This document shows positions 1 to 32,000 of a DNA stretch of 32,000 bases, one piece after another (positions within the stretch are counted from its first letter, which is position 1; each line of letters opens with the position of its first letter). The DNA is from Candidatus Heimdallarchaeota archaeon. GTDB taxonomy: Archaea > Asgardarchaeota > Heimdallarchaeia > Heimdallarchaeales > Heimdallarchaeaceae. Where the stretch lies: the NCBI GenBank assembly GCA_030668875.1, contig DAOVER010000014.1:30001-62000 (forward strand). Direction: 5' to 3'. The notes below the pieces were generated by a model. It had not been told where the DNA came from. It made no database searches and saw only the letters and a list, made by a program, of their open reading frames with translations. Both the position numbers and the translations under genes were made by a program.

Positions 1-326
1 AAAAGTGGAATAATCCTTTCTAGTTTTATTAATTTATGAATAAATAGTTCCGCAAATAAATCGGGTTCAATTGGCAAATTATTAACTTCTAATACTTTCC
101 ACATAAACATTGTCTTTAAAACACTCACTAACTCATCAAACCTAAGTATTTTTTTTCCTAACATTTTCTTATTTTTGAAAACTATTGACGATAATTCTGT
201 GAATACAAGTGGATCCTGATCAAAATCATACTTGGGTTCTGAACTATAGAACAAGTAATTATCATCATTTGTAATTTTAATTTTGTATCCTTTGACTTCG
301 TATTCACATATTCCATCTATTTTCAA
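1..326 (-). CDS. hypothetical protein, partial (runs off the window edge)
   Basis: Hand translation of the minus strand from TTG at 326 gives LKIDGICEYEVKGYKIKITNDDNYLFYSSEPKYDFDQDPLVFTELSSIVFKNKK..., open to the edge. A GAAAGGA element lies upstream and the ORF is divergent from rfcS. Absent from the ORF track because it has no stop codon in the window. Confidence 0.6.
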   Translation of the reverse strand, partial: MKIDGICEYEVKGYKIKITNDDNYLFYSSEPKYDFDQDPLVFTELSSIVFKNKKMLGKKILRFDELVSVLKTMFMWKVLEVNNLPIEPDLFAELFIHKLIKLERIIPL

Positions 327-521
327 TTTGAAACTGTCCTTTCAGTTTTTACACTATCCCAATTACTAATTAGTATATCAACACCACTCTTTTTGAATAA
401 ATCAGCAATTTTAAGATGAAATATGGCAACATTTAGAAAAAGGGCTTATTCGTTGATAATTTTTGATATACATATGTAATAACTTTAAATAGAAAAAACT
501 TACCTTTGATGATGTGAGAAT

Positions 522-1493
522 ATGACCAATAAGTATGATGTAATGTGGACAGAAAAATATAGGCCTAAAACTCTTGATGATCTGAAGGGTCACAAAGACA
601 TTATAATACGTCTAAAAGGATTTGTCGAAAGAAGGAATCTACCACATCTATTATTTGCTGGACCTCCTGGCACAGGTAAAACAACAGCTCTTTTAGCTCT
701 TGCCAGTGATTTATATGGTCACAACAATGTTTCTCGTAATCTTCTGGAAATGAATGCTTCAGACGATCGTGGAATTGATGCTATAAGAACCAAAGTAAAG
801 GAATTTGCGCGTACAGCTTCTTATGGCGACACACCGTTTAAGATAATATGTTTAGATGAAGCAGATAGTTTAACTTCCGCAGCTCAACACGCCCTGAGGA
901 GAACAATGGAAAGATATGTAAAAACAAGTAGATTCGCACTAATTTGTAATTATTCAAGTAAAATAATAGAACCTATCCAATCAAGATGTGCTATATTTAG
1001 ATTTAAACCACTTGACGAAGACAGCATTCGAGAATTTCTCAAATACATATGTGATAATGAAAAACTAGTGTATGATAAAGAAGGGCTGGGTACGGTTCTT
1101 TACATATCAGAAGGAGATTTAAGAAAAGCTGTCAACATTCTGCAATCTACTGCTGCCTCAGGTAAATCAGTGGAACAAATAACTGTATTACAAACCGTAG
1201 GACATGCAGATCCTGAGAGAATTAAGGAAATGCTTAATCTTGCATTAAACAAGAAATTTGAAAAATCTAGAGAGGTTTTGCAGAACCTCATTCTACAATA
1301 TGGATTATCTGGAACAGATGTAACACACCAAATTTATCGCGAAATATCCTCTCTCTCTATTCCTGATAGCAAAAAACTGGAGATTACTGAATTTTTAGCT
1401 GAAATCGATTTTCGTATTTCAGAAGGCGCTTCTAGCAATATCCAATTAACCTCTTTCCTGGCGAAGTTAGTAAAAGAAGCTACTAAAGAATAA
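522..1493 (+). CDS. rfcS: replication factor C small subunit (clamp loader, AAA+)
   Basis: WTEKYRP, Walker A GPPGTGKT, LEMNASDDRGID, Walker B LDEAD and the SRC motif (IQSRC). No intein. Confidence 0.97.
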   Translation: MTNKYDVMWTEKYRPKTLDDLKGHKDIIIRLKGFVERRNLPHLLFAGPPGTGKTTALLALASDLYGHNNVSRNLLEMNASDDRGIDAIRTKVKEFARTASYGDTPFKIICLDEADSLTSAAQHALRRTMERYVKTSRFALICNYSSKIIEPIQSRCAIFRFKPLDEDSIREFLKYICDNEKLVYDKEGLGTVLYISEGDLRKAVNILQSTAASGKSVEQITVLQTVGHADPERIKEMLNLALNKKFEKSREVLQNLILQYGLSGTDVTHQIYREISSLSIPDSKKLEITEFLAEIDFRISEGASSNIQLTSFLAKLVKEATKE

Positions 1494-1511
1494 TAGGAAT
1501 TAACAACATTC

Positions 1512-2354
1512 CTATTTTTTTAAATCTCTAATATATCCCAGAATCAATCTTTTTTGTACCTCTTCTTTCTTCATTTTTCTTAAAATACCATTGATTTTTT
1601 CTCTAATAATTTTCAATGCTTTATCATTAATAACCCATTTTATATCTTCATAATAATGCTCTACCAAAATCAGATTATTGGGGTCAGCAGGTTGTATATT
1701 CAAGCTATCAATGTCGGTTCTTGTGTGAAGGAGTGCTTTTGTATCTTTTAATTCATCAGAGAGCCCCCAATAATTCATAACATATCCTACAATTCTTCTA
1801 ACTTGTTCCCATAGAAAAGATTGAGCAACAAATTCAAATAGCATATAATTTTGTTCTTCCCTAATATTGATCTGTTCAATTTCCCTAATTGTATTGCGAT
1901 GGTCATTTTTACAGAAGAGTCTATAGTCGTTTATTCCTTCAAAAAGCAAACAAATTTCTTGCATTTTACTTGTTAATGTTCCTACTTCGTCCTCTAAGTT
2001 TCCTTTTTCTGATAAATACCAATATTTCTTCTTCAAACTGTATTTAGGGGAAAAATCTTCTTTGACTTTGGCATAAGACCAACATACAATTGAGTTATCT
2101 TTGGGAAGTTGCGCATTTATTTGCTCTAAAATAATCTCCTTTTCTGCATTAAAACCAAATATATTACCTATAGCGTTTACATTTTTATCCGTTCTACTTG
2201 CGCTAATAAATCGATTCTCTTGCGCTGAAACAATATGATTTGTTTCTATGAGTGCTTGTAGTAATGTCTCTTCCACTGTGGATACACTTGGTTGCCTTTG
2301 ATAGCCAAAGTAATTTTTGCCCTCATAATAAACTCGTACTATGTACCTTATCAT
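1512..2354 (-). CDS. truA: tRNA pseudouridine(38-40) synthase TruA
   Basis: N-terminal YEGKNYFGYQRQP, catalytic SRTD motif, and FVAQSFLWEQVRRIVG. Confidence 0.9.
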   Translation of the reverse strand: MIRYIVRVYYEGKNYFGYQRQPSVSTVEETLLQALIETNHIVSAQENRFISASRTDKNVNAIGNIFGFNAEKEIILEQINAQLPKDNSIVCWSYAKVKEDFSPKYSLKKKYWYLSEKGNLEDEVGTLTSKMQEICLLFEGINDYRLFCKNDHRNTIREIEQINIREEQNYMLFEFVAQSFLWEQVRRIVGYVMNYWGLSDELKDTKALLHTRTDIDSLNIQPADPNNLILVEHYYEDIKWVINDKALKIIREKINGILRKMKKEEVQKRLILGYIRDLKK

Positions 2355-2410
2355 CTTCTACATTTTATTCTCTACAAGATTAAAAATATAATGTAACACA
2401 AAGAAAAAAA

Positions 2411-2417
2411 TTAAAAA
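2411..2417 (+). promoter_or_regulatory. putative TATA box of tRNA-Glu
   Basis: TTAAAAA with an A-rich upstream element, about 26-32 nt before the tRNA 5' end at 2443. Confidence 0.4.
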
Positions 2418-2442
2418 ACCCAGCAGCTCTTATCATCTTATT

Positions 2443-2520
2443 GCCTCGATGGTGTAGTTCGGCCAATCATTGCGGACTCTCACTCCGCAGACCCGGGTTC
2501 AAATCCCGGTCGAGGCACCA
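2443..2520 (+). tRNA. tRNA-Glu(CTC), CCA encoded
   Basis: Acceptor GCCTCGA/TCGAGGC, anticodon arm GCGGA-CTCTCAC-TCCGC, T arm CCGGG-TTCAAAT-CCCGG, discriminator A followed by CCA. Confidence 0.96.
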
Positions 2521-2544
2521 TCATTATTTTTTCTTACCATTTTG

Positions 2545-2847
2545 CTATTGCTTCTCTTCCCATATTGCAAACAGTTGTTTCAAAGATGATGCTAGAATAT
2601 TTTCACTGTCATATTGATATATCAAAATCCGCCCAAATTTCTTTTCTCTGATAAGTCCAGCCTTGCATAAAAATTTCAAATGTTCTTTTACCGCCGAATG
2701 ATTAAGATTTATATTTTTTGAGATTGCAGAGATGTTTAATTCATCAAGTTCTGCTAGTAATTTTAGGATCCTAACTCTGCCTCTTGATGACAAAACATCT
2801 TCAATAGCAAGCTTTTTTGTATCTTTCATTTTGCTAATATTTGTCAT
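2545..2847 (-). CDS. ArsR-like winged helix-turn-helix DNA-binding protein, co-oriented downstream of cdc6
   Basis: SSRGRVRILKLL...LNISAISKNINLNHSAVKEHLKFLCKAGLIREKKFGR matches a wHTH pattern. 12-nt gap after the cdc6 stop. Confidence 0.85.
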   Translation of the reverse strand: MTNISKMKDTKKLAIEDVLSSRGRVRILKLLAELDELNISAISKNINLNHSAVKEHLKFLCKAGLIREKKFGRILIYQYDSENILASSLKQLFAIWEEKQ

Positions 2848-2859
2848 TTCTTTCCCCTT

Positions 2860-4077
2860 TTATCGATGTTCTATTGTTTTCTTCTGATTTTCAATTGTTT
2901 TAACCAAGAAATCTTCAATAGCTTCAACAGAAATGTCTGGAATACTTATTAACGTGGTTTTACCTCGCATTCCTTCACCTGAAATTTTCGTGCTTATAAT
3001 GTCTTGTTTTGACAGTTCTTTCAAATAAGTCCAAATTTGCGTGTGTTTTCGTGGGTCTTCGTTATATTCCTCACATAGTAGCTTGTATGAACTAATTGCA
3101 TCATTTGTTGAAATATACGCATTCTTTGTATGTTTCAATTTTCGTATTACTGCTAACAAAACTAGTTTTTGGTGCAATGTTAGAGTAAGAATAACTTCCC
3201 TTCTAACTTCCGGATGAATTAAGGCTTTGGCCTTTCTTACATGGTCGGGGTATACAATTGGAGAACTTTCATCATCTGCGCATTGACCCGCACCCCATAA
3301 TAATTCTATTGCATAGCGAGCATCTCCTAATTTACTCGCGATATCAGCTATCAATTCTGTTGCATCTTCTGTTATTATTCCATCATAAAATGCTAATTCA
3401 GATCGAGATTTTATTATGTCCCTTAGATCTTTTTCGGAATATCTATCTAATGATATGTGACTTGCTTGAAAACTACTTTGTGTGCTTGCATCAAGCTTAT
3501 GAATGAAGTTTAGATTTCTAGCAATAAAAATGTAAGATATCCATTGTTTTGTTGTCATTTCGCTTATTCTTAATAAAGTATAGAGAAAATCTGTTCCTGC
3601 GCGTGAGATAAGATAATCAACTTCATCCAAAATCAGCAATATCTTTTGTGAGTAGAAGTCCAGTAAACGAATCAAGAGGTCTTGTAGTTCCTCAAAAGAA
3701 TATCCTCGTGGTGGAATGGCTTTGTTCAATTGACGTGCTAATGTACTAATAATGAGATAAGGACTCTTATAAATTCGACAATTAATGTAAACTAAACGGA
3801 AATTCTTTTGTTTGTCTATATTTTCCAATAATTGACCAAATCGCTTAGCTAAGGTGGTTTTACCAGAACCTGTTGGTCCTGTTATACTTATTTTTCTTAA
3901 AGGCTCATCTTTCTCTTCAAAAATTGTTTTAAAGCATTTCGCTAAAGTTCTGAGCTCTTCCTCCCTGTGAGGTAAGTGTGGTGGAATATATGTAACAGAT
4001 AAACAACTTATATTCTTAAACACAGTAGGTTTTTTCAGTAAGGAATTAAAAAATTCCTCATCGGATGTAGGTATCAT
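2860..4077 (-). CDS. cdc6: Orc1/Cdc6 replication initiator
   Basis: YIPPHLPHREEE, Walker A GPTGSGKT, YINCR, Walker B LDEVD, GDARYAIELL and a C-terminal winged helix. ATG at 4077 is preferred over the TTG at 4098. Confidence 0.96.
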   Translation of the reverse strand: MIPTSDEEFFNSLLKKPTVFKNISCLSVTYIPPHLPHREEELRTLAKCFKTIFEEKDEPLRKISITGPTGSGKTTLAKRFGQLLENIDKQKNFRLVYINCRIYKSPYLIISTLARQLNKAIPPRGYSFEELQDLLIRLLDFYSQKILLILDEVDYLISRAGTDFLYTLLRISEMTTKQWISYIFIARNLNFIHKLDASTQSSFQASHISLDRYSEKDLRDIIKSRSELAFYDGIITEDATELIADIASKLGDARYAIELLWGAGQCADDESSPIVYPDHVRKAKALIHPEVRREVILTLTLHQKLVLLAVIRKLKHTKNAYISTNDAISSYKLLCEEYNEDPRKHTQIWTYLKELSKQDIISTKISGEGMRGKTTLISIPDISVEAIEDFLVKTIENQKKTIEHR

Positions 4078-4302
4078 TCTCTCTCTGATTATACCCAAGG
4101 GAAATTACTATTTATATTTAGCAGACAGACATCTCTGAAAGTGATAATCAAAAGCCATTCTAACACACGTCTGTACTTATACTTCCTTGTCCCTAGTTAC
4201 AAATTTCAGATTTGATAAAAATGAAACTTGAATTGTAAGTATTCATTTTTTAAATTGTATTCTCTCTCTCAACAGTGCTATATTGAACATGTGCCGATAA
4301 AG

Positions 4303-4309
4303 TTAAAAA
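4303..4309 (+). promoter_or_regulatory. putative TATA box of tRNA-Leu
   Basis: GATAAAG-TTAAAAA about 30 nt upstream of the tRNA start at 4338. Confidence 0.4.
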
Positions 4310-4337
4310 TCCATGCTATCGGCTTTATTCACGATAT

Positions 4338-4422
4338 GCGGAGATTGCCGAGTGGTCAAAGGCGCTAGAATGAGGATCTAGTCCTTAGTGGTCCGGGAGT
4401 TCGAATCTCCCTCTCCGCACCA
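4338..4422 (+). tRNA. tRNA-Leu(GAG), long variable arm, CCA encoded
   Basis: Acceptor GCGGAGA/TCTCCGC, anticodon arm CTAGA-ATGAGGA-TCTAG, variable arm TCCTTAGTGGTCC, T arm GGGAG-TTCGAAT-CTCCC. Confidence 0.95.
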
Positions 4423-4473
4423 ATTCAACAACATTTTTTTGCTATCTCCATAGTCTAATCATGAATCTCTTTT

Positions 4474-4659
4474 TTAGCCAAATAAGTCCTCTATAGAAGT
4501 AGTAGACCAGTCAATTAAATTTAAAATTACACCAAAAATAATGGCGAAAATGAAGATAGCTATACCAATGAGTAAGATTTCTTCAAGTATTGGAGACCCT
4601 CTCTTTTTATTAAATCTGAAACTCTTGAATAATTGAAATATTATCCACATAATTCTCAA
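4474..4659 (-). CDS. short type IV/Flp-like prepilin (class III signal peptide)
   Basis: Basic leader ending NKKRG, then SPILEEILLIGIAIFIFAIIFGVIL with Glu at +5 and a long hydrophobic helix. Mature peptide about 40 aa. The start may be the ATG at 4650. Confidence 0.65.
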   Translation of the reverse strand: MRIMWIIFQLFKSFRFNKKRGSPILEEILLIGIAIFIFAIIFGVILNLIDWSTTSIEDLFG

Positions 4660-4875
4660 TATTTAACTCAAGTTTGTTATTTAAACTCCACAAAACAATT
4701 GTAGAACTCTTTTCCCACTATATTTTCTCTTTCATTTGCAGAACTGTTGTCGTAATAGCGACTTTAAGGATTGTAATTATCCAGCGAAATAACATTTAAA
4801 ATACTTGAGTATGGAAAACCTTTTTTATTATCATAAATCGGTGCGATATAGTATTAACCTTTCCTAGGTGCTACT

Positions 4876-5709
4876 ATGGATATAGAGCTTGTTGAAATAT
4901 TTCCAAATTCAGTCAAATTCATCCTGTCAGATGTTTCATTAGCTTTTGCTAATGCTCTTAGACGCTTAGCTTTAGCTGAAGTTCCATCATTAGTAATTGA
5001 GGATGTTTATGTATTACGAAACACTTCACCACTTTTTGATGAATTTATTGCACATAGACTAGGTTTAATCCCCCTACAATATGATGTTGATGAACTCGAT
5101 TTGAATTTCAGAGACAAATGTGATTGTGGAGGAATTGGTTGTAATTTATGTACAGTGACTTTAATGATCTCAAAGGAAACTGATGCTCAAACCACAGCTG
5201 TTGTTTACAGTGGAGATCTTGTGTCAGCCCAAGAAGGAGTAGAACCTATAACCTCAAAGATTCCAATAGTTAAATTAGGACCAAACCAGGCTCTTGAACT
5301 GGAATGTATGGCACAACTCGGAATTGGAAAAGAACATGCCAAATGGCAACCTGTTTCTGCAATGGGATATCAAGAATTTCCCATACCGGAAATAGAAAAA
5401 AGTAAGTGTACTAACTGTTTTGCTTGTATAGATGCTTGTTACAGAGGAGTATATCAGAAAGTAGGAGAAGAAGTTCAAGTCGCAAATCCTTTAAGTTGCA
5501 CCTTGTGTAATTACTGTCTTGATTTTTGCGAACCTGGTGCTATTGAAATTGGAAGCGACCCTTCAAAAGTAATTTTTTCATTTGAAACAAATAGTGGTAC
5601 TCCTCCTTCAAAAATACTTTCTAAAACAGGAGAAATACTTCTCACAAACATCGACGAATTCAAAAAGACATTAGAATCATCGTTATTAGAAAAAGAAGAA
5701 AAAGAATGA
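4876..5709 (+). CDS. rpoD: DNA-directed RNA polymerase subunit D (Rpo3) with ferredoxin-like domain
   Basis: FANALRR, FDEFIAHRLGLIPL, GIGKEHAKWQP, and two CxxCxxCxxxC motifs. Confidence 0.97.
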   Translation: MDIELVEIFPNSVKFILSDVSLAFANALRRLALAEVPSLVIEDVYVLRNTSPLFDEFIAHRLGLIPLQYDVDELDLNFRDKCDCGGIGCNLCTVTLMISKETDAQTTAVVYSGDLVSAQEGVEPITSKIPIVKLGPNQALELECMAQLGIGKEHAKWQPVSAMGYQEFPIPEIEKSKCTNCFACIDACYRGVYQKVGEEVQVANPLSCTLCNYCLDFCEPGAIEIGSDPSKVIFSFETNSGTPPSKILSKTGEILLTNIDEFKKTLESSLLEKEEKE

Positions 5710-5720
5710 AGTGAGCTTAA

Positions 5721-6086
5721 ATGCCAAGAAGAACAGGACCAACAGATCCAAACATTATACAGTTAATTAATCAGCTTAAAAAGAAATCAGCTGAAACAAA
5801 TGTTTCCATTTGGAAAACAATTGCTGAAAGAATAGAGAAACCTAGAAGAAAAAGAGCTACTATTAATCTCAGTAAAATAAATAGACATTCAAAAGAAAAT
5901 GATATTATTATTGTTCCGGGTTCAGTTCTAAGTTCAGGAAAACTCGATCACTCTGTAACTATCGCAGCTCTTAAAACCACTGAACAAGCAAAGGAAAAAA
6001 TAAACGCAACAAACAGCAAATTCCTTACCATTCATGAACTCTTAGAATCTAATCATGAAGTTGGTAAAATGAAAATAATAATCTAA
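5721..6086 (+). CDS. rpl18e: 50S ribosomal protein L18e (eL18)
   Basis: TGPTDPN, PRRKRATINLSKINR, IIVPGSVLSSG. Confidence 0.96.
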   Translation: MPRRTGPTDPNIIQLINQLKKKSAETNVSIWKTIAERIEKPRRKRATINLSKINRHSKENDIIIVPGSVLSSGKLDHSVTIAALKTTEQAKEKINATNSKFLTIHELLESNHEVGKMKIII

Positions 6087-6100
6087 TCAAGGTGAATTAA

Positions 6101-6571
6101 ATGGCAAAAACTGGAAAAAACATTGAAACACAGTTAGTAAATCCCAAAATTATAATTGATGCAGATAACGCAATTTTAGGTCGTTTATGTTCTGAGGTTG
6201 CAAAACACCTACTAGATGGTTACGCAGTAAACATTGTAAACTGTGAAAATGCTATAATTTCTGGTAAAAAACACTCAGTTTTAAATGAATATAGAGCTAT
6301 GCATAAAATTCACACTCATACTAATCCCAGAAGAGGACCTTTTCATCCTAAACGACCTGACAGATTAGTACGACGTACTGTTCGAGGTATGCTTCCTTGG
6401 AAGAAGAGGAAAGGTAGAAGCGCATATCATAGACTATTAACATATATAGGAATTCCTGATGAGTTCTCTAGTTTAGAAATTATTAAGCCGAAGCATGCTG
6501 ATGCAAATAAACTGGACTGCAAAAAGATAACCGTTGGCAATCTGTGTAAAAAATTTGGCTGGCAAGGATAA
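6101..6571 (+). CDS. rpl13: 50S ribosomal protein L13 (uL13)
   Basis: IIDADNAILGRLCS, GPFHPKRPDRLVRRTVRGMLP. AGGTGA SD upstream. Confidence 0.96.
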   Translation: MAKTGKNIETQLVNPKIIIDADNAILGRLCSEVAKHLLDGYAVNIVNCENAIISGKKHSVLNEYRAMHKIHTHTNPRRGPFHPKRPDRLVRRTVRGMLPWKKRKGRSAYHRLLTYIGIPDEFSSLEIIKPKHADANKLDCKKITVGNLCKKFGWQG

Positions 6572-6581
6572 GGTGATTAAT

Positions 6582-6986
6582 GTGGGTAAAGTTATTGTAT
6601 CGTCTGGAAAGAGAAAAACAGCAATCGCACGTGCAACTATTAAAGAAGGAAAAGGAAGAGTTAGAATAAATGGTGTCCCCTTAGAGGTTCTACCAAATGA
6701 GCTGAAACGAGTAAAGATAAATGAAGTATTCGTACTCGCGGGGAATGAAAAGAGAGATTCTGTTGATGTTAAAGTTAAGGTAAAGGGAGGAGGATTTATG
6801 GGTCAAGCTGAAGCTGTTCGTACAGCTATTGCAAGAGGCCTAATCGAGTTTTTTGATGATATGGGTCTAAAAGAAGTTTTTGTTGCTTATGATAAAACAA
6901 TTGTTTCTGGTGATCCAAGGAGAACTGAACCTAAACACTTTGGTGGAAAAAGTTCACGTTCCAGATTTCAAAAATCCTACCGATAA
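6582..6986 (+). CDS. rps9: 30S ribosomal protein S9 (uS9)
   Basis: GKRKTAIARA, GGGFMGQAEAVRTAIARG, C-terminal RSRFQKSYR. Start reassigned to GTG at 6582, behind an AGGTGA SD at 6571. Confidence 0.96.
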   Translation: MGKVIVSSGKRKTAIARATIKEGKGRVRINGVPLEVLPNELKRVKINEVFVLAGNEKRDSVDVKVKVKGGGFMGQAEAVRTAIARGLIEFFDDMGLKEVFVAYDKTIVSGDPRRTEPKHFGGKSSRSRFQKSYR

Positions 6987-7024
6987 CTTTTTCCCTTCTA
7001 TTATTTTTATTGTTAATGAAGAAT

Positions 7025-8062
7025 ATGTCGACCGTTTTAGATTGTTCTATGGGTGAAGGGGGCGGATCAGTTATTCGAATTTCTGTTGCATTGGCAGCAG
7101 CAAACAGCTCTCCCTTAAAATTGACTAATATACGATCTAATCGATCAAATCCTGGTTTACGAGCTCAACACCTTGAATCAATAGATGCCTTAAGGCAACT
7201 ATCTGGTTTTGAAATTTTTGGTGCTAAGATGGGGAGTAAGGAAGTATCTATTCGCCAGTATGGAAAAAGAAGAAATGAAGCAACTGTAAAAATAAATACA
7301 GCTGGAAGTATCTCTCTTGTTGCTCAAGCAGTCCAGTATTATGCATTGAATAAAGAAACGGAAATAAAATTAAACATACAAGGTGGCGCTACTCATGGCA
7401 AGTGGGCCCCTTCAATTGAATTCATTACAAATGTTACTTTTAAAATTCTTGAAAAAATGAACAAAATAATTGATGTTAAGATAGACAGACATGGTTTTTT
7501 TCCAAAAGGGGGAGCACAATCATATTTTATGTTTCACCCTCATGATAAGATATTACCCCTGAATTTAACAGAAAAAGGTGTTTTAGAAGAAATACATGTT
7601 TTTTCAACAGCTTCTTCCCATCTTAAGAAAAGGAATGTAGCTGAAAGGCAGATAGATTCTTTTGTTAAACTAGCAAAATCAACAGTAGACACTGTACATC
7701 ATATAAATTATGTTGATAGTGTGTCTCCTGGCACTGGTTTAACAGTTGTAAATAAATATTCAACAGGAACTTTAAAGGGATGTTTCGTTCAAGGAGAAAG
7801 GTCATTAACAGCAGAAAATATTGGTAAAATATGCTGGAAACAATGGGAAAACTTTGAGCAAAACTCAGCAGCTGTTGACATTCATACAGCTGATCAACTT
7901 ATAGTTCCCATGGCCTTAGCTGAAGGAAGCTCAGCAATCACAACAGCTAGATTAACCAATCACACCAAAACAAACATAGAACTAATTCAGAAATTTACTC
8001 AAGCAGTTTTTAATGTAAATAAAGAAAATGGGCGTTATCTCATTTCTGTTAAACAGCCCTAG
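7025..8062 (+). CDS. rtcA: RNA 3'-terminal phosphate cyclase RtcA
   Basis: GEGGGSVIR, IRSNRSNPGLRAQHL, GFFPKGG, and VDIHTADQL with the catalytic His retained (RtcA rather than Rcl1). ATG at 7025. Confidence 0.92.
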   Translation: MSTVLDCSMGEGGGSVIRISVALAAANSSPLKLTNIRSNRSNPGLRAQHLESIDALRQLSGFEIFGAKMGSKEVSIRQYGKRRNEATVKINTAGSISLVAQAVQYYALNKETEIKLNIQGGATHGKWAPSIEFITNVTFKILEKMNKIIDVKIDRHGFFPKGGAQSYFMFHPHDKILPLNLTEKGVLEEIHVFSTASSHLKKRNVAERQIDSFVKLAKSTVDTVHHINYVDSVSPGTGLTVVNKYSTGTLKGCFVQGERSLTAENIGKICWKQWENFEQNSAAVDIHTADQLIVPMALAEGSSAITTARLTNHTKTNIELIQKFTQAVFNVNKENGRYLISVKQP

Positions 8063-8238
8063 ACTAGCTGAATGTTCATTTTTCTCTATTTCTTTCTTAA
8101 CGACATATTTATATGATACTATACAAGTCGGAGTACGACATAGGAGTATAGTTTCTGTAAAAATTTTACTCTATTGAATATGTTTAGTAAAATAAATCAA
8201 TCAAAGAAATTTAAATGAAACATTAAGACGTGAAAAAT

Positions 8239-9240
8239 ATGGGGCATAGAAGGGTAAGCGCACCCCATCGAGGATCTCTAGGATATCGAAGGGTAAGAGC
8301 GAGAAGAATAGTACCTGCACCTCGCGCATGGCAAACATACGAGGGTGTTCCTAAGTTACTTGGTTTTCTTGGTATTAAAGCTGGAATGACACATTGCGAA
8401 TATCTTGAAGACAAACCGAGAAGTCACTTAGTAAATAGGGAAGTTACTGTGGCGGTAACATGTATTGAAACACCACCAAACGTTGTGTTTGGTTTACGTG
8501 GTTATAAAAAATCACCTTATGGTCTCAAAATTGTTGCTGATTTGATTACAACTGAGACAAAAGAAGAGCTTAAGAGAAGGGTTAAACCTCCTAAACAATA
8601 CGATCTTGAGAAAGCAAAGAAAAAGTTTGAGAATCACCTTGAGGAAATAGTTGAACTAAGAGCAATTGTTCATACTCAACCTTACCTTACAGGAATTGGT
8701 ATGAAAACTCCTCAAATTGCAGAAATTAAAATTGGATGCTCAAAAATTGAGGAAGGATATCAGTATGGTCTTTCTCTTCTTGGAAAAGAAATGCTTATTC
8801 GAGATGTATTCAAAGCTGGTGAATTTGTAGATACTATTGGTGTAACAAAAGGAAAGGGTTTCCAAGGGCCTGTAAAACGACATGGAATAAAAATCCTCCA
8901 ACACAAATCTAAAGGAACTAAAAGGGGTGTTGGTTCAATTGGTCCATGGACTCCTTCAAGAACAATGTGGACTATTCCAAGATCTGGTCAGATGGGTTTC
9001 AATATCCGAACTGAGTATAACAAAAGGATAATGCAGATTGGTTCTGATGGATCACAAATCGTTCCTAAAGGAGGATTTGTAAGATACGGTGTTGTGAAAA
9101 ACAATTACGTTTTGCTTAAAGGGTCGGTTCCTGGTCCTAAAAAGCGTACAATTCTACTAAGAGAACCCGTTAGAAAAGCTCCTCAACATGAGAAAGAGCC
9201 ACAAATCCTCTATATCTCAACAAGGAGTCAACAAGGTTAG
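8239..9240 (+). CDS. rpl3: 50S ribosomal protein L3 (uL3)
   Basis: APHRGSLGY, KAGMTH, GVTKGKGFQGPVKR, GQMGFNIRTEYNK. Start is ATG 8239 or GTG 8230. Confidence 0.97.
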   Translation: MGHRRVSAPHRGSLGYRRVRARRIVPAPRAWQTYEGVPKLLGFLGIKAGMTHCEYLEDKPRSHLVNREVTVAVTCIETPPNVVFGLRGYKKSPYGLKIVADLITTETKEELKRRVKPPKQYDLEKAKKKFENHLEEIVELRAIVHTQPYLTGIGMKTPQIAEIKIGCSKIEEGYQYGLSLLGKEMLIRDVFKAGEFVDTIGVTKGKGFQGPVKRHGIKILQHKSKGTKRGVGSIGPWTPSRTMWTIPRSGQMGFNIRTEYNKRIMQIGSDGSQIVPKGGFVRYGVVKNNYVLLKGSVPGPKKRTILLREPVRKAPQHEKEPQILYISTRSQQG

Positions 9241-9256
9241 GATTGAGGCGATAAAG

Positions 9257-10054
9257 ATGAAAACAAAAATATATTCCATCAAAGGAAAGAAACTTTCAGA
9301 AACAATAGAACTTCCAGAAGTATTCCAAACACAATTACGACCAGATATAATTAAACGAGCCGTACTTGCTGAACAAAGCTGGAAGAGGCAACCAAAAGGT
9401 GTTAGCACTCTAGCTGGAAGATTAGTTGCTGTTGAGAATTGGGGACCTGGTCGGGGTGCTGCAAGAGTTCCAAGAATAAAAGGTTCTAGAACCCACAGTG
9501 CTCAACGAACAGCTTTTATTCCACAAGCACGAGGTGGTCATAGAGCCCATCCCCCTAGAGCAGAAAAGAAGATAGTAGAAAAAATCAATCGAAAGGAACA
9601 TTTACTTGCTTTGAAATCTGCGATAGCATACACAGCACAAAAAGAATCTGTTGGTCAAAGAGGACATCGTTTTGATGACAAAACTGACTTCCCAATTGTT
9701 ATTGAATCAAAAGCAGAAGAACTGGTAAAAACTCAAGAAGTTGTCACTCTGTTAGATAATTTGGGTCTGTCTTTAGAATTGTTAAGAGTGAAATTTGGTA
9801 AAAATGTTCGTCCCGGCAAAGGTAAAGGAAGAGGTCGTAAATATAAAGTGCCAGTTGGTCCGTTGATAGTAGTAAGTAATAGTGAATGTTCTTTGGTTAA
9901 GGCAGGAAGAAATATTCTAGGTACCAATGTTGTTACTGTAAACAAACTTACAACTGAACTTTTAGCCCCAGGAACTCATCCTGGAAGACTAACAATCTGG
10001 ACAGAAGATGCAATAAAATCTTTGAATGAACGCTTTATTTCAGGTGATAAATAA
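9257..10054 (+). CDS. rpl4: 50S ribosomal protein L4 (uL4)
   Basis: RPDIIKRAV, WGPGRGAARVPR, LLAPGTHPGRLTIWT. ATG at 9257 behind a GAGG SD. Confidence 0.97.
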   Translation: MKTKIYSIKGKKLSETIELPEVFQTQLRPDIIKRAVLAEQSWKRQPKGVSTLAGRLVAVENWGPGRGAARVPRIKGSRTHSAQRTAFIPQARGGHRAHPPRAEKKIVEKINRKEHLLALKSAIAYTAQKESVGQRGHRFDDKTDFPIVIESKAEELVKTQEVVTLLDNLGLSLELLRVKFGKNVRPGKGKGRGRKYKVPVGPLIVVSNSECSLVKAGRNILGTNVVTVNKLTTELLAPGTHPGRLTIWTEDAIKSLNERFISGDK

Positions 10055-10314
10055 TGGATCCGTACAAAATAATAATAAAACCTCTTATCTCTGAAAAAGA
10101 CTTCGAGCTAATTGAGAAAGAAAACAAATTAGTTATACAAGTTGCTTTGAATGCTACTAAACACCAAATTAAAGAGTCAATGGAAAAATTGTACGGGGTT
10201 CAAGTTCTCAAAGTAAACACCTTGATCACACCAAAAGGAACAAAGAAAGCTTATGTAAAATTAAGCGAATTCGATGATGCTGCAGATATAGCGTCACGAA
10301 TGGGATTATTCTAA
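10054..10314 (+). CDS. rpl23: 50S ribosomal protein L23 (uL23)
   Basis: IIKPLISEK, KVNTLITPKGTKKAYVKL. TAATG overlap with rpl4. Confidence 0.97.
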   Translation: MDPYKIIIKPLISEKDFELIEKENKLVIQVALNATKHQIKESMEKLYGVQVLKVNTLITPKGTKKAYVKLSEFDDAADIASRMGLF

Positions 10315-10328
10315 AGGAAGTGAATTAG

Positions 10329-11066
10329 ATGGGTAAAAAAATATTAGTCCAAAGACGAGGTAGAGGAACATCGCAATTCCGAGCTGCTTCCCATAAGAGA
10401 AAAGGTAGTATCAAATATAGAAAAATCACCAAAATTGAGTATACTGACGAAATAATAATTGGCTCAGTAAAGGACATTGTACATGATCCTGGAAGAGGAG
10501 CACCTGTAGCAATAATTCTTTTCCAAGATGGATTGAAAAAAGTGATATTACCCTCTGAAGGATTAAGAGTGGGACAAACCATTGAATATGGTGCTGGTTC
10601 GTCAGTTGTCATTGGCAACACAATGCCCTTACAAGCTATACCTGATGGATCTCCCGTCTTCAATCTAGAATTAACTCCTGGAGATGGAGGCCGTTTAATC
10701 CGAGCTAGTGGTGGATACGCAACTATCTTAGGTCGTGACAAAGGAAAAGTAACTCTTCAATTACCAAGTGGTGAAATGAAGGAAGTTCCTCAAAGGTGCC
10801 GAGCAACAATTGGTATTGTTGCAGGTGGAGGAAGAACTGAAAAGCCATTTGTTAAAGCGGGAAATAAACATTATCTCAAAAAAGCAAAAGGTCATTATTA
10901 TCCAAGAGTGAGAGGTGTTGCAATGAATGCAGTTTCTCACCCACATGGTGGTGGTGCGCATCAAAGCCCTCCACGTGCAACAACAGTTTCAAGACATGCT
11001 CAACCTGGAAGAAAAGTTGGTCTTATTGCAGCAAGAAGAAGTGGAAGAAGAAGAGGCAAGAAATAG
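10329..11066 (+). CDS. rpl2: 50S ribosomal protein L2 (uL2)
   Basis: MGKKILVQRRGRG, HDPGRGAP, RVRGVAMNAVSHPHGGG. Confidence 0.98.
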   Translation: MGKKILVQRRGRGTSQFRAASHKRKGSIKYRKITKIEYTDEIIIGSVKDIVHDPGRGAPVAIILFQDGLKKVILPSEGLRVGQTIEYGAGSSVVIGNTMPLQAIPDGSPVFNLELTPGDGGRLIRASGGYATILGRDKGKVTLQLPSGEMKEVPQRCRATIGIVAGGGRTEKPFVKAGNKHYLKKAKGHYYPRVRGVAMNAVSHPHGGGAHQSPPRATTVSRHAQPGRKVGLIAARRSGRRRGKK

Positions 11067-11108
11067 TTTTGTCTTTTTATTTTTTATTTTTTATTTTTTT
11101 ACTTTTTT
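11067..11108 (+). terminator. T-rich archaeal-type terminator after rpl2
   Basis: About 40 nt made almost entirely of T-runs directly after the stop codon. Confidence 0.65.
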
Positions 11109-11163
11109 AAAACATAGTCATTAAAAACTCAAAGCTAAGATATACTGATAAGGAGTATTAAGA

Positions 11164-11907
11164 ATGCAAAGTAGGAAAACATATGGAGATGTCGAGTTTA
11201 TATTTGAAAAGCCTCAAAAATTTGAAGGTTGTGTTCTATTAAACGGCTGGCATGGAATTGGAGAGTGTGGTTTTATATCGATGAGTCATTTAGTTGAAAA
11301 CCTTGGACTAGAACGTATCGGTTTCATTATTACAAATAATTTACCTCAATTTATTTCTATCAAAAATGAACAAATTACTTTTCCTTTTGAAATTTATCGC
11401 AAAGACAATTTGGTCGTAATATTGCCTATTTTTGAACCAATAAAATCTGAACACTTGCTTTTTACTAAGACTATTGTTGAATGGTCTATTGAAGAGAAGT
11501 TCCAACAAGCTATTCTTATTGGTGGGTTGGATAAGCGTTTGCAAGGTGAACACGATGTCAAGGGGATTTATACTCGTTCTTTCAAGAGGGGTGATTCCAC
11601 TTCTGCGATTCCAGTTCTTGATGAAGGTCTATATGTAACTGGCCCCTTAGCTTACATGCTCATGTTTTACGAGCTCAATCAATTCCCTGCTTTAGCCCTC
11701 TTACCATATGCGGAAAGATCACGACCTGATCCTGTTGCCGCAAGTGTTGCAATAGAACAAATAAATCTCTTATTAGGAATAGAAATTGACACAGAAGGAT
11801 TGTTGAAAGAAGCAGAAAAGATAGAGAAGGAAATCGAGTCATTAATTCAAGCAAGTAAACCTCAAAGAGATAGAGATAAAGATTCTGATCAAGGAATGTT
11901 TGTGTAG
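11164..11907 (+). CDS. PAC2-family proteasome assembly chaperone (archaeal Pba-like)
   Basis: LLNGWHGIGECGFIS, FPFEIY, ILIGGL, VTGPLAYML, PDPVAAS, IDTEGLLKEAEKIE. Confidence 0.88.
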   Translation: MQSRKTYGDVEFIFEKPQKFEGCVLLNGWHGIGECGFISMSHLVENLGLERIGFIITNNLPQFISIKNEQITFPFEIYRKDNLVVILPIFEPIKSEHLLFTKTIVEWSIEEKFQQAILIGGLDKRLQGEHDVKGIYTRSFKRGDSTSAIPVLDEGLYVTGPLAYMLMFYELNQFPALALLPYAERSRPDPVAASVAIEQINLLLGIEIDTEGLLKEAEKIEKEIESLIQASKPQRDRDKDSDQGMFV

Positions 11908-11921
11908 AGAAATAAGAGAAG

Positions 11922-12014
11922 TGGCGGACCAGACAGGATTTGAACCTGCGAACCCCGGCTTTCTTCGATAGATCTCCGGAGGCCGGCGCCTTATCCAGAC
12001 TAGACTACTGATCC
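11922..12014 (-). tRNA. tRNA-Arg(CCG) with 15-nt canonical 37/38 intron (11961-11975), CCA encoded
   Basis: Acceptor GGATCAG/CTGGTCC, anticodon arm CCGGC-CTCCGG[AGATCTATCGAAGAA]A-GCCGG, T arm GCAGG-TTCAAAT-CCTGT. A bulge-helix-bulge can be drawn. Confidence 0.93.
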
Positions 12015-12070
12015 TTTTTCCTTTTCATATTATATAGAATTCATTAAACTTAATTCATCAGTATAAAAAG

Positions 12071-13186
12071 CTAAATGTCGTAAGAGAAGTCCTCCTCTTC
12101 TTGGGGAAGAAACTCTTCAGAAATTGACAATTTAGCAACATCTTTGAACTTATCTTTAGTTTTTAACACAGTTAACACTGTAGTCTTTAATGCTTCTACA
12201 AGCTCTTCTAACCCTTTACCTTCCATAGTAGAGACATGAAATTCAGTCTTGAGCTCAGTTTTAGCCTTTGTAATTTGCTCATCAGTGAGCAAGTCTACTT
12301 TATTGAGCACTCTAAGAGTAGGATTATCACTAAACTCGTTGGAAATATCCTCAAGCAAATGATTTTGTTCTTTTACTGGCAATTCAGCATCTTTCGAACA
12401 ATCGAACATGTAAACAATAACGTCTGAAATATACTTGATTGAAGCTATGCTTTGACGTTCAATTAAATTGCGTTCATCAAAAGGACGATCAAGTAAACCT
12501 GGGGTATCAACAATCTGAACGAGAGTCAAACCAAAATTTGCATGACCAAATACTATCTGTTTTGTAGTAAAAGGATACTCACCAACCTCTGGCGATCCTG
12601 AAGAAATACACCTAACAAGAGAAGATTTGCCAACGTTAGGGGCACCAGCAATGACTATCGTAGGAAGTGTAGTATTGAAATCCGGTACAGATTTCAATTT
12701 TTTAACAATTCGGATAAGATATTTCACATCTCCTTGAGCCTTTTTAACAAGAGATACATATCTACCTCCTGTTTCCTTTCTTACTGAAGCCATAACATTA
12801 GGGTGATTTGTGTCAGATATTTTCTGTAATTGTTCCCTCTCAATTTCACGTAGCTGATTAGATATACCTTTTAATCTACCAAGAACTTGCTTGATTTTAT
12901 CAACACTACCAACTAAATTGCATAATTCTTGATAAAATGGATGAATATCTTCAACCCAAGGAAACTGATCAAGGATACTATCAATCTTTCTGGTAAATTC
13001 ATGAGTTAAGATTGAAATTCTATCTTTTTCAAGAAAAGCTAGTTTTTGTTCTCTGCTTATTCTTTTTTTAATACGAGTACGTCTAACTGCTTGACTTTGT
13101 TGAAAAGCATTGTCTATGATTTCGCTTATGGGAGAAATATACGTAACTCTTCTAAACGGGTTACTTGTTTTAAGGTTCTTTTTCAA
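12071..13186 (-). CDS. NOG1-family (Obg superfamily) ribosome biogenesis GTPase
   Basis: G1 GAPNVGKS, G2 YPFTT, G3 DTPGLLDRP, G4 NKVD, and an N-terminal helical domain. Confidence 0.92.
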   Translation of the reverse strand: MKKNLKTSNPFRRVTYISPISEIIDNAFQQSQAVRRTRIKKRISREQKLAFLEKDRISILTHEFTRKIDSILDQFPWVEDIHPFYQELCNLVGSVDKIKQVLGRLKGISNQLREIEREQLQKISDTNHPNVMASVRKETGGRYVSLVKKAQGDVKYLIRIVKKLKSVPDFNTTLPTIVIAGAPNVGKSSLVRCISSGSPEVGEYPFTTKQIVFGHANFGLTLVQIVDTPGLLDRPFDERNLIERQSIASIKYISDVIVYMFDCSKDAELPVKEQNHLLEDISNEFSDNPTLRVLNKVDLLTDEQITKAKTELKTEFHVSTMEGKGLEELVEALKTTVLTVLKTKDKFKDVAKLSISEEFLPQEEEDFSYDI

Positions 13187-13188
13187 TG

Positions 13189-14310
13189 TTAATCACTTTC
13201 TAAATCTAGCACTGTCATGTCAATTTCGTGATCAAAATACTTGGGAAGGTTTTTTATTACTTCTTTTCGTCGAGCTTTGTGTTCTTCTTGATATTTTAGT
13301 ACCATCTCAAGTAAACGGGGTTTGCAATCGAGGCCACAAATAAGTTTACCACCTAAACAACCTTGACGAGTTTCTTCCAAATCATCATCATCTTGAATGA
13401 AGTATTTTTCAAACCAATCAAAAATTGTACAAATGTAAGGATTTGCTCCAAGTTCTCTTTGTTCTTTAACTGTAGTTCTTCCACCAGTGAAAGCACTCAT
13501 TATCTTTTTCTTCACAGTTTTAGGGTTATCTCTTAGGAATACACATGTTTCAGGGGAAGATGAAGACATAGGTCCTCCTGTAAGACCCTTCATATATCTG
13601 ATGTATAAAGATGCAGGTAAAGTAATTTTACGCTTTCGTGCAATGTCTCGAGTTAAACGCATGTATACATCCTGATCAAGGCCAATAGGAACAACGACTG
13701 GGAATTTATCATCTACCGTGGGCTGAAGAATATGAGCAGCTTGAATGCAGGTATAATAAATGGTACCAGCATTTTCCTCACCAGTTAGCCCTAAGGCAGC
13801 TTTAATAGCATTATATGTTTGGTTAATAGAAAAAGTTAAAGCTAGATACTGGATCTTCGGTGTAACACTAGAAATGTAAGCATGAACATTGTTAGGTTTA
13901 AAACCTAAAGCAAAAATGTCAATAGCATTCTCTAAAGCAAGTTTGGCTGTGCCTTCTAGATTTTCAACTTTACGAAAAACATATTTTTCATCATCAGATA
14001 AGGGCATATAATACTTGCAATCATATTTCTTTTGCAAGTAACGTATTAACTCAAAAAGAATCAAATGACCAAAATGTAAATCATTTGATGGACCGCGACC
14101 ACTGATAATAGCAAATCCTTTGTTTTGCTCAATTCTGTCAAGGATTTTATCAAAGTCTCTATGTGCAAAGACTACTCCTCTTCTAAATAATAGGTGATCC
14201 TCTCCTATTCGAGGTAGAACATTATCTATTTTAGCAATGCCAAACTCCTTGAGAATAGTTTCATAATCAGTTCTTTTCTCTATATCTCGATTTCCTGCAT
14301 TCTTGCTCAT
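13189..14310 (-). CDS. trpS: tryptophanyl-tRNA synthetase (archaeal/eukaryotic type)
   Basis: LFRRGVVFAHRDF, SGRGPS-x2-LHFGH, PIGLDQD, AFTGGR, LICGLDCK. The KMSKS-equivalent loop reads PMSSS. ATG at 14310 behind AGGTG. Confidence 0.93.
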   Translation of the reverse strand: MSKNAGNRDIEKRTDYETILKEFGIAKIDNVLPRIGEDHLLFRRGVVFAHRDFDKILDRIEQNKGFAIISGRGPSNDLHFGHLILFELIRYLQKKYDCKYYMPLSDDEKYVFRKVENLEGTAKLALENAIDIFALGFKPNNVHAYISSVTPKIQYLALTFSINQTYNAIKAALGLTGEENAGTIYYTCIQAAHILQPTVDDKFPVVVPIGLDQDVYMRLTRDIARKRKITLPASLYIRYMKGLTGGPMSSSSPETCVFLRDNPKTVKKKIMSAFTGGRTTVKEQRELGANPYICTIFDWFEKYFIQDDDDLEETRQGCLGGKLICGLDCKPRLLEMVLKYQEEHKARRKEVIKNLPKYFDHEIDMTVLDLESD

Positions 14311-14484
14311 TCTAAACACCTTATGAAAAATGAGAATAAAATTCTTTTCAAAGAATAGCGATTTGGTCTGGTCACTATGTGTATTCTGTAATTAATGAAA
14401 CAGGAGAAAGTCATTGCCAGTCCAAGTTACCACTCTCAATATCTTTTTACAAAAAAGTCTTTATAAGATTGTCGAACAAATAAA

Positions 14485-15912
14485 ATGATGATGAAACATT
14501 GGAAAAATAGCTATCTAGAAGCGTTGCAACTTATTGATAATGATAGTATTCTTTCCAAAGGTGTCATATTAGGTTTTAATGTCAATATTGACAAAATTAT
14601 CAAAATAACACCTGAAATTCTCTCAAATATCCTCCAAACGGCTGGAGTAGAAGATAGATTGTCAGACAATTGTCGTCCAAAAAAGATTACGAATATTGAA
14701 GAATTGCTTATTTGTCTACTTCAATCAATTAATGATGGCAAAGCAGATGAGGTACTTATAAACTCAGATCAGGTTGCTATCTGGATTGAGGAGAACTTTG
14801 TAATCTCTAGAACAATGATGGGGGGCCAAGCAGGAATAATGGCAAATCTTTTGAGAAAAATTAAAGTAAATCCTGTATTATTAAGTACTCCACTTTCAAG
14901 CCCAGATTTAATTAAATTACTTAATCCATCAATTATAGACCCAACAACAAACTATGATACATTTCGATCAGAATCAGAAGAAGCAACAGAAAAAATCGAA
15001 CCAATAACACACTATGTCTTTGAATTCTCTGCAGGAAAGTATATGGTAGCTAACAAGATAATTAATTGTGAAAGATCAAACCGTTTTATTGGTTCATATG
15101 ATGAAGTGAACTCCCTACTTATGTTTTCGGAAGAATTTAGAAAATATAGTGTCGATAATATATCTAATTATGCCTTGTGTGTTATAGCCGGATTTCATCT
15201 TATTGATTTGGAAATCCACACTTCAAAATCATATACAGAGGTTTTTGAACCTGTATTAAGTTTAATAAGAAAATGGAAAGAGAGAAATCCTTTCCTAGTT
15301 GTCCATCTAGAACTTGCTGCAGTAAGAAATAGAGATTTGAAACAAGCGATAATCGATAATCTATTCTCAGTTGTTGATTCTATTGGATTAAATGAACAAG
15401 AACTTGTATCTTTTCTGCATTGTATTGATAAATCGCTTTCAGTATCTATACATTCAACCATTTCTTCAATTAATTTATTCAAAGGAATGCTTGCTATTTT
15501 TTCCAAATACCCTCATCTCCGTTTACATCTCCACTATCTTGATTATTTCTTGCTTCTATCCCCGTTAATCTCAGAACAATTTGCTCTTATACGAAAAAAT
15601 TCATTGATCGTTTCTTCACTTTTTGCAGCAGTCAAAGCAATAAATGGAACTATAGATAGACGAATAGACACTAAATTGCTCGATTATAATATATCGAAAA
15701 AAGGTTTAGAAGAGTTGCAGAATCTAGAAAATTATCTAAAAAGTGAATGGAATGGTGATAATAGCCTCATAAATGATGGTTACATACAGACAAAATCATT
15801 TGCTATGTTTGGAATACCAACCATAGTTATACCCTCTCCAAGGTATTTAGTGGGTCTCGGAGACACCATCTCTCTGATATCAATTTTGTATGAATTCAAT
15901 AAACTTGAGTAA
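14485..15912 (+). CDS. ADP-dependent glucokinase/phosphofructokinase family kinase
   Basis: GFNVNID (NxNxD), MGGQAGIMANLL, NRFI, HLELA, GLNEQEL, C-terminal VGLGDTIS with the catalytic Asp. Confidence 0.9.
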   Translation: MMMKHWKNSYLEALQLIDNDSILSKGVILGFNVNIDKIIKITPEILSNILQTAGVEDRLSDNCRPKKITNIEELLICLLQSINDGKADEVLINSDQVAIWIEENFVISRTMMGGQAGIMANLLRKIKVNPVLLSTPLSSPDLIKLLNPSIIDPTTNYDTFRSESEEATEKIEPITHYVFEFSAGKYMVANKIINCERSNRFIGSYDEVNSLLMFSEEFRKYSVDNISNYALCVIAGFHLIDLEIHTSKSYTEVFEPVLSLIRKWKERNPFLVVHLELAAVRNRDLKQAIIDNLFSVVDSIGLNEQELVSFLHCIDKSLSVSIHSTISSINLFKGMLAIFSKYPHLRLHLHYLDYFLLLSPLISEQFALIRKNSLIVSSLFAAVKAINGTIDRRIDTKLLDYNISKKGLEELQNLENYLKSEWNGDNSLINDGYIQTKSFAMFGIPTIVIPSPRYLVGLGDTISLISILYEFNKLE

Positions 15913-16026
15913 TCAGAGAGAGTTTTATTATGTTCTGTCTTAGGAAATATGTATTGATTTCTCGGTGTTTAAATAACTTCTTCTAATAAGGATAATGAGT
16001 TTCAATTCAAACTAACTGATTCTAAG

Positions 16027-17436
16027 TTGATGACGATGATGGTTGTAGAACACCTTTCAAAAGAAAAACATAATTCTTTAGATTGGAAGCAGAATACTGA
16101 CATTGTTACAATACAAGTATTTGAGATTAGTTTGAATGGAAACCAAGATCAACTCACAAATCTGTTAACAGAATTGAAGTCAAAAAACGTCATGTTCACT
16201 CTGAAAATAACAAAAAGCAACCTCTTTCTTTTGATTTATTCTTTGAACAATTCAAGAAACACCAACAAAGAAACTGGCTTGATAAACTATTTTGTGCAAA
16301 CTTATTCTCTCAAGGATACAGTTAATGCAGAGGAATTTTTCATTCAAAATGTGAAGAAAGTAGTTCAAAAGGATAATATTCTACAATTCTTTCAGGAAAA
16401 TGGAAAACAGTCTTATACACTAGCTTTTTTGCTTTCCTCAATAGATTCAGACTCAAATAGTTTTTCTAAGCGTTTTACTAATTTTACAACTAACCTTGTG
16501 AAAGCTGATATATTCTCAATAATTATTTCTTCTATCCCTTCTATTGACAGAACGGCATCAAAAAACTCAAAGTGGGCGTTAATGCTTCTTGCTCAAGATG
16601 ACAACCGTATTCAGATAGAAAAAAAGGAAGAAACATTTCATCGCTTCCTTAATGCGAATTCATCGAAACTAAATTGTAAATTGTCATATATAACAAAGAA
16701 AGAATTCGTGAGGCATAAAACAAATTTTAGATATCTTGTTCCTTGGCATTATCTTAAAGGTGAATTTACAGATAATGTTGAGATAAACAAATTGCTAAAA
16801 ATTGATCACCCCTCTCTTAATCCAGCAACAGGACATTGCACAAAAACACTTAGTAAAAACCAATCTCCTCCAGTTCAAGAAAAGCTAAAAACCAAGGAAG
16901 ATCAAGTGGTTAAACAACCCTTTCCTTCTGTCAAAGCTTCAAAATCTAACAAACACATTTCTAATCCAGTTTTTGCTAAAGTAGAGAAAAAATCATACAC
17001 AAAAAGAATAAAGAGGGACAACTACATGGTAAGTAATTTAGATGATATTTCAATTCCAATGCCAAAAACAGTGAATGTTGTTTTTGATCTAGAGTATTTA
17101 AAGGTAAGAATTAGTAAGATGTTTAAAGATTTCGAATTTAAAGAAACAGTGATTTTTGAGGATAATTTTGATCTGGTTCTTAGAAAAGGATCCTTTTACA
17201 TATTTACTAAATTCTATAAGGAGATTCTAAATCAAGCTGAAGCCTACAAAATTATTGAACATTTAGGTAGCATAGCTGGGTTAAGGAACCAATTTTTATG
17301 CATAATAGTAGCTGATAATATAGAAGAGAAATCTATGAAGATTCTAAATGAGTTCAATGTGCTTCATTTAACTTTAAGCGATGTTTTGCTTGAGGATACG
17401 CTTAAAAGCAAGATTTATAATACTATCTTAGCCTAG
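16027..17436 (+). CDS. hypothetical protein with Lys/Pro/Ser-rich linker and C-terminal PD-(D/E)xK/Mrr-like alpha/beta domain
   Basis: 469-codon ORF. The C-terminal segment FDLVLRKGSFYIFTKFY...LCIIVAD...FNVLHL has the beta-beta-alpha-beta pattern of restriction-endonuclease-like folds. Domain call is by eye. Confidence 0.55.
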   Translation: MMTMMVVEHLSKEKHNSLDWKQNTDIVTIQVFEISLNGNQDQLTNLLTELKSKNVMFTLKITKSNLFLLIYSLNNSRNTNKETGLINYFVQTYSLKDTVNAEEFFIQNVKKVVQKDNILQFFQENGKQSYTLAFLLSSIDSDSNSFSKRFTNFTTNLVKADIFSIIISSIPSIDRTASKNSKWALMLLAQDDNRIQIEKKEETFHRFLNANSSKLNCKLSYITKKEFVRHKTNFRYLVPWHYLKGEFTDNVEINKLLKIDHPSLNPATGHCTKTLSKNQSPPVQEKLKTKEDQVVKQPFPSVKASKSNKHISNPVFAKVEKKSYTKRIKRDNYMVSNLDDISIPMPKTVNVVFDLEYLKVRISKMFKDFEFKETVIFEDNFDLVLRKGSFYIFTKFYKEILNQAEAYKIIEHLGSIAGLRNQFLCIIVADNIEEKSMKILNEFNVLHLTLSDVLLEDTLKSKIYNTILA

Positions 17437-17592
17437 AAAATAGACTGCTTTTCTACCCCCATTTGTTTATGATGCTGTATATAGTTTCTGTGGATAACAC
17501 AACTAGAAAAACTGGGGGAATGGCGGTTTCTTTCTTGTTGTCTTTTAGTATGTTCTTACTCTTCTAAGTATGACTTAATCGAGTGATGAACA

Positions 17593-17664
17593 ATGATGAA
17601 ACAAGTATATGACCCCGAACCTGGCGACGATGATATAGGACCACCATTGTGGTTTCCTAATTAA
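17593..17664 (+). CDS. small peptide ORF MMKQVYDPEPGDDDIGPPLWFPN (23 aa)
   Basis: GAGTGA SD 6 nt before the ATG, matching the SD spacing of rpl18e and rpl2. Locally GC-richer than its flanks and followed directly by a T8 run. Confidence 0.55.
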   Translation: MMKQVYDPEPGDDDIGPPLWFPN

Positions 17665-17825
17665 TTTTTTTTCTTAATCTATTTTTGATAGATAGTTTAT
17701 ATCAAAGATTCCTAATTATTTATTACCCTAGTTTATATATGAAATGTCGGATTAATTTATAGATAACTGTAGCACATGTGCATTGAAACAAAATAATTGT
17801 GTAATAAATCAGTTTTCAAGGAAGT

Positions 17826-19414
17826 TTGGTGAGTGTTGTGTTGGATCCTAATCTATGGAATAAAGTCAAATTAGTTAAAACAAAGGAAGATTTAAGATGT
17901 TTTATTGATGTCTTGAGAATTATTGCAGCTAATGAAAAATCAGAAGAAGTAAGAGAGCTCATTAATGAAACGATTAAGAAATCTCTAGAAATTGAGGATG
18001 GTATTTCTCGTATTCATCTGTACAAATTGGAAATAAAGCAGGTTTTTCATCAAATTACAGAATTACCTAAAGCTGAGAAAAAACTAAAAGAAATGAAAAA
18101 CAGTCAATTGAGCGAAATTACAAAGATGGTTTAATTCTTAGCCTTTCAATTGAATGGGGAATTGAAAAACTAAAGGGAAACAAGGAGGATAGTAAAAGAG
18201 CCATTACTCAATGCATGACTCTGTTAGAAAACAATAATGCACGCGATGAATATATCTATCATATTTGCAGATACATTTATGCAACTGAACAGTGGATAGA
18301 AGAACACAACTACCAATGTTCAAGCATCCTTGAGGAGCTTATTCCTTATTTTCATCGAAAAGGTTTCCACAGAAGCATTGCACAAATTCTAGGAATATTG
18401 TCAATTATATATCAACACACTCAAAATGAAGCAAAAGCAAGTTATATAAGCGAACAGTTATTTAGCAATAAATATCAAATTAATCAACAGTCTGATGATT
18501 TCCAAGTAATATCTTATTATTTGGCTGGTGTAGGGAAATTATTAGGTCACAATTTGAAACAAGCAGAGAATCTGTTTAATGAATCTTATGTCTTGTTAAA
18601 TAAACAACTACAGCAGAGTAGTTACTACTCTTATTATTACATTAGATTGTTATCGCATATGGCGACTGTTCAAGCTCTGCAAGGTAAAATTGCTCTTTCA
18701 TATGGAAATATTGGGAAAATTGAAAAATTACTTGAAGATGATTTCTTTTCAAAAAATATGGAACCATATAGCAAGAAACAAGTTCCACACTCTTTGAATT
18801 TAGTCAAATTCTATGTAAAATCGCGGTTTTATGGCTTTAAAACAGAGAACATTCAACAACTTATAGGACAGATATGTAGAGGAATTGAAGGTAATTATAG
18901 TGATTCAATCCTTCTCAGTGAATTCATTCTGAATGCAGAATTAAATAAAAAACTGCTAGAAAAACTAATTGAATCAAATAATGCAAGCTTACTACGAATT
19001 AAACACATCATAGAATATATGTTACTAAAATCACAGAACAATAATGAAGATGTTGTCGATTCTTATACAAATGCTCTGAATAGAAAATTGAAGACTAAAA
19101 GGATTACATTTATTGAACGAGCATTTGCTAAACTTCTACTTGCTCAAGAACTCTTTAATAGGTAAAAATATTCAGAAATCACCCCTCTATTGAAGAAATA
19201 CGAGAGCAGGCTACAGCGAATTGAAGTCTTGGAAATGCGGGTTTTTATGGAAGCTTTCATCCAAGTAGGAGCGTATAAGAACGGAGATCCTCTTGGTCCA
19301 GCTTTACAGTATATGGCAATAAAGAAATGTAGAGATTATGGGTTCTCTAGATTGGAAAACAAACTGCTAGATTACTTACAACTACAGCGAAAGGAGATTA
19401 CAAGAACAATATAG
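17826..19414 (+). pseudogene. disrupted ~530-codon alpha-helical repeat (TPR-like) protein gene
   Basis: ORF 17826-18134 overlaps a -1 frame that is open from 18077 (…ERNYKDGLILSLSIEWGIEKLKG…) and continues into ORF 18215-19165. A single TAA at 19163-19165 is followed in the same frame by KYSEITPLLKKYE…GDPLGPALQYMAIKKCR… up to 19414. Confidence 0.75.
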
Positions 19415-19434
19415 AACTCAGGTGAGGGGTTCTT

Positions 19435-19539
19435 ATGCTATTTGGAGGTTTTTTGTTTGTCAAAACTCTTCAAGTTACACTGAAATTTTTCTTGAATTGG
19501 TTAGACCTTAGCAGAGTGAGTATAGACACCTTGCGATGA
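19435..19539 (+). CDS. small hydrophobic ORF MLFGGFLFVKTLQVTLKFFLNWLDLSRVSIDTLR, possibly a remnant of a membrane-protein gene
   Basis: Strong AGGTGAGG SD at 19420-19427, 7 nt before the ATG and directly after the helical-repeat gene. Confidence 0.35.
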   Translation: MLFGGFLFVKTLQVTLKFFLNWLDLSRVSIDTLR

Positions 19540-19666
19540 TCTCTAAGAAATACTCTCAACTAGCTCTTGTCTAAGGCGACAGGGGAACAACAACTCATCA
19601 TAAATCCTATAAATATAGCATTTAAATTTTCTTTGAGAATCGTCTAATAAATTCACTACAAGGTTA

Positions 19667-20104
19667 TTGTATTACAGAAGATTATCAGTCATGAAGAAAA
19701 GAGTTGTTATTATGGAGGCAAAATCTAAGCTAATAACATCGTATATTGCTAGTATTGTTAAGAAATACTTGCCGAAAAACGAGGAAATTATCCACAGCGG
19801 CTTATTCCTGTTGTCTACGAGAGAAGAACAATTAAAAATTCCAGATTGGTATTATAACGGATATTCAGTAATTTCAGAAACTGTATCCAGTTATCTCCAA
19901 ACTCTTTGCATTGATAAGGCTCTTACATTCACAAATGATGGAATGTACTTGTTTAGAGATGATCAAAATACAATTTCAAGTGAAGACATAGAAAAGGCTG
20001 TTTCTACTGTCAATAATATGCTACCTGATTATGAATCAGGAATAAAAATAGTAAAAGAAGCAAATAGAGAGTTTCAATTGAAACATATTGGCGCTGTAAG
20101 ATAA
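19667..20104 (+). CDS. hypothetical protein
   Basis: 145-codon ORF with ordinary protein composition. A downstream ATG (19691 or 19712) may be the true start. Convergent with the HD gene. Confidence 0.6.
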   Translation: MYYRRLSVMKKRVVIMEAKSKLITSYIASIVKKYLPKNEEIIHSGLFLLSTREEQLKIPDWYYNGYSVISETVSSYLQTLCIDKALTFTNDGMYLFRDDQNTISSEDIEKAVSTVNNMLPDYESGIKIVKEANREFQLKHIGAVR

Positions 20105-20108
20105 TCTC

Positions 20109-21485
20109 CTAGTATGATGTTAAGGAAACATCTCTTTCTTTATCTTCTTCGCTTGGTCGAATTTTTTTCCATATATCAGAGATGATTTTTGATTCATCTG
20201 GATGGGCATAGACTCTCACCAGCGTGAACAATGAACGATATGCTCTTGGGCCTGAGAACGTTGTAATGTATGTTGTTGTATTAAGGGCCTCATTTAATGT
20301 AAAAGAACTACTTCCTGAACGTATACGATCGTGAGGGTCATATATATAAATATTTGAAGCCTGAAATTCTTGTTCGTTTATAGTTGAGAGTTTGTATGTG
20401 GAATCTATCTTCATTTTGTTTTCAAGAGTGATGTTATTATCCTTACAGTGTTGGTTGATTCTCTTAATAAATGACTCTTGAGCGGTTAGATTACACAACC
20501 CTTCCACATTAATTCCTAGATTTTCAGCTGTAGATTCATCAATTATTTTTTCCCAAACCGATTTATAGAGCCGTCTATCGAACAAATCCTTGGCTAGTGA
20601 CTTTGCTTTCTTGAGTTCATCTGAATCCTTTGAAAAGAGTTCTCCAAGTAGTGTATATTCATTTAGATAAGTATATTCTGCTAAATCATTAGTTCTCTCT
20701 ATAAGATTCAGTGGATCACAGGCTTCTCCTAGCATCTCATGAATTGTAATATCAGCTGCTCTTGCTGTTTTATGAAAATAGACATTTTTGTATTCGAAAA
20801 ACCTACCAATCAGTGATGAGTAAATATCATCTAGACATTTCCAATTATAATGAATTGCATCTTTATCAAGATGTTTTCTGATTGTAGTGTTATTAATAAT
20901 CCTATTTACTGCAATTATTCCAAAATGCAATGTTCCTGCAAAAAATGAATCTCTTAACATAAAATCTAATCGATCAGCACCTAAAGCTCCTTGAAGTAAG
21001 GGATGTAAAAGATAGTTTTCACCATTCCAAACCTCCATTAGCTCTTTTGGATTCATGAATTCTTCAATAATCGGAAGAAGAAATTCTGACATGACCATTT
21101 TGTCACGGTGAACGTCGTGACCATGAGGTGCTTTTGGATATACTCTCTTAAAAACTACATCATCGTAAGTGTGGCTAAATGGACCATGACCTATATCGTG
21201 AAGTAATCCAGCTAAACGTGCTAACTGAACTTTTTCAACAACGTCATCGTCCTCTCTAAAAACTTCCTCCGCATAACGGCCAGCTAAGTGCATAACACCA
21301 ACACTGTGAGTAAATCTAGTATGAACGGCAGAAGGGTATACTTGACGAACTCCTGATAATTGGCTAATCCATCTTAATCTTTGAAAAATAGGTGTGTCAA
21401 CAATTTTATTTTCTAAGACGGTCATTCGTATTTCATCATAAATTGGGTCTCTAATTGTGCGAACGAAGTTTAGAACGTCCTTCAT
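20109..21485 (-). CDS. HD-domain phosphohydrolase, SAMHD1-like/COG1078 dNTP triphosphohydrolase family
   Basis: RDPIYDEI, VDTPIFQRLRWISQL, YPSAVHTRFTHSVGV, LLHDIGHGPFSH, GADRLDFMLRDS, VYFHKT. Confidence 0.9.
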   Translation of the reverse strand: MKDVLNFVRTIRDPIYDEIRMTVLENKIVDTPIFQRLRWISQLSGVRQVYPSAVHTRFTHSVGVMHLAGRYAEEVFREDDDVVEKVQLARLAGLLHDIGHGPFSHTYDDVVFKRVYPKAPHGHDVHRDKMVMSEFLLPIIEEFMNPKELMEVWNGENYLLHPLLQGALGADRLDFMLRDSFFAGTLHFGIIAVNRIINNTTIRKHLDKDAIHYNWKCLDDIYSSLIGRFFEYKNVYFHKTARAADITIHEMLGEACDPLNLIERTNDLAEYTYLNEYTLLGELFSKDSDELKKAKSLAKDLFDRRLYKSVWEKIIDESTAENLGINVEGLCNLTAQESFIKRINQHCKDNNITLENKMKIDSTYKLSTINEQEFQASNIYIYDPHDRIRSGSSSFTLNEALNTTTYITTFSGPRAYRSLFTLVRVYAHPDESKIISDIWKKIRPSEEDKERDVSLTSY

Positions 21486-21628
21486 ATCAATTCCTCTTTG
21501 TTTATCTATTTGATATTACAACCTTTTAATCTTTTTCCTCTTAACTAAATTCACGACAAAAAACATTTTAGGGCTTCTAATGGGAGAAAAGGCGTATAAT
21601 TTGTCCTTTTTTATTTGTAAAAAAACAG

Positions 21629-21705
21629 TGGTGGACCGACCGGGATTTGAACCCGGGGCCTCTTCGTTGCGAACGAAGCGATCTTCCAGACTGATCTACC
21701 GACCC
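21629..21705 (-). tRNA. tRNA-Ala(CGC), CCA encoded
   Basis: Acceptor GGGTCGG/TCGGTCC with the G3:U70 alanine determinant, anticodon arm CTTCG-TTCGCAA-CGAAG, T arm CCGGG-TTCAAAT-CCCGG. Confidence 0.96.
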
Positions 21706-21821
21706 AATCTTTTACATATTTTTTCTGTGATTGAACCTGAAACTTCAAGGTGTCTAACTATGGATTCTACTGTGGATCACTGTTTATCCTATAAGAAAAA
21801 GAAAAGATAAGGTAAGTAAAA

Positions 21822-22235
21822 CTAAGAAGCCGGTTTGACTCTCATGATTTTTCTTTTACCGATGGCATTCCAGTATTCAACTTCCGCCCCTTCTGTGAGT
21901 AATTTTTTCAGTTCCTCTTCACTTGGAAATGCAGCTTCGAATGTATCGTATGTTTCAAGATCCATTAATTGAACGCTATCATCCCCCATAGAGATAACTT
22001 GTGCGTTTCTTTTGTCAATAATTGGGGATTGTAATTTCGTATCGCCCGGAATAGAAATTTCAGTTTTACTACCAGTAAAAATGTTCTCAATCTTCATTCT
22101 GCACTTAGCATGTCCGTGTTTTCCTGTTTTTGATTTTTCGATTCCACGAACTAAATAAACCTCGTTGTTTTGAATTATATAGTTGCCTTCTTTAACCTGA
22201 CCAGCTTTAACTGGAGTAATATCTTGTTCTGACAT
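21822..22235 (-). CDS. eif5a: translation factor aIF5A/eIF5A
   Basis: Hypusine loop SKTGKHGHAK. GAGGAG SD upstream. Confidence 0.96.
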   Translation of the reverse strand: MSEQDITPVKAGQVKEGNYIIQNNEVYLVRGIEKSKTGKHGHAKCRMKIENIFTGSKTEISIPGDTKLQSPIIDKRNAQVISMGDDSVQLMDLETYDTFEAAFPSEEELKKLLTEGAEVEYWNAIGKRKIMRVKPAS

Positions 22236-22461
22236 GTTATTCTCCTCTTCTTTATTTAATTTTGGTAGCTGTTCGAAATATTGATTTTATACACTACACA
22301 TTAGGGAGTACCACATATAAGTGGTTGTTAATCATGTTTATTTCAATATTTTTAAAGGATTTTGGTTTTCTTCTATGAATAATATTGATTTATAAGGATT
22401 TTTTTAATTTAAATGGAACTAGCACATTAAGAAAAATTAAATTGAATAAAAAAAGATGTAG

Positions 22462-22905
22462 TCATCTTTGAGGTTTAGCTTTACGACCAGTTACTAACTG
22501 ACTAACCGCAATTCCATTAATATGTGTAACTTGCCATTTAACACCTGGAATGTCTCCCATAGCTCCCTTTTGAGCACCTCCAATACTGCATACAAGAACT
22601 TCATCATGTTCATCTATGTATAGAAGCCCTCCGTCATGAGGAACAAAAGCTCCAACCTGTTTGCCATTTTTAGTTAATCTTACTCTGACACATTTTCGTA
22701 ATGCAGAGTTTGGTTGCTTACTTTCTACACCGTATTTCTCTACAACGATTCCTCTTGCAGCGGGACTACCTTCGAGGGGATCTGTCTTCTTATCTAATCT
22801 TAACATTCTTCGTTTGTAATGAATATCTTTCCAGCGAAAATGCTTTCTCTTATTTGATAGTTTTCGAGCAGCAAATTCTCCTTTTGGACTCTTTGATCCA
22901 GTCAT
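22462..22905 (-). CDS. rps12: 30S ribosomal protein S12 (uS12)
   Basis: [36 protein letters not shown]. Confidence 0.97.
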
Positions 22906-23074
22906 TTTAAATCACGTATTTTATAGATTCTATTACCCTTAAATTATCTTAAAGCTATTAGTCAGTCATTCCTCATATGCTTTTAATAAAAACCTTCTGT
23001 TCTTTTACTACTACGTGACAAGAAAGAACATTGAGGAAAAAATAAGAAAGAAAAAATATGTGCAAAAAGACTTT

Positions 23075-25861
23075 CTAATCCTTTTTCTCTTTGCTAAATT
23101 CTCTGTAATTCGAGCTCATGGTTAAATCAACAATACCTGTTCCCAGAGCAATGGTTTGACCAACGATAACATTTTCTGTGATGCCTTCTAGAGGATCATA
23201 CTCACCTCGAATTGCAGCATCCAAAAGATGTTTTACAGTTACTTCAAAAGCAGCTCTTGCAAAAACCGAACTTTTCTTTCCAGAAACACCATGACGACCA
23301 ATTTGTAATATTTCACCAGTGTGAGTCATTAAATCAGCAACTAGCATTACGTGACGTTTATCGACATCCAATCCTTGTTCTTTCATAACAGATAGTGATT
23401 CTTTAACTAATGCATTTCTTGAAGCTTCAATACCAAGTGTTTCTGCAATTTGATTTATATCTGTTGTATAACATCTTGTAGGATCTACACCAGGAATACG
23501 AAGCAGTTCGCTGAAATTACTTCCTTCACTTTGCAAGAAATATTTTCCTTTTCTGTCTTTCATCACAACAACACGAGAGACGTTTTTTATCCCCTTTATT
23601 GGTATTTCACGAACTTTTTCAGCAAGCTTAGGTAAATCAGAAAATTTCAACTCTTTAAGGGGCGAGATAATAATTGTATTCGTTTCTTCTGGGTCAATTT
23701 CAACTTTACATTCTTTTCGTCGCAATTGTATTTTCTTAACAACTGTTTGAGGTTCAATTCCTTTATCTTTTAAGAGTATTTCATCTAATCTGATTCTTAT
23801 TGTTCCTTCTGAAAAACTATGAATGATACTTTGAGCAATTTTGTTGACAGTTGTAAGTTCGATTCTTCTAGAAACCTGTTTTGCTAATTCTTCCTCTTTC
23901 TCAGTGTGTTGGTCAAGATAGATTAACATTGTTGGAGTGCTTGGATTTTTTCTGGCATCGAGAATTTCAATAAGACGTGGTAATCCTCGTAAAACAGACA
24001 TCTCTGCAACACCCGAATAATGGAATGTTTGAAGAGTATTATGAGTGATTAATCCTTCTGCAGTCATAAATGTCTCTAACTCTGATACAGCGAAATCGTA
24101 AACATAATCTGTTGGAGAGTTAATAGCCTCAAGTTTTACTATTTCATCCCAGATAACATCACTATTATACACACGTTCTAAGATTTTGATTTTATCAGAG
24201 ATATCAATTTTCATTTCATTAGCTTTTTGCTTGAACATACCAATATATCTACCGCAGGTACGACGACCAATAAGCTGTTTCGTAGTAAATTTCTTTGTCA
24301 AGCGAGAGGGGATCTTAAGCAGTACTTGTAATTCATCAAATAGAGTGCCAATACCAGGAATCATATCTAATAAATCATATGTTATACCACCATTCGTTAT
24401 TCGTTCCTCTTCAATCTCTGCTAGTTTATAGAGTGCTTCTTTTTTATAGGGTATTTCAGCACCAATTAAATCTCTGAATTCTGGAGCATATCTTGCTGGA
24501 ATAGCAAGTGTATATTCTACATTCTTCTCTGATTTTGTTGTAAAAATCCCTAACCGGGATAAAAGAAGGCATATTCCATCCCTCAATCTTTTTGATTTTG
24601 AGCTAGCTCTAATCATTCCACGTTCAACACTAATGTTACCATCGCCATCAAAATATCCTCTAAGAATGCTACCAATAAAGTTAGGATTAGTGTTGAGTAT
24701 CCAAGTAGGAGCAAATTTTGTTTCAGAAGTCCTTCCACACATCCTTTCAAAGAGTTTTGAAAGAAGGGTTGAATGTAGGTGTGTTGTTATACTTGCTCCA
24801 TATTCACCTTCTTTTTCTGTAGTATGATGGTTTATTCCCAAGGATTCTGCATATTCAATAGCATGCTCTCTATATTCTTCAAATTTATTCGTAATAGCAA
24901 TAGTTGTACCTGTATTATTCCCTTCAGCCAAATATGCGCCAATAAACCAACCAAAAGTCTCATTAAGTTCAAATTTTTCTGGAATCTTTGTATGAGCACT
25001 GTGATGAACTTTGGGGTAAACATATCCAGACTCCAATGTTTCATCTTTATTAGTTTTTAAAGCTACCCTCAAACCATCTTCTTTCACTGGTACAGTATAC
25101 GATTTACCATATCCTTTATGACAATTAGTACCTAAAGAAGCTGCTATCGCAATTTCAGTGCCATACCAAACTTCGTTTTTAGGTAGATATTGTTCTAAAG
25201 ATAGAAAGGTCATTGGATTATGTGCTGGTAAAGATGCAACTACCGGAATTCTATCACCAATTCTCAAATCCCGTCCTTGAATAGGAACAATTTCATTACT
25301 TTTACGTATAACAAAGGAGTGTGCAAAAGTCGCGACTATTTTTCTCCCGCTTCGTGTTGCTATTTGAAGCAATTCACCATTAGGTAAGTGTCTGCTGACT
25401 TGTAATAATTTTTGCCAGTTAATTGTTTCATTTTTCCCTAATCCGGGAACATAAACTTCTATGTTAGGCGGAATATCACACACTATACTTTCGATATAGT
25501 CATCAAGCTCGTAAGCATCATGTTGTTCAATTAATTCATCAACAAACTCACCAATTTTAACAACATCTGTTTTATCACCAATTTTAACAACTACTAATTC
25601 GTTACCTGTTAAACTCATCTGTGTTCCCGGTTCTCCAATAGATTGGGCAGCGACTGTTCCTACCGCACTGCCCGGGTCTATTTGAGCAAACTCATAACTG
25701 TTAATAATTTCTGTAATTATCTCTTCAAGTTGATTTTTCCTTACTCTCTTACCCTTTAACTCCTTTCTTAACACTTCAACAATTGAATCTGGAACAAGTT
25801 TCTTCTTCAAAAATATATTCAAACGATTTTCAATTTGGTCTTTATCAAGTATTTGTGCCAT
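23075..25861 (-). CDS. rpoA2: DNA-directed RNA polymerase subunit A'' (Rpo1C), intein-containing precursor (928 aa; about 402 aa after splicing)
   Basis: N-extein ending AAQSIGEPGTQM, C-extein starting TLQTFHYSGV…GLPRLIE, DKRHVMLVAD, ARAAFE, ENVIVGQ. Confidence 0.97.
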   Translation of the reverse strand: MAQILDKDQIENRLNIFLKKKLVPDSIVEVLRKELKGKRVRKNQLEEIITEIINSYEFAQIDPGSAVGTVAAQSIGEPGTQMSLTGNELVVVKIGDKTDVVKIGEFVDELIEQHDAYELDDYIESIVCDIPPNIEVYVPGLGKNETINWQKLLQVSRHLPNGELLQIATRSGRKIVATFAHSFVIRKSNEIVPIQGRDLRIGDRIPVVASLPAHNPMTFLSLEQYLPKNEVWYGTEIAIAASLGTNCHKGYGKSYTVPVKEDGLRVALKTNKDETLESGYVYPKVHHSAHTKIPEKFELNETFGWFIGAYLAEGNNTGTTIAITNKFEEYREHAIEYAESLGINHHTTEKEGEYGASITTHLHSTLLSKLFERMCGRTSETKFAPTWILNTNPNFIGSILRGYFDGDGNISVERGMIRASSKSKRLRDGICLLLSRLGIFTTKSEKNVEYTLAIPARYAPEFRDLIGAEIPYKKEALYKLAEIEEERITNGGITYDLLDMIPGIGTLFDELQVLLKIPSRLTKKFTTKQLIGRRTCGRYIGMFKQKANEMKIDISDKIKILERVYNSDVIWDEIVKLEAINSPTDYVYDFAVSELETFMTAEGLITHNTLQTFHYSGVAEMSVLRGLPRLIEILDARKNPSTPTMLIYLDQHTEKEEELAKQVSRRIELTTVNKIAQSIIHSFSEGTIRIRLDEILLKDKGIEPQTVVKKIQLRRKECKVEIDPEETNTIIISPLKELKFSDLPKLAEKVREIPIKGIKNVSRVVVMKDRKGKYFLQSEGSNFSELLRIPGVDPTRCYTTDINQIAETLGIEASRNALVKESLSVMKEQGLDVDKRHVMLVADLMTHTGEILQIGRHGVSGKKSSVFARAAFEVTVKHLLDAAIRGEYDPLEGITENVIVGQTIALGTGIVDLTMSSNYREFSKEKKD
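24038..25615 (-). mobile_element. intein with LAGLIDADG homing endonuclease in rpoA2 (526 aa)
   Basis: Ser1 (SLTGNELV), block B ATFAH, LAGLIDADG-like motifs WFIGAYLAEGN and LRGYFDGDGN, block F VYDFAV, terminal His-Asn followed by Thr+1. Confidence 0.96.
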
Positions 25862-28555
25862 TTAATCTTCCCCCCCTTCAGCTTCATCTGGATGCGTTTC
25901 TAAGATTTTGTTTACGATAATAGAAACATTTACAGCTTTACCGTGATCGCTTTTAGCTGGATCAACATTATCCTCTCCGTACAAGAATTGTACAATCTCA
26001 CCTGTAGCGTTTCGAACAGTTTTATCATAACTTGATGATATGTCTTGTAGAGCATTTACCAATCTTCTTTGCATATATCCGCTCTGGGATGTACGAACAG
26101 CTGTATCAACTAACCCTTCTCTTCCACCTGCAGCGTGCATAAAGAATTCAATTGGATTCAAACCACTTCTGAAACTACTATCAACAAAACCATGCGCCTC
26201 AGCAGAAAGATCTCCTCGCTTAAAGAAAGGAAGAACTCTATCTCTATAACCACGTTGGATTCTTTGACCTCGGACAGCTTGTTGTCCAACACAAGAACTC
26301 ATTTGTCCAAGATTTAACATATTCCCTCTAGCTCCAGTTTTTGCCATGATTAAGGCCTCATTTTCGGGATTAAGATAGTTTGCTCCTATGTCCGAAGCAT
26401 CAGTTCTCGCTTTTGCTAAAATTTCCATTATTCTTGCTTCTAATGTTTCTTCTTCAGTACGACCTGCTTGTCGTTCAAGAGTCCCATCATCATATTTTTT
26501 GATAATATTTTGAACATCCTTCTTTGCCTTTCCTAGAATTTCATCAATCTTCTTTTCAGCTTCTCTTGGAAGGTTAATGTCACTACCACTCAAACTGAAC
26601 CCTCTAAGTGTAATATTTGTGATTAACATTCGAGTAACACTGTCAAGAAAACCTCTAGTAACGTCCGCACCATACTCTTTCAGTATTCTATGAAGAACAC
26701 TATCTGGTACTTCTGCTCCGAAGGCTTTTTTATCAATAATACCGGAAACTAAAACTCCATCTCTAATAAGAATATAGCCCTCTATTTCACATTTTGTCTT
26801 CTTACATGTTTCACGCTTTTCACAGAGATTATTGTACATTGTGAAGTTAAACGTATCTGGAAGAAGAGCACTGAACAGAGTTTTTCCACTCCATAATTGT
26901 TCACCATTTTTACCCTTTAAGTCCGGTTTAGGAAGTTCTTCTAGTCCTGCAGCAGTAAGCAACTGTGCTGCTTCACTCTTAGAATATTTAGCATCTTTTC
27001 GGGTTAGGTAGTATCCACTTGTGATAAAATCTTGAATGGCTCCAATAATTGGCCCTCCATATCTTGGGGTGCTAATTTGTTCTTGAACCCTCATCAAGAT
27101 ACGCGCCTCAGCTTGAGCTTCTTCACTTTGTGGAACATGAAGATTCATCTCATCTCCGTCAAAATCTGCATTATATGGTCTGCATACTGGAAGAGTTAAT
27201 CTGAAGGTTTTATATGGAACAACCTTCACTTCATGAGCCATAATACTCATTCTATGCAGACTTGGTTGTCTATTAAAAAGAACAACGTCTCCATTTCGTA
27301 AATGTCTTTCAATTATGAATTCAGGTTGAAGAGAATCGGCAACAGCTTGTAAGTTTCTTGCATATCGTAAGTCAACTCTTCGTCCATCGGGACGAATTAT
27401 GTAATTTACGCCGGGGAATGTACGAGGCCCCTTCATTACAAGTTCTTTCATTTCTTCAATATTCCATTCTGTTACTCTTTCAGGAACAGTTAATATTTCT
27501 GCTATGTCTCTAGGGACCCCTACTTCATTAATGCTAAGCAAAGGATCGGGGCTGATAACCGTTCTCGCACTGAAATCTACTCTTTTTCCGCTAAGGTTAG
27601 CTCTAAACCTCCCTTCTTTACCTTTCAATCTCTGTGTGATTGTTCTCAATGCTCTACCACTTCTATGTCTTGCAGGAGGAATACCGCTAATTTCATTATC
27701 AAAATAAGTACTTACGTGATATTGCAATAATTCCCATAAATCTTCTACAATAAGTTGTGGAGCACCGGCTTCACGGTTCTCTAATAATCGTTGGTTAATT
27801 CTAATAATATCCACAAGTTTGTGAGTTAAATCGTCTTCAGATCTAATACCATTCTCGAGGGTAATGCTTGGCCTGACACTTACTGGAGGCACTGGTAAAA
27901 CCCAGAGTATTGTCCATTCTGGTCTTGCAACGCTTGGTTTAATACCCAACAGTCTGCAATCTTCGTTTGAAATATCCTTAAACCAACTATGAATGTCAAG
28001 TGGAGATAATTTATTTGTTTGTTTTTGACCTGTTTCCGTTTCGATTTCTTCGAAATAAGTTGTAGGTTTTTCAAGCCTAATTTTATTCTGAGGTTCACTG
28101 CAATAAGGACACTCAGCTTTCTTTGCTGCTTTTTTCAAGATTTCCTCTACTAAATCATAATCAGGTACTCCCCATTGTTCTTCGTATTCATTCATCTTTG
28201 CAGTAATTTCTTTAATTTCTTCTGGGTCAAGTAAAATTCTGTGACATGACCGACATGTTGCACGTAGAACTTTGTAAAGGAGTTTATTAAAACCAACATG
28301 AATAACAGGTCGAGATAACTCTATGTGACCAAAATGACCAGGACATCCTCCTACTCTAGCTCCACAAGTCTTACACCTCTGGCCAGGATCAATAGTACCT
28401 AAAAGACCATCCATTAAACCGGAGGTAACAGGAGTCCCATCTGCATCGTAAGTGTCAGGAGTAATAATACGTTCAACCGATAATTTTCTAATAGTATCTG
28501 GATCAAGAAGACCAAACCGGATTCCAGATATTGACTTATAGCTTTCTGAGCTCAT
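25862..28555 (-). CDS. rpoA1: DNA-directed RNA polymerase subunit A' (Rpo1N)
   Basis: CKTC…CPGHFGHI zinc site, GKRVDFSAR, NRQPSLH, catalytic YNADFDGDEMN, bridge helix GREGLVDTAVRTSQSGY. Confidence 0.98.
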   Translation of the reverse strand: MSSESYKSISGIRFGLLDPDTIRKLSVERIITPDTYDADGTPVTSGLMDGLLGTIDPGQRCKTCGARVGGCPGHFGHIELSRPVIHVGFNKLLYKVLRATCRSCHRILLDPEEIKEITAKMNEYEEQWGVPDYDLVEEILKKAAKKAECPYCSEPQNKIRLEKPTTYFEEIETETGQKQTNKLSPLDIHSWFKDISNEDCRLLGIKPSVARPEWTILWVLPVPPVSVRPSITLENGIRSEDDLTHKLVDIIRINQRLLENREAGAPQLIVEDLWELLQYHVSTYFDNEISGIPPARHRSGRALRTITQRLKGKEGRFRANLSGKRVDFSARTVISPDPLLSINEVGVPRDIAEILTVPERVTEWNIEEMKELVMKGPRTFPGVNYIIRPDGRRVDLRYARNLQAVADSLQPEFIIERHLRNGDVVLFNRQPSLHRMSIMAHEVKVVPYKTFRLTLPVCRPYNADFDGDEMNLHVPQSEEAQAEARILMRVQEQISTPRYGGPIIGAIQDFITSGYYLTRKDAKYSKSEAAQLLTAAGLEELPKPDLKGKNGEQLWSGKTLFSALLPDTFNFTMYNNLCEKRETCKKTKCEIEGYILIRDGVLVSGIIDKKAFGAEVPDSVLHRILKEYGADVTRGFLDSVTRMLITNITLRGFSLSGSDINLPREAEKKIDEILGKAKKDVQNIIKKYDDGTLERQAGRTEEETLEARIMEILAKARTDASDIGANYLNPENEALIMAKTGARGNMLNLGQMSSCVGQQAVRGQRIQRGYRDRVLPFFKRGDLSAEAHGFVDSSFRSGLNPIEFFMHAAGGREGLVDTAVRTSQSGYMQRRLVNALQDISSSYDKTVRNATGEIVQFLYGEDNVDPAKSDHGKAVNVSIIVNKILETHPDEAEGGED

Positions 28556-28782
28556 TTTTAATCTCCAAAAACCTTTGAATCTCTACACTAATTTAACATA
28601 ATGTAGCTAACCTTATTTCTCTCCCTTAGCGATTTGATAAAAATCTTTTGATTCTCAACCAGTTGTGAAAATCTAACTCATTTTTGGTTATAATTGATTT
28701 TGTTCAATTAGCATAGAAAGATTCGGTAACTACTTAGAATTTATTAAGCGTTTTTAGAATCGTACGAATGTAAGTGGAAAAA

Positions 28783-29736
28783 ATGAGTTTGAATAAAGTA
28801 AAATCAAAAAAAATCGATGGCAAATTATTTGCGCAAGAGTATTTGGATAAAGTGTTAAAACCACGTTGTGAAACATTTGCTGATACTTATAAAAAACTAC
28901 CAAAGTTATCAACTATACTAGTTGGAGAGAGTCTTGCTTCAGAATCGTATCTCAAACTTAAGGAAAAATTTTTTGCTAAACTATGTGTTGAATCAGAAGT
29001 ATTTCGTTTACCTGAAAAAACTACCGAAGAAGAACTCTTAGCATTTATCGATAAGCAAAATCATGATGATCAAATAGATGGGATATTAGTTCAAGTACCT
29101 TTTCCTTCACACATTGATGAAGATACAATCAGTGAAAGCATTGCACCAAGTAAGGATGTTGAAGGTCTATCTCCAGGTAATGTACATGCTTGGACTAAAG
29201 CTCTATCAAACTTAGTTCCACCCACAGCTTTAGGAGTTTTAGCCCTGTTAAAATTCTATAAAATTCAAATTGAAGGTAAGCACGTAGTAATTGTTGGCAG
29301 AAGCATGATTGTAGGCAAACCAGTTGCACATCTTTTACTTAAGGAAAATGCGACAGTTACATTGTGTCATTCAAGATCAAAACCTCTTGAGGAGTATACA
29401 AAGCAAGCAGATATACTTATTGCAGCAGTAGGGCGTCCTCATTTAATTAAGAAAGGCATGATAAAGGATGGGGCCATTGTAGTGGATGTAGGAATAAATT
29501 TTGAAAATTGTAAAATAATGGGTGATGTGGATTATGATGATCTTTCTGAGACAGCAAGTTATATTTCTCCAGTTCCTGGGGGTAGTGGTCCAGCAACTGT
29601 TTGTATGTTAGCTAGTAATCTATTGCTTGCTTTTGAGCTAAAACATATTAAGAAAAACGAAGAGAGACTAGACTGTTTAAGAGATTATTATACAAATTAT
29701 GATACCATAGGTGAGACAGGTTTCTGTCTAGAATAA
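28783..29736 (+). CDS. folD: bifunctional methylene-THF dehydrogenase/methenyl-THF cyclohydrolase FolD
   Basis: YxxxK (YLKLK), DGILVQVP, KDVEG, VVIVGRSMIVGKP, VVDVGIN, SPVPGGSGP. Confidence 0.92.
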   Translation: MSLNKVKSKKIDGKLFAQEYLDKVLKPRCETFADTYKKLPKLSTILVGESLASESYLKLKEKFFAKLCVESEVFRLPEKTTEEELLAFIDKQNHDDQIDGILVQVPFPSHIDEDTISESIAPSKDVEGLSPGNVHAWTKALSNLVPPTALGVLALLKFYKIQIEGKHVVIVGRSMIVGKPVAHLLLKENATVTLCHSRSKPLEEYTKQADILIAAVGRPHLIKKGMIKDGAIVVDVGINFENCKIMGDVDYDDLSETASYISPVPGGSGPATVCMLASNLLLAFELKHIKKNEERLDCLRDYYTNYDTIGETGFCLE

Positions 29737-29806
29737 CTAGCAGATTCCATTGCTGCTTATCCTTTTTTCAGAGATAAAATTAATAGTTAAGATCATATAT
29801 GTAAAG

Positions 29807-30157
29807 ATGATGAGTGATATAACCGAATCAAAATCCTTTGAGATTGAAGAAAGGAAATTTGGATTAACTTTGACTTCTTTTGAAAATGCTATAGCTTTGT
29901 ACATCTACGAGGAGACTCCGCGGATAGGAACTTTTGGTGTTTCAGTCCCCGGTACTTCCATAATGCCTGCTTCAACACTTTACATTACTGGAGCAAAGAA
30001 TGAACATTATGCAAAAATGATGGGCGAAAGATTTGCTACAAAGCTTCAGAAATTAGTTCTAATCTCATTGAGCGTGAAAGATATTGATAATGAATTAATC
30101 ATAGAATTTATGCAGAAAATTGAAACAACTTTTTTCGATAAAAAAAATGAAAATTAA
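29807..30157 (+). CDS. PAC4 (PSMG4)-like proteasome assembly chaperone, putative
   Basis: About 115-aa protein with LTSFENAIALYI, RIGTFGVSVP, STLYITG, AKMMGERFATKLQKLVLISLS. The order of strands and helix resembles PAC4. Recognised by eye. Confidence 0.6.
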   Translation: MMSDITESKSFEIEERKFGLTLTSFENAIALYIYEETPRIGTFGVSVPGTSIMPASTLYITGAKNEHYAKMMGERFATKLQKLVLISLSVKDIDNELIIEFMQKIETTFFDKKNEN

Positions 30158-30205
30158 ATATTTGATTAAATTGAAAAAATGGAAGAGAGGGTAATATTTT
30201 GATGA

Positions 30206-31534
30206 TTATTTCAAAATTGATAACCCTGGATAGAGTGGAAACTGTTTTGTAAGTTCAAGAATATTCTCCCTAACTTTTTCGCTTACTTCTGCGTCACCCT
30301 TCGATTTAATGACCTTTTTTATGCCTTCTGCAATTACTTTCATTTCTGATTCTTTCATTCCTCTTGATGTTATTGCAGGTGTCCCTAGTCTAAGTCCTGA
30401 TGGATGGAAGGGACTTGAGGGCTCATATGGGACAGTGTTTTTGTTAACTGTTATACCTGCTTCATCCAAAGCATTTTGAATTGGTCCACCTTTACCAGTT
30501 AAATCTTCAGGACGCAAATCAATGAGGATCAGATGGTTGTCAGTTCCATTTGTAACTAGTTTTATATCAAGAGCCATTAATTCATCAGCCAAAGCCTTAG
30601 CATTCTTGACAATTTGTTTTGCGTAATCCTTAAACTCTGGTTTAAGTGCTTCAGCAAATGCAACAGCTCGTGCAGCAGTAGAATGGTCGTGTGGTCCTCC
30701 TTGTAGTCCAGGAAATACCGCAGAATCTATTAATCTTGCTAAACTAAATGGTTCTCCGGTTTTTGTTTTTTTCTCGGGATGGTGAATCTCATGTAATCTA
30801 TCTTCCATTTTGCTCATTATAATGGCACCACGGGGACCTCTAAGACTTTTATGAGTTGTAGTTGTTATAACATCAGCATAAGGAACAGGACTTGAATGAG
30901 CTCCACCTACAACCAGACCAGAAATGTGTGAAATGTCTGCAAGTTGATAAGCATCAACTTCTTCTGCAATTTCTTGAAATGCTTTGAAATCTATTTTTCT
31001 AGGATATGCGGTTAAACCCGATACGATCATTTCTGGCTTCTCCTTTTTAGCTAACTCGTGAATAACAGCCATATCTAACATTTCTGTCTTTTTATCAACA
31101 TCATAGCTAATGCAAACGTAATTTTTACCTGAGAAGTTTACCCGACTTCCGTGAGTAAGATGGCCTCCCGATGTAAGACTGAAACCTAGAAATTTATCTT
31201 TAAGGTTAAGCAAAGCAAAGAAAACTGCTTGATTCGCTGGGGAACCAGAATAGGGTTGAACATTAACATGCTCACAACCAAAAAGTTTCTTGGCGCGTTC
31301 TATAGCCAATATTTCAACTTCATCAACAATTTCATTTCCACCATAATATCTTTTCTTGGGGTAACCTTCAGAGTATTTATTTGTTAAAACACTACCCATG
31401 GTTTGAAGAACAGATCGATAGGTATAATTTTCAGAAGGAATAAGTTCAATGCCTTCTTCTTGACGTTTTAATTCTCTCAGAAGCATATCAGCAACTTCTG
31501 GGTCGGAATTAGCTAAATCATTCATTAAATTCAT
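30206..31534 (-). CDS. glyA: serine hydroxymethyltransferase, bacterial-type (THF-dependent)
   Basis: ELIPSENY, NKYSEGYPKKRYYGG, NVQPYSGSPAN, GGHLTHG, PLP lysine in TTTHKSLRGPRG, FPGLQGGP, SGLRLGTPAITSRG. Confidence 0.96.
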   Translation of the reverse strand: MNLMNDLANSDPEVADMLLRELKRQEEGIELIPSENYTYRSVLQTMGSVLTNKYSEGYPKKRYYGGNEIVDEVEILAIERAKKLFGCEHVNVQPYSGSPANQAVFFALLNLKDKFLGFSLTSGGHLTHGSRVNFSGKNYVCISYDVDKKTEMLDMAVIHELAKKEKPEMIVSGLTAYPRKIDFKAFQEIAEEVDAYQLADISHISGLVVGGAHSSPVPYADVITTTTHKSLRGPRGAIIMSKMEDRLHEIHHPEKKTKTGEPFSLARLIDSAVFPGLQGGPHDHSTAARAVAFAEALKPEFKDYAKQIVKNAKALADELMALDIKLVTNGTDNHLILIDLRPEDLTGKGGPIQNALDEAGITVNKNTVPYEPSSPFHPSGLRLGTPAITSRGMKESEMKVIAEGIKKVIKSKGDAEVSEKVRENILELTKQFPLYPGLSILK

Positions 31535-31725
31535 ATGTAATCCTCAGAAGAATACAAACTGTTTTCTTTAAATGTTTTTTCAATCGCACTATTGTACAAA
31601 AATGTAATTTGCAATGTCTTACCACGTACAAAATAATAAGTGTGGTAAGATTTTATTATTTCCAACGCGGCTTCAAAAAAGAAGTTTCTTTAGAAACAAA
31701 AATAAGATTTAGAGAAAGTCACTAA

Positions 31726-32000
31726 TCAAAAAGGTATGACTCTTTCATATCCCGCTTTATCCTTCTTCTTTGTTGCATCAACTATTATCTTGATTGAAGT
31801 GTTATCCTCTCTATTTCGTGAAGGATCAAGAGAAGAACCTCTCACATTTTCAAGTATAGTGATGTCATTAGATCCAGCTCTAGTAATCCTTGCCCATTCA
31901 ACAGCTGAACTATTACTTGTGTCTATATCTTCATCTACAACTGTACACCATTTCAGTGAAGGATGTGCTTCAAAAGCTGTCAAACCTACTTTTTTAGCAT
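31726..32000 (-). CDS. UbiD-family (prFMN-dependent) decarboxylase, C-terminal part only
   Basis: AFEAHPSLKWCTVVDEDID, VEWA, GSSLDPS, KIIVDATK. The frame is open to the window edge (…AKKVGLTAFEA). Confidence 0.88.
   Translation of the reverse strand, partial: AKKVGLTAFEAHPSLKWCTVVDEDIDTSNSSAVEWARITRAGSNDITILENVRGSSLDPSRNREDNTSIKIIVDATKKKDKAGYERVIPF

Follow-up and report, generated by a model that had tools for sequence, protein, structure and literature searches.

In Firmicutes and their phages, TPR receptors of the cytoplasm are known to read gene-encoded peptide ligands. The Rap-Phr pairs, which belong to the RRNPP systems of Bacillus, plasmids and phages, consist of a stand-alone TPR receptor without a DNA-binding domain and an adjacent small peptide gene whose product is bound extended in the TPR groove, and they occur as many insulated paralogous pairs per genome that were diversified by duplication. 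The locus analyzed here resembles them in each of these traits (groove binding as a prediction), but its host is an archaeon, its receptor has no detectable sequence homology to Rap, and this receptor is about 150 residues longer and carries a highly conserved C-terminal extension. While phr is located downstream of rap and overlaps it, the peptide gene is found here upstream of the receptor gene, with its own putative promoter and terminator; in contrast to Phr, the peptide has no Sec signal, is apparently not processed, and is predicted to be bound over about 20 residues instead of 5–6. The AimR-AimP and NprR-NprX systems share with this locus the TPR peptide-sensor fold over about 310 residues and the presence of specificity residues within an otherwise conserved peptide, but mature AimP and NprX have 6–8 residues and are cut from secreted precursors, whereas the archaeal peptides are apparently unprocessed. 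A literature search on RRNPP or quorum-sensing peptides in archaea or Asgard archaea returned no description of peptide-TPR pairs.

Two further groups are close in other respects. The SHPs and the leaderless communication peptides of RopB/Rgg systems are likewise short (8–23 aa), lack a classical signal sequence, are encoded beside a TPR-type cytoplasmic receptor, and have distinct peptide 'codes' that match distinct receptors; those peptides are hydrophobic and their receptors are transcription factors of Firmicutes with an N-terminal HTH (PMC10518010). The peptides described here, in contrast, are rich in proline and acidic, and searches of their receptors revealed no HTH. Kinesin light chain likewise binds acidic linear peptides containing Trp or Tyr (W-acidic or Y-acidic motifs) in the concave surface of a TPR solenoid, but these motifs are parts of large cargo proteins and not free gene-encoded micropeptides, and the likeness is one of recognition, with no homology claimed (PMC6214655).

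The window, i.e., the whole 32,000-nt stretch of DNA that was analyzed (G000:C9:30001-62000), belongs to a MAG of 3.2 Mb in 99 contigs, and the proteins encoded in it have their homologues in Candidatus Heimdallarchaeota/Heimdallarchaeaceae MAGs. A preliminary description, made from the letters alone, had reported a 23-aa ORF at 17593-17664 with a Shine-Dalgarno (SD) motif, a T8 run directly after its stop codon, no signal sequence in its product, and a helical-repeat gene downstream on the same strand. The ORF was found again when the frame was re-read and when profile and DNA searches recovered a family of copies; the SD-like motif matches the GTGA-type motifs that precede the window's ribosomal-protein genes by 5–8 nt, the T8 run is where it had been placed, and the absence of a signal sequence holds for all family members. 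The downstream gene (17826/17838-19414) does encode a helical-repeat protein on the same strand, but it is broken into three pieces. At a probability of roughly 0.72, we read the ORF as a genuine acidic micropeptide gene, a member of the cognate ligand family of the stand-alone TPR proteins of about 528 residues encoded downstream, with which it would form a Rap-Phr-like module. The features of the locus are as follows:

17521-17592, plus strand: putative promoter and 5' leader block (alignment of 12 copies and consensus of 152 copies; roles assigned from position and archaeal promoter rules)
17521-17526, plus strand: degenerate form, reading TGGCGG, of the TGTCA(G) motif, an element strongly conserved in the family
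17527-17542, plus strand: pyrimidine block (copy alignment)
17543-17551, plus strand: TATA-like TTTTAGTAT (copy alignment)
17569-17574, plus strand: TATGAC, which is TAAC in the family consensus (copy alignment)
17581-17589, plus strand: SD-like GAGTGATGA, 3 nt before the ATG
17593-17664, plus strand: micropeptide gene, 23 codons and TAA; product MMKQVYDPEPGDDDIGPPLWFPN, core YDPEPGDDDIGPPLWFPN
17665-17672, plus strand: T8 tract directly 3' of the stop codon, a likely archaeal oligo-T terminator
17732-17739, plus strand: TTTATATA, candidate TATA box that would let the receptor gene be transcribed on its own, proposed from sequence only
17826-19414, plus strand: cognate TPR receptor paralogue, a pseudogene (about 529 codons on read-through; 45% identity to the intact paralogue P0001)
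17826-18134, 18215-19165 and 19190-19414, plus strand: the three receptor pieces
18096-18100, plus strand: A5 run, site of the frameshift (A6 in a minority contig of sequencing run X3 restores the frame)
19163-19165, plus strand: in-frame TAA at a site that is Lys in the family (AAA to TAA; read-through and family alignment consensus)

The flanking genes at 16027-17436 (plus strand, 469 aa) and 19667-20104 (plus strand, 145 aa) had no Pfam match at E 0.01.

In the own genome, 12 copies of the peptide gene were found by tblastn and blastn, each an open frame of about 23 codons: one in the window, five at 3.4–6.0 kb of C9, and six at 77–99 kb of C95. A scan of every frame of 12–70 codons in the 3.2-Mb genome with a peptide profile gave exactly 12 matches, which were the same copies. 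All of them adjoin paralogues of the helical gene, being located upstream on the same strand of a gene for an all-helical protein of about 528 aa, and about 150 distinct copies were collected from related Heimdallarchaeaceae MAGs. The family thus defined consists of genes of 18–26 codons with the core YDPxxGDxxIxPPxWxP; its peptides are hydrophilic, and the acidic window peptide has G at p11, L at p14, F at p16, and N in the tail. The GPP triplet noted in the preliminary description is present in the window peptide but is a minority form in the family (p11=G in 11/73 members), where PP alone is invariant. One look-alike of the core, YDPEDDDPPYRWYP, is located in the first extracytoplasmic loop of a 1060-aa FtsX-type permease (G000:C38:30999-34178, minus strand); given its different spacing and a tblastn E value of 0.45, it is probably a chance resemblance.

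Coding constraint was assessed on copies defined by DNA, as an initial codon-position test had used a regular expression in which the invariant residues were fixed and was therefore partly circular. With the 12 own copies as the basis of an nhmmer profile that uses DNA only, loci of other genomes were searched, and 119 copies were recovered in 55 foreign loci; a handful of these copies were broken. Summed over the 17 core codons of 109 distinct DNA-defined copies, the entropy was 9.5, 9.4, and 24.0 bits at codon positions 1, 2, and 3, respectively. At the Pro, Gly, Asp, and Tyr codons the variation was confined to the third position (for Pro, all four synonyms are used, with positions 1 and 2 fixed), and the variants observed were Y to F or H, W to Y, and in-frame insertions of 1–2 codons. 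Because the third codon position is far more variable than the first and second, these data show that the peptide gene is under coding constraint. The conserved DNA might otherwise have been taken for a non-coding repeat or small RNA whose frame is open by chance, as the non-coding upstream block is as conserved as the ORF and the ORFs are missing from protein collections; against this stand the threefold periodicity of substitution, indels in multiples of three, and an open frame of 18–26 codons kept in about 105 of the 119 DNA-defined copies, while the chance of an open 23-codon frame is about 15% (calculated from a composition of about 31–33% GC), which makes the probability of a non-coding origin negligible. 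The ORF at 17593-17664 is confirmed as a real gene and not a chance frame. When 10 of the peptides were searched for in a collection of 15 billion proteins, none was present, hence the peptide genes are unannotated; such absence from protein databases is expected, since gene callers apply length cut-offs.

In archaeal transcription, the TATA box is located about 26 nt before the start site, and termination occurs at oligo-T. The DNA similarity of the window copy to the other copies spans 17483-17685 and thus reaches beyond the ORF on both sides. The upstream consensus of 152 distinct copies reads, 5' to 3', TGTCA, TTTnTTTCTT, the TATA-like TTTTAATA, TAAC, AGTGATGA, and ATG, with the TATA-like element about 48 nt and TAAC about 24 nt before the ATG, and this promoter architecture is common to all paralogues. 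Downstream of the stop codon, a run of five or more T occurs within 47 nt in 130 of the 152 peptide genes (86%), compared to 16% of random 47-mers. Each peptide gene therefore looks like a self-contained mini-gene with its own putative promoter block, SD, and oligo-T; as a self-contained unit, it would probably be expressed and regulated separately from the receptor. A scan for sigma-70 promoters and hairpin terminators gave nothing above shuffled sequences (such models do not apply to archaea), and a search for direct or inverted repeats around the window cassette yielded nothing convincing.

The linkage between the two genes was counted for distinct full-length TPR genes of the main family with at least 400 nt of upstream DNA, in loci taken from genome and metagenome collections and from related genomes. 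Every one of these 78 receptors is preceded on its own strand, at a distance of up to 900 nt, by 1–3 peptide genes (one in 45, two in 22, and three in 11 cases), after 67/70 TPR genes in a first, smaller set. The peptide ORF and the TPR gene are 70–200 nt apart; a small number of peptide genes are orphans or convergent to the receptor gene. The helical family itself comprises 177 clusters at 90% identity, all from Heimdall-type MAGs, whose members are named hypothetical or weakly TPR, and an exhaustive profile search among 1.84 billion sequences recovered 105 representatives at E 1e-3, the weak ones being generic TPR proteins. Within the phylum, it was encountered in a single family (f1), i.e., in 16/20 genomes there versus 0/180 in the 26 other families sampled; by genus of f1, it was present in 22/23 (g1), 2/2 (g10), 1/1 (g11), 0/1 (g12), and 0/2 (g13) genomes. 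A divergent TPR branch (G000:C19:49581-51134, plus strand, as well as L151 and L152; about 550 aa and about 230 bits to the main profile) is devoid of YDP-type peptides and is instead preceded, about 150–260 nt upstream on the same strand, by another conserved ORF of 29 codons (MVHTPEKTKVMKKHKNVMIPRYLDQ...), which shows conservative changes in three genomes. The micropeptide plus TPR architecture may thus extend to a second peptide family.

The AlphaFold model of P0001 (alignment of 72 sequences; pLDDT 91.3, pTM 0.89) is all-helical, with 29 helices arranged as a TPR superhelix. An exhaustive structural search placed Rap phi105 with its peptide (8rte_B, Z 17.8) and RapI (4i1a_B, Z 17.4) on top, followed by an APC subunit (Z 16.5), NprR with NprX (4gpk_A, Z 16.3), Pins (Z 16.0), AimR (5zvv_A, Z 15.0), and RapH (Z 14.1). 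The RRNPP matches span residues 17–382 (approximately) of P0001, and the alignments begin after the HTH of NprR and AimR and at residue 10–14 of Rap. In this group, the effector part is an N-terminal HTH (PlcR, NprR, PrgX, Rgg, AimR) or, in Rap, a 3-helix bundle by which a response regulator is targeted. The RRNPP proteins rank first, but by only 1–2 Z units above APC and LGN-type TPRs, and helical repeats generically reach about 13–14; since other TPR proteins come within 1–2 Z of Rap, the modeled fold alone does not single out RRNPP. A Foldseek search against the PDB gave only generic TPR matches with low TM scores (apo NprR at rank 41), and a shape search in the ESM Atlas led to TPR sensor domains of a generic kind, which in bacteria are joined to kinases and cyclases. 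At the sequence level, Pfam recognized TPR_12 in 26/72 members and TPR_MalT in 15/72, and found no HTH or enzymatic domain in the receptors, while a profile of the 72 members compared with all PDB chain sequences matched no RRNPP chain at E values up to 10. The most conserved part of the receptor is its last 100 residues or so.

Binding was modeled by co-folding intact P0001 with the 31-residue ORF form of its proximal peptide, using separate, unpaired alignments. The median ipSAE was 0.77 (0.77, 0.02, and 0.82 in the individual runs) versus 0.02 for the best control, judged against a mark that is reached by 58 of 80 solved complexes and by 2 of 110 mismatched pairs; the contacts agreed between runs by at least 17%, and the partner had a pLDDT of at least 33, its own fold being uncertain. 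In the model, the conserved core (peptide residues 12–31) extends through the groove over repeats 1 to about 9, with the Trp against residues 108/111/147/150 and the next variable residue against 67/70/104/108/146. The predicted contact residues are a mix of invariant and highly variable positions, and they are on the whole more conserved than the rest of the receptor (1.56 vs. 2.03 bits, p 2e-4).

Co-variation was evaluated as APC-corrected mutual information (MI) in 66 pairs of receptor and proximal peptide, and it is independent of the co-fold, in which the alignments were unpaired; its statistics ignore kinship among paralogues, the pairs being phylogenetically dependent. Predicted contacts accounted for 14 of the top 40 MI pairs, against a background of 10% (p 2e-5), while in a first MI test (raw normalized MI, all contacts) only p16 had been significant. 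Predicted contacts stand at the top, namely tail-67, p16-104/67/70/108, p8-318, p14-183/179/180, p10-150, p11-266, p4-382, and p5-425. From the N-terminal peptide positions to the C-terminus, the receptor column with the best co-variation shifts monotonically, starting near residue 400 and arriving near 67 (Spearman -0.86 between receptor residue and peptide position, p 7.5e-9). Antiparallel threading matches this order, whereas the linkage between the peptide gene and the receptor gene's 5' end is unable to account for it. Together with the co-fold, this predicts that the peptide binds the TPR groove with cognate specificity.

The variable positions can be written down as a nearly one-to-one code. 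At receptor residues 63/67/70/104/108, W-F-P-N corresponds to EKFSG, W-H-P to GLES(F/Y), W-R-P to ESENY, W-S-P-x to DRYQH, and W-T-P to ESEYY; at 179/180/183, PP-L/M-W corresponds to RSQ, PP-A-W to HGM, and PP-G-W to KGH; at 266, T-PP goes with N266 and L/G-PP with Y266. These modules recombine freely, and the modal signature of the pair's own code was present in 43/61 pairs, compared to 18.8 (maximum 25) in shuffles. The broken pair of the window, which had been left out of the code data set, obeys the code as well, its receptor residues KKFSG, RSQ, and Y266 matching the F-N, L, and G of its own peptide.

The same data bear on a proposal of the preliminary description, according to which the ORF could be a stalling leader peptide that controls termination at the T-tract. 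As a cis-acting leader, it would stall ribosomes on PP-x-W-x-P-stop and so set termination and hence read-through into the TPR gene. Its invariant PP and W, and the P that is last or next to last before the stop codon, resemble arrest and termination-stall peptides such as TnaC and CMV uORF2, and the T-tract following the stop in 86% of the copies and the placement of the ORF on the same strand, 70–200 nt upstream of the TPR gene, would also suit a leader. A peptide acting in the ribosomal tunnel, though, would not have variable residues that co-vary with spatially ordered residues of a receptor groove; tandem sets of 2–3 copies, each with its own putative promoter and terminator, orphan and convergent copies, the poor conservation of GPP, and a TATA-like box between the peptide and receptor genes also speak against a leader, which we regard as very improbable.

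The state of the window receptor was judged from contigs of four marine-sediment DNA runs (X1–X4) that cover the region. A look-up of RNA data sets listed none for the region or for the peptide gene by itself, a result without bearing on expression. The A5 form is the dominant one; in X3, a minority contig has an extra A behind 18095 at a depth of 6.8 of 38, together with A>G at 18115 and 18126 and C>T at 18142, whereas no extra A was observed at 18096-18100 in X1, X2, or X4. The A6 allele gives a reading of 529 codons in which a single TAA is left at 19163, and no variant of this TAA (19163-19165) was seen in the four runs. As the minority contig of X3 has A6, an allele with an intact frame in that part of the receptor still circulates. 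In the dominant population, the window receptor has therefore been inactivated recently and is a pseudogene next to an intact peptide ORF, and receptor copies with internal stops are common in related genomes too. The promoter of the window peptide may also be decaying, as its TGTCA(G) has become TGGCGG. Judged from its sequence, the window pair is thus in decay, with a polymorphic 1-nt deletion and an ochre codon in the receptor, TGTCA lost, and the peptide ORF retained.

The neighborhood of the cassettes was surveyed by clustering 492 neighboring ORFs from all loci. The commonest neighbor of cassette clusters is an Orc1/Cdc6-like gene, judged by its N-terminal sequence (G000:C95:74717-75940, minus strand, and 30 collected loci), so that the clusters seem to occupy a conserved place on the chromosome, which may be close to a replication origin. 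Divergent to the cassette pair of C9 there is a gene for a membrane-anchored P-loop protein of more than 935 aa with a GRGKT motif (G000:C9:6196 to beyond 9000, plus strand; L017:6196-9000), HerA/FtsK-like by eye. Two cassettes have between them the genes of an FtsX-type permease of 603 aa and of an ABC ATPase of 287 aa (G000:C95:84971-87665, minus strand; L018:10972-13666), with homologues of the permease in 19 and of the ATPase in 12 collected loci. This pair might be an exporter; given the synteny of the loci, however, its closeness to the cassettes may have no significance.

This survey is also where a second proposal of the preliminary description can be weighed, namely that the ORF is a RiPP-like precursor. 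In such a system, the invariant Tyr, Trp, or Pro would be modified, and the TPR protein would be the scaffold or would serve in recognition. Short genes that resemble precursor genes, are present in many copies, and encode invariant aromatics, and an FtsX-type ABC transporter recurring near some cassettes are what such a system might look like. No recurrent modifying enzyme was found among the clustered neighbors, i.e., no radical-SAM, YcaO, LanC-type, prenyltransferase, or peptidase gene; the neighbors that do recur (Orc1/Cdc6, a pyrophosphatase, PEPCK, a small cupin-like protein, and the ABC pair) point to synteny, the TPR family has no catalytic domain, and the peptides have no leader/core organization. 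On this basis, a RiPP precursor is very improbable as well.

The remaining proposal of the preliminary description, a peptide ligand of a TPR sensor, is the one favored here, by the recurrence of the peptide gene upstream of the receptor paralogues (78/78), the third-position-biased variability, the variable peptide positions that track predicted groove contacts, and the predicted groove binding, obtained with the intact paralogue P0001; these were also the kinds of evidence by which that description had suggested to check the locus. Starting from the family, linkage, coding constraint, fold, predicted binding, and co-variation as established computationally, we infer separate transcription, switching, and output as follows. 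The peptide gene would be transcribed apart from the receptor gene, and the unprocessed core, which begins shortly before YDP, reaches the C-terminus, and has about 20 residues, would lie extended and antiparallel in the concave TPR groove. The invariant peptide residues Y, D, G, D, PP, W, and P would meet invariant groove residues, e.g., Y146 and Q314, while four or five variable peptide positions would be read by variable groove residues: W-x-P and the tail by 63/67/70/104/108, PP-x-W by 179/180/183, and x-PP by 266. Because the variable positions would be read in this way, up to about 10 pairs per genome could be mutually insulated. Peptide occupancy would switch the receptor, as in Rap-Phr and other RRNPP pairs, and since the receptor has no enzymatic or DNA-binding domain, it presumably acts on a protein partner, perhaps contacted via the highly conserved C-terminal 100 residues.

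Whether such a peptide would have to be a signal can be asked from its sequence and from the arrangement of the genes. As an obligate small subunit, clamp, or antitoxin-like neutralizer of the TPR protein, it would act only inside the cell, which agrees with a hydrophilic, acidic peptide without signal sequence and with a whole core that is predicted to be bound without processing. A small acidic gene upstream of a larger partner is also the arrangement of type II toxin-antitoxin pairs, and insulated co-evolving pairs, frequent pseudogenes, and orphan peptide genes are typical of toxin-antitoxin families too. Nevertheless, a conserved promoter block and a T-tract belong to each peptide gene in place of translational coupling, up to three different peptide genes accompany one receptor, the TPR-only protein has no toxin-like domain, and peptide genes survive beside dead receptors, as in the window; in addition, with the same promoter architecture in all paralogues, different inputs do not explain the diversification. 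We thus consider a purely intracellular subunit or antitoxin unlikely.

Taking the peptide as a ligand of its TPR sensor, a more far-reaching and tentative possibility is a cell-to-cell pheromone or kin-recognition system, in which leaderless acidic peptides of 2.5 kDa would be exported, imported, and read by up to 10 orthogonal cytoplasmic receptors; on our estimate this is less probable than its opposite, though more so than the subunit or antitoxin. The peptides of RRNPP systems are exported, usually processed, and taken up again by an oligopeptide permease. Orthogonal types behind identical promoters are the pattern of pherotype systems. Export might proceed through the recurrent FtsX-type ABC transporter and uptake through an Opp-type permease, and the receptors would all act on one shared partner by way of the conserved C-terminal domain. 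The own genome contains at least 17 Opp/Dpp-type binding-protein genes over the cut-off, which, like the recurrent ABC pair, is only permissive for the export reading. The hydrophilic nature of the peptide and its missing signal sequence argue against export, and the peptide has no processing site; leaderless communication peptides provide a precedent for unprocessed signals without signal sequence (PMC10518010).

With regard to classification, the system works like RRNPP but has neither the homology nor the host range (Firmicutes, plasmids, and phages) by which that group is defined, and for these two reasons it is not considered a member. The finding bears on regulation or communication in Asgard archaea, on the recognition of short linear motifs by TPR solenoids, a dominant mode in eukaryotic cell biology, and on the biology hidden under the length cut-offs of gene callers. 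As the specificity code can be read from sequence, synthetic peptides and recombinant receptors allow a direct test of the system although the organisms have not been cultured, and the orthogonal pairs could supply parts for the design of synthetic peptide sensors. If the pheromone reading is true, this would be, as far as we found, the first peptide quorum-sensing system in Archaea, in the lineage closest to eukaryotes.
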